Shown: piece by piece, positions 1-64,000 of the stretch
Layout: every line of letters begins with the position of its first letter
Numbering within the stretch: position 1 is the stretch's first letter
Assembly (NCBI GenBank): GCA_963833985.1
Contig: CAWIAD010000002.1
Coordinates: 2,944,001 to 3,008,000, forward strand
Source: an uncultured Planctomycetaceae bacterium
GTDB lineage: Bacteria > Planctomycetota > Planctomycetia > Isosphaerales > Isosphaeraceae
Reading direction: 5' to 3'
DNA: 64,000 bases
Program-made: the position numbers and the translations under genes
The notes under the pieces: generated by a model
The model's database searches: none
The model's input: the letters and a program-made list of their open reading frames with translations, nothing else
Told to the model about the DNA's origin: nothing

Positions 1-1125
1 GCGCTCTCCGGCACGCGCGGGCCTGGCCTGTGCAAGTCCGAGCCCAATCGGCACCCGTTCGGCACCCTGAACCTGATTGTGAGCCCGTCCACCCCCGACG
101 ACACCGTGCGCGAGATTGAAGCGCTGATGCGCCAGGGTGAGATCATCGGCCAGGCGATCAGCCTGGCGCGCGACCTGGCGAACACGCCTCCTTCACAGAA
201 GTGCCCCGCCCGGCTGGCCGAAGAGATTCGCACCATGGCTTCGGATGCGGGCATCTCCGCCCAGGTCTGGGATGAAACGCGGATCCGCCAGGAGCGGTTC
301 GGCGGCTTGCTCGGCGTGGCCTCGGGTTCCGAGAACCCTCCCGCGTTCGTCATTCTCGATTACCGCCGTGGCGGCGATGCCCCCACCCTGGCACTTGTGG
401 GTAAAGGGGTCACCTTCGACTCTGGCGGCTTGAGCCTCAAGCCGAGCGCCTCGATGGAGGACATGAAGAGCGATATGACTGGTGCCGCCGTGGTGGCTGC
501 GACCATGCAGGCCGTGGCCCGGCTTGGTCTGCCGGTCAATGTCACAGGTTACCTGGCCCTCACCGAGAACATGACCGGTGGCAAGGCCATGAAACTCGGC
601 GACGTTCTGACCATGAGGAACGGCAAGACGGTCGAGGTCCTGAACACCGATGCCGAGGGCAGACTGATCCTGGCCGATGCCCTCAGCTTCGCGGCCGAAA
701 GCCGTCCCGCGCGGATCGTGGACCTGGCCACGCTGACGGGAGCCTGTATGGTGGCTCTGGGACCAAAGGTGGCCGGTCTCTTCTCGAACAACGAGGAGCT
801 CAGCCAGGCCTTGCAGTCAGCTTGCCGCAGCAGCGGTGAACGCGTGTGGCGGCTGCCGCTGGACGACGACTACAAGGAGCAGCTCAAGAGCCATGTCGCC
901 GACCTGAAGAACGTGGGCGGAAAGTGGGGTGGAGCGATCACGGCCGCGAAATTCCTGGAGCAGTTCGTGGATGGCAAGGCCTGGTGCCACCTCGACATCG
1001 CCGGCCCCAGCTGGAGTGACTCCGAGAACGCCGCGCGCGACGCAGGCGCGACCGGCTGCTTCGTGAGAACCCTCGTGACGCTCATTCAGGAACTGGCCAC
1101 GGCACCTGCTCCGGCGCCAGAGTAG
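1..1125 (+). CDS. pepA: Leucyl aminopeptidase (M17), 5'-truncated by the window edge
   Basis: VGKGVTFDSGG, MKSDMTGAA and NTDAEGRL M17 motifs; frame is open from base 1. Confidence 0.93.
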   Translation, partial: ALSGTRGPGLCKSEPNRHPFGTLNLIVSPSTPDDTVREIEALMRQGEIIGQAISLARDLANTPPSQKCPARLAEEIRTMASDAGISAQVWDETRIRQERFGGLLGVASGSENPPAFVILDYRRGGDAPTLALVGKGVTFDSGGLSLKPSASMEDMKSDMTGAAVVAATMQAVARLGLPVNVTGYLALTENMTGGKAMKLGDVLTMRNGKTVEVLNTDAEGRLILADALSFAAESRPARIVDLATLTGACMVALGPKVAGLFSNNEELSQALQSACRSSGERVWRLPLDDDYKEQLKSHVADLKNVGGKWGGAITAAKFLEQFVDGKAWCHLDIAGPSWSDSENAARDAGATGCFVRTLVTLIQELATAPAPAPE

Positions 1126-1215
1126 ACGGCGGCTTACCCAGCACCCTGGACCAACCGAAAAGGTCCGACCCGCGACGAACGGAGGCCCACGTTTCCGGGA
1201 AGCCCGGTCTTGCCG

Positions 1216-1701
1216 TCAGGGCGCCTGGCAGCCCTGCTTCGCGAGGTACTGGTCCTTCCTGGGCTCAAACTCGCAGCGGATCCGGCAGCTGTTGACATCC
1301 AGCTCCTCCAGGATATCCAACACCTCGTCCATCTCGCTGCGCGAGAACACTTCCTGTGCCCACAAGATGATGTCCAGGTTTTCTTTGAGAACCTTGAGGC
1401 GGTCGAGGATGGGATTGATCAGGGGAGACGTGCGGAAGCGGCGCTGGAGCAGCCCGAAATCCTCCTTCTGCAACTCGATCCAGCAAGTTTTTCCCTGGAG
1501 ATGCTCGATCCAGCGCTGGCGCAGGAAGCCGTTCCAGTGGTGAAGCACCCAAAGCTTGATCGCACTTTCCCCGAGGTCGCGCCCTTCCTTCTCACTCTGG
1601 ATCCACTTGAATCGCTGAGCCTCTTCCTGGCCGTACCGCTGAAGGCTCATCTCCGTTTCGGGGAAGGTCTCAATGAATTGTCCGGACAAGGTGGAGAGCA
1701 T
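1216..1701 (-). CDS. Hypothetical protein resembling a conserved planctomycete family (FKWIQSEKEGRDLGE motif)
   Basis: ATG at 1701 preceded by GGGAGGA; protein-like composition. Confidence 0.7.
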   Translation of the reverse strand: MLSTLSGQFIETFPETEMSLQRYGQEEAQRFKWIQSEKEGRDLGESAIKLWVLHHWNGFLRQRWIEHLQGKTCWIELQKEDFGLLQRRFRTSPLINPILDRLKVLKENLDIILWAQEVFSRSEMDEVLDILEELDVNSCRIRCEFEPRKDQYLAKQGCQAP

Positions 1702-2119
1702 CGAGTCCTCCCGGCAAGAAGGCGGCTCAAGTCCTTGAGATCTCGTGGCTGCCACGTGGTGCCTCAGGACACGCAAGGGCCTCAATCTTCAACAAGCATG
1801 CCATGAGTCTTTTTTACTCGAAATTGTCGCGCCGTGTCAGGGGTGTGTAACATTTTTCTAGATTAGTCGATTTCTTAAACGTGGCTGACTGTACCAGTGA
1901 GCACACCGGTAGTCAAATCTCGGCTCACGTCGTTCCGCATCAGTCCACGGATGAGTGAAGCCCTTGTTGATCCCCTAACCCAATTATAGGAAGCGGGAGA
2001 GCAAGAGGGACACCACAATCACAGGTCCAGTGTGAAGTTGACGGGGGCGGCCATCCATCCGTGCGAGCCGGATTGGCGAGGACTTCCTGATCCGATTACA
2101 TGCTTGCGCTGCTCCTGAA

Positions 2120-4144
2120 TCACTCTCGGGGTGCACGAGCTTCTCCCGCCCCGAACCAGGCCAGCGACCGGCCCATCATGATGGCGACACCGGCGGGGCC
2201 GGCCGCGAAGGGGCCAAGAGGGACCTCGCTCACGGCCCGCCACCGGACACGGCCATCCAGGGTTGCACAGATCAGGTGGACCTCGCGCCGGCTGATCCGC
2301 ACCGGCTCACCGTGCTCGTCCACGGTGAACAGATCGCTGGAATTGCCGCTTGCGGGGCCTTCGAAGCGGGTCTTGCCGGAGCCATCGACGGCCTGGACCC
2401 GACCGTCGGCCGAAGCCACCACTGCGAACCGTCCCAGCCTGGCCAGCGACCATCCCTCGAAGGCGATCTGCCGGGTCCAGACGGCCTTGCCGCTTGCATC
2501 ATGGCCGCTGAGTTGCTGCGACCTGCGGGACACTGTCAGCCAGGTCACTTTGCTCGGCGAATCGTCCGGTGCCTCGATGAGCAGCGGGGGATCCGCCGGA
2601 TCGAAGGTCGCGCCGACGCTCGGCTCGCCGGCGGGGTCGAAGACCAGGAGCTGTCCCTCGCTCGTGGTGACGGCCGCGGAGCCTTCAGGGCCGATCGCCA
2701 CGTCCTCCACAGCGCTGCGGAGTTCCCGCTTCCAGACCCAGCGGGACGAGGGAGTGACCCTGCCGATCCGGTCTCGCTCCTGCACCAGGATCAGCCCGAA
2801 CGTATCCGGGCGAATCGCCAGGTGGGTCAGTTCAACAAGGCTCAAATCCAGCTTCTGCTGTGTCTTACGCCGCAAGTCGCAGAGCAGGATCTGGCGGTCA
2901 GTCGCTGCCGCCAGCCAGCCTGGCGCGGTTCGCAAAATGCGCCCGACGCCGGACATCTGCGGACCCTGTCCCAGCCTCTCTCCGGTGACCGAGTGGATCT
3001 CCAGGCGATGAGGGCTTGTGAACGAGGCCACGCAGGGCGGCTCATCGGCCACGATAAGCACCGCTGTTTCGGCCTGCTCGTCCGAGGCGACGATGGGCGC
3101 CGTCCAGTCCGGCTGGCGGACCGAGCCTGTCGCCGTTCGCGTCCCCGTGCGTGCAGGGCGCCCCTCGGTTTTTCGCTTCGCGGCACCGGTGCGGGGAAGG
3201 TCTGGCTCCGCAGTCGGACCAGGACCGAACAGGTCCAGCCGGATGATCTCGCCCGTGGAGTGCCCATAAACCACGTAACGACCCAGCGGATCGATCTCCA
3301 GGGCGATCGCCGGCCGGGACAGACGCGTCTTCCAGCGCACGTTGCCGGCCGAGCTCATGATGGCCAGCTCGCCTTCCAGGGTTGCAGCCGCGATGGTCCG
3401 GCCCGGAAAGTCCGGGACCGCGTGCGAGACCGTCCCGCCCAGGTGATACGAGCCCTCGCTCCGGCCCTTGAGGTCGAACCGTTGAATTCCATGGGTGAAG
3501 CAACTGGCAAGGATCATGGCTCCGTCGCCACTGGTTGTCAGCCGGCCCACGTTCGACATGAGGCGGTCCTGCCAGACGATCTCGGGTTCCAGCCGGCCAG
3601 AACCGTGCGATGCCAGGACTTCCAGCCCGATCAGCATCCCGAACGCCGCGGCGCCGACCAGGAATGGGCGATCGGCCAGGAAGCAGAGGTGGGCCAGCGG
3701 TTGAATGGTCTCCAGGCGCCCCGCCGACCGGCCGTAGCGGTTGAGGAAAGTCACGGCTCCCAGCCGGCTGCCGATCGCGATGTAGCGCCCGTGGGGATCG
3801 ATGGTCACCAGCGCCGGATCGCTGGGCGCCTGCTTCTCCACGGTCACGTCGAAATCCGCACTGAGCAGCAGCAGGCCGCCTTCGTCGGCCTCTCCCACCA
3901 GGGCTATGAGCGAACCTTCATCGCTGATGGCCCCGTGGGCGATCTTCTGGGGAAGTCGTGAAAAGGAGAGCGATTCGCCTTGGGCGTTCAGCAGGTAGAG
4001 CTGGTTGCCCTCGTCCCAGGCGAGTATCCGGCCCGCCTCGCGCGCGAACGCCAAACCCTTGAGCGGCGACTCCGTGACCATGGTCCAGGCCGTCACTGGA
4101 TCCAGCCGGCTTCCGGTTCTGTCACTCATCTCGGGCATCTGCAA
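2120..4144 (-). CDS. WD40/PQQ-like beta-propeller repeat protein (two propeller halves joined by a basic linker)
   Basis: Repeated blade-like segments (IDPHGRYIAIG, IDPLGRYVVYG, WKRELRSAVEDVAIGPEG). Confidence 0.7.
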   Translation of the reverse strand: MQMPEMSDRTGSRLDPVTAWTMVTESPLKGLAFAREAGRILAWDEGNQLYLLNAQGESLSFSRLPQKIAHGAISDEGSLIALVGEADEGGLLLLSADFDVTVEKQAPSDPALVTIDPHGRYIAIGSRLGAVTFLNRYGRSAGRLETIQPLAHLCFLADRPFLVGAAAFGMLIGLEVLASHGSGRLEPEIVWQDRLMSNVGRLTTSGDGAMILASCFTHGIQRFDLKGRSEGSYHLGGTVSHAVPDFPGRTIAAATLEGELAIMSSAGNVRWKTRLSRPAIALEIDPLGRYVVYGHSTGEIIRLDLFGPGPTAEPDLPRTGAAKRKTEGRPARTGTRTATGSVRQPDWTAPIVASDEQAETAVLIVADEPPCVASFTSPHRLEIHSVTGERLGQGPQMSGVGRILRTAPGWLAAATDRQILLCDLRRKTQQKLDLSLVELTHLAIRPDTFGLILVQERDRIGRVTPSSRWVWKRELRSAVEDVAIGPEGSAAVTTSEGQLLVFDPAGEPSVGATFDPADPPLLIEAPDDSPSKVTWLTVSRRSQQLSGHDASGKAVWTRQIAFEGWSLARLGRFAVVASADGRVQAVDGSGKTRFEGPASGNSSDLFTVDEHGEPVRISRREVHLICATLDGRVRWRAVSEVPLGPFAAGPAGVAIMMGRSLAWFGAGEARAPRE

Positions 4145-4242
4145 GCTCGCCGCATCGGGAACCTACCTTTGGAACAGGCCTCAGCCCCGACGTTGACTGG
4201 TCAGCGAACCGCGAGAGCCTGCCGGCCGGGAGATGTTCGGGA

Positions 4243-6879
4243 TTACAGATACCCCAGATGTCTGCGCCACCAGGCACCAAAGGGGACGGAGAGGACCGCG
4301 GCGAGGATCATGCTCATCATCCCTTGCGAGCCGCCCTCGGTGAAGCCGTAGCTGTGCAGGCCCACGCCCAGCACGAAATTCACGCCATACAGGCACATCA
4401 CCACCGACAGGAAGCAAATGACCGACGCCTGGGTCAGGCCGAAGGTGTTCACCCAGCCGGCAAACCGGCCGTGCAGCGGAACCAGGTAGACCAGCAGCGT
4501 GATCAGAGCCCACACCTCTTTTGGATCCCAGCCCCAGAAACGGCCCCATGAGTAATCAGCCCAGACGCCGCCCAGGATGGTCCCGGCGGCGATCAGCAGC
4601 ACGCCGACCTGCATGGCCCTGTAAACGAAGTTGGCCAGCGGCTTGATGATCAGCGCCGTCTCCTGCATGGCTCGCCCCCGGGCGTCGAGCTGCGCCGGTG
4701 CGGCCACCGCGCGCACGCGGTCGGCGGCGTCCAGAGATTCAGGAGGGGTCGGCGCGTGAACTCCCGGAGCAGGACTGGCGACAGGCTGAGATTCCTCGCT
4801 GTCGTCGTTCAGCTCATTGTCGTCCTCGCCGTTGCCGTTGCCGTGAAGAGCATCGCGGAACTTCACACGATTCACGAGCTCGCCGGCCATGGCCAGCAGC
4901 GCGCCCAGCGACACCAGCCCGCCCGCTCCGGCCATGATCGCGAAGACGTAGAAGAGGAGGTCGCCGGTGACCCACTGCGTGCCGAACGCGCCGTACGAAG
5001 CGGCCACGCCCAGGGTGCCGGCAGCCAGCAAGGGAAGGCCGGGAACCATCGGCAAGGCCACTTCGCCCAGGCTCGGAGTGCGGCGATAGGTGGCCGTGAG
5101 GTAATAGGCCATGGCAATCAACCCCAGCGCGCAGGCCAGGCCAAACGCGGCATAGCTGGAGACTTCGGTCAGAACGTGGATGGTGAGCCAGAAGTTGCTC
5201 CGCAGCACCGGCTGCAAGCTCTTGATGCTGGGGTCGAGCAGAGGGACGTTCACCGCCGTGATCGTGCCCAGAAGCGCCACGCCAGCCCCGGCCAGGGCCG
5301 TGTAGGTACGGCGGAAGATGAGCTCGAAGACGAACGCGAGCGTGGCCGCCACCAGCGCCACCCAGATGACGACCTCGTACATGTTGGTCACCGGCGCCCA
5401 GCCCGAGATCTGGATCCGCAGCATGAAGCCGTAGACCTCCAGCGCGATGCCCGTCGCCAGGGCCAGCATGCCCAGCGGGTAGAAGCCCTGACCCAGCAAG
5501 CCGGTGAACGACTTGCGTCCCGCCGTGAAGCCCAGGCTGATGGTCAAGAGGAGCAAGGCGGTGCCGTAGGCAATGGGCGCCTGCCAGAACGGGTTCATCG
5601 TATTGAAGTGTGTCTCTCGCTCGATGGCCGCCAGGCTGGGATACTTCCGGGGGTTCACGGCCTCGCCAAGTTGTCGCGACGTGGAGAGAATCGCGTCGGC
5701 GGCCGGCTGCGCAAGCTGGCCCGGATAGTTCCGTTCGGCGAGCTCCAGCGCGTGGTAGGCAGAACGGAATGCCGCCACCTCGTCCGCCGGATAACCGGCC
5801 GACTGAAGATCCTGGTCGCTGGCCTTGAGCAAGACCTTGAGCGGCACCCAGGCCGAGTTGTCGCGCAGCCAGTCGGCAAACTTCTCATCGAGCTTCGCAT
5901 TCTCGCCCGGAGGCACGCGCTCTGCCTGGGGAGTGTCGTTCCAGTAGGTATCCAGCGCCTTGAGCGTATCGAACTCGATGGGGGCCAGCTCGCGCAGGTT
6001 CTCGGTCTTGCGTGCTTTCTTGATCACCTCGGCGATATAGCCCAGGGCCTTGAAGCTGAATGGCCGGGGCATCACGCGCACCAGCCCGGCGGAGCGCATC
6101 TCATCGCCGCTGTAGGCCTTGTAGGTCATCAAGCGGCGCCCGGCATCGATGGCCCGGCGCTCGACCTCGGTGAGCCGCTCGGCCGTGGCCGGGCTGGCAT
6201 CAAACTTCTGCTTCTGCTCTTCCAGGCCGGCCACCCAGTCCATGAAGGGAAGGGGCTCGCCGTTCCGAGAAATCCTGGCGTCTTCCAGCTCACGGGGGGG
6301 CAGCCACTTGGGCTCCTCGCCGAGCCTGGCGGCCAGTTCGGCGACAGCCCTGCGATCGGCCTCGGCAAGCGAGCAGCTCTTGAGGTAAGCCGTGAGGGAG
6401 GCGGTGGTCGGATCCTCGGGGCTTTCGGCCAGCCGCGCCAGCCCCGTACGGTCGGCCGCGCTGGTCGATTCCCTGGCGGCGATGTCCTTGAGCCGTGACC
6501 GGGTGGAGCCGGCCAGGATCAGCTTGCGCAACGGCCAGTAATCGACCAGGACGAACGGCTGGTCGTCCCAGAATTCGGGACGGACCATCCAGTCGAAGAA
6601 CGCGGCGACCGGGCCCCAGGTCTCGACGACGGTGCTGGCCGCGTCGTGAAGCTTGATCGTTTCGCGGCCGAAGACGTGCTTGACCTCCTCGCGGGCCACC
6701 GTGTCCAGCGGCTTGACGCGGCCCGCGTGCATCACGGCCAGCTTGCCGAGCTGCTCGTAGGCCGGGGTTTGGCCCAGCACCTTCGCCCTGGGTTCCTCAC
6801 CGCGGGCAGGCAAGGCTGCCTGCGAGAGACCTGCAAGGACCAGACAAAGTCCCACGGATCGCGTGATCGATTGCGTCAT
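4243..6879 (-). CDS. ccsA: Cytochrome c biogenesis protein CcsA/ResC (System II) with long periplasmic N-terminal domain
   Basis: WWD motif WADYSWGRFWGWDPKEVW, WLTIHV, GLHSYG, APVTNMYE, GRVKPLDT; N-terminal signal-like segment. Confidence 0.93.
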   Translation of the reverse strand: MTQSITRSVGLCLVLAGLSQAALPARGEEPRAKVLGQTPAYEQLGKLAVMHAGRVKPLDTVAREEVKHVFGRETIKLHDAASTVVETWGPVAAFFDWMVRPEFWDDQPFVLVDYWPLRKLILAGSTRSRLKDIAARESTSAADRTGLARLAESPEDPTTASLTAYLKSCSLAEADRRAVAELAARLGEEPKWLPPRELEDARISRNGEPLPFMDWVAGLEEQKQKFDASPATAERLTEVERRAIDAGRRLMTYKAYSGDEMRSAGLVRVMPRPFSFKALGYIAEVIKKARKTENLRELAPIEFDTLKALDTYWNDTPQAERVPPGENAKLDEKFADWLRDNSAWVPLKVLLKASDQDLQSAGYPADEVAAFRSAYHALELAERNYPGQLAQPAADAILSTSRQLGEAVNPRKYPSLAAIERETHFNTMNPFWQAPIAYGTALLLLTISLGFTAGRKSFTGLLGQGFYPLGMLALATGIALEVYGFMLRIQISGWAPVTNMYEVVIWVALVAATLAFVFELIFRRTYTALAGAGVALLGTITAVNVPLLDPSIKSLQPVLRSNFWLTIHVLTEVSSYAAFGLACALGLIAMAYYLTATYRRTPSLGEVALPMVPGLPLLAAGTLGVAASYGAFGTQWVTGDLLFYVFAIMAGAGGLVSLGALLAMAGELVNRVKFRDALHGNGNGEDDNELNDDSEESQPVASPAPGVHAPTPPESLDAADRVRAVAAPAQLDARGRAMQETALIIKPLANFVYRAMQVGVLLIAAGTILGGVWADYSWGRFWGWDPKEVWALITLLVYLVPLHGRFAGWVNTFGLTQASVICFLSVVMCLYGVNFVLGVGLHSYGFTEGGSQGMMSMILAAVLSVPFGAWWRRHLGYL

Positions 6880-6997
6880 ATCGATTCTCCAGGCTTACGC
6901 GGCTTTGCCTCGGTGTCTGTGATCAGGATCGAAGGGCTCACCCTCGATTCGCGCTCCACTTCCACTTGCGGAACACGCGGTCCTACGCTTTGAGCAG

Positions 6998-9178
6998 TCA
7001 CAATCGCTCGTCCTCGAAGACCTTCCCATCCATCCTGGGAGTTGAGCCGGTACCGACGGTGTTTCCCGCGCGGGCGGCCCGCTCGCGTTCTTTCCGGCCG
7101 CCGTCGGTGAAGACCCCGGCCCGCATGTAGAACTGCGTGAAGATGCCCAGCACCAGGATCACGCAGCCCGCGTACTTGATGGGCCGGCCGGGATCGATGC
7201 CCACCTGGAGCACCGACTGGAACTGCCCGGTGCGCTGGCCGGTGTCCGGGTCTTGCATGGCCGAGTAGCGCATCTGGTAAAACGAGTACCCGTCGTGAGA
7301 GAGCGGGTTGTTCATGGAGATCACGTGGGGCCGATCCTTGATGCCCTCGGCCGGGTCGGAAAGCCGGACGTTGCTGACGAACTTGGTCGCTTGCTCGGTT
7401 CCCGGCTCGAACGCGACCTCGAACTTGTCCAGCTTCAGATCAAAACCCATCGGCCGGCGGTCCACGTCGTAGGCGATCTCGAAGAGCCGATCGCCGAACG
7501 GCACGGGCTTGAAGGATGGGCCTGCTGGCGACTCGCTGCGCTGGATCCAGATCTCACGTGTGACGCCGCCGACGGTCATCTCGATCAGGCTGGCGGGAAC
7601 GGCCTCCTCCATCTGGTTCTTGGGCAAGAAGAGGGGCTCGAAGATCTGTTTTTCCACGCCCGCGGGCAGGTAGTCGTCCACGAGAAAGCTGATCGTCATG
7701 GGCATATTGGCACCGCCACCGAAGGCAGCGATGGGCTTGTCCGGCACGACGGTCCCCGAGGATCGCAATTCCGTCTTGCCGTCCTTCCCCCGGCCGAAGA
7801 CGCGGTAGTAGAGCGAGTGGTCCGGTCCGGCCAGCACCTCGATCTGACCGAAGCGGCCGTTGGTGCGCGGGTCGATCACCGGCGGGACCATGAGGTGAAT
7901 CGACACCAGCGGCACCGGTGGTCTGGCCTCGGGTTCACGCGGGTTCGGCATCACGTTGGGCACCATCGGCAGTGAACCCATGGCGAAATGCTCGACCTCC
8001 GGCCCGTTCCCCTTCCGCACCTGGAACATTCCCACCGGCATGGACGGTTCCCCGAGCACCCCGGAGAGCCCTCCTTCGCTGGTGGGAAACTCGGCGAGCT
8101 TCTCGACTTTCACGGTCAGGTCGCTCCCTGGCAACTGGACCGACTTGCCTTCCTGACCTTCCATCGCCAGGTCGAAGACGCCAGTTTGCCCATCCGACTT
8201 CTGATAACGGAACCGGGCCACGCCGCTTGAGCCTGCGCCCTGTGGAGGCCTGAGGAAGTCCTCGACAAGTTCGGGCCGGTCGACGTATGAGAACGCCAGC
8301 AGGGCCGGGTTGACGTCGCGGGCCGCGCGGTAGAACCGCCGATCCAGCTTGAACCACTGGTCTTTCTCCAGCGGCAGCGCCTCGCGAGCCTGTGGCATGC
8401 CGGGCGCCTTGAACTGGAGCCGGATCCGGGCCATCGGCTGGCCCGCGGGATCAGCCTGGTGCAGCACAGCGGCCGTGGAGGCCGGCAAGTGTTTGCGCAC
8501 CGCCAGGGTGAAGGGATCACCGGGCTGACTGAGCAATTCACCAGTACGTGAGGGCGCCGGAAACCTGCCGCCGGAAACCGCGTTCAGGGCAATGTCCAGA
8601 AGAGTGCGCAGGTGCGGCTCGCCTTCTCCCCAGGGGAAGGGGCCGGGCTGAAAGTGCATCTCGTAAGACGGTCCCGGCTCCTGGGTGTGCGGGTCGAGCT
8701 CGCGGACCCGGATCACCGGATCGTTGCGGCGGACCAGCTCGGAGCGCGTCTCGCCCTCCAGCATCGCCACGAACCCTTCGTCGGCGGTGCGCATGCTCCA
8801 GTAGGAACCGAAGATCAGCACCAGCAGCCCCGCGTGCGTGATGACAAAGCCCGTTTGCCGCTTCTTCCAGGGAAAGCGAATGAGCGCCGCAGAGAGGATA
8901 TTGACCGCCAGGAATGCCAGCAGCAGGGCGAACCAGGTGCTGCGGTACACATAGTCCTGGGCCGCGGAGGTTCCATGGCTGGACTCGATGAAGGTTGCGA
9001 ACGCGAGCGAGGCGGCCAGCGTCAGCAGGCTGAAGACGGCCAGTTTCAGCGAGGCGAGAAACCGGTAGATCGCGTCAATGCCGCGTAAGAGCGGATGAAC
9101 CAGCAAGCTTGAAGCGGGAGCCGGGTTGCCAGCCCGGCTCGATGCGGCAGCGGACGCCTTCTTCGTGGCAATCGCCAT
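6998..9178 (-). CDS. ccsB: Cytochrome c biogenesis protein ResB/CcsB
   Basis: FLASLKLAV TM start, GFVITHAGLLVL (conserved His), ISMNNPLSHDGYSFYQ, DPGRPIKYAG; adjacent to ccsA. Confidence 0.85.
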   Translation of the reverse strand: MAIATKKASAAASSRAGNPAPASSLLVHPLLRGIDAIYRFLASLKLAVFSLLTLAASLAFATFIESSHGTSAAQDYVYRSTWFALLLAFLAVNILSAALIRFPWKKRQTGFVITHAGLLVLIFGSYWSMRTADEGFVAMLEGETRSELVRRNDPVIRVRELDPHTQEPGPSYEMHFQPGPFPWGEGEPHLRTLLDIALNAVSGGRFPAPSRTGELLSQPGDPFTLAVRKHLPASTAAVLHQADPAGQPMARIRLQFKAPGMPQAREALPLEKDQWFKLDRRFYRAARDVNPALLAFSYVDRPELVEDFLRPPQGAGSSGVARFRYQKSDGQTGVFDLAMEGQEGKSVQLPGSDLTVKVEKLAEFPTSEGGLSGVLGEPSMPVGMFQVRKGNGPEVEHFAMGSLPMVPNVMPNPREPEARPPVPLVSIHLMVPPVIDPRTNGRFGQIEVLAGPDHSLYYRVFGRGKDGKTELRSSGTVVPDKPIAAFGGGANMPMTISFLVDDYLPAGVEKQIFEPLFLPKNQMEEAVPASLIEMTVGGVTREIWIQRSESPAGPSFKPVPFGDRLFEIAYDVDRRPMGFDLKLDKFEVAFEPGTEQATKFVSNVRLSDPAEGIKDRPHVISMNNPLSHDGYSFYQMRYSAMQDPDTGQRTGQFQSVLQVGIDPGRPIKYAGCVILVLGIFTQFYMRAGVFTDGGRKERERAARAGNTVGTGSTPRMDGKVFEDERL

Positions 9179-9382
9179 GGTCTCTCACCTGCACAGGAGG
9201 GACATCGCGCCGATGCGGAAGCTGGCGGGCGGGATTCGGTCCGCATCAGTGTCGCGAGGGAACATTGGGATTCTATCCGTGGGAGCCGCCCGGAACCAGA
9301 CTTGCCGGCCCGATTGAACAGTCCGACGGCTTGACATCGAGGCTCGGAGGGCGACTTTCCGCGGCAGCAGGCGGCAGCCTCC

Positions 9383-10402
9383 TTACCAGGTACGGAAGGC
9401 CGTGTGGCATCCCACGCACGAGGCATCCAGCCGGCGCGCTGCGCCCAGCAGGGCCAGCCGATCGCCGTTCCTGGCCGCCTCGCCAAGGTCGATGGCCGCC
9501 AGTCTCATCTTCGCCGCATGGAAGAGCCAGACTTCGCGATCACGGCCCGAGTCGATCCCGGCGGTCTGCTCGGCCACCCACTGAAACGTACGTGCGAGCG
9601 CTTCGACCTGTTCGGCCGAACAAGCCGCTCCCTGGTCGCTTTCCAGAGTCCGGAGCCGGTCGCGGGCGTCCCCGGCACCCGGAGAAGCCAGCGTGAGCGA
9701 CTGCATGACCTGACGCATCGAGCAGTGTGCTGCCTCGGCCTCGTGGCCCGAATGGCTGATCCGCGAGAACGCCAATCCGGCCGCGACGGCACCGAGAAAC
9801 GCGATCAAGCCACATCTGGCCAAACGCTGACGGAGCATGGAGCGGGCGCGCTCGAGCCGGCGCGACATCGTTCCGGCCGGCCATCCAAGCTGACGCGCGG
9901 CCTCCTGGTTGGTCTTGCCTTCCAGGTAGCAGAGGACCACGGGTGCACGGTATTTCTCGGGAAGCTGGCCGAGCGCCGTGCGGACGACTCGCCGCAGCTC
10001 GCTGCGTTCCAGGCCATCGTCCGGCTGGTCGAGCGGATGATAGCAGTCCGGGATCAGGCCGCCGGGTTCACCGCTTCGCCCCGGGCTGAGCGCCGTGGCG
10101 GGCCGCTCGAGTCGAGCGCGACGGCCAAGGCCGGCGCGTGTGTGCAGGACAAGCCGCCGAGCGACCGAGCAGAGCCAGCGGTCGACCGAGCCATTCCAGG
10201 AGATGTCGGCCGCCTTGTCGGCCAGGACAAAGAACGTCGCCTGAAAGACGTCCTCCGCGTCGTGCTCGCTGGCCAGCCCGCGCCGGCAGACCCGGCGCAC
10301 CTGGGGGCCATGCCTCCTTACCAGTTCGCCGAACGCCGCCTCGTCCCGCTGGTTCGCAAACCGCTGGAGCAGCAGCGCATCACTGACCGGTTCGGTCACC
10401 AA
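9383..10402 (-). CDS. ECF sigma-70 factor with TM helix and C-terminal cytochrome c'-like (class II) CxxCH domain
   Basis: sigma2 DAEDVFQATF, sigma4 LPEKYRAPVVLCYLEG...GTMSRRL; hydrophobic GLIAFLGAVAAGLAF; C-terminal ASCVGCHTAFR (CxxCH at 9404-9418); start TTG 10402 or GTG 10399 after GGGAGG. Confidence 0.85.
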   Translation of the reverse strand: MVTEPVSDALLLQRFANQRDEAAFGELVRRHGPQVRRVCRRGLASEHDAEDVFQATFFVLADKAADISWNGSVDRWLCSVARRLVLHTRAGLGRRARLERPATALSPGRSGEPGGLIPDCYHPLDQPDDGLERSELRRVVRTALGQLPEKYRAPVVLCYLEGKTNQEAARQLGWPAGTMSRRLERARSMLRQRLARCGLIAFLGAVAAGLAFSRISHSGHEAEAAHCSMRQVMQSLTLASPGAGDARDRLRTLESDQGAACSAEQVEALARTFQWVAEQTAGIDSGRDREVWLFHAAKMRLAAIDLGEAARNGDRLALLGAARRLDASCVGCHTAFRTW

Positions 10403-10681
10403 GTCCGCGTCCTCCCGGAAGCCCCCGTGCCTCCTCCCTATTATGCCCGGAAAGGCCGCGTTGAAATGCACGAATCTGCCGGAAATGACGTCAGCCTCAA
10501 TGGAAAGAGCCGGTGGTTACCCTTCGAGGACCGCGATCAAGCGGTACTGGCGGCGAAAAGGCGCAGCCAGGTCATGCACCGAAACTCTTTTTCACAATGT
10601 ATTTACGTGTCGAGCACCGAAGCGGCGGGAGTTCGCCGGGGGAACATCCGGAATGCTCCTGCGCGGGGGCGAGAGGCTTCT

Positions 10682-11590
10682 TCAGGACATCTGGAGCACC
10701 TGGTTCATCCGCCGGACAACGTCTTTCATCGTCGCCAGGTCGCCCAGGCCGACCTCGGCCGTGATCCAGCCTTCATAGCCGATGTCCACGAGCGCCTGGT
10801 GGACAGCCTGCCAGTCGATCTCGCCTTCGCCCAGCTTGTAATCGAAGCGTCTGGGCTTGGCGTACTCCTTGATGTGGATCTTGAGGATGCGCTTGCCCAG
10901 CTCGCGGATCCACTCCTCGGGGTAACCGTACTCGACAACGTTGCCGACGTCGAAGTACGCGCCGACGGTGGGTGTACCGAACTCGTCGATGTAACGCGTG
11001 AACTCGACGGGGCTGAGCAGGAACCGGTTCCACACCTCCTCGATCGCGATTTTCACACCGGCGGCTTCAGCCAGGGGAATCAGCTTGCGGATATTCTGCT
11101 GCGAACGGGTGTAGGCGTCGCGGTAGGAGACCTTCCGGTTCACGACGGCTGGCACCACCAGGACCGTGGTCCCACCGTAGGCCTTGCAATCCTGAAACGC
11201 TTGCTCGATGGCGGCCATGCCCCGTTCGACGACCCGGGGGTCAGGGTCAGAGAGCGGTTCCCGCCAGTGCCTGGAGCCGCTCACGCCGTGAATGACCAGG
11301 CCCGTCTTCTCACGCGCGGCGAGGACTTCCTTGATGTCGAGCTGGTTGGGGCTGAGCAGTTCCACGCCCTGGAACCCGGCCTCCTTGAGGAGCTGGAAGG
11401 CAGGCAGGACGGGTCCCTTCGAGACATCACCAAGCATGAACGCCTTGTGCCAGCGGCCGCCACCGGGACTGGAGGCCGGCTGAACCCCGGGACTGGAGGC
11501 CGGCTGAGCCCGAAGGATTCCAGGCAGCAGAGCGCCCGTCACGACGGCGGCGCCTGCATTCACGAACGACCTGCGGTCGATGCCGACCAT
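10682..11590 (-). CDS. Sugar-phosphate isomerase/epimerase (xylose-isomerase-like TIM barrel), Tat-exported
   Basis: DRRSFV Tat motif; IAIEEVWNRFL, YFDVGN, IHIKEY, WITAEV metal-ligand motifs. Confidence 0.85.
   Translation of the reverse strand: MVGIDRRSFVNAGAAVVTGALLPGILRAQPASSPGVQPASSPGGGRWHKAFMLGDVSKGPVLPAFQLLKEAGFQGVELLSPNQLDIKEVLAAREKTGLVIHGVSGSRHWREPLSDPDPRVVERGMAAIEQAFQDCKAYGGTTVLVVPAVVNRKVSYRDAYTRSQQNIRKLIPLAEAAGVKIAIEEVWNRFLLSPVEFTRYIDEFGTPTVGAYFDVGNVVEYGYPEEWIRELGKRILKIHIKEYAKPRRFDYKLGEGEIDWQAVHQALVDIGYEGWITAEVGLGDLATMKDVVRRMNQVLQMS
11463..11507. repeat. In-frame tandem duplication (21-bp unit, 24-bp period) encoding QPASSPG twice
   Basis: ccgggactggaggccggctga at 11463-11483 and 11487-11507. 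Confidence 0.85.
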
Positions 11591-11629
11591 GTTCCTGCCC
11601 TCGAAGAAGAATTCCGTGTCGGTACTAAT

Positions 11630-13120
11630 TCAGTTCAGCGATTCGGCGAGCATGGCCTCGAGCAGCTCGCCGACCACGGCCGGGTTGGCCTTGCCGCCGG
11701 TCTGCTTCATCACCTGGCCACGGAGGAAACCCTTCACGGCCTCGGGCTTCTTCTTGCCGCGCCTGAGGTCCTCGATCGCCTGCGGATTGGCGGCGATGGC
11801 GGCCGCCACGGCCCTGGTAATCTGGTCACGATCAGAGACCATGCGGTAGCCGCCCATCTCGATGATGATCTCGGCCGGATCGCCGGTCTCGATCATGCGG
11901 CCCAGGACCTCGCGCCCCTGGTTGGTATTCAGCTCGCCCCGCTTCACGCGGTTGATCAGGTCGGCAAGGCCCTCGGGGTTCACGGGAAAGTCAGCCACCG
12001 CCAGCTTCTTCTCCTTGATGGTGCGAAGCACGTCTTGCTGGATCCAGTTGCTGGCGAGCTTGTACTCGCCGGTGGCGCTGGCGACCGCATCATAGTAGTC
12101 TGCCACGTCCTCCCCCTGCTCGACGAGCACGTTGGCGTCATAAGGAGAGAGCCCGTATGCCGACTCGAAGCGATCCCGCCGCGCCGCGGGCAGCTCGCCG
12201 ATCGACGAGCGGATCTGATCAAGCCAGGCCGATTCAGGGACGACCGGAACCAGGTCCGGCTCCGGGAAATAGCGGTAATCCGCCACGCTCTCCTTCTCGC
12301 GCTGGGGCTTGGTGACCTCCTCGACGTCGTTCCAGCCGCGGGTCGTCTTGGCAGCGTCCTTGATTGTCAGCCCATCTTCCCGCCACTTCGCATATTGCCG
12401 CTCCACCTCGTAGTGGAGCGCCTTCTCCACGGCCCGAAAGCTATTCAGGTTCTTGATCTCCACAATTGGCGTGGCGATCTTGCCGCCGTCCTGGTGGATG
12501 TGCAGGTTGACGTTGGCGTCGCACCGCAGCGACCCCTCCTGCATCTCGCAATCGGAGACGGCCAGGTAGCGCAGGGTGAGCCGCAGCTCTTCAAGGCAGC
12601 CGCGGGCGTCGGCCGGGCTGCGGAGATCCGGCTCGGTGACAATCTCCAAGAGCGGAATGCCGGCGCGGTTCAGGTCGACCTCTGAAAGCCCGCCCGCGGC
12701 ATGCATGAGCTTGCCGGTGTCTTCCTCCAGGTGGATGCGCGTCAGCCCGCAACGGCCGCCCCCGCCGCCGTCCTTGCGAAGGGGAATCGGGATGGAGCCT
12801 CCGCGCGAGAATGGCAGGTCATACTGGCTGATCTGGTAGTTCTTGGGCAGGTCGGGATAGTAGTAGTTCTTGCGGTCCCACTTGGTGAACGGGGCGATCT
12901 CGGCCCCCAGCGCGATGGCCGTCTTGAGCGCCAGCTCGAAGGCCTTGCGGTTCATGACCGGCAAGCTTCCCGGCAGCCCCAGCGAGACTGGATCGCACTG
13001 CGTATTCGGCGGCAGCCCGAACTCGGTGCCGCACCACGAGAACATCTTGCTCTCGGTCTGGAGCTGTACGTGAATCTCGAGGCCGATGATGACGTCGTAG
13101 GAATGGTCCATGTCGCTCAA
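11630..13120 (-). CDS. gatB: Asp/Glu-tRNA amidotransferase subunit B
   Basis: IIGLEIHVQL, DRKNYYYPDLPKNYQISQ, LEEDTGK, DYRYFPEPDL (ATG alternative start 13111). Confidence 0.97.
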   Translation of the reverse strand: MSDMDHSYDVIIGLEIHVQLQTESKMFSWCGTEFGLPPNTQCDPVSLGLPGSLPVMNRKAFELALKTAIALGAEIAPFTKWDRKNYYYPDLPKNYQISQYDLPFSRGGSIPIPLRKDGGGGGRCGLTRIHLEEDTGKLMHAAGGLSEVDLNRAGIPLLEIVTEPDLRSPADARGCLEELRLTLRYLAVSDCEMQEGSLRCDANVNLHIHQDGGKIATPIVEIKNLNSFRAVEKALHYEVERQYAKWREDGLTIKDAAKTTRGWNDVEEVTKPQREKESVADYRYFPEPDLVPVVPESAWLDQIRSSIGELPAARRDRFESAYGLSPYDANVLVEQGEDVADYYDAVASATGEYKLASNWIQQDVLRTIKEKKLAVADFPVNPEGLADLINRVKRGELNTNQGREVLGRMIETGDPAEIIIEMGGYRMVSDRDQITRAVAAAIAANPQAIEDLRRGKKKPEAVKGFLRGQVMKQTGGKANPAVVGELLEAMLAESLN

Positions 13121-13126
13121 CTCGGG

Positions 13127-13510
13127 TTAGTTCTTCGCGGCCTGCGCGGGAGAGATTGTCCAGAACTCCTCGAAGTCCGTTGGAAACTGCTCGTAACCGG
13201 GTCCGATAGCGCCCAGACCACCGCGGTCAACCTCAGCCTTGCCCCGCACAACCAGGGAGACGTATCTGAGGATTTCCGGATCGTCCTTGAAGCGATCAAT
13301 AAGATATTTCCAGACATCGACGTGGCGTCCCCGTTCGTCTTTCGCATCAAAGCCCTTTGCGACGAACACGAAGCTGACGACGTCCCATTCCGCGTCAATC
13401 GAATAATAGATCCAGTACTCCCCTTCAGACCACTTATGGTCTTTCGCATATTGCGTGAGTGCGAAGGAGATCTCGCCAACAACTCTCTTCAGGACTGTCT
13501 TTGGATCCAC
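13127..13510 (-). CDS. Hypothetical protein, possible degenerate minimal nucleotidyltransferase/antitoxin partner of HEPN
   Basis: Start overlaps HEPN gene 3' end by 22 nt; VSFVFVAKGFDAKDERGR resembles the MNT beta-strand/helix region but lacks GS...DxD; visibly lower GC. Confidence 0.55.
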   Translation of the reverse strand: MDPKTVLKRVVGEISFALTQYAKDHKWSEGEYWIYYSIDAEWDVVSFVFVAKGFDAKDERGRHVDVWKYLIDRFKDDPEILRYVSLVVRGKAEVDRGGLGAIGPGYEQFPTDFEEFWTISPAQAAKN

Positions 13511-13938
13511 CGTATGAGCCCTTCATTCTCATCATTCAGGCGGACGAGGAATGTCTCCGCGCTTTCCTGGGTCCATCTGGAGTCGGGTGAATACCGTAAC
13601 GCCTCAAGCTTCTTGGATACATCCCAGACACTCAACCAATTCAGGCCGGTGGCCGTCTGCTTGAACTCAGGATCGTCGATCGTCTGTCGCAGGCCCGCGC
13701 ACGTCGCAAGGCCCTGGAGATCATGAATCTCGAAGACTCTGGGAAGTTGCTCAAGATTTAGAATTGTGCAGATCCTCGTTTTCAAGAGGATTTCCAGAGC
13801 ATAGAGACCCGCGGCGATGGCTGCCGCGTGCCGACCGGAGTTCAGCAACGAATTGGCATCGGCCAGACGATCCTGCCATGCCGCGTTCAGATCCGCCAAT
13901 GAGGCGCCGAGCGAGTAGAATCTGGCAACTTCCGCCAT
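13489..13938 (-). CDS. HEPN domain-containing protein
   Basis: DRLADANSLLNSGRH...ALEILLK...IHDLQGL...LRYSP...AETFL pattern; ATG overlaps gatA stop (TAATG). Confidence 0.8.
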   Translation of the reverse strand: MAEVARFYSLGASLADLNAAWQDRLADANSLLNSGRHAAAIAAGLYALEILLKTRICTILNLEQLPRVFEIHDLQGLATCAGLRQTIDDPEFKQTATGLNWLSVWDVSKKLEALRYSPDSRWTQESAETFLVRLNDENEGLIRWIQRQS

Positions 13939-15431
13939 TATACCAGTCCCGGCCGCTTCAGGTGCCAGTCGGTGGCACGCTCGAAGACCCGGGCGATGCG
14001 CAGCAGTTTCTCCTCCGCGAAGGCCGGCGCCAGGAGCTGCAACCCGATCGGCAGGCCCGACTTCGTCATCCCGCAGGGGATGCTGATGCCGGGAATGCCC
14101 GCCAGGTTGGCCGTGATCGTGTAGATGTCCGAAAGATACATGGCCAGCGGGTTGGCCGTCCGCTCGCCCAGCTTGAACGCCGCGGTGGGCGAGGTCGGGC
14201 CAAGCAGCACGTCCACGTCGCGGAACGCCGTGTCAAAGTCGTTGCGAATCAGCCGCCGGACCTTGAGTGCCTGGTTGTAGTACTGGTCGGCGTAGCCTGC
14301 CGAAAGGACGAAGGTCCCCAGCATGATCCGCCGCTTCACCTCGGCGCCGAAACCCTCGGCCCGGCTGACCATCATCATCCGCAGGAGCGGGGCGATATTC
14401 TCCTCACCGGGATAAATCGGCGAGAAGTCCGCCGCACGGTGCCCGTAGATGGTGCCGTCGTAACGGGCCAGGTTGCTCGAACATTCGGCCGGAGCGACGA
14501 TGTAATAGGCGGCAATGCCCGCCTTCGAATGCGGCAGTGACACCTCCTTGATGGTGGCCCCCGCCTGCTCGTAAACCCGGATCGCCTCGCGGACGGCGGT
14601 CTCGACCTCGGCATCCAGCCCCTCGCCGAAGAACTCGGGGACCACGCCGATGCGCAGCGATTCCGGAGGAGTGTCAAGCGTGGCGGGGTAGTCGGGCACC
14701 GCGTCATCCACACTCGTCGAATCGAGGGGGTCGTGTCCGGAGATGGCCTGCAAGATCAGCGCGGTGTCGGCCAAATCATGAGCGAACGGGCCGATCTGGT
14801 CGAGCGAGCTGGCGAAAGCGATGAGCCCGTAGCGGCTGACGCGGCCGTAGGTCGGCTTGAGCCCGACGATGCCGCAGACCGCGGCCGGCTGGCGGATGGA
14901 CCCTCCCGTATCGGACCCCAGCGCGATCGGTGCCAGCGAACCGGCCACCGCGGCCGCCGAACCGCCCGAGGAGCCGCCGGGCACGCGGGCCTCGTCCCAC
15001 GGGTTGAGCGTCGGCCCGTACGCGCTGTTCTCGGTGGACGAGCCCATGGCGAACTCATCCATGTTCGTCTTGCCGAAGAGGATGGCGCCGGCGTTCTTGA
15101 GCCGGCGGATGACCGTGGCGTCATAGGGTGGACGAAACGATTGGAGCATCCGGCTGCCGCAGGTCGTGGGCTCGCCTTGCACGCAGATCAGGTCCTTGAT
15201 GGCCACGGGAACGCCCGCCAGAGGGCCCAGGGCCTCACCGGACTGCCGGCGCCTGTCGACGTCCCGGGCCTGGTCAAGAATTCGCTCGGCATCAAGCTGA
15301 ACGAAAACGTTCAGCCGCCCGAGCCGCTCCGCGCGATCGAGCAATCCGCTGACGATCTCCTCGGAGCGGATGGTTCCCTTCTGCAAGCCGGCAGCCAGGG
15401 CCGTCGCCGTCGCCGTGACGCTGTCCATCAA
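13938..15431 (-). CDS. gatA: Asp/Glu-tRNA amidotransferase subunit A
   Basis: Amidase signature GKTNMDEFAMGSSTENS, PGGSSGGSAAAV, GSDTGGSIRQPA; SSNLARYDG; EVKRRIMLG. Confidence 0.97.
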   Translation of the reverse strand: MMDSVTATATALAAGLQKGTIRSEEIVSGLLDRAERLGRLNVFVQLDAERILDQARDVDRRRQSGEALGPLAGVPVAIKDLICVQGEPTTCGSRMLQSFRPPYDATVIRRLKNAGAILFGKTNMDEFAMGSSTENSAYGPTLNPWDEARVPGGSSGGSAAAVAGSLAPIALGSDTGGSIRQPAAVCGIVGLKPTYGRVSRYGLIAFASSLDQIGPFAHDLADTALILQAISGHDPLDSTSVDDAVPDYPATLDTPPESLRIGVVPEFFGEGLDAEVETAVREAIRVYEQAGATIKEVSLPHSKAGIAAYYIVAPAECSSNLARYDGTIYGHRAADFSPIYPGEENIAPLLRMMMVSRAEGFGAEVKRRIMLGTFVLSAGYADQYYNQALKVRRLIRNDFDTAFRDVDVLLGPTSPTAAFKLGERTANPLAMYLSDIYTITANLAGIPGISIPCGMTKSGLPIGLQLLAPAFAEEKLLRIARVFERATDWHLKRPGLV

Positions 15432-15452
15432 TCCGGATCCTCTTGCGGGTTC

Positions 15453-15740
15453 TCATTCCAGCACGGCCGGAACCAGGAAACAGTCCTGGTTCCGTTTCGG
15501 CGCGTTGGCGAGTGCCGCCTCGCGGGGCAGGGCCTCGCCGCGGATGTCCTCGCGAAACACGTTGCGCACCTCGATGCCGTGGGCCAGCGGCTCCACGCCG
15601 CTGGTGTCGAACTGCTGGAGCTGAGCCACGTAGTCCATGATCGAGTTGAGCTGACCGGTGAACATCTGGAGCTCATCCGGGCTGACGCGCAGCCGGGCCA
15701 GCAGCGCCACCTTCGCGACGTCCTCGGCGGATAGCGACAT
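15453..15740 (-). CDS. gatC: Asp/Glu-tRNA amidotransferase subunit C
   Basis: MSLSAEDVAKVALLARL...DTSGVEPLAH...NVFRED...ALANAP...FLVPAVL; ATG at 15740. Confidence 0.95.
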   Translation of the reverse strand: MSLSAEDVAKVALLARLRVSPDELQMFTGQLNSIMDYVAQLQQFDTSGVEPLAHGIEVRNVFREDIRGEALPREAALANAPKRNQDCFLVPAVLE

Positions 15741-16165
15741 GGGTTGATCGGTCCTCCCGCAAGCGGATCGAGCGGTTGCGATGGTCAGGGTCTCGAAGCC
15801 GCACGCGCACCAGGGCATTCGCGGCCAGAAGCCGCCAGTCTCCCAGATTCTCCCGGAGCCTTCAAGGTTCGCGCATTGCGAGGTTCCTCGCAAGCTCGCA
15901 GCGGAATCCGTCGCGGGTGGGGGAGAAACCTGTTCCCAGATCGGTGATGGTTATTCAGAGACGGTCGCTCACGCGATCGGACAGAACCAGCAGCCCCTCG
16001 TCGGGACGACCACCAGATTCACCTGGACGCCGGAGCACGGCAAGTGGCATCACAAGGGTACGCTCCGGGTCGGCCAGGCCACGCAGGAAACCGAGGAGAT
16101 CCTCGAACGCGCTCCGAATACTCAAGAGGAACAGGGGAACAAGCCGCGGAAACACGCCGTTTCGC

Positions 16166-17386
16166 CTAAATAACTCGCTTCGCGTGAGGAATCGCACGGA
16201 CCATCGCGGCCACCAGCCAGCAGAGAGGCACCGCGAACGCGGTCAGGATGGCGAATTTCAGGACGGCGATGGTATGCAGCCAGCGCAAGGCGTAGCCCAG
16301 GCCGACGAGTACCAGGGGATGGATGATGTAGACTGCATAGCAGTGCGCGGACATGAAGGAGGCGAGCGGTCCCTGGTGGTTCACTTTCTGATGGTACAGC
16401 ACGAGCAGGGCCACGATCACCCCGGCGGCGAAGAGCGACTCCCAGATCGCATAAGCGGACGGAGCCCAGGTGCGGGTGTTCGCCGCAAAGACGGTTCTGG
16501 CCAGGACGGCCACCAATGCGACCAACAGCGTTGCGACCAGGGCCTGCGCCAGTCCGTACCAGCCCGCCGACACGGGAAGGGCCTGCGCCCAGCCGCGCCG
16601 GCACGCGACGAGTCCGACGACGAAGAGGGTGGCGTACTGCGGCATGTACGCAGGCGTGGGCAGGCCCAGGATGGGCCAGAATTGTCCGGCGGGCACGACT
16701 GTGCGCCAGAGGCACGTGAGCAAGGCGAGCGTCAGCGAATAACCGAGAATGGCAGCCATGAAATGCCGGGCCGGCCGGGTGCGTGCGGCGGAGGCCGGAG
16801 GAGCGACGGCACACCGAGGCAGGAAACGGCGAGCCAGAGCATAGACGGCGCAGAACACCAAAAGGACTTCAACGAACCAGAGCGGCCCGGGATTCCACGA
16901 GCTGAGGTAGAACCGCCAGTAAGAAAGCTCGGCTCCCTTCGCCGCGGCCTCGGCACTCACGCTGGCGTACCTGCGAGCCTCGAGGACCGGCCGCAGCAGG
17001 AAGGCAAAGAGCGCCAGGGGGATGCCCAGACGGATGAGCCGGTCCCGCAGGAACTCCCGGCCGCCCTTGTGATCGTACGAGGTCGGGACGAAATAGCCTG
17101 AGAGCAGGAAGAAGAAGCCCATGAAGAACGACTGATCAAGGATCAGGAGGACGTCCAGGATCACGCTGGAGCGGTCCGTCGGCGGCTCGTTGTAGTACCA
17201 CAACGGGATGTCGCTGTAACCGACCGCGGCGTGGTGAACGACCACGAGCACGGTGAGCAGGATGCGCAGATTGTCGATATACGGGATCCGTTGCCGGGAG
17301 GTCCCACCACCCGCCGGCGCCGGGGTGGCGACGACGGCAATGCCCTCATCGACGGTCAGGGGCAACTCGCTGAGCTCGTTCATCAA
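16166..17386 (-). CDS. Acyltransferase family 3 (OpgC/MdoC-like) membrane protein
   Basis: YIDNLRILLTVLVVVHH, FMGFFFLLSGYF, RLIRLGIP, GPLWFV, YAVYIIHP; multiple TM segments. Confidence 0.88.
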   Translation of the reverse strand: MMNELSELPLTVDEGIAVVATPAPAGGGTSRQRIPYIDNLRILLTVLVVVHHAAVGYSDIPLWYYNEPPTDRSSVILDVLLILDQSFFMGFFFLLSGYFVPTSYDHKGGREFLRDRLIRLGIPLALFAFLLRPVLEARRYASVSAEAAAKGAELSYWRFYLSSWNPGPLWFVEVLLVFCAVYALARRFLPRCAVAPPASAARTRPARHFMAAILGYSLTLALLTCLWRTVVPAGQFWPILGLPTPAYMPQYATLFVVGLVACRRGWAQALPVSAGWYGLAQALVATLLVALVAVLARTVFAANTRTWAPSAYAIWESLFAAGVIVALLVLYHQKVNHQGPLASFMSAHCYAVYIIHPLVLVGLGYALRWLHTIAVLKFAILTAFAVPLCWLVAAMVRAIPHAKRVI

Positions 17387-17480
17387 GAGGCCTCCACCTG
17401 CGCACGTGGACCTGCTTGCTCGCGCCTCGGTCCACGCAGCAACCCTTGCACCTGACTTCAGGAAACGACGCTGAACTGTT

Positions 17481-18436
17481 TCAGATCACCGGGCCATTGA
17501 GCGGGTCGGCTCCGGTCGGATTCTGGCTGAGCGTCTGCTGTCGGAGCGCGGCGGCGCCAAGCAGGCCGCCCAGTCCCATGGATTCGACAGCCGTGCTGGG
17601 CACGAGCATCAGCGCACCCTTCTCCTTGAGCCCCTCGTAGAGGATGTTCATCGGCGCAGGTGGAGCGCGGTCGGATTGTGCTCGTACGACTTGGCGGCCT
17701 CGGAGAAGAGCTGGGCGATCTCCACCTCGGCCTGGCCGAGGATGATCCGCGCCTCCTTCTCACGCGCGGCCTGGGCCTCCCGCGACATGGCGTCCTGCAA
17801 GGACTCCGGGATCACCACGTCGCGCATCTCGACCGATTGCACGGTCACGCCCCAGGGGTTCGACCGCTCGTCGATCAGCTTCTGAAGCTGTGCCTCGATC
17901 TGCTCCCGCCCGCGCAGCAGCACGGTTAGCGGTGTGCGGCCAATGATGTCCCGAAGCGCCGTCTGCGCCGCCCAGCTCACAGCGAGCTTGTAATCCTGGA
18001 CCTCCAGCGCCGCCTTCTCGGGGTCGTACACCATCCAGAACATCACGGCGTCCACATTCACCGGCACGGTGTCCGAGGTGAGCGTCTGCTCGGCCGCGAA
18101 GCTGGTGGTGATGATCCGCTGATCGATCCAGGAATTGACCTGCTCGAAACCGGGGATGATCCAGAACAGTCCCGGCCCGTGCAAGCCGCTGTACTTGCCC
18201 AACCTCAGGACCACCGCCCGCTCCCACTCCTGGGCGACCTGGGGCCCGAGCGCCGCAATCCATCCCATGAGCCACCCCACGGCGATCGCCCAGCGATTGC
18301 CCCAGAACACGAAGATCTCGAACCCCAGGCCCGCGCCGGCGACAAGCAAGAGGAGCGCGATGACGTTGAACTGCGGCAGCCCGATCGAACCGCGACGCGT
18401 CCTCAGACCCTCGGCAATGCTTGTTCGGCTAGTCAT
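17481..18436 (-). CDS. SPFH/stomatin (slipin) family protein; one frameshift near 17652
   Basis: WERAVVLRLGK, QTALRDIIG, WGVTVQSVEMRDV, AQAAREKEARII; C-terminus MNILYEGLKEKGALMLVPS continues in another frame to TGA at 17481. Confidence 0.88.
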
Positions 18437-18824
18437 CGGATTGTCCCCGTTTCATGTCGATCCAGCGCACTTGCAGGAAGTTGATCGCTTCATCCGCCGA
18501 GAACCCCAGCGAGGCGGCACCCGCCAGGAAGCCATCCGCGAGCTCCACGAGCAGCCGTTCGCGATCCGGCACTGTGGGACCTCGAACCCCGTCCTGCCGG
18601 ATGAAAGTCCCCACTCCCCGCCGTGTTTCGAGCACGCCGCAGCGCTCCAGTTCGCCATAAACCTTCGCCACCGTGTTCGCATTGATCTTCAGATCCACCG
18701 CCAGTTGCCGCACCGTCGGCAGCTTGTCTCCCACTTCCAGCCGCCCGGTCGAGATCGCCACCCGGATCGCTCGATCGAGTTGGGCATACAACGGGGTCGG
18801 GTCGTTTTCATCGATCGCGAACAT
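18429..18824 (-). CDS. GntR family transcriptional regulator, YtrA subfamily
   Basis: PLYAQL...GDKLPTVRQLAVDLKINANTVAKVYGELE...RGVGTFI; short C-terminal domain. Confidence 0.9.
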   Translation of the reverse strand: MFAIDENDPTPLYAQLDRAIRVAISTGRLEVGDKLPTVRQLAVDLKINANTVAKVYGELERCGVLETRRGVGTFIRQDGVRGPTVPDRERLLVELADGFLAGAASLGFSADEAINFLQVRWIDMKRGQSDD

Positions 18825-18937
18825 GGCCGGATCAGATTCCTCGGTGCTTCGTCTATCCTGGTTGGTGATGCCGAACTCGATCGCGCAGGGAAGGACCGGC
18901 CTGGAGCGAATCGCGCACGTCGACCGAAGCGCCGTCA

Positions 18938-19969
18938 TCACGGTTTCGGCTCCGACAAGGCAAGGTCAATGAATCGGGGTAGCATCGCCGTCAGCTCGCT
19001 CGAGAACCTTCCGGGGGCGACGGGTTCAATTCGTCCGACGATGGGCCGGAATCGAGGGGCCTCGATCACAGCCTGGTCCGACACGAGCGAGTGACGGGCC
19101 CGTAATGCGGTCGTTCCCTCGCGACCGGTCAAGCGAATCAGGCTGTGCTGCTCGAGGGCCGGTTGCTCGCGGAAGGTGCCCACCCGCAGTCGTACCGCGA
19201 GCGCGACGTCCGCACGCGTCTCCGCAAGGATCCGCGCCTCGGCCATTGCCCGAGCCTGCCGGCTGCCTTGCAGGACGCTCAGGCCCGGCGCCGCAACGGT
19301 CCGTGTGTGCAGAACGGTTCCCGTATCGGTACCCAGTGGATTGAGCATCATCAGTGGCGACGACCTGGTCACGCTCTGCTTGGGCAGCTCACCATACCCG
19401 GGACTCGAATGCAATTCATCCGGAGAAACCACGACCAGCCCGCGCCCGCCGAGGTCTTGAACCAGGCTCTGGTAGAGATCGCCGGCCAGCGCTTGCTGTT
19501 GCTCCTGGGCCAGCCAGGAACTTCTCCGTCCAACGCCGATCAGCCTCATGACCAGGTGCACCGGATTAAGAGAGATCGGTGGCGGCCTGAGAATGAGCTG
19601 GCGCGGAGTGGGTAGTTGAAACTGGAAATCCACGAACTCCACGTCAAATTCCGTGACGACGACGCGCCGTCCCTTGCTGAGTGCGACTCGCGGATCTAAC
19701 TCACCGGAACATTTCCAGCAATCCGCCGGCAGCCCCGTTTGGTGAACGTGAGCCGGCACCTCGCAAGACACGGCCGCAGTCGAGGCATTCCCCATCATCT
19801 CCGAAGCGCGTCGAGGCGGACTGAAACAGCCCGGCACGAATGCCAGGATCAGTGGAACTGCCGCCCGGTGACATCGCAAACCAGAGCAGCCGCCTGCGCG
19901 GGCTCCGCGCGCGCGAGCGCCGGTCCCTCCATGTCTCCTGGTTGTGTCATTGAAATCTGATCGGCACAT
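18938..19969 (-). CDS. Hypothetical exported protein, possible lipoprotein
   Basis: ATG 19969 with GGGAGG RBS; hydrophobic stretch ending LAFVPGC; start uncertain. Confidence 0.5.
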   Translation of the reverse strand: MCRSDFNDTTRRHGGTGARARGARAGGCSGLRCHRAAVPLILAFVPGCFSPPRRASEMMGNASTAAVSCEVPAHVHQTGLPADCWKCSGELDPRVALSKGRRVVVTEFDVEFVDFQFQLPTPRQLILRPPPISLNPVHLVMRLIGVGRRSSWLAQEQQQALAGDLYQSLVQDLGGRGLVVVSPDELHSSPGYGELPKQSVTRSSPLMMLNPLGTDTGTVLHTRTVAAPGLSVLQGSRQARAMAEARILAETRADVALAVRLRVGTFREQPALEQHSLIRLTGREGTTALRARHSLVSDQAVIEAPRFRPIVGRIEPVAPGRFSSELTAMLPRFIDLALSEPKP

Positions 19970-20194
19970 GACGACCTCCCTGTGTGATTGTGCCATCCTG
20001 GCCATTTGTGCCCTTTGCGGCCCCGGAAACGGGTTTGTCGGCCGAGGGGCCGGTGAAAGCAAGCGTCTCCCCTTACAAAGACTCCGTAACAGGTGTTCTG
20101 AACCGGGCGCAGCAACATCCGCCAGGCCCCGCATTCCTGAAACGGATTCTCGCCTGGCCCTCACTTCAGAAATGGCAGAAGTCGTGGCTTGCCC

Positions 20195-20237
20195 ACTTGT
20201 CATATTAGAATAGTACAAGTCGGGGACAAGATGTCAA
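20195..20237 (-). promoter_or_regulatory. sigma70-type promoter (TTGACA-N16-TACTAT) overlapped by a 26-bp imperfect palindrome, candidate YtrA/GntR operator
   Basis: -35 at 20237-20232, -10 at 20215-20210; ACTTGTCATATTAGAATAGTACAAGT is 20/26 self-complementary and AT-rich within high-GC DNA. Confidence 0.7.
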
Positions 20238-20583
20238 GGGCCTGTGATCTCATTCTGAAACTTCGGCACCAGGGCTCTCTGCGGATGAATGGCCGCGTTT
20301 TCTCAGCATCATCCTCTTACGCCAGCAGGCGACGCCCTGCCGCCACCTTCCGCCTCGGTGGGACAATCAAGGAGCCGTAAGGTATCGCCAGGACTGCCGT
20401 GGTCAGAGTGTTGAGACGCTTATCGAGCGGGTCTTGGATTGCTGGTGGCCGGAATTTAACATGGGAGCCGCCGGCGGAGGCAGGGCTCGGGATCGAACTC
20501 GCGGAGCACGCAGCATGGGGCAACACCATCCGGTCGCTTTCTCTGGACAGAGCTGCTGGCCACGCATTCTCCCCGATGCGGCC

Positions 20584-22965
20584 ATGGCGCTCTTGCTCGC
20601 GGCCGCTGGCTTGCTGGCGGGCGGGCCGTCCTCCGCACGTGAAGAGCCGGCGATGCTGGACCTGACGCGGGCCGTCGTGGTGACCGCACCTGGATTGTCC
20701 GGTCCCGAGCGCAAGGCGGTCGACCTGCTCGTGGAGGACGTGGCCCGGCGCTCAGGCGTGCGCTGGGACGTCACGTCGCAGTGGCCCTCCGGGCCGGCCC
20801 AGGTGATCGCGGTCGGGTCCCTGTCTCAGCCGCTCTTCGAGGAGGGCCGGCTGTCCAGGAGCGTCCGGGAAAAGCTGCGCAATCGGCCCGCGGAGGGCTT
20901 CCACATCCATCTCGATGGTTCCGGTCGGGCCTTGCTGGTGGCGGGCAACGATGCGCGCGGCATGCTCTTTGGCGTGGGCCGACTGCTCCGCGAATTGCGA
21001 ACCACCGAGGGTCATGTCCTGCTGCCGGCCGGCCTGAGCATCGACACCAGCCCGAGGTATCCGCTGCGCGGACACCAGCTCGGCTACCGTCCCAAGACGA
21101 ACTCGTACGACGCCTGGGACCTGCGGCGCTGGGAGCGTTACATCCGCGACCTGGCGATCTTCGGCGCCAATGCGGTCGAGCTGATTCCGCCCCGGTCGGA
21201 CGACGACGCCGAGAGCCCGCACTTTCCTCTGCCTCCCGAGGAGATGATGGTGGGCATGTCGCGGCTGCTGGACGCGTACGGGCTGGACGTCTGGATCTGG
21301 TATCCGGCCATGGACAGGGATTATTCGGATCCGGCGACGGTCGAAGCAGCGCTACGGGAGTGGGACGGCGTGTTCCGCAAGCTCCCCCGGCTGGACGCGG
21401 TCTTCGTGCCTGGTGGCGACCCTGGACACACCCCTCCGCCAGTGCTCATGCCCTTCCTGGCGAGCGTCGCGGAGGTGCTGCATCGCAGTCACCCTCGCGC
21501 CACGCTCTGGGTCTCGCCTCAGGGGTTCAACCAGCAGTGGCTCGACCAGTTCCTGGAAATCCTCAAACAGGAACCGGCATGGCTGGCCGGCGTGGTCCAT
21601 GGCCCGCAGGTCCGCATCAGCATGGCCGAGCTGCGCAAGGCGGTCCCTGCGCGCTATCCGATCCGCACCTATCCCGACATCACCCACTGCCAGCAGTGCC
21701 AGTTCCCCGTGCCGGACTGGGACCTGGCGTTCTCGCTCACCGAGGGCCGCGAGGCCATCAACCCTCGCCCCCGCGACGAGGCGGCGATCTTTCGCTATTA
21801 CCAGCCCGGCTCGATCGGCTTCATCACCTATTCCGAGGGCTGCAATGACGATGTCAACAAGTGCGTCTGGAGCTGCCTGGGGTGGGACCCCGATATGCCG
21901 GTCGAGGAGATCCTCCGCCAGTACACCCGCGCGTACCTGAGCGAGGAGCTGGCTGCGGGCTTTCCCGAGGTTCTGCTGGGGCTCGAGCGGAACTGGCGGG
22001 GTGCCGTGGCGGAGAACCGAGGTGTCGACCAGACGCTCGCGCAACTGGAGGAACTCGACCGGGGGACCCGTCTGCACTTACGCGGCAACTGGCGGTTCCA
22101 GCAGGGCCTTTACCGGGCCTGGTACGACTTCCACGTTCGATCGCGGCTCCTGATTGAGACACGGCAAGAATCTCGGGCGATGGAAGCGCTCGGGCGAAGC
22201 GGCAGTGTCGGCTCGGTGGAGTCGATCCGAAACGCGGAGCGCGCCCTGACACCCTCGGCGGAAGAGCCGACTCCCGGCAAGCCCTTGGTCCGCGAACTGG
22301 CCGAAGACCTCTTCGTCAGCATCCGCATGCAGCTCAGCGTCCCGCTCTACGACGCGATCGCCGTGGACCGTGGAGCGAACCTCGATACGATTGACGTCCC
22401 CCTGAATGATCGGCTCTGGTTGCGCGACCAGTTCGCCAGGATCAGGAGCCTCGCGACCGAGGCCGAGCGGCTGCGAGAGATCGAGGCGATCCTGCATCGT
22501 ACCGACGCCGGACCGGGCGGCTATTATGACGACCTGGGAAACCCGGGGTGCCAGCCGCACCTGGTGCGAACGAGCGAGTACGCGACGGACCCCGACTTCC
22601 GGCACTCCTCGCTGGTCGGTTTCGGCTCCCGGGCCGGCTGGCCGCTGGCCTGGTGCCAGAACGCACAGACGCTGCACGACGCACCACTGCGGATGCGCTA
22701 CGAAGATCTCCTGGGCAAAGCCCATTACAAGGTCCGCGTGGTTTACGCCGGCGACAGCTTCCGCAATCTGATCCGGCTCGACGCCGATGGACATGCCGTT
22801 CACGACTGGTTGAAGAAGCCCGATCCGCCGGTCCCGCTGGAGTTCGACGTCCCCCCGCAGGCCACCGCCGATGGCACGCTGGAGCTCACCTGGCGGCAAG
22901 AGCCCGGCAAAGGGGGAAATGGACGCGGCTGCCAGGTGGCCGAGGTCTGGTTGATCCGGAAATGA
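20584..22965 (+). CDS. Large secreted protein with glycoside-hydrolase-like architecture (GH20/GH67-type N-terminal domain plus putative TIM barrel)
   Basis: Signal-like N-terminus; AEGFHIHL...VAGNDARGMLFGVGRLLR...PRYPLRG pattern; start uncertain. Confidence 0.55.
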   Translation: MALLLAAAGLLAGGPSSAREEPAMLDLTRAVVVTAPGLSGPERKAVDLLVEDVARRSGVRWDVTSQWPSGPAQVIAVGSLSQPLFEEGRLSRSVREKLRNRPAEGFHIHLDGSGRALLVAGNDARGMLFGVGRLLRELRTTEGHVLLPAGLSIDTSPRYPLRGHQLGYRPKTNSYDAWDLRRWERYIRDLAIFGANAVELIPPRSDDDAESPHFPLPPEEMMVGMSRLLDAYGLDVWIWYPAMDRDYSDPATVEAALREWDGVFRKLPRLDAVFVPGGDPGHTPPPVLMPFLASVAEVLHRSHPRATLWVSPQGFNQQWLDQFLEILKQEPAWLAGVVHGPQVRISMAELRKAVPARYPIRTYPDITHCQQCQFPVPDWDLAFSLTEGREAINPRPRDEAAIFRYYQPGSIGFITYSEGCNDDVNKCVWSCLGWDPDMPVEEILRQYTRAYLSEELAAGFPEVLLGLERNWRGAVAENRGVDQTLAQLEELDRGTRLHLRGNWRFQQGLYRAWYDFHVRSRLLIETRQESRAMEALGRSGSVGSVESIRNAERALTPSAEEPTPGKPLVRELAEDLFVSIRMQLSVPLYDAIAVDRGANLDTIDVPLNDRLWLRDQFARIRSLATEAERLREIEAILHRTDAGPGGYYDDLGNPGCQPHLVRTSEYATDPDFRHSSLVGFGSRAGWPLAWCQNAQTLHDAPLRMRYEDLLGKAHYKVRVVYAGDSFRNLIRLDADGHAVHDWLKKPDPPVPLEFDVPPQATADGTLELTWRQEPGKGGNGRGCQVAEVWLIRK

Positions 22966-22992
22966 CCCAGAGTTCCAGGTCGGGAGGCGTCG

Positions 22993-24146
22993 ATGGCTGC
23001 GGAAAGCGAAGCGAAGCAAAGTCATCCGCGCGCGGCCCTGAGCCTGCCCGCGCGTTTTTACACGGACCCTGTCCACCACCAGGCGGAGCTGGAGCGGTTC
23101 TTCCTGGGCATGTGGGTGCACGCCGGACGCGAGGACGAGATTTGCTCATCCGGTGATTTCGTCCTGCGCGACATCGCGGGCGAGAGCGTGATCGTCACGC
23201 GTGCGGACGACGGAACCATTCGCGCATTCTACAACGTTTGCCGGCACCGGGGCACGCGGCTCTGCGAAGCGGCCGCCGGACGATTCGACGGCCTGATCCG
23301 CTGCCCGTACCATGCCTGGGCCTTCGATCTTTCCGGCCGGCTGGTGGCCGCACCCCAGATGCACGACCTCCCCGATTTTCGTCTCGAGGATTATCCGCTC
23401 GCCGCGGTGGCCGTCGAGCTCTGGGACGGCCATCTCTTCCTGAACCTGGGCGAGTCTCCCCGGCCGCTCACCGAGCAGCTTGGCGACTTGCCGGACAGGT
23501 TCCGGCCCTGGGGCATGGCGGGGCTCCGGCTGGTTCAGAGGACCGTCTACGATGTGGCCAGCAACTGGAAGCTGATCATCCAGAACTACTCCGAGTGTCT
23601 CCACTGCCCCGGCGTCCACCCCGCGCTCCAGCGATTGTCCCATTATCTCAGCGGGCAAAACGAGCCGGCGTGCCCGGGCTACCTGGGCGGCCGGATGGAC
23701 CTGCGGGAGGGAGTCGAGACGCTCTCCACCGGAGGCCGGCTCGTCGGCGCCTGGCTTCCCGGCCTGCCCGCCGAGGACCGGCGCCGGGTTTATTACTACG
23801 CCGTGCTGCCAAACCTGCTGCTGAGTTTGCATCCTGATTATATGGTGGCCTATACGCTCTGGCCGCGCTCGGTCGACCGGACCGAGATCGTCTGCGAGTG
23901 GCACTTCCATCCCGACGCAATCGCCGGGTCGGACTTCCGTCCTCAGGAAGCGGTTGCCTTCTGGGACATGACCAATCGCCAGGACTGGCACGTCTGCGAG
24001 CAGATGCAGCTTGGGCTCAGCTCGCGCGCGTACCGGCCCGGCCCGTACTCCGGCGCGAGGAGCTGTTGCACGCCTTTGACCAGATGATCGCGGGCGACTC
24101 GGAGACGGCCAGCAGCACCAGATCCCAGAAGAGAGGCCAGCCATGA
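22993..24146 (+). CDS. Rieske non-heme iron oxygenase alpha subunit (glycine betaine/choline monooxygenase-like); frameshift near 24050
   Basis: CRHRG...CPYHAW Rieske ligands; NWKL...ECLHCPGVH iron site; QDWHVCE; C-terminus REELLHAFDQM in a shifted frame. Confidence 0.88.
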
Positions 24147-24694
24147 GCGACCTATCGCCGCGGCGCAGGGACGACGAGCTCCTGTTCGATCGGCAGATCG
24201 ATCCGTATCAACCCCCGGCCGATACCACCGGCGACGAACCGGTGCGATATCCCATGGAAAGAGCGGGGGCCGGAACACGCCTCCTGGGATTTGTGATTGA
24301 TTACATCGCACATATCGTGCTCTTGTTCGCTATCCTGTTTCTCGCAGGCTTCGTCCGGGCCGTGGTCAAGGGCGATGAGGACGCTGGCGACTTTCTCGGC
24401 GATCAGCTTGAGGGCGTCTTGAACCTGATCAGCGCGCTGGGGCTTTTCCTTTATTACGTGTTCTTTGAGGGGTTCTTCTCGCGGACCCTGGGCAAGTTCG
24501 TGACTGGCACGATCGTCGTACAACGTGATGGGTACCCGCCCTCATTCCGACAGATCCTGGGTCGAACGCTCGCCAGGTTCATCCCGTTTGATCCCCTGTC
24601 GTACCTTAGCTCCGGTTCGCGAGGCTGGCACGACAGCCTGTCGGGAACTTACGTGGTCATGCGCCGCAGGGCGCGGGGCAGGGGTGAGGAATGA
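24143..24694 (+). CDS. RDD family membrane protein
   Basis: RLLGFVID, TLGKFVTG, RGWHDSLSGTYVV. Confidence 0.85.
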   Translation: MSDLSPRRRDDELLFDRQIDPYQPPADTTGDEPVRYPMERAGAGTRLLGFVIDYIAHIVLLFAILFLAGFVRAVVKGDEDAGDFLGDQLEGVLNLISALGLFLYYVFFEGFFSRTLGKFVTGTIVVQRDGYPPSFRQILGRTLARFIPFDPLSYLSSGSRGWHDSLSGTYVVMRRRARGRGEE

Positions 24695-24725
24695 GCATTG
24701 GAAGTTGAGCTCTGATGCTTGCCGC

Positions 24726-24974
24726 TCAGGGGACCTCCTGGCGATCTCCGTCATTGCCGATGGCTTCCACGGGGCATTCCTCCAGCGCGGCCATGCACGC
24801 GGCGAGCTGGGAGGGGTCCTCCGGCTGACGGTAGACGTAGCTGTGGCCTCGCTCGTCGTTGCGCCGAAAGCTTCCGGGAGCCGTTTCCCGGCAGAGGTCG
24901 CAGTCGATGCAGGTGGCGTCGACGTAGAACGATCCGGGCGTGTTCTCGGCCAGCTTCTGGGATACCTCGGCCAT
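24726..24974 (-). CDS. Small single-cluster ferredoxin
   Basis: YVDATCIDCDLC...ECPVEAIG. Confidence 0.9.
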   Translation of the reverse strand: MAEVSQKLAENTPGSFYVDATCIDCDLCRETAPGSFRRNDERGHSYVYRQPEDPSQLAACMAALEECPVEAIGNDGDRQEVP

Positions 24975-25033
24975 GGTGAAAACCAACGAAGAGGAGGGCA
25001 GGCGGAGTGTTCAAATCGATGAGAGTCAACCGG

Positions 25034-25960
25034 CTACACTTGCAGTTCGTTGCCGCTGAGCGAGTCCGCATCGGCGTTCTGTTCCTGCTGGCAGGCTTCC
25101 CAGTAGTAGAGGAAGACGAGGCAGTGAAAGAACACGGCGAAGACGCTGATCAGGCAATCGCAGACTTCGGCGACCGGGAAGACGTTGATCAGCCCCGCAA
25201 GTTCCACGAGTTTTGCCAGCAGCAATGAGAAGGCCATGATGAGGCCCATGGAGACCACAAAAACAGCAACGAGCCGCAGGCCGCGGCCAAAGGTCAATTG
25301 CGCACTGCGTCGACGCGCCGCGGCTGCACCCGCGCCCTCCAGGACGACGGCTTCGTCCAGAAACATGAAGCGGATCGCCAGCAGGATCCCCGGGACGATG
25401 AATGCAATGATCCCGACGAGCACGAGCAGCCCGGACATGAGTCGGGCCAGGAACAGTCGTCCCCAGTGATGCAAGCCAGCGCGCATTGCCTCCAGGTACG
25501 AGAGCCGGGCGCCGGCCATTCTGGCAGCCAGCGTGGTGATGATGGCGGCGGTGTAGATGGGCCCGAAGACCATTTCCACAAGCTGACCGAGCTGGAGCAT
25601 CTTGAGCGGGTCGGCCTGGTTCGGGTTCCCGGCCAGCGCCAGGTCGATGAGCGCGTGGCCGGGGATCCAGACCGTCAGCACCAGTGCGGCAAAGAGCGGG
25701 AGCTGGCCGAAGAGGAGCCGGAAGGCCATCACCAGCTTGCCGCCGAAGCCGGCCGGGATGGTTGCTTCCGGGGCGTTCTGCGGGGCCAGCGCCGGGCCGG
25801 GGGGTGCATAGGGGTTCTCGTCGTCCCGCTCCCAGCCGGCTGGCATGTCCGTATCGGAGGCAAGCCGGGCGCCGCAGTACGGACACTCGCCGCGGCCCGA
25901 GGCGATCTGTCCGCTGGTGAGCAGGGCACGGCAGGAAGGGCATTCCCGGTAGGTTCTCAT
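25034..25960 (-). CDS. Membrane protein with N-terminal zinc ribbon
   Basis: CPSC...CPYC, NPYAPP linker, about six TM segments with IVPGILLAIRF. Confidence 0.7.
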   Translation of the reverse strand: MRTYRECPSCRALLTSGQIASGRGECPYCGARLASDTDMPAGWERDDENPYAPPGPALAPQNAPEATIPAGFGGKLVMAFRLLFGQLPLFAALVLTVWIPGHALIDLALAGNPNQADPLKMLQLGQLVEMVFGPIYTAAIITTLAARMAGARLSYLEAMRAGLHHWGRLFLARLMSGLLVLVGIIAFIVPGILLAIRFMFLDEAVVLEGAGAAAARRRSAQLTFGRGLRLVAVFVVSMGLIMAFSLLLAKLVELAGLINVFPVAEVCDCLISVFAVFFHCLVFLYYWEACQQEQNADADSLSGNELQV

Positions 25961-25999
25961 CGACGGAGCTCTTGGCGATGGCCGCGTTTCGGCAGAGGT

Positions 26000-27004
26000 T
26001 CACACCGTCCGGGCATTGATCCAGGGCATGAGCGCACGCAGCCGCTTGCCCACCTGCTCCACGGGGTGCTCGCGTTCGAGACGCTTGGTGGCATTGAACA
26101 CGGGGCGATTGGCCCGGTTCTCCAGGATCCACTCCCGTGCGAACTGCCCGCTACGGATCTCCTGGAGAATCTTCTTCATCTCGGCCCTGGTCTGCTCGGT
26201 GACGATCCGCGGGCCACGGGTGTAATCTCCGTACTCGGCCGTGTTCGAGATGCTGTAACGCATGTAGTTCAGCCCGCCCTGGTAGATCAGATCGACGATG
26301 AGCTTGAGCTCGTGGAGGCACTCGAAGTAGGCGCTCTCGGGCTGGTAACCGGCCTCCACGAGGGTTTCGAAGGCCATCTTGACCAGGGCGCTGACGCCTC
26401 CGCAGAGCACGACCTGCTCGCCGAAGAGGTCGGTCTCTGTCTCCTCCGCGAAGGTCGTCTGGAGCACGCCCGCGCGGGTTCCGCCGATGCCCTTGGCATA
26501 CGCCAGTGCCAGGGCCTTGCCCCCCGGAGAACAGGCCTCGGTGGTGGCGATCAGGCAGGGCACTCCGCCCCCTTTGACGAACTCGCTCCGGACGAGGTGG
26601 CCGGGCCCCTTCGGCGCCACCAGCGCACAGTCGACGCCCTCCGGCGGGACGACCTGTCCGAAATGGATGTTGAACCCGTGCGAGCAGAGCAGCAGGTTGC
26701 CCGGTTCGAGCTGCGGCTTGATGTCGCGGGCATAGACGTCGCCCTGAATCTCGTCGGGCAAGAGAATGTTGAGCAGATCGCCGGCGGCGGCGGCCTCGGC
26801 GGCGGAGACCGGCGTGAAGCCGTCACGAACGGCCGCCTCATGGTTGGCCGAACCGGGCCGCTGCCCGACCACGACGTCGCACCCCGAGTCTCGCAGGTTC
26901 AAGGCCTGGGCATGCCCCTGGCTGCCATAGCCGATGATCGCGATGGTCTTCCCCTTGAGCAGCGAGAAATCGGCGTCCTGATCGTAGTACATCTGGGCGG
27001 GCAT
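26000..27004 (-). CDS. ilvC: Ketol-acid reductoisomerase
   Basis: [54 protein letters not shown]. Confidence 0.97.
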
Positions 27005-27109
27005 GAGCGTTCTCCTGGGAATCAGATGGCTTCATGGACAAAACGACCCGGGACTGAAGCGGTCAGCCCCGGGCAGGGATCGGGCGAGTGCAGGCGCTGC
27101 ACCTCGATT

Positions 27110-27748
27110 TCAAAGCTCGCTATGCCCCTGCACCGAACCGTCGCCGTCGTCGGGCTCGGCGGCGTTCTGGGCAGACTCCTGGACGTCGTCGTCGTGGTGC
27201 CGGGTGCCTCGCACCAGCGCGATGCGGCCGGTGCGAGCCAGCTCCACGATCTCATAGGAGCGCACCGCCTCGATAAACGCTTCGATCTTCTTTTCCTGGC
27301 CGGAGATCTCGATCATCAGCTCCTCGGGGCTGACGTCCACGATGCGGCCGCGGAAGATCTGCACCAGCGACTGGATCTCCGGGCGCCGCTCCGCCGGGAC
27401 TCGAAGCTTGATGAGCATCAGGTCGCGCTCGACGTAATCCTCGCGCGAGATATCCTGGACCTGGACCACCGGGACCAGCTTCTCGAGCTGCTTGCGCACC
27501 TGCTCAAGATGGCGGTCGTCGCCCTTCACCACCACGGTGATGCGCGAGAGCTTCGGCGCCTCGGTCTCACCGACCGCGAGGCTGTCGATGTTGAAACCGC
27601 GGGAAGCGAACATGCCGGAAACCTGGGCCAGCACGCCGGGCTGGTTTTGCACCAGCGCGGAGAGGACATGTCGAATCCGCCCGGTGCGCGACGATCCGGG
27701 AGCGGTCACCGTGGTGGAACCTGAAAGCGGACCTGCTGGAGTGGACAT
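27110..27748 (-). CDS. ilvN: Acetolactate synthase small (regulatory) subunit
   Basis: LVQNQPGVLAQVSGMFASRGFNIDSLAVG, ERDLMLIKL, ELARTG. Confidence 0.95.
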   Translation of the reverse strand: MSTPAGPLSGSTTVTAPGSSRTGRIRHVLSALVQNQPGVLAQVSGMFASRGFNIDSLAVGETEAPKLSRITVVVKGDDRHLEQVRKQLEKLVPVVQVQDISREDYVERDLMLIKLRVPAERRPEIQSLVQIFRGRIVDVSPEELMIEISGQEKKIEAFIEAVRSYEIVELARTGRIALVRGTRHHDDDVQESAQNAAEPDDGDGSVQGHSEL

Positions 27749-27899
27749 CAACGCGCCCTCGACCGGGTGGCCCGCATCGGCGCGCTCCCGAAATCTGGCC
27801 AACTTGAACCGACAACGAATCTGACTGTACGATCTTTCGCGAATTCGGGGCAAGAGCCTGGCGGGCGCAGGGGCCGCCCGCCGGCTGCGTGAGCGAGTC

Positions 27900-29468
27900 T
27901 CACGGCTGGACCGGAGGCAGGGTGGTGGGCAGCGAGGGACCGCCGCCCGGGAACGAGCCGCCGCCGGGGAACGAGGGCAGGGCTCCTCCCGCGGGATTCG
28001 GCGCGGCGGGCCGCTTCGGCCGCACCAGGGCCGGCCGGTCCAGGTCGATCGACCGGAAGCTGTCTCCCGGAGTCACGTAGTACCAGGCGGCAAACCGGTT
28101 CGCCAGCTCGTCGACGCGCTTCTTGCCGTCGGCGATTTTCTGATCGTATTCCTTCTGCTCGCGCTCCGCCTTCTCCTTGGCTTCCTTCTGATCGGCAATG
28201 TACTTCGGATCCTTCGGGTCCGGCCCGAACGGGTTGGCCGGCACCTCCAGCGGCTGACCGGGCTTTGCCGCCGCCGTCTTGTCCGCGTCCCTGGGATCGT
28301 CGTTCTTGGGCCTGGAAATCAAGGTGGGATCGAAGGTGACGGTGACCATGAGGAAGCGGTTTTCCGTCGTTCCCTCGGCTTTCTTGGCCTTGTCCTGGTC
28401 GCCGGCCTTCTTGTCGGCCTCGTCGGCCGTGCCCGCGGTGAGCTGCTCGCCGGTGCCGAAGAAGACCTCGCCAAAGCGCAGGGTGTAGACCACGCCCTCG
28501 TCGGTATAGACCCGGACGTCGCCCTGGTTGGACAGCACCCGGCCGTCCTTGATCATGTAGAAGCCCTTGTTTTGCAGGGAGGTCACCGTGGCCAGGGCCT
28601 GGATTCCCTTGGTCTCGGTAAGCTTGAGATCGCGGGTCAGTCCTTGCGGCTTGGTACGCACGCCGACGATCTTGAGGTCGGCCAGGGCGTCGGTGAGCGT
28701 GCGCAGCTTATCGCTGTCAAGCTCCTGATCGGCGGACAAGCCCTCCATCGTCCAGGGAGCGGCCGAGTCCTTGCGCTCGATGTCGAGCACCTCACCGGGC
28801 CGGTAGCCTTCCTCCGGGCTGGCCTTGTAATTGTCGAACTCGATCTTGCGGATGTGAGTCGCCTCGAGTTTCAGCAAGTTCGTCTCGATCCAGTCGGCGA
28901 AGCGGGTCGACGGTTCGGCCTTGAGCTTCACGCCGTAGGTACGTTTCTCGCCCGGAACCCGCACGTACTTCTGGCCCGTCTTGTCCTTGATGTCGTTGCC
29001 GATGATGTAGTCGGCCAGCACCGCGCCGGCCGAGTCGCGCAGGGTGATACGCTTGCCGCGGCCCTTGAGCGTGGTCGTCTTGGCGTCGAGCGGGTCGATG
29101 ACCCCCATCTCTTCCTGGTCCTGGACGCGGTCCGAGCGGATCGTGTCCTTGGTCAGGTCCGTCACGGCGGCCGCCGTCTTGGAGAGCCGGTCGCGGGCGT
29201 CCGCGGGATAGTTATGGTGGGAGGGGATCACCCACTTGCCATTCTCGAACTTCACCTGGAACCGCGAGGCCGTGGCCGTCGAGGCGTCAAAGTCGACGAC
29301 CTCCAGGTCCGTGCACGCGAGCGGCTCCTTGAATTCGGGGAAGAAGGGCTGCCCCTGATCGTTGAAGGACGCGTCATTGATGCTGCGGTCCCGGGTGGTC
29401 ACGAACGCCGCGCCACAGAGGGCCAGGGCGACAACGCTGAAGATCAACGTCTTGGTGAGTTCGCGCAT
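27900..29468 (-). CDS. DUF4340 domain protein
   Basis: N-terminal TM; WVIPSHHNYPAD; YVRVPGE; position after the GldG-like gene. Confidence 0.75.
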   Translation of the reverse strand: MRELTKTLIFSVVALALCGAAFVTTRDRSINDASFNDQGQPFFPEFKEPLACTDLEVVDFDASTATASRFQVKFENGKWVIPSHHNYPADARDRLSKTAAAVTDLTKDTIRSDRVQDQEEMGVIDPLDAKTTTLKGRGKRITLRDSAGAVLADYIIGNDIKDKTGQKYVRVPGEKRTYGVKLKAEPSTRFADWIETNLLKLEATHIRKIEFDNYKASPEEGYRPGEVLDIERKDSAAPWTMEGLSADQELDSDKLRTLTDALADLKIVGVRTKPQGLTRDLKLTETKGIQALATVTSLQNKGFYMIKDGRVLSNQGDVRVYTDEGVVYTLRFGEVFFGTGEQLTAGTADEADKKAGDQDKAKKAEGTTENRFLMVTVTFDPTLISRPKNDDPRDADKTAAAKPGQPLEVPANPFGPDPKDPKYIADQKEAKEKAEREQKEYDQKIADGKKRVDELANRFAAWYYVTPGDSFRSIDLDRPALVRPKRPAAPNPAGGALPSFPGGGSFPGGGPSLPTTLPPVQP

Positions 29469-29570
29469 GTCTCATCCTCAAGTTCCAACCGCCCGCAACC
29501 GCGGGGCCGGTATGATCGTTGGCTACTCTCAGGTCGATCTGCCGGGGCCACGAATCTTTGACATGTCCGT

Positions 29571-32369
29571 TCACGCCAGCCGCCGGGGATTGGCGCCCAG
29601 GTTCTCGCGGCGGAGCCGGGTGCCAAAGACGAGCAGGCCGAGAATCAGCGAGGGCAGGGGCGGAATGAGGGCCGCCATGTACCGCACACGGTTCTCGATG
29701 GACCGGGTCTTCTCTTCCGAGACCGCCTTGGCATCGCGAATCTTGATCTGCTTCTCATCCTCGATCTTCGCCTTCTCGACCTCGAGCCGGCGCTGGGCAA
29801 CATCCTGGAGGTTGGCGAGCATGATCTCCTTGGTACGCTCGTCGAGGTCGGTCCGGCTCTTCACCTGGTCGACCTGCTTGTCAAACGCCTTCTGGGCCTG
29901 GTCGAGCTTGTCCTTGGCGGCGTCCTCGGCGGACTTGGTCTGGCGCTGTAGCTCCTCGTTGAAGTTCTTGGTCTGAGCCTCGAGCGTCAGCAGCGTGCGA
30001 TGCTGGGTGCGCTTCTTCCGCAGGGTCACGAACGATTCGTCGCCCGCGAGTACGTCCACGCAGTTCAGCACGAATGTGACGTTGTCGAAATCCAGGTTGC
30101 CAATCTTCTGCCTGCGGAGCTCGAAGAACTGCTCGGAGATGAGGTCCAGATCGGCGATGGCGATGACCTTGATGGTCGCCGGCTTGTCGTCCTTCCTGGG
30201 CTCATCTTTCTTGGCCTGGTCCTTTTTGGCGTCATCCTTGGCGGCGTCCTTGTCCTTGTCTTTGTCGACAGCGGCAGTTCCCGAGAGTCGGGCGGCCAGC
30301 GTGTAGCTGGTGTCGGTGGGAATGTGGCGGCGGCGCGGGTTGATCCCGGACATGCCGAGGAAGCTCTGCTGCACCGCGTCGGACCAGGAAACCGTGCCGC
30401 CGGCGTCGTTGGTGCGAAGCAGGGGGACGAACTCCGGCCCCGACCCGCCGCTCCTGGGACGCAACATGCCCGGGAAGAGCATGACCATTTCCTGCAAGCC
30501 GGAGGAGGCGATCTGCTCGGGATTGAAGGCTCCCTCGGCGCCGCTTCCCTTGCCGACGAAGACGACCTCTGGCTCCAGCATCGCGAGCTGGGGATGGGGG
30601 TTGTAGGGGTTCCAGACGATCTCGGTGGTGGGCCAGTCCAGCCCGATCAGCTCCAGCAAGGGCCGCAGGTTCCCCTTGGGCTCCGGCTGTGCACCGCCGC
30701 CGAACGGTCCTCCGGGGGGCATCTTGGGCATCTCGGGCGCCGTCTGCTGGATCTGCGGATCGACGGGCAGCGGGTCGAGAAACAGCAGCGCCGGTCCGCC
30801 CTTCTTGATGTAGGCGGTCAGGTTGTCGATCTGCGGCTGGGTGAGCGAGGAGGGCTGGGCGACGATGAGGGCGTCAAGCTCGGCGGTGATCGGCGTATCG
30901 GCCGAGACCGAGCTCACCTCGTACTGCTTCTTGAGCTCGGTGACGACCGACCACTCTGGCGTCTGGTTGAAGCTGCGGGCGTCGAAGCCGCCCATCATCT
31001 TGGCGTCGGTGCTGAGGATCCCCACCTTCTTCCGCGCGGCCCGGGACACGACGCGGATTGACCGCGTGAGCTCGTACTCCACCGGCAGGCCGCGATCGAA
31101 GAACGGGATGACCACCTCCTCGAGGCCCGATGTGAAGGCCACCCCGAGGAAGATTTCTGAAACCGTCCGCTTGGCCAGGTCGTCCGACGCCACCCGCTTC
31201 GGCTCGATGGCGAATCGCTTCTCGGCGTCGCGGGCCGCCTCGGAGTAGAGCTCGGTGGGCACCAGGTTGAGCCGGATCTTGCCCCGGCTGCGGGCCGCGT
31301 ACTCGCGCAGCATCGCCAGCAGGTCGGTCTTCGTCTCGATGTACTCTCGCGGCACGTCCGGACTGTAATACGCCTGGATCAGGACCGGCCGGTCCTCGGG
31401 GATCTGCTGGATCAGCTCCAGCGACTCTGGCGAGGGAGTATGCACCTGTTCGCTGCTGAGGTCGCGCCGTGCGCCCAGCCGCTCGATCATCACGCTTACG
31501 CTGAAGAGGGCCACCAGCACCGCCACGAAGCGGACGGCGGAATGGACCCAGAGCCCCCGGCTGGCCTCGCCGCCGGCCCAGTGCCGCCGGCCCAGCAGCA
31601 TCATGTTCAGGTAAAGCAGGGCGGCGGCCAGCGACACGAAGTAGAAGATCCCCGAGAGCGAGACGACGCCGGTGCCGAAATCGCGGAACTGCGCGGGCAC
31701 CGACCAGCTTTCCAGATGCCGGCGCAGGGCGCTGCTGCCGGGCGACCCAAGCGACTCGAGGCCGACCGGCACGGCGCAGAAGAGCACGCCCAGCAGGAAC
31801 GACACGGTCACGTTCGACGACAGCAGCGACGCGACCAGGGCCACGGCAATGAGCATCACGCCCATCAGCCAGTAGCCCAGGTAGGTGGAGAACATCACTC
31901 CCCAGTCAGGCCCGCCCAGGTAGTTCAGCACCAGCAGGTGGCTGAGCGAGAACGCCAGCGCCACGGTGTAGATTCCCAGGGTGGCCAGGTACTTGCCCAG
32001 CACGACGTCCAGATCGTGCGCCGGCAGCGTCAGCAGCAGTTCGTCGGTGCCCTGCCTGCGCTCGTCGGACCAGGCGGTCATGGCGATCGCCGGCACGAAC
32101 AGCAAGAGCACGTAGGGCATGTACTTGTTGAGCTGATCCAGGTTCGCCAGGTTGCTCGAGAAGAACTCGGGCGACCAGAACGCGAGCCAGGCGCTCGCCA
32201 GCACGAACAGTGTGATGAACACATATCCGGCCGGATTACTGAAATAGCTTTGCAGGTTGCGTTTGAAGATGGCCCAGATGACATGCGGTCGGAACGGCAA
32301 GGGTCCGTCGGATCGCGACGCCGGGGGAGCCGGCGCCTTGGTGGTCGGTTTGGTCTCGAGCGTGGTCAC
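29571..32369 (-). CDS. GldF/GldG-like fused ABC permease and periplasmic auxiliary component
   Basis: YFSNPAGYVFI, ERRQGTDELLLTLP, VLGKYLA permease; EYELTRSI, IADLDLISEQF, NVTFVLNCVDVLAGD GldG-like. Confidence 0.85.
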   Translation of the reverse strand: MTTLETKPTTKAPAPPASRSDGPLPFRPHVIWAIFKRNLQSYFSNPAGYVFITLFVLASAWLAFWSPEFFSSNLANLDQLNKYMPYVLLLFVPAIAMTAWSDERRQGTDELLLTLPAHDLDVVLGKYLATLGIYTVALAFSLSHLLVLNYLGGPDWGVMFSTYLGYWLMGVMLIAVALVASLLSSNVTVSFLLGVLFCAVPVGLESLGSPGSSALRRHLESWSVPAQFRDFGTGVVSLSGIFYFVSLAAALLYLNMMLLGRRHWAGGEASRGLWVHSAVRFVAVLVALFSVSVMIERLGARRDLSSEQVHTPSPESLELIQQIPEDRPVLIQAYYSPDVPREYIETKTDLLAMLREYAARSRGKIRLNLVPTELYSEAARDAEKRFAIEPKRVASDDLAKRTVSEIFLGVAFTSGLEEVVIPFFDRGLPVEYELTRSIRVVSRAARKKVGILSTDAKMMGGFDARSFNQTPEWSVVTELKKQYEVSSVSADTPITAELDALIVAQPSSLTQPQIDNLTAYIKKGGPALLFLDPLPVDPQIQQTAPEMPKMPPGGPFGGGAQPEPKGNLRPLLELIGLDWPTTEIVWNPYNPHPQLAMLEPEVVFVGKGSGAEGAFNPEQIASSGLQEMVMLFPGMLRPRSGGSGPEFVPLLRTNDAGGTVSWSDAVQQSFLGMSGINPRRRHIPTDTSYTLAARLSGTAAVDKDKDKDAAKDDAKKDQAKKDEPRKDDKPATIKVIAIADLDLISEQFFELRRQKIGNLDFDNVTFVLNCVDVLAGDESFVTLRKKRTQHRTLLTLEAQTKNFNEELQRQTKSAEDAAKDKLDQAQKAFDKQVDQVKSRTDLDERTKEIMLANLQDVAQRRLEVEKAKIEDEKQIKIRDAKAVSEEKTRSIENRVRYMAALIPPLPSLILGLLVFGTRLRRENLGANPRRLA

Positions 32370-32496
32370 CGGGAGAATCCTCTTTCAGGGTGGCGCGTGC
32401 TGAATGGTACGGTGAGCGGCGTGTTCAGAACCTGCGGGATTTCAGGCCGGGGCAAACAGGCCCCGGAACAACGCCTCTCGACACGTGCCTCGACGC

Positions 32497-32531
32497 CTCG
32501 CCACTCGTTCCTCGATACTCGCAACTCTCAA
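32497..32531. repeat. Intergenic heptamer tandem array CTC(G/T)NNN x5
   Basis: ctcgcca ctcgttc ctcgata ctcgcaa ctctcaa. Confidence 0.55.
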
Positions 32532-32537
32532 GGACAT

Positions 32538-33266
32538 TCAAACAGGCTGTGCCGTCATCGTATAGAACGCCTGCTCCAGGTTGCCGTTCTCGCGTGCCAG
32601 ATCAGCCGGCTTGCCGTCGTAAACGATCTGGCCCTCGTGAATGAAGAGCACCCGGTCGGCCACGGGCTCGACCTCCTGGAGGATGTGGGTCGAGACCAGG
32701 ATCGTCTTCGATTTGCCCAGGTCGCGGATCAGCGCGCGCACGCCGCGAATCTGGTTCGGGTCCAGCCCGCTGGTGGGCTCGTCCATGATCAAGACTTCCG
32801 GATCGTGGAGCAGCGCCTGAGCCATCGACACACGCTGCCGGTATCCCTTGGAGAGCTTGCCGATGGGCTTGTGCTGAACAGATTCCAGTGCGCACTGCGC
32901 GATCACGTCGTCCACGCGGCTGTGCAGTCTTGAACTGCCCAGGCCGCGCGCGCCGCCGAAGAACCGCAGCAGGCCCAGCGGCGTCATGTCCGGATAAAGG
33001 GGTCCGTTCTCCGGCAGGTACCCCAGGTGGTCCGCGGCGCTGATGCGGTCCGCCTGGACGTCGATTCCCGCGATCCGTGCCGTCCCGTGGGTCGGCGCCA
33101 CAAAACCGGTGAGCAGCCGCATCGTCGTCGTCTTGCCCGCCCCGTTGGGACCGAGAAAGGCCACGACCTGCCCCCTGGGTATCGAGAACGACACGTCGCG
33201 AACCGCCAGGAACGATCCAAACTGCTTGCACAGACCTTCGGCTTCAATCATGACGGGCGTGGACAT
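32538..33266 (-). CDS. ABC transporter ATP-binding protein (GldA-like)
   Basis: GPNGAGKTT Walker A, LSKGYRQRV signature, LIMDEPTSGLDP, STHIL. Confidence 0.93.
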   Translation of the reverse strand: MSTPVMIEAEGLCKQFGSFLAVRDVSFSIPRGQVVAFLGPNGAGKTTTMRLLTGFVAPTHGTARIAGIDVQADRISAADHLGYLPENGPLYPDMTPLGLLRFFGGARGLGSSRLHSRVDDVIAQCALESVQHKPIGKLSKGYRQRVSMAQALLHDPEVLIMDEPTSGLDPNQIRGVRALIRDLGKSKTILVSTHILQEVEPVADRVLFIHEGQIVYDGKPADLARENGNLEQAFYTMTAQPV

Positions 33267-33584
33267 GCCGCAATGTTCCTCCCAGGCCTCGGATCAACGT
33301 CGGCCAGAAGATCGAGACGTACGACCGATCACGCAACCAGCCCGGTCAAGCGGGTACCGGGCCCATCGGTCGGTCATCCCGCGGTGCACAGGCGCACATC
33401 GCGCGGGCCTCGCTCCACTTCCCTACTTACGAGGGCTGGCCGAATGGGTTCATTATGCGCACACCGAAATCTGAACGCAACCGTCACGTTGGACATGTTG
33501 GACCTGGTCCCTTTCCCGGCGGCCTGCCCCGGCGTACACTCGATGGGTCGGCCAGCCTTCCATCAAGCAAGAACAGAAGCATCC

Positions 33585-34639
33585 ATGTCCAGCGCACCCG
33601 CCAGGCTTCGAGGCGCCCTGATCGGCTGCGGCTACGTCTCACAGCACCACCTTCAGGGTTGGACCCAGGTTCCCCGGGCCAGCCTGGTGGCGCTCTGCGA
33701 CCTCGACCCGGCGCGCCTCGAGCGCGCGCAGGCGATCATACCGGCAGCAACGTGCTACACTTCGGCGTCCGCGCTCTTCGAGGCAGACCCAGCACTTGAT
33801 TTCGTGGAAATCTGCACCCGGCCGGAGGCGCATCGGCCGCTCGTCGAACTGGCGGCGCGGCATGCAGCGCACGTGCTCTGCCAGAAGCCGGCGGCCGTGG
33901 AGAGGGCTGATCTGGAAGCGATGATCGCGGCCTGCGCGGAGTCCGGCGTGCGCCTCATGTTTCACGAGAACTGGCGCTATCGGCCCTGGTACCGCGCCTT
34001 GCGAGCCGAGATCGCCGCCGGCGCCATCGGCCGGCCGGTGCGGCTGCGGATCGCCCATCGCGACACCCGCGCCTGCGCGCCGGCGGCTACGACGACCAGC
34101 CCTATTTCCGGGAAATGCCCCGGCTCATCCTGCTGGAGATGGGCTGTCACCTGGTTGATACGGCCCGCTTTCTCATCGGCGAGGTCCGCTCGGTTTCGGC
34201 CACCCTGGGAAAGTTCGGGCCGTACACCCGGGGCGAGGACGTCGCGACGTTGTCGCTGGGTTTCGCCGGCGGCTGCCTGGGCCTCCTGGACATGAGCTGG
34301 TGCGCGCCGGCGGACCGGGCGCGTTCCGAGTGGGCGCTCAATGAGACGGTTGTGGAAGGAACGGCCGGCACGCTGCGGCTCCTGACCGACGGCACTCTGG
34401 AGTGGATCAGCCTGGAGGGGCGCAGCGAGCGCAGGCCCGTTGCCTTGCCTCCGGATCCCCAGGTTTACGTGGACGCCTACTTGCGCACGCAGACGCACTT
34501 CATCGACGGCCTGCTGACGGGCGCCCCACACGAAACCAGTGGCGCCGATACCCTGCGCACCATGGACGTGGTGTGGACTGCCTACCGTTCGGCTGACGAG
34601 GGCAGAACGCTGGCGATCGAGCCGGCTGGGCAAACGTAA
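33585..34639 (+). CDS. Gfo/Idh/MocA family oxidoreductase; frameshift near 34072
   Basis: GALIGCGYVS, LCQKP, HENWRYRPW; continues as MPRLILLEMGCHLVD in ORF 34115-34639. Confidence 0.85.
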
Positions 34640-34717
34640 AGGACGATCGCACCGCAAGTTCTTACAAATCTCGGTACCAACAAGCTTGCTTTTCCGTCAT
34701 GGTTGCATCTGCGACCT

Positions 34718-35214
34718 AGTGGTCTGTCACAGCTAAGAATTGGGGTTGGGCGCCCCTTGGCCTATCGGGGCTGATGAGGGGACCACGAAGGTTCTCCAGG
34801 AATAAGAAAGACATCGTGCGGCTGACGGATGAGGAGCGGGTTGAGTTGGCGGTGACAGCCGGTGCAACTATTGAAGGAGACGCGCGTGCCGGTTCCTGCA
34901 ACCCGCCGGCATCCCAGGAGGGTCGACTACGAGTATGAGCGCACCGTGACGGCCGACATCTTCATGTTCGTTGAGCCGCTACATGCCCAAGCACGGCAGT
35001 TGGCTCAACATCGCCGAGAACGAACTGAGTTGTCTGCCCCCCCAGTGCGTCGCCGGTCGTCGCTTCGGCATTGCTCCGACCCTGCGCGGAGGCCACAGCC
35101 TGGTCCACCGATATCAATAGCATCCAACGCGCCTTGGACTGGCAGCTGAAGATCGACGACGCCCGATGCAAGCTGAAGTCGGTGTACCCCAAAATCAAGC
35201 GGTGACAGACCACT
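34718..35214 (+). mobile_element. Internally deleted IS630-family element with 13-bp terminal inverted repeats
   Basis: TIRs agtggtctgtcac (34718-34730) and gtgacagaccact (35202-35214); transposase fragments KKDIVRLTDEER, VQLLKETR..VDYEYER..IFMFVEPL, PKHGSWLNIAENELS, DWQLKIDDARCKLKSVYP. Confidence 0.88.
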
Positions 35215-35383
35215 CGCTTGTGTCAGCCGTCCTGTCCGGGACCGGCGGCGGCGACCCGAATGCCCCCGGCCTTCTTTTCGCAAACCGTAGAGTTTCGCTA
35301 AACGGTTAAATTACCTCAGCCATCCCTCTCTTCCCAGATTTTCATGCTACATTAGAGCAGCACCTGTGAGGAGAGCGACATCC

Positions 35384-35662
35384 ATGAGCGCCTTGACCAC
35401 GCCCGGATTGAGTCTGGCGGGCGATTCGTTTCCCCGCGAGCTGATTGAGCTGAAGGAGAAGATCGCGGCTCAGCCGCCTGCGGTCCGCGCCGAGCTGGAG
35501 CCCCTGGTGGACGACGCCATGGAACACGCCTGGTTCCGAGGTCGCGCCATGGATCTGGCGCGGGACGCCCTGGAGAGCTTCCGATTCGAGATTGCCTTGC
35601 TGGAGTTCGACCTGGAGGCGACACGGAAGGAGCGAGAATGCGCGCGGGCAAGGGATTGCTGA
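35384..35662 (+). CDS. Small coiled-coil hypothetical protein (FDLEATRKER motif)
   Basis: ATG 35384 after GAGGAG; helical protein-like sequence. Confidence 0.6.
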   Translation: MSALTTPGLSLAGDSFPRELIELKEKIAAQPPAVRAELEPLVDDAMEHAWFRGRAMDLARDALESFRFEIALLEFDLEATRKERECARARDC

Positions 35663-35679
35663 GCGACCCGGCCGCGCGC

Positions 35680-36720
35680 TCAGCGCCTGGCCCGGCGCTT
35701 GGGCTGGGCCAGCCAGGCGGTGACCACCCGGCCAACTTCCGCCAGGCTGTCGGCCGAGCAATTCTTGGGCAGGTCATCGGCCTTGTGCCAGTAGGGATAT
35801 TCGAAGTCGATGAGGTCGATCGCGGGGATGCCCGCGTTGTTGAGCGCGAGGTGGTCGTCGAGGACCTCCCGCCCCACCTGGAATCGGAAACCCTTGGCAT
35901 TGAGTTGCCGGGCCACGGCCCAGACGTCGCGAACCAGGTTGCCGGCCAGGTTCAGGCTGTTGGGCTCCTGATTGATTTGCAATTCCTTGCCGCCGATCAT
36001 GTCCAGGACCAGGCCGGCGACGTAGCGGACGCGGCTGTGCCGCGCTTCGACGTCCTCGACGTAGGCGCGGGCGAACTCCTTGGAGCCCAGGAAGTACTCG
36101 CCCTGCGTTTCGGGATGCCGCCCGTAGACCAGTTCTTCTCCGTCCAGGAGGACGAAATCGACACCCCAGGGGGTGTTCAGCTCGCCCAGGTGGTGGGCCA
36201 TCTCCATGAGCAGGGCCACGCCGGAGGCGCAGTCGTTGGCGCCCAGGAAGGGAAGCTGGTGCCGCTGGGGATCCGTCTCCTCGTCCGGGTGGGGGCGGGT
36301 GTCATAATGGGCCGTGATCACCACGCGCTGGGTGCGTTCGGGATGCCAGGAGCCGATCAGGTTGACCATGTTCACGCGCTGGCCGCCCAGCGGGTGCTGG
36401 GTGGAGAATGGCTGTTCGCGAATCGAGGCCCCCATCGCTTTCCAGTGGGCGGCGACCAGCTTGCGCTGCTTGGTATTTGCTTCGGAGCCGGCGATCCGCG
36501 GGCCCAGCTCGCAGATTCTCTCCAGGTAGCTGAAGGCACGCTTGCCGTCGATCGGGGCCGGGCTTGCTGCCATGGCGGAATTCGCCTCCAGGGTGCCGAG
36601 CCAGGAGGAGAATGGCACGATCGCGGCCACGGCGGCCAGGATGGCGAGCGCAATCACCAGGCCGCCCACGAGACGTGCGGCTCTCGAATGTCCCTTGTCT
36701 TTGCTTTCGCCTCTGGGCAT
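35680..36720 (-). CDS. M28 family peptidase / glutaminyl-cyclase-like protein
   Basis: AHYDTRP, GANDCASGVA, LDGEE, LDMIG, DDHL, YWHKADD; N-terminal TM. Confidence 0.9.
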   Translation of the reverse strand: MPRGESKDKGHSRAARLVGGLVIALAILAAVAAIVPFSSWLGTLEANSAMAASPAPIDGKRAFSYLERICELGPRIAGSEANTKQRKLVAAHWKAMGASIREQPFSTQHPLGGQRVNMVNLIGSWHPERTQRVVITAHYDTRPHPDEETDPQRHQLPFLGANDCASGVALLMEMAHHLGELNTPWGVDFVLLDGEELVYGRHPETQGEYFLGSKEFARAYVEDVEARHSRVRYVAGLVLDMIGGKELQINQEPNSLNLAGNLVRDVWAVARQLNAKGFRFQVGREVLDDHLALNNAGIPAIDLIDFEYPYWHKADDLPKNCSADSLAEVGRVVTAWLAQPKRRARR

Positions 36721-36782
36721 CGGATCGGCTCCTTGCTCCTGCCGGACCAGCACAACCACAGGAAACCCCCGTCTTGCCGACG

Positions 36783-37362
36783 TCACCGGGTGAGTTCAGG
36801 ATAGGTGCGAAGCAAGAGGGCCAGCCGCTCCATCGGCAGGCCGACCACGTTGGAGAAGCTCCCCCGGATGACCGTCACGAACGGGTCGTCATCCTGCACG
36901 CCGTAGCCGCCCGATTTCCCCATCCAGAGGTTCGAATCGAGGTAGCGGATCCGCTCAGGATCCCTGAGCGGCCGGAACCGTACGACGCTATGCTCGATCG
37001 CCCCGACCCACTCGTCCCGGCCCGCGCGATAGAGGCACAGGCCGGTGACCACAGTCGTGTCGCGTCCTTCCTGGAGGCTCAATCATGCGGCGGGCGTCGG
37101 CCCGGTCCAGCGGCTTGTTGAGGATCTCCGACCCGACCGCACACACCGTGTCCGCCGCCAGGATCAGTGCGGAAGGTTGCTGATTGCCCACGGCCACGGC
37201 TTTCCGCCAGGCCAGGTCCGCCGCGTAGGCCGCCGGCGACGTACCGGCGGCTGGGTCTGGCTCGCTGATCTCGGAAGGATGAACCTCGAAAGTATAGCCC
37301 GCCTCCGTGAGCAACTGCCGGCGCCGGGGCGAGCTGCTGGCCAGGATGAGCGTCGGCTTCAT
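36783..37362 (-). CDS. maf: Maf nucleoside triphosphate pyrophosphatase; frameshift near 37077
   Basis: ILASSSPRRRQLL, LAADTV, KPLD; second half GKSGGYGVQ...GSFSNVVGLP in ORF 36783-37082. Confidence 0.9.
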
Positions 37363-37507
37363 TGAGTGGTCCAGAGCCGCCGGAGACCTTTTTTTCACGA
37401 GTTTCGTTGCGACCTGGACTGATCGTACGCCACCTCCCTCTTGTCAACAAGCCGGAAACCGAACAACCTGAAGAGGGAGACACTTCGCGCAGCTCAGGGA
37501 GCGCACC

Positions 37508-40500
37508 ATGCGTTGGCATCAACCTTTGCGAGCAAAACGGCCGCTGGCTGTCTTGTTTCCCTGCGCACTGCTGCTCTTATCGGCCTCATGGGTCCGGGGA
37601 AGAGTCCCTACCACTTCCGAGGGGGAGCGCTCCGGGGGGATGCCTCCGCGCGAGTCCCGGGACGCGATCCGCGTTCCACCGGGCTTCAAGGTGGATCTCG
37701 CCGCTTGCGAGCCCCTGGTGCGTGACCCCATCGCCCTGGACTGGGGCGCCGATGGCCGGCTCTGGGTCCTGGAGATGGGCGACTACCCCCTGGGGGCCGA
37801 CGGCAAAGGCAAGCCCGCGGGGCAGGTGCGAGTGCTGGAAGATGTTGATGGCGATGGAGTTTATGACAAGGCTACCACATTCCTGGACGGCCTTGCCTTT
37901 CCCACCGGACTGATGCCCTGGCGGCAGGGACTGCTGGTCGCCGCGGCGCCGGATATCTTCTATGCCGAGGACCGTGACGGCGATGGCAGGGCCGACCATC
38001 GCAGCGTACTCTACACCGGCTTCGTACAGGGGAACCCGCAGCACCGCGTCAACGGGTTCGAGCTCGGACTGGACGGCTGGGTTTACGGTGCCAATGGGGA
38101 TAGCGGAGGAACGATCCGCTCGCTCAAGACGGGAAAGACGGTGAATATCCAGGGTCGGGACTTCCGGTTCCATCCGGATACGGGCGAGTTCGAGGCCGAG
38201 AGCGGGCAGACCCAGTACGGCCGGCATCGTGACGACTGGGGCGACTGGTTCGGGACGAACAACCCGAGCTGGGGCTGGCACTTCGTGCTCAGCGAGTCCG
38301 ATCTGAAGCGCAATCCGTACTATGCCGCTCCCGACCCCCGGCAACCGCTCGAGCCTGACACCAGGCTCTATCCCATGAGCCGCATCCAGCCTCGATTCAA
38401 TGATCCCGGCGCGGCCGGCCATGTCACTTCGGGAAACAGCCCGACGCCATACCGCGATGACCTTTTCGGTCCCGAATTCGCTGCCAGCCTGTTCGTGAGC
38501 GAGCCCGTGCACAACCTGGTGCACCGGATGAAGCTTGAGCCAAACGGGGCAACCTATCGCGGAGTCCGGGCCGCGACCGAGACGAAGAGCGAGTTCCTGG
38601 CCTCGCGCGATAGCTGGTTCCGGCCCACCCAGATGAAGACCGGGCCCGACGGGGCGCTCTGGGTGGCCGATATGTACCGGGCGGTGATCGAGCACCCGGA
38701 GTGGATTCCCGCGCCGGTGCAGAAGCGAATCGACCTCCGCGCCGGCAGCGAGGAGGGGCGGATCTACCGGGTCTATCCGGCAGATCGCTCTCCGCGTCCC
38801 ATCCCTCGGCTTGACAGGCTTGACACTGCCGGGCTGGTGGCGGCACTGGATGCGCCCGGCGGGTGGCAGCGCGACACAGCCCAGCGGCTGCTGCTGCATC
38901 GCAGGGATCCATCGGCCGTCGGGCCCCTGCAAGCGCTGGCCCGCACGACCAGGCGTCCGCAAACGCGGGTGCAGGCGCTCTGGACCCTGGCCGACCTGAA
39001 TGCCCTGGACGAGACGACGGCCATCGCGGTGCTGGCCGATGATCACCCGCTGGTGCGCCGGGCCGCTCTCAAGGCCGGCGAGACGCTGCTGGCAAAAGCA
39101 CCCGCGTTCGCCTCCGCGGCACTCCGGGCCGTTGATGACCCCGATGCCCGTGTGCGGTTCCAGCTTGCGCTCGCGCTGGGGAGCTGGGCCGATCCGCGGC
39201 GCGGCAAGGCGCTGCGCAGCTTGCCCGCCGCGACCCGTTCGACCACTGGATCCGCGCCGCGGTCCTGAGCTCCGCGGCGCCACACGTGACCAGTTTCCTG
39301 GTCGAGCTCTTTCATTCCCCTGCCGAGCCGCCTCCGCTGGGCCTCGTTGAGCCCCTGGTTGTGCTGCTGGGGTCGACGGGCGACAGCGCGGCTGCCTCCG
39401 CACTGATCGACGTGCTGAGCAAGCCGGCGGGGCAGGGGGGCAAGCATGCGGCATGGCAGCTTGCCGCGGCGCGCGGCCTGCTCGAGGGAGCCGGACGCTC
39501 GCAGCACCCGATTGACCTTGCCCGTGAGCCCCGGCTGCACGGTCTGATGCAGGCGGCACGCGAGCTCGCGCGTGACCAGTCCGCCCCGCAGGCCGACCGG
39601 ATCCTCGCCGTGAACCTCCTCCAGCACGACGCCGCGACGGTCGAGGACGATCTCACTCTGCTGGTCGATCTGCTCTCGCCGCAGGTTCCCATCGCGGTGT
39701 CCCGTGCGGCCATCGTGGCACTGGGCCGGCTGGCGATCCCCCAGCTTCCCGATCGCTTGCTGGCGGGCTGGAAGAACCACTCGCCAGCCATCCGCAGCGC
39801 GGTGGTGGACTTGCTTCTCAGCCGCAAGGCGTGGACGAAGTCGCTCCTCAGCGCCATTGATGCGGCCCGGGTTGCGCCCGGGGAGATCAACCCGACCCAG
39901 CGCCTCGAATTGCTCGCCCACCGCGACCCGGAGACGAGAAAGCGTGCCCAGGTCGCCTTCTCGCACGTGGAGCAATCCAGGCAGAAAGTCGTGGAGGCGT
40001 ACCAGCCTGCGCTGTCGATGAGGGGCGACCCGGCCGCAGGGAAGGCGGTCTTCACGCAGGTCTGCGCAGGCTGCCATCGCCTGGGTGAACTGGGCGTCGA
40101 GGTCGGTCCCAATCTCGGCATCCTCACCGACAAGACGCCTGAGCCGCTCCTGATCTCGATACTCGACCCCAACCGTGCGTTCGAATTGCGCTACGCCAAC
40201 TTCACCATCGCCACCAGGGACGGGCGCCTTGTCTCCGGGCTGATCGCCAGCGAAACCGCCAACGCGGTGACGCTGCGCCGCCAGGACGGCAAGGAGGACG
40301 TCGTGCTCCGCACGGACATCGAGGAAATGACTTGCTCCGGCCAGTCGCTCATGCCCGAAGGCCTGGAAAAAGAGCTGAGCTTGCAAGACATGGCGAACCT
40401 GATCGCGTTTCTGGAGGGTGTGGAGCTTCCGCCCAAGGTCTTTCAGGGGAACCATCCGCACGTCGTGAAGCCAGGCTTCGACGGTACGATCCTGCTGCAT

Positions 40501-40935
40501 GCGGCGGATGCGGAAATCCGCGGCGACCGCCTCATCTTCGAGAGCAACCGCGGCGACCTCGGCTACTGGATGGCCGCCAACGATCGAGCCGCCTGGAAAA
40601 TCGAGGTTCCCCGGCCCGGCAAGTACAGCGTCTGGCTGGACTGGGCCTGCGCGTCTGATTCGGCCGGCAACCTGCTGGAGATCGACCTGGGCAAGCAGCG
40701 GATCCTGTTCCGCGTCCCCGCCACCGGAACCTGGGATCATTACTCTCGCAGTGTGATCGGTAGTCTCGAAGCACCGGCGGGAACCAACCGCGTCGAAATC
40801 CGCCCGGCGGCACCGCCCAGGAACTCACTTCTGGAGCTGCGCTGCATCGAGTTGCGGCCCATCAAGTCGACGGCCCGGGTTTCGGCCGTCGTACCCGGCC
40901 GTGCGACAGGCCCTGGCCCTCATGCCCGGCCCTGA
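37508..40935 (+). CDS. PVC-type membrane-bound dehydrogenase/heme-binding CxxCH protein (propeller + HEAT repeats + cytochrome c + C-terminal CBM-like domain); frameshifted at about 39200-39240
   Basis: DPIALDWGADGRLWVLEMGDYP, GPDGALWVADMYRAVIEHPEWIP, GDPAAGKAVF..CAGCH, VGPNL, SLMPEGLE. Confidence 0.88.
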
Positions 40936-40960
40936 GCCCGTGAAGAACTGAGCCTTTTCC

Positions 40961-42368
40961 ATGAGCCAGCCATTTGATGTTCGGCCGGTCGCCGCGGAAC
41001 TTTACTTCCTGCCCATCAAAACCAGGGTCCCGCTGAAGTTCGGCCCCGAGATCACCACCGAGGTGACCTGCGCGGGTCCGCGTCACGCTGGCGGATGCGC
41101 AGGGCCGCAGAGCGAGCGGCTGGGGCGAGACCCCGCTCTCGGTGCAGTGGGTCTGGCCCAGCGCGCTGGGCTACGACGAGCGGCACCAGGCGCTCCGCGC
41201 CTTGACCGCCCGGATCACGGAATGCTGGCTCACAACGCCGGATCGGACCGGGCACCCCATCGAGCTGGGCCACCAGTTCCTGGAAGGCCGCCTGCCCGGC
41301 TTGCTGGCTCGATTCAACAGCGAGCAGCGTCAGGGAAAAGAGCCTGTTCCCTGGCTGGCGGCCCTTGTCTCCGCTTCGGCCTTCGATCTGGCAGTGCACG
41401 ATGCGTATGGCGTGCTCCACGGGCGGCCGACTTACGAGACATATAACAGCCATTACATGAATACGGACCTTGCTGCGTACCTGGAGCCAGCAAGCGCGGG
41501 GGTCTCCTTCGCCGGGCGCTCTCCCGAGGACTACCTGGTCCGTCCCCGGCCCGCGGCCGTGCCTGCCTGGCACCTGGTGGGCGGAACCGACCCGCTCGAC
41601 GCCTCGGAATTGACCGGCGCCGAGCCCGATGACGGCCATCCGGTGCTGCTCGCCGACTGGATCCGCCGGGATGGCCTGAAGTGCCTGAAGGTCAAGCTGC
41701 GCGGCAACGACGCAGAATGGGACTGGAACAGGCTGCTGCGCGTGGGACGGATCGCACAGGACCAGCGCGTGGACTGGCTCACCGCCGACTTCAACTGCAC
41801 GGTCGACGAGCCCGGCTACGTCATCGAGATCCTCGACCGGCTGCTGCGCGAAGCACCGCGCGTGTTCGGCATGCTGCTCTACGTGGAGCAGCCGTTCCCC
41901 TACGACCTCGAGGCCCATCGAATTGACGTACACGCAGTATCCGCACGAAAGCCGCTGTTCATGGACGAGAGCGCGCACGACTGGCGGATGGTGCGGCTGG
42001 GCCGCTCGCTGGGCTGGACGGGCGTCGCGCTGAAGACCTGCAAGACCCAGACCGGCGCACTCCTTTCCTTGTGCTGGGCGCGTGCCCACGGCATGACGCT
42101 CATGGTCCAGGACCTGACCAACCCGATGCTCGCGCAGGTCCCTCATGTGCTGCTTGCCGCCCACGCCGGCACGATCATGGGCGTCGAATCCAACGGCATG
42201 CAATTCTATCCCGATGCCTCGCTGCCCGAGTCTGCCGTCCACCCGGGGCTGTACCGCCGTCGCAACGGCATGCTCGACCTCTCGACGATCCGCGGCCCCG
42301 GCTTCGGCTACCGCGCCGGCGAGATCCATCGCACCTTGCCGGAACCCCACCTGAGAATCGCGGACTGA
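40961..42368 (+). CDS. Mandelate racemase/muconate lactonizing (enolase superfamily) protein; frameshift near 41075
   Basis: RVPLKFG, GWGETPLSVQWVWP, LKVKLRG (KxK), ADFN, YVEQP, MDES. Confidence 0.8.
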
Positions 42369-42410
42369 TCGCCCCCCCGATGGAAAACCGCCGCGCACAG
42401 AAAAAACGCC

Positions 42411-42460
42411 TTGACTCCTCAGACATGGCGTCTTAGAATCCGATTCAGACAACATGTCTG
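42411..42460 (+). promoter_or_regulatory. sigma70-type promoter TTGACT-N17-TAGAAT with two AGAC-N5-GTCT palindromes (candidate BlaI operators)
   Basis: -35 42411-42416, -10 42434-42439; palindromes at 42421-42433 and 42446-42460 (CAGACAacaTGTCTG). Confidence 0.75.
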
Positions 42461-42471
42461 GGGGAGGGTTC

Positions 42472-42864
42472 ATGAAGCGGATCCAGGCGGATGTGACGGA
42501 GGCGGAGCTGGCGGTCTTGCAGGCGCTCTGGGATGCCGGGCCGGCCACGATCCGGCAACTGGTGGAACGCGTCTACGGCCAGGAGGGCACCTCGGTGTAT
42601 GCGACCGTGCAAAAGCTGCTGGAACGCCTCGAGGCCAAGGGCTGCGTGCAGCGTGACCGTAGCGAGGCTGTGCATGTGTTCCGTGCCGCGGTCGGCCGCG
42701 AGGATCTCATCGACCGGCGCTTGCGGGCTGTGGCCGATGCGCTTTGTGGTGGCTCACTGGCACCACTCTTGACCCACCTTGTCGCGGGAGGCGAGCTCAC
42801 CGCACGCGAACGCAAGGACCTGCGAGATTTGATTGATCGACTCGACCGCCAGCGAAGGAGGTGA
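42472..42864 (+). CDS. BlaI/MecI/CopY family repressor
   Basis: TEAELAVLQALW..GPATIRQL..YATVQKLLERLEAKG..GGSLAPLLTHLV; GGGAGG RBS. Confidence 0.92.
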   Translation: MKRIQADVTEAELAVLQALWDAGPATIRQLVERVYGQEGTSVYATVQKLLERLEAKGCVQRDRSEAVHVFRAAVGREDLIDRRLRAVADALCGGSLAPLLTHLVAGGELTARERKDLRDLIDRLDRQRRR

Positions 42865-42867
42865 GCC

Positions 42868-44645
42868 GTGGACCAGCTCTTGATGATCGGGTTCCGGAAC
42901 GCGGCACTGGCGACGGTCCTGTGCTGCGCGGTTGCCATGATCGCGCGCGGGCTCGCCCGCCGGCCGGCCATCGTCCACGGTCTCTGGCTGATGGTCTTGC
43001 TGAAGCTGATCACTCCGCCCCTCTTCGATCTGCCGATCCCCGGCAGGGATCTCGGGTTCTCGATCGCCTCCTCGGCGCCAGAACATCCCCGGCCGCGGTT
43101 CATGGCAGAGGTCGGGACGGCACGGCCGCAGCCTGGGCCTGCCGTGCCGCCAGCACCCGACTGGACCAGGTGGCAATGGCAAGCCCTGCTGGTCCCCTGC
43201 CTTGCGTGGGCATGGCTGGTCGGCTCGACACTGGTGCTCGTCCAGGCGGTGCTGCGAATCGTCCGGTTCCAGCAGGTCCTTCGCCAGGCCGCTCCCGCGC
43301 CTGAGCATCTGCGCGGCCAGGCTCGCACGCTCGCGGCCTGGCTGGGGCTGAAGCGAGCACCGCAGATCAAGCTGGTGGACTACCCGCTCCGGCCCTTGCT
43401 CTGGGCCGTGGGCCGTCATCCCGTGGTGATCCTGCCGCGCGGCCTGTGGGAACGATTGGACGAACACCAGCAGTCGATGATTCTCGCTCATGAGCTGGCA
43501 CACCTGCGGCGCGGGGATCATGTCGTCCGAATGCTCGAGCTGGCGGTCACCGTCATGTACTGGTGGCTGCCGGCCGTCTGGTGGGCGCGTGCCGCGCTCC
43601 GCGACTCTGAAGAAGAATGCTGTGACGCCTGGGTGGTCTGGGCGTTTCCGGACGGAGCCCGCCAATATGCCGAGGCTCTCGTCGATACCGTGGAGTTCCT
43701 TGATCAGCCCCGGATCCTCAAGCCGCTGGCGGCCAGCGGCTTTGGCCGGGCACACCACTTGCGCAGGAGATTGACCATGATCATGATGGGGAAGACGCCG
43801 CGCCGCCTGGGCTGGGCCGGGCGCTGAGCATCCTTGGACTCTGTGCCTTGCTCTTGCCGGTCGCGCCAAGCTGGGCCCAGAAGCCCGCTGAGAAGAGGCC
43901 GGGGGACACCACGACTGCCGCGGAGAAGATTCAGGAGCCGGCCAAGGCCGCGGAGCCCCACCGGTGGAGCGTGATCGTTCTTTCCGCGGACGGCGGCGAG
44001 AAAGTGATCAAGGCGGATTCGCTCGACCAGGCCACTACCATCATTCAACAGCACATCGAGAACATTAGCAAGCAAGCGCGAACGCCGGAGCGTGCGGCCC
44101 AGCTCGACGCCCTGGCACAGGTCCTTGCTCAGCTTCAGAAGTTGAAGGCACCGGCGCTCCACGCCGCGGTGGTCCGCTCCAATACCGTCACGGTCAAGGA
44201 CAATCCCGGCTCATTCGTCATCCGCAATCCCGGCGCGGTCAAGGACGATCCCGGCTCATTCGTCATCCGCTGGGACACTGACACCAGGGATGAGAAAGAC
44301 AAGACCGGCACCAAGGCCAGGATCGACCAGGCCAGGTCACGGATCGAGATACTGACTGCGGAACTGGAGCAGGGGCAGCAGCGACTGAAGGCAGCCCAGA
44401 AAGAACTGGACGCGCTGATCACCGGACAAACCCACGCCGAAGCGACAGCCGCGATCGTGGAGAACCCGCAACTGGGTTGGAAACTGACGAAACATGTGAC
44501 GCCGGTATATTCCGCGCAGCTCCAGACGCCGGCGACCACCCCGCGGCTCTCGAAAGACACAGACCGCTTGCAGACGCTGGAGAAGAGGCTCGCGGAGCTG
44601 TCGGAGCTATTCCAGCAATTGAAGCAGCAAGAAAAGCCGAAGTGA
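42868..44645 (+). CDS. BlaR1-like M56 metallopeptidase sensor with coiled-coil C-terminal domain; frameshift near 43820
   Basis: LWLMVLLKLITPP, LAHELAHLRRGD (HExxH), YWWLPAVWW, EECCD, RRRL; continues as ALSILGLCALLLPVAPSWAQ. Confidence 0.88.
44191..44270. repeat. In-frame duplication (35-bp unit, 45-bp period) encoding VKD(N/D)PGSFVIR twice
   Basis: cggtcaaggac(a/g)atcccggctcattcgtcatccgc at 44191-44225 and 44236-44270, one mismatch. Confidence 0.85.
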
Positions 44646-44783
44646 TGGGGCGCCGCGGCTGTACCGGCCCGCGGGCTCGGTCAACGCCGCGCGACTCACG
44701 TCGGGCGGACCCGGGCGGGACTTGTTCCCGCCCTTTATGCTTTCGAACAGGCGAGGCATCGCAGGAGATGCACCACGATCGGC

Positions 44784-45257
44784 TCAAGAGCCACCCGGGG
44801 AGGCGGACGCGCGGCTGGCGGCCTCGAACTCGGCGAGGTAGGCCAGGGTGCGCTCGAGCTGGTTCTCCAGGTGGCGAACGCGCAGCAGGCTGCGGATGCG
44901 GCACAAGAGCTCGGTCTTGTTCACCGGCTTGGTAAGAAAGTCGTCCGTGCCGGCCTGTACCCCGCGCTCGAAATCGGAGGCCTCGTTGAGCGCAGTGACC
45001 ATCAGGATGAGCAGGTCCTTGGTCTGCGGGTTGGCGCGGATCGTCCGGCAAACCTCGAAACCCGAGAGCCGGGGCATCATGATATCGAGCAGCAACAGGT
45101 CGGGCTGGAACTCCTCGACCAGTCGAAGCGTCTCTTCACCGTCATTGGCTGTCTCGAGCTCGCACTCCAGATCGCCAAGGTACGCCTCGAGCAATTCGAC
45201 GTTCTGCGCGTTGTCGTCGGCGATGAGTATCTTCGGGATCGTTCTGGGCTCGTTCAA
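44784..45257 (-). CDS. Stand-alone response regulator receiver protein
   Basis: ILIADD, LLLDIMMP, MVTAL, DDFLTKP; TTG start after AGGAGG. Confidence 0.9.
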   Translation of the reverse strand: MNEPRTIPKILIADDNAQNVELLEAYLGDLECELETANDGEETLRLVEEFQPDLLLLDIMMPRLSGFEVCRTIRANPQTKDLLILMVTALNEASDFERGVQAGTDDFLTKPVNKTELLCRIRSLLRVRHLENQLERTLAYLAEFEAASRASASPGGS

Positions 45258-45732
45258 CGCCAAACCTCCTCGGGGAACCAATCGGCCGCCGGCATTCCTA
45301 TAGGGGAGCCAATCAAACTCTGCCACGCGGGGCCGGGTCGTCCGGAGCGCCGCGAGGCACGGCCGAATTCCCAAGGGCTCGACCAGAGGCGAACTTTCGG
45401 TCCTTGAAGACGGAGCCGCCCAGCGCTCGCGGATGGACGCGAATCGCCGTTGGCCACGGCCTGCACACGGGTTATCGGTCCGCGCTCGCCGCCGATTCTA
45501 CTCCTTCAGTCGTCTCGCAGGAATCGGAATTGCAATGTGGTTGCACCATGACGGAGGAATCAGAAGTGCGGATCGTGTGATCTTTGGCGAAACTTCCTGG
45601 CGATGTGGGAAAAGCCAGCGCTCCCCAGATTGCCTCCCGGTCCAATTCTGCTAAGATTATAATAATTTCGCGGATACATCCTGTGCCGATCAGGCTCGAC
45701 CTCCTCAAGTCTCCACTCTGGGAGTTGCCACC

Positions 45733-46311
45733 GTGCCTCTGAGCGAGATTGATCGTAAGCTGATCGACCGATGCTTGGGACGCGAGCCCGGAGCCTGGAA
45801 CGAATTTGTCGACCGCTACGTGGGGCTGATCTACCATGTCATCCAGCACGTGGCCCATGCTCGCAGCCGCGTCGTCTCTCAGGCCGACATGGAAGATATT
45901 GCGGCCGAGGTGCTGCTGCGTGTCGTCGACGACGACTACGAGATTCTGCGGCGCTACAAGGGGGCCAGCTCCTTACCCACTTACCTGACGGTGATCGCCC
46001 GACGGACCTGCATCAAGGAGATGATCAAGCGCCGGCGCGAGGCGGAACTTGGCCACGCGAACGCCCATCGGGCCAACATCAGCGATCCCTCCGGTGAGGT
46101 TGAGGCCATTGCCACGGCGGAAGAAGTGGAGCGCATGCTCGAGGACCTGCCCGAGCGTGAGGCTGAGGTTGTCCGCCTTTACCACCTCAAGTTCATGAAT
46201 TACCGCGAGATCGGCAAGCGGCTGGGAATCCCGGAAGCCTCGGTCGGGCCGATTCTCTCCAAGGCGCGGAAACGGCTGCGAAACACCGCGGAGCACCGCA
46301 CCGCCATGTGA
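45733..46311 (+). CDS. ECF-type RNA polymerase sigma factor
   Basis: AWNEFVDRY, DMEDIAAEV, TYLTVIAR, LPEREAEVV..YREIGKRLGIP..SKAR. Confidence 0.88.
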   Translation: MPLSEIDRKLIDRCLGREPGAWNEFVDRYVGLIYHVIQHVAHARSRVVSQADMEDIAAEVLLRVVDDDYEILRRYKGASSLPTYLTVIARRTCIKEMIKRRREAELGHANAHRANISDPSGEVEAIATAEEVERMLEDLPEREAEVVRLYHLKFMNYREIGKRLGIPEASVGPILSKARKRLRNTAEHRTAM

Positions 46312-46326
46312 GTGGGCGAATTGAGC

Positions 46327-47538
46327 TCAGCGCTCCAGAGCAATCCCCGGGTTGACGGCCAGCGACGTGCCGACTCCTGCGGCCGGGTCTCCGGGTGCCG
46401 TGGGAACGGGGGCCTCCACGACATCGAGATCGACGATCGGCAGCAGGATGACATTGCTGGAGCGGTCCTTGTTCCGCTGCCCGCGTAGATTGGCCGTGGT
46501 GTCGTCGCCCGTCGAACTCGCGGGCGGCGCGAGGCGGACGTGCGCCTTCGGCTCCGGCACCGGGATCGATTCGCGAACGGCCGTAGCGCCGGCGCCGGCG
46601 CCGGCAGTTTGCTTGCGGCGGGCTGCCTCGGCCAGGTTCACCGCCGTGTAACCGGAAATGGTCGGTTGCACGAACCGGGCCGTCCGCTTGCTGGTGTCAA
46701 ACTGGTTTACCCGAGCATCCTTGAGCACGACATCCAGCGTGAGTAGCTCCTTCTTCCATTGCAGGACGATGCTCTCCGGCAAGACGCACATCGGCCTGTC
46801 GGCCGAGCTGGCAGGGTCCGGCTCCCCGGCGTCCACGGGTAACTTGCGATACTTCTTGATGCTGGCCTGGGCAATCACCTCCTTGCCGTCGACCGAGATC
46901 ACCCGGAACTCCTTGACCCTGCGGGTGCTGTCCGAAACGACCATCACACGTGAGTACTTCTGCCCGCCGGCCACCCTGGGAGCGAACGTGAGCAGCGTCG
47001 TACCCGGGTCGGGCCCGGGACGGATCCTGATGCGGGCGGCCTCGTTGGTACTGATCTCCTTCAGTCCCATGGCCTCCACGATCCAATCGGGCTGGTAGCT
47101 CACGGCCAGGTTGGTGGAATTCAGGTCGGCATAGTCGCAGAAATAGACCGAGCGGTCCTTGCTGTTCTTGTACCAGAACCAGAACCGTTCGTCGTTGGAA
47201 CCGATATCGGCAATGGTGGACATCTTCGTGGCCAGCTCGAGCTTGAAGTTGCGGGGTCGCTCGACCGCCAGATGTCCTGCCACCGCGCCGCTGCGGGTGT
47301 CGCCCTGCGGTCCCATGGTGATCGTGATCGCTGGCCTGGCCTCGACGCTGGAGATCAATTCGGCATTGCGATTGTGTTCGGCCACGAACTCGTTGAGGTC
47401 GAAGGCCGTCTCCAGCGGCTGGACGGCCGGCGCCCGGTTGCGGGCGATCGACTCGGTACCGGCCGTACGACAACCGGCCAGGCCCAGGGCAGCCATGATC
47501 ATCAGCATCGCCAGTCGCGGACGTGGCGCGAGTATCAT
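46327..47538 (-). CDS. Hypothetical lipoprotein
   Basis: Lipobox LAGC after a hydrophobic stretch; DIGSNDERFWFW motif. Confidence 0.7.
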   Translation of the reverse strand: MILAPRPRLAMLMIMAALGLAGCRTAGTESIARNRAPAVQPLETAFDLNEFVAEHNRNAELISSVEARPAITITMGPQGDTRSGAVAGHLAVERPRNFKLELATKMSTIADIGSNDERFWFWYKNSKDRSVYFCDYADLNSTNLAVSYQPDWIVEAMGLKEISTNEAARIRIRPGPDPGTTLLTFAPRVAGGQKYSRVMVVSDSTRRVKEFRVISVDGKEVIAQASIKKYRKLPVDAGEPDPASSADRPMCVLPESIVLQWKKELLTLDVVLKDARVNQFDTSKRTARFVQPTISGYTAVNLAEAARRKQTAGAGAGATAVRESIPVPEPKAHVRLAPPASSTGDDTTANLRGQRNKDRSSNVILLPIVDLDVVEAPVPTAPGDPAAGVGTSLAVNPGIALER

Positions 47539-47781
47539 GGCTCAATCCCCTGGAAACCGGAAAACCCGGGCCTCGGACTAGGATCCTTCATCCCCCCGGT
47601 GAAGTGCATTCCCGGCACCCCGGTGGAGAGCAAGGACCGATCCAAAACCGGCACGCAAGATGAACACGGAGTGGAAATCACGAAGGGACGCTCAACTTAG
47701 TGCATCTTGGCCGGGAGCACAAGCGCGATCTCCGGCGGGAATGCGGAACGCTCCGGCTCTTCGTATCGGCCGCGAGAGTGC

Positions 47782-48975
47782 TCAACTTGCGAGAAATCGC
47801 TCCAGGGAATCGAATCCCTGGTCGATGGTGCTCATGTCGGTGGCAAAGGACATCCGCGCATAGCCCTCGGCCCCGAAAGCCGAACCCATCACCAGGGCAA
47901 CCCCGGCCATGGTCAGGGCGGTCATGCAGAACGAGGTCGAGTCCACCACGCTCGTTCCGCCCAGTGAACGGCCGAAGTGACCGCTGACGTTCATGAACGC
48001 GTAGAACGCCCCGCCCGGAGGAGTGCAGCGGACGCCAGGCAAACCGCCGATCCGGTCCAGCACATGATCGCGGCGACGAGAAAACTCGGCCTTCATCGCC
48101 ACAACAGAGTCCTGTGGCCCCGTGATCGCTTCCAGCGCGGCCCACTGGCTGATCGAGCAGGGATTGCTGGTCTCCTGGCTTTGCAAGTCCCCCATGAACC
48201 TGGAGATCGCCGGAGGCGACACGGTCCAGCCGATGCGCCACCCTGTCATCGCATAACTCTTGCTGACCCCGGAAACCGTGATCGTCCGATCTTTTAACCC
48301 GGGCCGCAAGCTTGCGAAACAGGTCGGCACGGCGTCGCCGTAAGTGAGCTGCTCGTAGATCTCATCGGACAGCACGCCCACATCGGTCTGTAGCACCGCG
48401 TCGGCGAGGGCCTCGAGTTCGGACCGGGAGTAGACCACTCCCGTGGGATTGGAAGGGCTGTTCATCATCAGCAATCGCGTCCGCGGAGTGACTGCATCCA
48501 GCAACTGCGCCACGGACAGCTTGAAGCCGCATTCTTCCGATGTCTCGAGAATGACCGGAATCGCCCCCGTCAGCTTCACCAGGTCCGCGTAGCTCACCCA
48601 GTAGGGAGCGGGAATGACCACCTCATCCCCAGGCCCGCATACAGCCATGAGTGCATTGTGGATGGAATGCTTCGCACCGTTGGAGATGACCACTTCCCCC
48701 ATGGCGGTCGGCAAATGGTGATGCCGCGTGTACAGATCGGCGACGGCCTGGCGCAGCTCCGGGATGCCCGCGGCCGGAGTGTAATGGGTCTTGCCCTCCC
48801 TCATGGCACGAATCGCCGAATCCCGGATGTTTGCAGGCGTGTCGAAATCCGGCTCTCCCAGGGCGAAATCAAAGATTTGCAAACCCTTGGACTTCAACCG
48901 TTTAGCTTCGGCTGCCATGGCCAGTGTTGCGGACGGCTCAATCAACCCAGACCTTGCCGCGAGTGGAAGTGGCAT
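47782..48975 (-). CDS. PLP-dependent aminotransferase class I/II (aspartate aminotransferase-like)
   Basis: GEPDFDTP, NSPSNPTG, SDEIYE, SKSYAMTGWRIG. Confidence 0.93.
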   Translation of the reverse strand: MPLPLAARSGLIEPSATLAMAAEAKRLKSKGLQIFDFALGEPDFDTPANIRDSAIRAMREGKTHYTPAAGIPELRQAVADLYTRHHHLPTAMGEVVISNGAKHSIHNALMAVCGPGDEVVIPAPYWVSYADLVKLTGAIPVILETSEECGFKLSVAQLLDAVTPRTRLLMMNSPSNPTGVVYSRSELEALADAVLQTDVGVLSDEIYEQLTYGDAVPTCFASLRPGLKDRTITVSGVSKSYAMTGWRIGWTVSPPAISRFMGDLQSQETSNPCSISQWAALEAITGPQDSVVAMKAEFSRRRDHVLDRIGGLPGVRCTPPGGAFYAFMNVSGHFGRSLGGTSVVDSTSFCMTALTMAGVALVMGSAFGAEGYARMSFATDMSTIDQGFDSLERFLAS

Positions 48976-49593
48976 GCCAGTTCCTTTCTTCGCTCATTAG
49001 TTCCTTGGTAGCCATCGAAGGTAGCCGATGAGGTACCAGCAGAAACCGCTCGTCCATTCAATCCCCGGGACCTGGTGGTCTCTCCCGTCGCTCCCTTTGT
49101 CTTCCAAGCATACACCGGCTGACAATCCCAGGTTCCGACCGCGGCCCGGTCACGCGCCACATTCGCGGTATGGCCCGGGGAAGTGATCGCCGCGAAACGC
49201 AACGGGACGATGTCTAACCGAGGCAACAGACGAAGTTTACCGATCCCCCTTACTTCTCCTAGCTTCCGTAAACGATTTGCACGTGCCAGCGGGGCATGAT
49301 AAGTTATGCTATCAGGGCAAGCAGTGACGATTTTGGACCGCCCCGGATCGGGAATTCTGAGAGGACCTGCTTCTGGAACTCGGATTTTGCAGGGCCGCCA
49401 TCAACGAAGCAAGGGAAGCGGGCAGGTCCAGGACAAACAGGATTTATACGGGTCAGGCGCGGGTCGACCGGGGCGGCTTCGGCCATCGATACGTCGCCGG
49501 CGTCGGGCCAGCAGAAAAGGATTGACGGGTTCGCGGATAGGGAATCCCACGCTGCATCCAGGTTGTCGCTACGTCCGAGGGTGGGAGAGGAAC

Positions 49594-50873
49594 ATGTGCC
49601 GCGTCGTCGTGACCGGAATTGGTGTCGTCGCTCCCAACGGGATTGGCCGCCAGCAGTTTTGCGAGGCCATCCTGGAAGGGCGTTCCGGCGTCGGTTACAT
49701 CGAAAGCTTCGATACAACGGGGCTGCCGATCAAGATCGCCGGTGAGGTTCGAGACTTCGACGTCCTTCCCTACCTCGGCGAGTATCGCAAGAACGCCAAG
49801 CTGATGAGCCGTGCGGTTCGCTTTGGCGTGGGCGCGGCAGCCATGGCGGTGGATGATTCCGGCATACGCCCTGACCGGCTTGACCCGGGTCGGATTGGCG
49901 TCTGCATGGGAACCGGAATCACCCCGATGGACGTGGGTGAGCTGGTCACCCCCATCTTGAGGAGCATCGACTCCAGCGGCAGTTTCGACCTGGCGCGGTT
50001 TACCCAGGAGCGATCGGAATCCATTTTCCCACTCTGGTTGCTCCAGCACCTGCCGAACATGGCGGCGGCGCACATCTCGATCCTCCATCACGCCATGGGG
50101 CCGAATAACACCATCGTCACGGCATGCGCGGCGGGAACCCAGGCCGTGGGCGAGGCCTTCCGGCTCATCGCTCGCGGCGATGCCGACGTCATGCTGGCGG
50201 GCGGCTGCGACAGCCGGCTTGATCCGCAACTCATGGTGGCGTACTCCGCCATGAAGGCGGTGAGTGCCTCGCTCCGTCCTCCCTCCGAGGTATCGCGGCC
50301 CTTTGACGCCGAGCGCGACGGCTTCGTCCTGGGCGAAGGGGCCGCGGTCCTGGTGCTCGAAAGTTACCCGCGTGCGCGGCAGAGAGGGCGCGAATCTATG
50401 CGGAGATCACCGGCTACGGGTCATCGTTCGATGCGTTTGGAATCACCCGCCCCGAGCCCGAGGGCAAAGGGGCTGCGCTGTCCATGACCGCGGCGCTTCG
50501 CGAGGCCCGGCTGGACGCCTCCGACATTGACTACATCAACGCACACGGTACGAGCACGCGGCTGAACGACCTGATGGAGACCGTTGCGGTCAAGAGAGTC
50601 TTCGGCCCGCGTGCCACGTCGATTCCCATCAGCTCGCAGAAATCGATGATCGGACACCTGATCGGTGCCTCCGGGGCCGTTGAGGCCGCGGCGACCGCGC
50701 TGTCCCTCGAACGCGGCGTGGTTCCTCCCACCATCAACCTGGCCACTCCCGACCCCGCGTGCGATCTCGACTACGTTCCGAACACCGCCAGGGAAGTACC
50801 GGTGCACGCGGCCATCTCCAACAGCTTTGGTTTCGGCGGCCAGAATGCCTCGCTTGTCATGTCGCGCGTGTGA
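49594..50873 (+). CDS. fabF: Beta-ketoacyl-ACP synthase II; frameshift near 50388
   Basis: VVVTGIG, TACAAG (catalytic Cys), [44 protein letters not shown]. Confidence 0.88.
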
Positions 50874-51109
50874 CGGGGGGTCTTGGGCGGCTGCCTGTTC
50901 GCTCATGGGACGGCATGGCACCGCCGGTTGTCAGCAGGTGCGGCCTTCTACCGGCGCGGTGCCTCCACAGCGCGCTCTTTGACATCCCCCGCGCCAGGAC
51001 GTAGGTTTCTTCTTGGAGTCCGCCTGACATCGTCGCGGGCCCCCGCGAATCAAGGTTGAGCAGAGGACCGCGTTGGACAACGGTCACGCGGATCCACCGG
51101 AACATCGCC

Positions 51110-51550
51110 ATGAGCGCTTCAGGACGAGATCGTGGTAGGTATGGATCAGCAATCTCCGGCCACGGAATGGACAGGCGCCAGTCCTGCCGCTACCCAGCGG
51201 TGATCAAGGCGATGGTGCTTTCGCTGAACGACACCGCAACGCCCACGGATCACTCCGTTCAACTGGAAAACGTGTCAATGCAAGGCTGCTTGATCAAGTC
51301 GCCGCGCGGTACCAGGATCACGCCCGGGCAGCGGGTGCGGATGCGCGCATTAGGCGAGATCAGCACCCCGTCGGTTGAAGGCATCGTCCTTTCCGTGTTC
51401 AAGCCGTTGCTCGGCAAGCGATCCGTTCGCATTCGGTTCCTGGCGCCTCTGTCGTACCAGACCTTCAAGATGCTGGTCTACGGGGTGGAAGGGGTCGACA
51501 AGAACCAGCGGGATCGCCCGGAATACGAGAACGACCAGTTCTGGAGATAA
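51110..51550 (+). CDS. PilZ domain protein
   Basis: RRQSCR (RxxxR) and NVSMQG (D/NxSxxG) c-di-GMP motifs. Confidence 0.7.
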   Translation: MSASGRDRGRYGSAISGHGMDRRQSCRYPAVIKAMVLSLNDTATPTDHSVQLENVSMQGCLIKSPRGTRITPGQRVRMRALGEISTPSVEGIVLSVFKPLLGKRSVRIRFLAPLSYQTFKMLVYGVEGVDKNQRDRPEYENDQFWR

Positions 51551-51583
51551 GAGCCACCCGCCCGCTGCCCCGGCACCGTCGCC

Positions 51584-52966
51584 TCAAGCACCGGCGGCCA
51601 GGTCCGGCCGTAGCACCACCCGTTCCCCTTCCTTCAGTCCCGCTGTGACCTCGAGCCACTCCCTGGTCGCGTGCCGCGTGACGACGGCGCGCCGTTCGGG
51701 ACCCCGGGGCCCGATCACGAAGCAGTATTGCTGGTGGCTGAGAACCGTCATGGCGGAAACCGGTATCACCAGCGCCCCGGTCATCGTTCCGGTATCGATC
51801 TGCACGACGGCCGACATCAGCGGCAAGAGTCGCGGAGGGGTTTTGTCCAGGCGTACGTGCACGATGAAGTGCCGTATGCGCTCATCCCATTCCTTGTCGT
51901 TGGTCGAGGAGAGCAACGTGACGGAACTGACCGTTCCGGGGAGTTTACGACCGCCCAGGGAGGCCACCTCGACTGCGGCCTTCATGCCCACCTTGACCCG
52001 CGGCCCCATCGTTTCGTTGACCGAGGCCTCGACCTCCATGCTCGAAAGGTCGGGCAGCGTGAACAGCTCCTGCTTCTCGTAAACGCGCAGGCCAGGCTGG
52101 AGCGGGGTTCGTCTCCAGAACCCTTTCAGGGAGTAAACGGCGATGCCTTTCTGAGGCGCTCGAATCACGCAGCGATCGACCTGCTTCCGGATGTATGCCA
52201 GTTCCTCTTCCTCGGAGCGAACCCGGGCCGATTCCAGCAGGTCATTGTGCCGGGCCATCGCGATCTCGCCCTCCAGACCAACCATCTCCTTATGAATCTG
52301 GAACTTACGGAACAGATTGAACTCCCCCTCGGTCTTTCGCAGCTCATGCTCGGCCTGGGCCAGCGTCTGCCGCTCGGCAACGAGCTGCGCCTGCGAGGCA
52401 TAACCCTTGGCGAACATCCCCTCGGTCCACGCGAGGTGATCGCGCATCTTTTGCGTGTCCGCTCGACCCAGGGCAACCTTGCCCTCGAACTCCTTGGTGC
52501 GCTGCTCGACCAGACCATCGCGGTATTCGCGCAGGGCGATTTCCGCCGTTTCCAGCCGCAGCCGTGCCTGGACCGAGGCGGAACGTGCCTCGCCGAGGCG
52601 GATCTCCTGCTTGCGGGCTAGCTCGTCCAGTTCCGATGAATCCAGGCGGCAGAGCTCGTCTCCCTTGTTCACAGGCGTGCCGTTCTCTACCACGCTGATG
52701 ACCGTTGTTCCCTCGGACACGGTGATGTCCTCGACCTCGCATTCAATCGCCGTTTCCTTGGTCGCCTGGAGATCGCCGCCGGCCAGGATCGACGTCTCCA
52801 GATCCATCCGGCGGACCTCGACCCATGGAAGCTCTGTTTCGGGCCCCCGGCTGGCGGGCACATTCCGGTCGGCGGCCAGCAGCCAGGCTCCGCCGATGCA
52901 CGCCGGGGCTGCCAGCACGCAGAGACACAGCCAGCACCAGGACACCCTCGAAAGTCGACCTGCCAT
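51584..52966 (-). CDS. Efflux/secretion periplasmic adaptor (HlyD/MFP family)
   Basis: N-terminal TM, lipoyl half-motifs VENGTPVNKGDELCRLD and IRAPQKG, coiled coil, GLKEGERVVL. Confidence 0.88.
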   Translation of the reverse strand: MAGRLSRVSWCWLCLCVLAAPACIGGAWLLAADRNVPASRGPETELPWVEVRRMDLETSILAGGDLQATKETAIECEVEDITVSEGTTVISVVENGTPVNKGDELCRLDSSELDELARKQEIRLGEARSASVQARLRLETAEIALREYRDGLVEQRTKEFEGKVALGRADTQKMRDHLAWTEGMFAKGYASQAQLVAERQTLAQAEHELRKTEGEFNLFRKFQIHKEMVGLEGEIAMARHNDLLESARVRSEEEELAYIRKQVDRCVIRAPQKGIAVYSLKGFWRRTPLQPGLRVYEKQELFTLPDLSSMEVEASVNETMGPRVKVGMKAAVEVASLGGRKLPGTVSSVTLLSSTNDKEWDERIRHFIVHVRLDKTPPRLLPLMSAVVQIDTGTMTGALVIPVSAMTVLSHQQYCFVIGPRGPERRAVVTRHATREWLEVTAGLKEGERVVLRPDLAAGA

Positions 52967-53660
52967 CCCGGCGCTCCCCTTGTGACGACCCCGCTCAAGC
53001 CCCGGCCCCCCACCGGGCGCCGCGGAACTACTACCTGGCAGGATGACCGAGCGAACCCTCCGCCATGTCAACGACAATTGTAAGATGAAATTCTTTGCAA
53101 AGCAATGGGGACCTCGAGCGCGGATGGCATTTCGTCTGGACGGCGATCGTAGCCCGACATCCAGTTGAGACGCACGACGATGGTTAGCGGTGCTGTTGTC
53201 GCGATCGAAACTCTTCACGAGAAGGTATCAGTCGGGCGGATCGATCCGGCGACACTGATAACACCCGCCCCGTTACTCAGGGCTGTAGCACACTTTGGGG
53301 AATGGAACAATTCCAGGCCAGTTCAACATATCCCGGGTCCATGGCCCGGGGGTGTGGAGCAGACCGCCGGTGCCCACCTTGTCGACCTCGGACCCTGCCG
53401 GCTATGGGATGGGGTGCGAGCGAACGAACGAATTGAGGAGGTCATCGCCGCAGAGGGTAGCAAGCGAACGAACGAAGTGTAGGAACGTCGTGGCGGGGGA
53501 CTTAGTTCGTTCACTCACATCGCTCGCAGGGCTGAAGACCAGGGGAGGAGGGGCATGCCAGCGGAATGCCGGAACGGTTGAGGCCGGGGTAGTCGGGGCG
53601 GGTGGCTCTGCTTCCTGGAGCCGGTCTCCGCCATCTCCGTGATTTTCTCCCGCCGCCCTT

Positions 53661-54044
53661 TCAGATCCCATAACGCCTGACAGATCGGGTGGGCAAATCA
53701 TCGACCTCTTTCCAGTCAAGCAGCCAGGCTTTCACCAGCTCGAACGCCTGTCCCATGTTCTCGAAAGTGCCCGCTTCGCTCCATGCCCCTCGGAAAGCCC
53801 CGGCAGACCCCTTCAGGCTGCTTGGCAACACGGAGATGGCCCCCTGCATGTTGTAATGCAGCGTCCCCAGAGGTTCGTCAGCAGGACCTGTCCCAGGCAA
53901 CAAATCCTTTCGCCAAAACCACACCCATCGCCGGTCCTTGATAAAGACGTCATCCTTGCGCAGACGCTCCAGATCGACTCCTTGCTCAAGAGCAAGGGAA
54001 ATCAGCTCACGCGCCACCGCCCGGGAATTGTCGATCGGATCCAT
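53661..54044 (-). CDS. Hypothetical protein, candidate immunity protein
   Basis: Strong RBS AAGGAGGAG; lies 36 nt after the stop of the toxin-like ORF; small and aromatic-rich. Confidence 0.55.
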   Translation of the reverse strand: MDPIDNSRAVARELISLALEQGVDLERLRKDDVFIKDRRWVWFWRKDLLPGTGPADEPLGTLHYNMQGAISVLPSSLKGSAGAFRGAWSEAGTFENMGQAFELVKAWLLDWKEVDDLPTRSVRRYGI

Positions 54045-54080
54045 TTGCTCCTCCTTTCATCCCAACCACGGATCGTGCCG

Positions 54081-54581
54081 CTACTCGATCAGCAGCCATC
54101 GTGGCGTAGAGTTGTCCGCTGTAACCCCCCACATCAGATTGCCATCGGCATCAGGAATCTGGGGAAGGAAGTCTCGCAGTACCTGCGTCCTTTGGGCCAG
54201 ATCCGGTGGCATATCCGGTGGCAGCACCTGCTCTTTGACGAGGAAGCCCTGTCGGGGATCAGCGGGGGCCTGGGCCTTGACCACGTTGTCGGGCCGGATC
54301 GCCCGAGCCCTCTCCAGATTCTGGAACTCGTTCCCGGCCTGGACCGGGGAGGTGCCGCCCGGGTGGAACTCCTTGACGACCCACCCCGGCTGATCGAGGT
54401 TCTCGTAGACCACGCCCTCGGCGCCACGCCCGAGCTCTTGACCGATGCGAGGCATCCCGCCCATACCCGACGTGTTCGGCATCAGGGCTTGCCTCTCGCC
54501 CACAACGGAGCCCACGACGAAGATGAGCCGCCCCTCGGCGTTGTGGTCCCACACGGGCGTCTTCTCAAGTCCCCCAGCCAT
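54081..54581 (-). pseudogene. Orphan polymorphic-toxin C-terminal module: decayed Hint-like tail plus minimal protein-kinase-like domain
   Basis: LGRGAEGVVY glycine loop, WVVKEF lysine, EFQNL helix-C Glu, D..GN and terminal LLIE; preceded by TPVWDHNAEGRLIFVVGS..ALMPNTS. Confidence 0.55.
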
Positions 54582-54872
54582 TCGTCATGCCGACCCGCTG
54601 CAACCTCGAGGCCAACTTCGATCTTACCGCCGACGCCGGCCGACGCAATGTCCGACGAAGAGTTCTTCAAGGGCCTGGAGGACGTGGAGACGCTGAAGCG
54701 ACGGAAGGGATGACTGTCCGTCCCTCCGCCTTCTGCGGGCATGCGACACCTTGCCCCTTTCCCGAGCCTGGGCTCTACCGGGGGCTGACGGCGGTTCCGC
54801 TGGGATGACCGCCACGTCTTGAACCGGGGCGATTTCGTCAGCCTTGGCGTAACTCGTTGCCATGACCTGTCA

Positions 54873-54927
54873 CAGCGGAGAGGACGGGACGGCCATTGAA
54901 CTTTTTATCGCCGGGATTCGGGGCTGG
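54873..54927. repeat. 55-bp direct repeat copy 1, starting with tRNA-Ser 3'-end sequence (att-like)
   Basis: 50/55 identical to 56674-56728; 54874-54889 matches tRNA end 58637-58652 at 14/16. Confidence 0.8.
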
Positions 54928-54991
54928 CAAGCCGATGTGCGGCGGCATTTCCCTGGAAAACCAGAGCAAGAGTGAACCATTCGTGTTCGGG

Positions 54992-55132
54992 ATGAAACCG
55001 GCCCGCCATTACGGAGTTCTACTCGACTCCGGTAAACTCAAGAACCGAGTGGCCGTGGCCCGGCACTTGAGCGTCAGCCGGGCACGGGTCACGCAGGTGT
55101 TGCGGCGGCTGGCTAGCGTTCCTGTCGAGTAG
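54992..55132 (+). pseudogene. Short HTH remnant of the type seen in integrative elements
   Basis: LLDSGKLKNRVAVARHLSVSRARVTQVLRRL. Confidence 0.45.
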
Positions 55133-55218
55133 GAACGTCCCTAAAAAGCGTCCATCGAGGCTCCCCAGTCATATCAAAAAGGCGTTGTGTTTCGCCTCTT
55201 TTCTTGTATGATTGGGGC

Positions 55219-56034
55219 ATGAGCAGCATTCAGGAATTTGTCGATTCACAGCTTGTCCGAGGTCGGAGTTTCTTCACGAAACCAGCCCTGGCCGATCTCG
55301 CCCTATCGCCGGAGGCGCTGAAGTCCGCAATCGCCCGGCTTTCCAGGAAAGGCGGCCTTGTTTCCCCGCGCCGGGGATTCTACCTGATCCTTCGGCCTGA
55401 AGACCGTGTGCTCGGCGCTCCCGATCCTGCCCGGTGGATTGACCCATTGATGAAGTTCCTTGAAGTTGACTACCGCATCTCCCTGCTTCGCGCGGCCGCG
55501 TTTCATGGGGCTGCCCATCAGGCGGCGATGGTCTTTCAGGTCATCGCGCCGCGACAACAGCCAGACATCGAAATCGGTCGGCAACGAATCGAGTTCCTGT
55601 TCCAGTCGCCGCGAGCATTCTCCAAGGCAAATCGTCCCGAATGGCTGGCACAACTGAAAACGGACGCCGGGTTCGCCAAGGTGGCGGGTGTGGAACTGAC
55701 CCTGCTCGACATCTGCCGTTATTTCCATCAGGCCGGAGGGATCAACGGAGCCGCGCAGGCCGTTCACGATCTGGGCAAGAAAGCCGACGCCCGCATCCTC
55801 GCCAAGGCAGCCAGCGTATACGAGAATTCGGCCGTCCGGCGACTTGGCTACCTTCTGGAACGATTCGGACATTCGCGGCAGGCCAAGGCACTCCGGCCCT
55901 TGGCCGAGAAGGCCAAATCCTTCAAGGCACTCGACCCGTCGGTTAAGCCCATCGTCCCGGAACTGGCCGCAACGGACGAACGAAACGCGGATTGGAAGCT
56001 CATCATCAGTGTGCCCGTGGAGATTGACTTGTGA
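55219..56034 (+). CDS. abiEi: Type IV toxin-antitoxin AbiEi-family antitoxin/regulator
   Basis: PRRGFYLILRPE, YRISLLRAAAFHGAAHQ, ELTLLD, VRRLGYLLE; GTGA overlap with downstream toxin gene. Confidence 0.8.
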   Translation: MSSIQEFVDSQLVRGRSFFTKPALADLALSPEALKSAIARLSRKGGLVSPRRGFYLILRPEDRVLGAPDPARWIDPLMKFLEVDYRISLLRAAAFHGAAHQAAMVFQVIAPRQQPDIEIGRQRIEFLFQSPRAFSKANRPEWLAQLKTDAGFAKVAGVELTLLDICRYFHQAGGINGAAQAVHDLGKKADARILAKAASVYENSAVRRLGYLLERFGHSRQAKALRPLAEKAKSFKALDPSVKPIVPELAATDERNADWKLIISVPVEIDL

Positions 56035-56576
56035 TCCCAATGGCACATATCCAGGAATGGACGGCGCACGCTCGCTGGCCGGAATTGCGGCAGGTGGAGC
56101 AGGATTTGATGATCTGCCGGGCCATGTGCGACCTGTTCCATAGCCCGCAGTTGCAGGGCAAGATCGCCTTTCGCGGCGGCAAGGCCATCAACAAACTATT
56201 GCGAGCACTACTTCAAAGAGACAAGCACCGGGACTTATTCGACCTCAACGAAGGGCTACTCCAACTTGGCCTGGACTGTGACAAGTTGATTTCCTGTTTC
56301 CATCATTCTCTTGCCCAGGACGGCCGTCCGATCAGCCGGGCGAACGCCGAGGAGCGAATGCTCAAGAAGCTCAACAGAAGCCTCACGGAAGACATCGCGC
56401 CATTGCTGCCTACCGGGGTGAGCTTCGACGACGATGCCGCTATCGCGGCATTCGGCAGGGTCTGGGGAGAGCTGATCGCACGTATTCCGGGTGAGTCGTG
56501 GAAGTCTTCGAAGACGGTGATCGAGGCCATCCGCAATTCGAAGATTCCGTCACTGCTGGATGGCGTCATCAAGTGA
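56031..56576 (+). pseudogene. abiEii: AbiEii/AbiGii nucleotidyltransferase toxin with in-frame internal deletion
   Basis: QVEQDL, AFRGGKAINKL joined directly to LRALLQRDKHRDLFDL; the RxSEDxD block is missing; only 181 aa. Confidence 0.75.
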
Positions 56577-56673
56577 ATCCGCCTTCGCCGGGGTGCGCGA
56601 ATTGTCAGGCGGCTGGGTGATGCAGGGTGACAGCCAACGCCAACACAATACGAATGCAATTCCACTGCAATGT

Positions 56674-56728
56674 CAGCGGAGAGGGCGGGACGGCAATTGA
56701 ACTTTTTATCGCCGGCGTCCGGGGCTGG
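56674..56728. repeat. 55-bp direct repeat copy 2, starting with tRNA-Ser 3'-end sequence (att-like)
   Basis: AGCGGAGAGGGCGGGA (56675-56690) versus tRNA AGCGGAGAGGGGGGGA, 15/16. Confidence 0.8.
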
Positions 56729-56766
56729 GACGCTGGATTGCGAGCATTTCTCGACACTTCGGCGGG

Positions 56767-56862
56767 TAGGAACGACACAGCTCAGCAGCGGCGGGGGCCG
56801 AGTGAGCTACGAATCTGGGAAAGCCGACATGCCCCTCCGTCTGCTGTAGCGCCTGGTTCGGC
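56767..56862 (-). mobile_element. attC-type integron cassette recombination site (degenerate R')
   Basis: Minus strand GCCGAAC-caggcg-CT[A]CAGCAGACGG...CCGCTGCTGAG-ctgtgtc-GTTCCTA; imperfect hairpin with an extrahelical base. Confidence 0.75.
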
Positions 56863-56930
56863 CTCCGCCGCGCCGCGCTGGAGCCACGCGCGCCGCGACA
56901 CGCCCGCGCGCCCAACACCACTTCGCGGCC

Positions 56931-57435
56931 CTACCGCTTCTTCCCCCCGACTCCGGGCAGGGCCGCGACCTGTTTCATCCACTCCGCGATCTGGCGTTCG
57001 TCGAGGTCGTCCACTGATTCGAGTTCCACGCCCCGCGTAGACTTGCCCATCCCCACCGGCGTCACAGGCGGTACAGGCACGAGTGCCGCACCGTTCACGA
57101 ACATGAGTTTGACGTGGCCGGCGAATCCGCCGCAACAGAAGCACCAGCCGTCGCCGACGCCATAGTACGACATGCCCCATTTCACGGAGCGCTTTAGGCC
57201 GGGAAGCGTCTTGGCGGCTAGAGCATCGATGCATTCAGTGATGCCGCGCTGCGGCTGCGGCAGGCTGGCGATGTAGGCGAAGACCGGCTTGTCGCCGACC
57301 GCAGCCTTCGCGGGGCTTGCCTTTCCGGTCGCCATGGATTCCGGCAACGTCGTGGGGGCCGTGCCTTGTGCCGCCGCGCTTGGCCGGTTTGCGGACTGCG
57401 GGCTTGGAAGTCTTGTCAGACTTGCGGGCGGGCAT
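56931..57435 (-). CDS. DUF1801 domain protein (cassette gene); probable frameshift near 57375
   Basis: VFAYIASLP..SVKWGMSYY..GHVKLMFVNGAAL..LDERQIAEWMKQ; ATG 57435 with AGGAG RBS in a different frame from the body. Confidence 0.75.
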
Positions 57436-57464
57436 GGTGCTCTCCTGTACCTCGGATGTGTCTC

Positions 57465-57564
57465 GGCCGACGCCTTAGCTCAGCAAACGGCGGCCGCGCT
57501 GTGAGCCATGATAGCACGAGGACCCAGAATCGCGGCCGCCGTCTGCTGTAGCGAATTGTTCGGC
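57465..57564 (-). mobile_element. attC-type integron cassette recombination site
   Basis: Minus strand GCCGAAC-aattcg-CT[A]CAGCAGACGGCGGCCGCG...CGCGGCCGCCGTTTGCTGAG-ctaaggc-GTCGGCC. Confidence 0.8.
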
Positions 57565-57584
57565 GAGCCAGCGACCACCGCAAT

Positions 57585-57974
57585 TCAAAGCATCGCCGAT
57601 CCGTTTGCAGGTCTGGACGGTCTGTCGATTAACGTAAGTATCGCCAGAAGGAACGGCACCAGTGCCGCTCCTACGATCTGAAGCGTGTGCATTCCGAGTT
57701 GGGGATGCTCCTTGCGGATCTTCTCTCTTCCCTCCCGGGAATAAGATTCCAAAAAACCATTACTTCGCTCGCCTCGCCGCATCTGTCGGACCACCGTCGC
57801 GCACACCGCTGCGGCATTGGCTGCCACTCCGAGACACCCTACAGGCCACAGGAAATTGCCCTGGACGAATGTTGCTTCGCCGATGAAGAGTGCGGCCAAC
57901 GCAACGACGGTGAACTCGACCAGGACAAAGCGGAAGCCGTTGAGAGTGTTGTGCTCGTAAAGGACCTTCCGCAT
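57585..57974 (-). CDS. Small membrane protein (cassette gene)
   Basis: Three hydrophobic segments; lies between GTTCGGC (58034-58028) and the attC at 57564. Confidence 0.6.
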   Translation of the reverse strand: MRKVLYEHNTLNGFRFVLVEFTVVALAALFIGEATFVQGNFLWPVGCLGVAANAAAVCATVVRQMRRGERSNGFLESYSREGREKIRKEHPQLGMHTLQIVGAALVPFLLAILTLIDRPSRPANGSAML

Positions 57975-58148
57975 CGTCGCTCCGTTCCGCCACGGTCTCC
58001 CCCGCCCGAGCAGTTTGCATCCAAGCGGCCGAACTTGTGATTCTCTGAATCGAATGCGTTGAGAGTACCAGACGGTCTCCGCATGTCAATCTCCGCAAGG
58101 CCATTGGGATGCGTTGAATCGACCGCGAGAATTGACCCAGCAATCATC

Positions 58149-58512
58149 TCATGCTTGACGGTTGTCCAAGCCAGCGATTAGCCCAGAGATCATCCGCGAA
58201 ATCTCTTCGAGAGTTTCTTTGAACGCCAGGTGATCAGCAGAAGAAATGAAACCACGGCGAGACGCGATTTTCCAACGGAGGCACGCACTCTTGGACGGAA
58301 CCTCGTGCGATCGTGAAGAAGTTTTTCCGATCAGGTTTTGTGAATCGCCCATTGCCTTCGGCAAGGTTGGTCGCGATCGAGAGGGCGGCGCGATTGAGTT
58401 GATCGACGAGGAAGTAGTAACCGCGAGGGAAGGATTCGGTCAGGACCGAGATCCGATCGGCAAAATCAACGGCCTTCTGGTAGACCTGAAGATTCTCAAA
58501 CATGAAGGCCAT
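58149..58512 (-). CDS. Four-helix-bundle protein (23S rRNA IVS/bAvd-like); frameshift near 58280
   Basis: FENLQVYQKA..FP..LVDQLNRAALSIATNLAEGNGR..FFTIARGSVQEC; C-terminus EEISRMISGLI in a shifted frame. Confidence 0.88.
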
Positions 58513-58638
58513 GAGACAAGATCTGAAGAGGAGCAGGAGATCAGTGGAACAGTAGTCCGCAGTCGAGCACGTTGTCTCTCTACTGATCCACTGTTCTCCC
58601 GCTCGACTGCTCTCTTTTTTGCCTGGAAGGCAAAAAAG

Positions 58639-58727
58639 CGGAGAGGGGGGGATTCGAACCCCCGAGACCGGTTGCCCAGTCTAACGGTTTAGCAAACCGT
58701 CGCTATCGACCACTCAGCCACCTCTCC
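58639..58727 (-). tRNA. tRNA-Ser (anticodon GCT), CCA not encoded
   Basis: GGAGAGG/CCTCTCC acceptor stem, ACGGT-TTGCTAA-ACCGT anticodon arm, long variable arm, GGTTCGAATCC T-arm, G discriminator. Confidence 0.97.
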
Positions 58728-58979
58728 TGGGTATCTCGGCGCGTCGGCCGGATGGCAGAGTCGAGTGTATCCGAGAACAATACCAGATCCGGCGCGGGAT
58801 CGTCAATTCCGCGGCTCACCCGCAGGCCGAGCACGGCCCGTACGCCCGCACGGGAACTCCCGTGCCATCTGGACCGGTGGCGGCCTTTCAGAAACTGGTC
58901 GTCCTGCGCATTTTCCTGGATTGGTCCTGGCCCGGGTTGCACTAAGCTGGGTAGAAAACCAGAAATGCGAGGGCGGCCA

Positions 58980-61055
58980 ATGGGTAATGTCGACCGAGCG
59001 GTCTTGCTGAAGCAGATGGACCGGCTCCATCGCGACGGGACGTACACCCACCAGAGCGACTCGCAGCTCCTCGACCGCTACCTGCGGTCGCGCGATGAAG
59101 GGGCGTTCGAGGCGATCGTTCAGCTGCACGGTCCCCTGGTGCTGGCCCTCTGCCGGCGCTTCCTGCGTGATCCGCGGGACATCGAGGACGCCTTCCAGGC
59201 CACATTCCTGATCCTGGCCCGGAAGGCCGGGTCGATCCGTGACCGCGCCGTCCTCTCGAGCTGGATTTACGGAGTGGCCTACCGGGTTGCGGTCCGTGCC
59301 CGGGCCGACGTGCTCAGGCGGCGGTCGCTCGAAATGGGCGTTCCGCTCCTGGATGATTTCTCCGCCGCGGTCTTGCCCGAGCCCGACGAGACCGGGCTGT
59401 TGCTCGATCAGGAGCTGAACCGCCTGCCGGAGAAGTACCGCGCACCGATTGTCCTGTGCTATCTCAACGAGCAGACCCACGACCAGGCGGCCGCGGCGCT
59501 GGCCTGTCCGGTGGGAACCGTGCGCAGCCGGCTGGCGCGAGGCCGTGCGCTGCTCAAGGAGCGGCTGGCGCGCCGGGGTTGTACACAGGCCGCGCCCCTG
59601 CTGGGCCTGACGCCTGGGATCTCCATCCGGTCATTGACGACGGCCGTGCCAGAGCCGCTGGTGCGGGCGACGGTCGCGGCCGCGGCTCGGGCCCTGGAGA
59701 TGACAGGCACTGGAGTTCGCCCGGCCTTGCTCTCTCTCATCAGTTCCGGATCTCCTTCTCTCTCCGGGTCGGCCACGACCCTGGCTCAAGGAGTGCTCAC
59801 GACCATGGCAGTGACTCAGATGAAGATCATCGCGGCAGGACTGACGACGGCGGGCCTGCTCGCCGGCGGGCTCTCCGCCGGCGCATTCGCGCTGGGATCG
59901 TCGGGGCCGGGCCAGCAGGATGCGCAGCCCGTGCCGGCTCAAAAGACCGCGCCGAGGACCTCCGTGCCGCCGGCCACGCCAACTCCCGAGCTTGACATGA
60001 TCCCCGCCGCCAGGCCGCCGGTGTCCGTTCCTGGTCCGGGCCCTGGTGCGTCCGGCGTGGAAACACGGCTGGCCGAGCTGGAACGCAAGCTGGACCTGTT
60101 GCTCGAGCGAATGGGTCGGCCGCAAGCCCCCGCGGCCGGGGCGCAAGACCTCGTTTTCCCCTTTCGAACTCACGGAGTCGTTCCGAATGAGCCCCCCCCG
60201 GTTTCTGCGGTCCCGAGCGTGAATCCTCCTGACTCCGCGCCGCTTCAAGGGCCGCAAACGCAAGGGCCGCAAACGCAACTTCCTCCGGCTCGTGCTGAGG
60301 ATCTCGGCCCGTCCGACGTAGTTGCCCCGGCAGTCGCCCAGCGGCAGTTGCCGCCTGTGCCGGTCGTTCTGCCGATGCCCGCCACGTTCGATCAACTCAC
60401 TGGCCTGCCGAATCCGCCACCGCCGCCTCAAGACGCATTGAATAATCTTCCACTGCTAGAAAGGAGAGTCCCAGCGCTGCCCAGGGGAAACGATGTGTTG
60501 GGGATGATGGATTCCGGGCATTCGTCGCTCCGGGAAGTCAATGCGCAGCTTGATATCGCGGTGGCGCATTTCCGGAGAAGCAAGCAGCTTCTTGACGTTG
60601 GAGCCATCGACCGCGAGGCTTATCAGAAGTGTCTGGATGACATCCGGCTGCTGATGGCCAAGCTTCAGGGGATGGGTGAGGACCTGTCCGACGAACTCGT
60701 GCGGCTGAAGATCGAGCTGCTCAAGAAGCAGGCCGAGCTCAAGCTCGCCGACAGTCAACGGGCCTCGACAGCCAGGACCGCGGCAAGCACGAAGAAGATG
60801 GCAGAGAAAAAAGTGGTCAGCCCGGACGAGGCAGCCCATGCCATGGATGATCTTGGCGCCGCCGAGGCTCGGGTTGTGATCCAGCGCACCGAGGTTCAAC
60901 TGGCCGAGATGCGCATGGAGCAAGTCGAACGGCGCAAGCAGGCGATCTTGCAGGATCTCAGCGAAGTCCTGAGGATCCCGGAACTCAAGCAGGAGCTTGG
61001 CGTCCGGCGTCGGACTGCCGAGCCGGATCAGTCCAGGACTGGTCCCACCTCGTAG
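58980..61055 (+). CDS. ECF sigma factor with long C-terminal extension (TM, Pro-rich linker, coiled coil)
   Basis: DIEDAFQATFLILARKAGSIR, LPEKYRAPIVLCYL, GTVRSRLARGR; TM IIAAGLTTAGLLAGGL; helical HlyD-like tail. Confidence 0.9.
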   Translation: MGNVDRAVLLKQMDRLHRDGTYTHQSDSQLLDRYLRSRDEGAFEAIVQLHGPLVLALCRRFLRDPRDIEDAFQATFLILARKAGSIRDRAVLSSWIYGVAYRVAVRARADVLRRRSLEMGVPLLDDFSAAVLPEPDETGLLLDQELNRLPEKYRAPIVLCYLNEQTHDQAAAALACPVGTVRSRLARGRALLKERLARRGCTQAAPLLGLTPGISIRSLTTAVPEPLVRATVAAAARALEMTGTGVRPALLSLISSGSPSLSGSATTLAQGVLTTMAVTQMKIIAAGLTTAGLLAGGLSAGAFALGSSGPGQQDAQPVPAQKTAPRTSVPPATPTPELDMIPAARPPVSVPGPGPGASGVETRLAELERKLDLLLERMGRPQAPAAGAQDLVFPFRTHGVVPNEPPPVSAVPSVNPPDSAPLQGPQTQGPQTQLPPARAEDLGPSDVVAPAVAQRQLPPVPVVLPMPATFDQLTGLPNPPPPPQDALNNLPLLERRVPALPRGNDVLGMMDSGHSSLREVNAQLDIAVAHFRRSKQLLDVGAIDREAYQKCLDDIRLLMAKLQGMGEDLSDELVRLKIELLKKQAELKLADSQRASTARTAASTKKMAEKKVVSPDEAAHAMDDLGAAEARVVIQRTEVQLAEMRMEQVERRKQAILQDLSEVLRIPELKQELGVRRRTAEPDQSRTGPTS
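60246..60278. repeat. 15-bp in-frame tandem repeat (QGPQT x2)
   Basis: caagggccgcaaacg caagggccgcaaacg caa. Confidence 0.8.
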
Positions 61056-61128
61056 AACACGTCAAGCTGTCCCTACGGGGGGCGGTACACGCGACGGGAG
61101 CCCGCGGATTGCCTGAAGGCAACGCGGC

Positions 61129-61689
61129 TCACGTCGCTCGCTCTTTCACCATCGTGCTGATGGTCTTGAACTCGGGGCGGTCGGCCGATTCTAGCCATTC
61201 GAAGAGGACGGCTTCGGTGCTGGAGACGACGGCTCCGGCGTGCTCGAGGCGGCGGATGGCGAACTCCCAGTCGAAGCGGTGACGCGAGCTGACGGCATCG
61301 GCGGGAACTTGCACACGAAAGCCGAGGTCAAGCAATTCGACGGCGGTCTGGGCCACGCAGACGTGGGCCTCGATGCCGGCCACCGTGATGTGGCGAATGT
61401 GCCGGCTGTAAAGCTGCTCCACCAGTCGCGGCACGGCACAGCAATGGAAGGTCATCTTGGAGGGCCGTTCGGGGAGCAGGGCGGCCAGGGGGCCCACGGT
61501 GGGGCCCAGCCCGCGGGGGTATTGCTCGGTGGCCCAGACGGGCATCTCCAGCAGTGTGGCGGCACGGATCAGCCGCACGATGTTCTCGGTGAGCAGCACC
61601 CGGTCAGCCATGGCCGCCAGAAGCTTTTCTTGCATGTCCACGACCAGCAAGGCGCCATGCTGGGCGGTGAGCCTTTCGGTCAATCGCAT
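61129..61689 (-). CDS. Isochorismatase-family cysteine hydrolase
   Basis: LLVVDMQEKL, TEQYPRGLGPT, K, GIEAHVCV catalytic motifs. Confidence 0.92.
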   Translation of the reverse strand: MRLTERLTAQHGALLVVDMQEKLLAAMADRVLLTENIVRLIRAATLLEMPVWATEQYPRGLGPTVGPLAALLPERPSKMTFHCCAVPRLVEQLYSRHIRHITVAGIEAHVCVAQTAVELLDLGFRVQVPADAVSSRHRFDWEFAIRRLEHAGAVVSSTEAVLFEWLESADRPEFKTISTMVKERAT

Positions 61690-61936
61690 GGGGAATGCCT
61701 TCTGCGGAGCGCCGCTGCTCGAGATCTCGGGCACCTGGTGCCCATGACTGGACATCCTGAAGTTACGTCGGCCGGTGCCCCCGGTCAAGCGGCCGTCACG
61801 CCTGACCGCGGCTTGCCTTGCCCCTTCCCATGCTCTAGCGTTAGGATGTTCTCCACCATGTACTTTCGTCCGTGTGCCGGCGCGTGCGCCGGAACGTCTC
61901 CTCCGGCCGTGCCGCGCCTGAGCCAGGATCCGAGCC

Positions 61937-63748
61937 GTGGCCGACAACCCTCGACTGCTGGTCATCGATCGCGAAACGTCGCGCGGCAAGTCCACGCTCG
62001 AAAAGCTGGGCCAGGCGTTCGACCTGGAGACGGTGCATTCCATCTCCAGGGCCATCGCCCTGCTGCGCGACACGGACTTCTGCGGGGTGTTCGTCGATGC
62101 CACGCAGCTTGCGGCCGTGCGCTGGGTGGGCATGATCATCCAGGCCGAGGAGATTCTCGACGCGATTGCCGACGGCGTGGCCGTGGTCGACCCGGACCTG
62201 CGGATCATCTGGGCAAACCCCGAGTTCGTGTCGCTGGCAGACCCCCAGGCGCAGGCCGCCGGGGGCACCTTCTACCAGGTGCTGGCCGAATCGGAGATCC
62301 TCGATAAGCAAACCTGTCCGTTCACCACAGCGGCCGCCTCGCGTGCGCCGGCGAGCACGGTGATGAAGATCCGCGGGTGCCGCTACGTGCGGGTGACGGT
62401 GACGCCCGTCCATGACGCGGCCGGCACGCTCACCCACCTCATTGCCCTCACCCGCGAGATCACCGACGAGACCCAGCAGCAGCTCAAGGTCACCGCGATT
62501 GCCAAGGCAGGAGACGAACTCGCGGATCTCACGCCCGAGGAACTGGCGCAGCTTGGAGTCGAGGAACGGACGGACCTCCTGAAGTACAACATCGCCCGTC
62601 ACATGAAAGATCTGATGGGCCTGGACTACATCGAGATCCGCCTGCTCAAGAAGGACACCGGCAAGCTTGTCCCCCTGCTCAGTGAGGGCATGTCTCCGCT
62701 CTCCGCCACGCGCGAGCTGATGGCGAGTAAAGAAGGGAACGGTGTGACGGGCTTCGTGGCCGCAACCGGCCAGAGCTACCTGGCGCCGGACACCACCAAG
62801 GATCCGCTGTACATCACGGGCGCCGAGAATGCGCGGAGCTCGCTGACGGTCCCCCTGGTGTTCCACGGCACGGTGGTGGGGACGCTCAACGTGGAGAGCC
62901 CCCAGCCGAACAACTTTGACGACCGCGACCGCCAGTTCCTGGAGATCTATGGCCGCAACATCGCCTCGGCCCTGAACACGCTGGAATTGCTCCAGGCCGA
63001 GAAGCACAGCACGGCGAGTGCCTCGGTCCAGGCGATCAGCCGCGAGCTGGCACTGCCGCTGGACGACATCATCACCGATGCCACGACGGTGCTCGACCGC
63101 TACGCCGGCCATGACGACGACATCGTGGCCCGGCTGCGCCATTTGCTCTTCCGCGCTCGAGAGATCCGCAGCATCATTCACAACGTGGGCGCGGCGATCG
63201 TATCGCAGCCCCGGCAGAACGTGCAGGTACCGGTCTCGCGGCTGGCGGGCGTGCGGCTGCTGGTGGTCGATGCCGACGAATCGATCCGCAAATCGGCCCA
63301 TCATCTGCTTGGCGTGCAGGGCGCCTTCGTGGAGACAGCCCGCGACGGCCACGAGGCGGTCGCCCTGATGCGCCAGACCCATTATTCCGCCGCGCTCGTG
63401 GACATCCGGCTCCCCGACCTCGACGGCTACCAGATCTATCACAGGCTGCACGAGGTCCAGCCGCAGACGCCGATCATCCTCATGACAGGCTTTGGCTACG
63501 ACCCCACGCATTCGATCGTCAAGGCGCGCCAGGAGGGGTTGCAGACGGTGCTCTACAAGCCGTTCCGCTCCGATCGCTTGATGGAGGCCGTCGAGCAGGC
63601 GCTGCGGGCGGCCACCTCACCCGGACCAGTAAGCCACGGAACCGAGGGCAACGACGGCGTGCCGCCGGCGCCGGCGGCGCCTGAGGCGGCCGGCGACGGC
63701 CCCAGCGCGGGGTCACGGGCCGCGGAGGCGATTCGCCATGAGTCTTGA
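61937..63748 (+). CDS. PAS-GAF-(pseudo HisKA)-receiver signalling protein
   Basis: DGVAVVDPDLRIIWANP (PAS); GVTGFVA..SSLTVPL..GTLNVES..FDDRD (GAF); LVDIRLPD, MTG, YKP (REC). Confidence 0.85.
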   Translation: MADNPRLLVIDRETSRGKSTLEKLGQAFDLETVHSISRAIALLRDTDFCGVFVDATQLAAVRWVGMIIQAEEILDAIADGVAVVDPDLRIIWANPEFVSLADPQAQAAGGTFYQVLAESEILDKQTCPFTTAAASRAPASTVMKIRGCRYVRVTVTPVHDAAGTLTHLIALTREITDETQQQLKVTAIAKAGDELADLTPEELAQLGVEERTDLLKYNIARHMKDLMGLDYIEIRLLKKDTGKLVPLLSEGMSPLSATRELMASKEGNGVTGFVAATGQSYLAPDTTKDPLYITGAENARSSLTVPLVFHGTVVGTLNVESPQPNNFDDRDRQFLEIYGRNIASALNTLELLQAEKHSTASASVQAISRELALPLDDIITDATTVLDRYAGHDDDIVARLRHLLFRAREIRSIIHNVGAAIVSQPRQNVQVPVSRLAGVRLLVVDADESIRKSAHHLLGVQGAFVETARDGHEAVALMRQTHYSAALVDIRLPDLDGYQIYHRLHEVQPQTPIILMTGFGYDPTHSIVKARQEGLQTVLYKPFRSDRLMEAVEQALRAATSPGPVSHGTEGNDGVPPAPAAPEAAGDGPSAGSRAAEAIRHES

Positions 63749-64000
63749 GCAGCCGTGGCTCGGGGCACTCGGCACCCTGGCCGTGCCGGCGCTGGGCCAC
63801 CTCTATCACTTCGTCCTGGCCGTGAATATCACCAGCGGCTGGGGCCTGAGCGAGCGGAACCTGGGGCGGCTACGCCTCGTGCTGCTGGCCGTCGTGGGCG
63901 GCTCGGCAGCCTTCCTGCTCTGCCGGCATCTCCGCGAGCCCTGGTGGACCTGGCCGTGGCCCTTGCGCGGTTATGCCCTGCTTTGCACCGTCTCCGGCGG
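63738..64000 (+). CDS. Membrane protein N-terminus, truncated by the window edge
   Basis: ATG 63738 overlaps the previous gene; open hydrophobic frame MSLEQPWLGALG... to the end of the window. Confidence 0.55.
   Translation, partial: MSLEQPWLGALGTLAVPALGHLYHFVLAVNITSGWGLSERNLGRLRLVLLAVVGGSAAFLLCRHLREPWWTWPWPLRGYALLCTVSG

Follow-up and report, generated by a model that had tools for sequence, protein, structure and literature searches.

A membrane-anchored ECF57-like sigma factor fused to a predicted class II cytochrome c domain lies upstream of planctomycete System II maturation genes and may report haem attachment

As described in PMC7826278 and PMC8999054, the ECF57 sigma factors of planctomycetes join sigma2 and sigma4 regions, with one conserved Cys each, to a C-terminal extension harboring a membrane segment, and no separate anti-sigma gene accompanies them. 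In these descriptions they average about two membrane helices, their extensions are WD40 or homeodomain-like, release from the membrane has been proposed, and promoters across the group as a whole are described as not conserved (PMC7826278). IutY of Pseudomonas putida (ECF243), as presented in PMC5411451, likewise has a sigma factor, a lone membrane helix, and a domain in the periplasm within a single chain; its outer domain is a FecR-type anti-sigma domain signaled by a TonB-dependent receptor, and in the model for its release it is cut by Prc and RseP. Covalent haem c outside the membrane is coupled to cytoplasmic output in the chemoreceptor and kinase sensors covered by PMC12889525 (GSU0582/GSU0935, DcrA, and sCache_heme), which use PAS/Cache folds and MCP, kinase, or cyclase outputs with no maturase link as presented there; the main text of that paper makes no mention of sigma factors. 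The class II cytochromes c (c', c556, Kusta0087 of NaxLS/PDB 6r6n, and the b562 fold) are four-helix bundles with CxxCH on the last helix that function as soluble exported carriers or gas binders. To our knowledge, no published work describes a sensor dedicated to the cell's capacity for cytochrome c maturation, or a sigma factor bearing a covalent-haem domain, and literature searches did not contradict this.

The locus analyzed here lies in a window of 64,000 nucleotides, by which we mean the whole stretch of planctomycete DNA that was examined. A first-pass annotation made from the sequence had described a single ORF carrying sigma2, sigma4, one transmembrane helix, and a C-terminal helical domain with CxxCH, co-oriented with and about 200 bp upstream of resB/ccsB and ccsA. 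Pfam, hydropathy, and the sequence itself bear this out, giving the order sigma2, sigma4, one hydrophobic helix, and a cytochrome domain with CVGCH near its end; the measured gap to resB is 204 bp (9179-9382), with all three genes on the minus strand. The features are as follows.

4243..6879, minus strand: ccsA/resC-like cytochrome c synthase gene (878 aa; PF01578, E 1.8e-24)
6998..9178, minus strand: resB/ccsB-like gene of System II maturation (726 aa; PF05140, E 4.5e-22)
9270..9299, minus strand: separate resB promoter-like motif, CTGG-N20-TAGAAT
9383..10402, minus strand: gene for the fusion of an ECF57-like sigma, a membrane helix, and a class II cytochrome c domain (339 aa; begins with TTG at 10402)
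9386..9760, minus strand: class II cytochrome c-like domain of four helices (aa 215-339), predicted to lie outside the cytoplasm
9404..9418, minus strand: CxxCH haem-attachment motif, CVGCH (C329, C332, H333), on helix 4
9704..9706, minus strand: Met233, candidate distal (sixth) haem ligand on helix 1, by alignment register assuming no gap in that helix
9764..9814, minus strand: single predicted transmembrane helix (aa 197-213), predicted N-in/C-out
9833..9991, minus strand: sigma region 4 with conserved Cys158 (aa 138-190; PF08281, Sigma70_r4_2, E 4.7e-15)
10136..10324, minus strand: sigma region 2 with conserved Cys39 (aa 27-89; PF04542, Sigma70_r2, E 1.8e-10)
10441..10469, minus strand: candidate autoregulated ECF promoter, GCATTT (10464-10469), 17 bp, GCATAA (10441-10446)
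10682..11590, minus strand: xylose-isomerase-like TIM-barrel gene (PF01261, E 6.1e-42)

A longer ORF beginning at 10471 was dropped because its first codons coincide with the conserved promoter-like motif, making 10402 the likelier start. We propose that the fusion protein is a membrane-anchored ECF57-like sigma factor serving as a built-in test substrate that reports the success of haem attachment, by a mechanism that we infer; we consider this account evenly poised between right and wrong.

The sigma part is of ECF type, with PF04542 and PF08281 both above cut-off, no match to a region 3 family, and a TIGR02937 score of 90.6 bits against a cut-off of 42.9. The Cys pair is conserved among fusion copies (sigma2 Cys in 42 of 44 and sigma4 Cys in 44 of 44). 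In a tree built from sigma2-sigma4 alone, the fusions form one clade (SH-aLRT 99) nested among planctomycete extension-bearing ECFs that themselves carry no ECF group assignment, and the term ECF57-like for the fusion sigma refers to its features and tree position. It departs from ECF57 as described in having a single membrane helix, in an extension made up of a short domain of class II cytochrome c type, in having resB-ccsA as a conserved neighbor, and in the conservation of a motif upstream, a feature that the group description does not report. Close full-length matches belong to Isosphaeraceae, Planctomycetales, Gemmatales, or Planctomycetota, and the taxa found in the ESM Atlas likewise support a planctomycete origin. 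Among the 51 sigma matches to the fusion protein in this genome, an in-frame CxxCH occurs in the fusion protein only. The peptide GSMSRRL was dropped as a fusion marker, being common to many non-cytochrome ECFs.

Residues 197-213 form the only hydrophobic stretch of the fusion protein (Kyte-Doolittle 19-mer value of 1.95), and in the structure model the last sigma4 helix is continuous with it (helix 178-216). One segment at or above 1.6 was found by hydropathy in 56 of 59 fusion relatives and a later segment in none of the 59, whereas a second segment is present in all 28 of the non-cytochrome relatives (28/28). The topology that had been put forward for checking, a single helix with the domain outside, is also the one predicted, with the cytochrome domain extracytoplasmic. 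Charge bias adds no independent evidence for this orientation because the basic residues that precede the helix belong to a DNA-binding helix.

The assignment of the extension to the class II cytochromes c, also advanced by the first-pass annotation, is supported by matches that are weak but consistent between profile and fold. Cytochrom_C_2 (PF01322) matches the last 125 residues with an E of 5e-5 and 24.7 bits, just under its gathering cut-off of 26.5. The domain model (pLDDT 87.5) contains long helices at 4-24, 49-67, 75-98, and 101-123 in domain numbering, together with a short broken one at 32-46. Foldseek searches with this model placed cytochromes c' in the top rows at an E of 0.011 or worse and gave no match at 0.001 or better, while the best VIA score (Z 11.8 with 6r6n_A; rmsd 2.7, 104 aligned) tied with CyanoQ and fell under the level that separates helical bundles. 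ESM Atlas features gave 0.92 to Cytochrome C' (PF01322) clusters. The motif at C329-H333 sits on the last helix of the structure model (315-337), as in known class II cytochromes, and haem binding is predicted. Unlike those soluble proteins, this domain is joined to a transcription factor, and its distal residue differs between lineages. Secreted relatives that stand alone occur widely in the class.

All 57 of the aligned relatives carry CxxCH, a set biased by the fact that the query itself held the motif; among fusion copies located by way of ResB instead of through the haem motif, 31 of 32 have it, so that its expected conservation in orthologues held. W292 is invariant as well. The suggestion that the Met residues of MRQVM supply a sixth ligand survived in part: M229 was dropped, being conserved in 2 of 57 rows, and Met233 is kept in 47 of the 57. 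By the ends of the aligned ranges, Met233 falls opposite residue 32 in chain A of Kusta0087 (a Cys that is mutated in 6r6n and 6r6o), residue 16 in Alcaligenes c' (a Leu, which the L16 mutant series alters), residue 7 of b562, and residue 12 of c556, the latter two of which we take to be haem ligands; two c' chains (1a7v and 6a3k) line up less simply. The distal position is mostly Met and hence more c556-like than cytochrome c' proper, as a five-coordinate c' is expected to have a non-ligating residue there. By eye, the stand-alone planctomycete relatives keep a Met in the same helix motif.

This conservation, the invariant W292, and the persistence of the Met in the stand-alone relatives are what favor a different function, in which the domain would be constitutively haem-loaded and would respond to the redox state of the periplasm or to a gas (NO, CO, or O2) as Met233 moved on and off the iron, with the same operon under control. 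Precedent exists in that c-haem sensors which bind NO or follow redox are known among chemoreceptors and Cache_heme receptors (PMC12889525). Yet among genome-derived copies only 24 of 41 have the Met, and in several lineages helix 1 has degenerated or disappeared while CxxCH stays, as it also does where the domain has become shorter. Because the attachment site outlasts this helix and the Met on it, that site seems to be under stronger selection than the distal pocket. A ligating Met would moreover block gas binding unless labile, and a Met at the distal site is not always a ligand, as with Met16 of R. molischianum c'. The register that places Met233 at the distal site also derives from range ends, with the less simple alignments noted above. 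Sensing of NO or CO, raised in the first-pass annotation, is thus less favored on sequence grounds, given the mostly Met distal site and the degeneration of helix 1, and we regard redox or gas sensing as a whole as unlikely, though deserving of serious attention. A haem-attachment reporter is favored over a tuned gas sensor because Met233 is lost in about 40% of the genome-derived copies while CxxCH is retained.

The CcsA-like protein also matches TIGR03144 (E 4.6e-44, below the family cut-off). Both resB and ccsA are single-copy in the genome (resB by tblastn) and CcmE was not found in it, suggesting that ResB-CcsA would be its sole c-type maturase. In a search starting from ResB, the fusion sigma lies directly upstream of split resB and ccsA genes in 32 of 70 family genomes, spanning 12 genera; these 32 are kin and probably reflect one event. 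A second lineage contributes three loci in which the fusion precedes a different, fused ResB-CcsA gene that is only about 30% alike, with a lipoprotein gene in between at G746 and L318 and direct adjacency at L292. In a second order, the fusion was found in at least 2 of 251 genomes, with the best 8 candidates per genome scored. A phylum-wide search whose profile included sigma4, scoring the best 12 candidates per genome, yielded nothing among these but stand-alone cytochromes and ECFs of other kinds, and is a poor guide to range. Linkage to System II is conserved in two lineages, as the synteny proposed at the outset required, and at each point where sequence could have spoken against the first-pass annotation (an unconserved CxxCH, a cytoplasmic domain, an unconserved linkage) the finding went the other way.

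No sigma gene precedes resB in 35 of the 70 family genomes, indicating that cytochrome maturation does not need the fusion. The commonest resB neighbor where the sigma is absent is a DUF3754 gene; a stand-alone class II cytochrome, considered as the ancestral neighbor, was seen before resB in none of these 35 genomes and was rejected in that role. Fusion copies lie away from resB in G570, G585, G617, and L325. Copies are also decaying in the source genus (lost in G003, partly deleted in G011, and a fragment at the locus in G006), and the L344 fusion is frameshifted; some of these lost or broken copies may be assembly errors.

A bipartite motif, GCATYY-N16/17-GCAT, precedes the fusion gene in 39 of 42 loci from both lineages, and all of 15 further fusion loci (15/15) carry an upstream GCAT motif under a looser pattern. 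It is rare elsewhere, found with 1 of 41 other sigma matches of the genome and at 3 of 74 other planctomycete ECF loci. Between the fusion stop codon and resB, no terminator-like site was seen in 33 of 34 loci, so that transcription from the sigma's own promoter, once activated, would continue into resB. The motif before the sigma gene and the absence of a terminator-like site before resB are new here; together they fit autoregulated read-through into resB-ccsA from a candidate promoter. GCAT repeats at 22-23 bp could alternatively mark the site of another regulator. A wider regulon was sought and rejected: GCATYY-N17/18-CATNA occurs at 70 genome sites, compared with 65-117 when the spacing is altered, and no further convincing target emerged; pattern scans of relatives' genomes gave noise, and two look-alike sites in G517 are near neither sigma nor resB. 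The lack of another clear motif target in the genome fits a regulon consisting of this operon alone.

A separate promoter-like motif, CTGG-N20-TAGAAT, precedes resB in 37 of 43 loci with the sigma and 17 of 38 without it, and the fusion stop codon lies within 60 nt of this motif in 13 of 28 loci. CTGG was dropped as a genome-wide -35 element for TAGAAT/TACAAT, occurring at that offset in 19 of 1258 sites against a background of about 1%. Because resB has this sigma-independent motif, feedback by the fusion sigma would be a boost rather than the main drive.

In the haem-attachment reporter that we propose, the single helix would place the cytochrome domain outside, where ResB-CcsA would attach haem to its CxxCH, and the haem-loaded bundle would be stable and keep the sigma tethered. 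When haem, reductant, or maturase runs short, the apo domain would be loose and trimmed, and an intramembrane site-2 protease would free the sigma. IutY release through Prc and RseP (PMC5411451) serves as the model for this step, and cleavage of the fusion is a proposal; in contrast to IutY, the fusion has CxxCH in its outer domain and lacks a linked receptor gene. Genes for M50 and S41 proteases are present in the genome, but they are near-universal and so lend weak support to sigma release. Freed sigma would bind GCATYY-N17-GCATAA before its own gene and raise sigma-resB-ccsA expression by reading through, which would add to the activity of the resB promoter; more maturase would restore the haem-bound form and close a negative loop. 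That one protein should act as such a feedback controller, a sigma with its own CcsBA test substrate that is freed when haem is unattached and raises the maturase operon, is a tentative claim that we hold a shade less firmly than the reporter function itself.

Alternatively, the gene may simply be a client co-expressed with the maturase, the sigma regulating other genes or itself only, with no useful effect on maturase levels. The promoter-like motif that resB has regardless of the sigma points this way, as do cytochrome genes that adjoin resB without a sigma in some genomes (L182, L184) and the persistence of unlinked intact fusion copies in three genomes and L325. Such a client would nonetheless sit behind a promoter that reads into resB for want of a terminator-like site, no other set of targets was seen for the sigma, and it would leave the recurrence of the link with a different System II gene layout to be accounted for; we judge it improbable, slightly more so than redox or gas sensing. 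In a further alternative the fusion is fortuitous: a sigma copy made by duplication landed in, or in front of, a gene for a secreted cytochrome beside resB and captured it, leaving a haem domain that has no function. This is an origin of the kind modeled for planctomycete ECF extensions by Pinto and da Fonseca (as set out in PMC7671368), and it is in keeping with the common stand-alone relatives and the decaying copies. It possibly explains origin but not maintenance, and as a full account it is largely refuted and very improbable: the fusions form a single old clade that spans two lineages and retains CxxCH at an overall identity of 40-60%, and in none of the 35 genomes whose resB lacks the sigma was a stand-alone class II cytochrome gene seen in front of resB.

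If the feedback controller is real, it would be the first transcription factor signaled by the success of covalent haem attachment, and through the fusion the large uncharacterized set of membrane-anchored planctomycete ECFs would gain its first concrete input and output. It offers a small testable case, with one gene, one mutable motif, one predicted promoter, and one predicted target operon, and it could be put to use for reporting CcsBA activity genetically. Separately, and with no role in the system claimed for it, the TIM-barrel gene at 10682..11590 is by synteny a frequent upstream neighbor of the fusion gene.

The sigma-cytochrome c fusion is a real, conserved member of the ECF57-like membrane-anchored sigma factors, from which it differs in that its predicted outer part is a class II cytochrome domain and in its link to System II cytochrome c maturation, which recurs across genomes. 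This variant is apparently undescribed so far: no description was found in a literature search of titles and abstract starts (the main planctomycete ECF surveys lay outside its scope), and a query combining sigma factor, cytochrome c, Planctomycetes and CxxCH gave no match. The word "cytochrome" is absent from the main text of PMC7671368; its Supplementary File 18 has a Cytochrom_C_2 column among Pfam matches in planctomycete extensions, so such a match is already tabulated. Neither ResB nor PF01322 was found in the portion of the PMC7826278 supplement that holds the ECF57 text. Three genes in the window form the locus:

9383-10402, minus strand: sigma-cytochrome c fusion ORF (339 codons, TTG start)
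6998-9178, minus strand: ResB-like gene (Pfam), 204 bp downstream of the fusion ORF
4243-6879, minus strand: CcsA-like gene, on the same strand as the other two

Pfam places sigma2 at residues 27–89 and sigma4 at 138–190 of the fusion protein, both above cut-off, while Cytochrom_C_2 matches the final 125 residues below it (E 5e-5, 24.7 bits against 26.5); the C-terminal end reads ASCVGCHTAFRTW. By tblastn, resB and ccsA are each single-copy in the source genome; of the 51 sigma matches there, a single one carries an in-frame CxxCH. CcmE was not found in this genome, which is 96% complete. A second PF01578 match, a 311-aa ORF (C2:793272-793685; L275:5222-6154) directly before hemA (glutamyl-tRNA reductase), is a short CcsA-family gene that is HemX-like by context. 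Downstream of ccsA lie a beta-propeller-like gene (2120-4144, minus strand) and a 189-aa gene without a Pfam match (1216-1785, minus strand), in the same order in two relatives (G009, G011); a further ECF57-like sigma with a long extension that lacks CxxCH occupies 58752-61055 (plus strand).

AlphaFold2 modeled the haem domain as a helical bundle (pLDDT 87.5; full-length protein, pLDDT 86.5 and pTM 0.42). The top four Foldseek rows are cytochromes c′, none reaching E 0.001, and the top VIA-align match is Kusta0087 (Z 11.8, rmsd 2.7, 104 aligned); as this score ties with CyanoQ and falls below the level separating helical bundles, the fold by itself is not decisive. A family profile gives weak matches to c′, cb562 and Kusta0087 (best E 0.0075, ranked after two designed helical proteins), and ESM Atlas features score 0.92 to Cytochrome C′ clusters. 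Taken together, the sub-cut-off Pfam match, the profile, fold and Atlas matches and the CxxCH on the last predicted helix agree in pointing to a class II cytochrome c, as the first-pass annotation had proposed. Trp292, Cys329, Cys332 and His333 are invariant among 57 aligned relatives. The suggestion that the methionines of MRQVM could supply a sixth ligand leaves Met233, kept in 47 of the 57, as a candidate and falls for Met229, kept in 2; among genome-derived copies Met233 is kept in only 24 of 41, and several lineages have a degenerate helix 1. In a register taken from the ends of the VIA-align aligned ranges and assuming a gap-free helix 1, Met233 aligns with distal positions: residue 32 of 6r6n_A, 16 of 1cgo, 7 of b562 and 12 of 1s05. 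PDB titles among the Foldseek and VIA-align matches show C32 and L16 mutants, and we take b562 residue 7 and c556 (1s05) residue 12 to have distal roles. Stand-alone secreted planctomycete class II cytochromes (150–300 aa, a helix-1 Met followed by GGxG, a C-terminal CxxCH) are widespread, including several of L096-L115 and L276-L282, some of them bearing lipoprotein-like signals and extended Gly-Pro tails; the source genome has three (C1:3054090-3054923, C1:3219663-3220118, C2:3424435-3424998). This family is the likely source of the fused domain.

A hydrophobic 19-mer (≥1.6) immediately follows sigma4 in 56 of 59 distinct fusions, none of which has a later hydrophobic segment, whereas a second segment occurs in all 28 non-cytochrome relatives sharing the sigma4 motif. 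This pattern predicts the sigma part inside and the cytochrome domain outside, in keeping with the topology first proposed. The sequence is more basic before the segment than after it in 57 of 59, a bias that is weak evidence on topology since the residues concerned are part of the DNA-binding helix. ECFs of the neighboring WPEGSMSRRL clade (L296, L299-L302, L307, L309-L311, L320, L322, L327, L332, L333, L335, L341) carry a pair of hydrophobic segments and a short tail of low complexity, in some cases with a Cys-rich end, and no known outer domain was seen in them.

Sigma similarity was found in 44 of 93 rows (a representatives search of 91 proteins plus two more), 43 of them with CxxCH; this count is biased because the query contained CxxCH, and the linkage survey was therefore begun from ResB. 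ResB was matched in 70 of 74 Isosphaeraceae genomes. A fusion-type sigma lies directly upstream of resB in 32 of the 70, spanning 12 genera, and is missing there in 35 (in G543 only 1.5 kb is visible), with a contig end in three. Synteny with the maturation genes is thus found in part of the family, while CxxCH conservation holds in 31 of the 32 copies; the sole exception, G006, has a 5′ fragment at the resB locus, with a more complete copy on a short contig. Six genomes of the g253 genus have a shortened domain that lacks the Met and still carries CxxCH. Three genomes (G570, G585, G617) hold an intact fusion away from resB, amid oxidoreductase and glycosidase genes. Loss or damage in G003, G011, G006 and L344, together with absence from half of the family, indicates that the fusion is dispensable. 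Loci without the sigma most often have a DUF3754 gene as the upstream neighbor of resB (L153-L156, L157, L160-L162, L164, L165, L168, L169, L171, L174, L176, L179, L183); in G517 the order is TIM barrel, DUF3754, resB, with DUF3754 in the slot occupied by the sigma elsewhere. At L191:924-2093 (G442), an inserted pair of genes, read by eye as excisionase-like HTH and PIN-like, separates the TIM-barrel gene from the sigma, and the promoter motif is intact.

That motif, GCAT-N18/19-CAT (consensus TGCATYYG...GCATAAT), lies about 35–45 nt before the fusion start in 39 of 42 loci (one locus left out owing to a faulty extraction; misses at L124, L013 and L071), and a looser pattern occurs in 15 of 15 further loci, some duplicated, from both the family and a second lineage, which belongs to a different order within the class. 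It precedes 1 of the 41 other sigma matches in the source genome and 3 of the 74 other ECF loci, judged in 130-nt windows, which for paralogues with extended N termini may stop short of the -35; no genome-wide enrichment was found in the source genome. Because CATAAT, in contrast to a housekeeping -10, is variable at its sixth base, we read the motif as a candidate ECF promoter, probably autoregulated. The second box is GCAATA in the three unlinked genomes and at L325. By eye, paralogue upstream regions have a similar layout with different -35 boxes; in many of the roughly 40 ECF paralogues of the source genome an A-tract is seen with a -35-like box of varying sequence (GAAC, GAAA, GTAT, GCAA) and, about 17 bp on, CA(C/T/G)TA, a pattern suggesting that autoregulated promoters specific to each paralogue occur across the family. 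The interval from the fusion's stop codon to resB holds no terminator-like site in 33 of 34 loci, nor does it in the window. A second, distinct motif, CTGG-N20-TA(G/C/A)AAT, belongs to resB; it is present in 37 of 43 sigma-bearing loci and in 17 of the 38 that lack the sigma.

We give an even chance to the fusion being a reporter of haem attachment that acts on resB-ccsA. The cytochrome domain would be exported, the neighboring ResB-CcsA maturase would attach haem to it, and its haem-free form would be looser than the holo form, as is the case for apo class II cytochromes. Proteolysis might then release the sigma, by analogy with IutY (PMC5411451), and transcription would read through into resB-ccsA on top of a basal resB promoter. 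A redox or gas sensor controlling the same operon is a doubtful but credible alternative, and a mere client encoded beside its own maturase is unlikely. Functionless capture of a cytochrome domain is very improbable.

In a quick tree built with IQ-TREE from sigma2-sigma4 alone, with SH-aLRT as its sole support measure and 91 rows (41 of the 44 fusions, after removal of three near-duplicates, plus 50 of the 80 other ECFs), the fusions form a single clade (SH-aLRT 99) together with two frameshifted copies having CxxCH in another frame, so the fusion probably arose once. The 32 linked genomes are kin, and ancestral and repeated linkage both fit. In the second lineage, full-stringency matches occur in at least 2 of 251 genomes (the best 8 candidates per genome being scored); a pattern search of its sequences returned no additional fusion. 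G746 has the fusion, then a lipoprotein gene, then a ResB gene whose reading frame continues as a CcsA-like stretch (PF05140 E 1e-22, an about 30% match to the window's ResB), and at L202, titled Gemmatales, the fusion lies at a contig end. Fourteen of 55 metagenome stretches carry an in-frame fusion, seven of these being followed by resB-type genes (L304 and L343 share one sequence; L292 and L318 are of the fused type); six have at most 300 nt readable downstream, and L325 has no resB-type gene within 4.5 kb downstream. The unannotated lipoprotein-like genes that separate the fusion from the fused ResB-CcsA gene (L274:2153-3223 and L318:880-1869, both minus strand) have no Pfam match and possibly encode a System II accessory factor.
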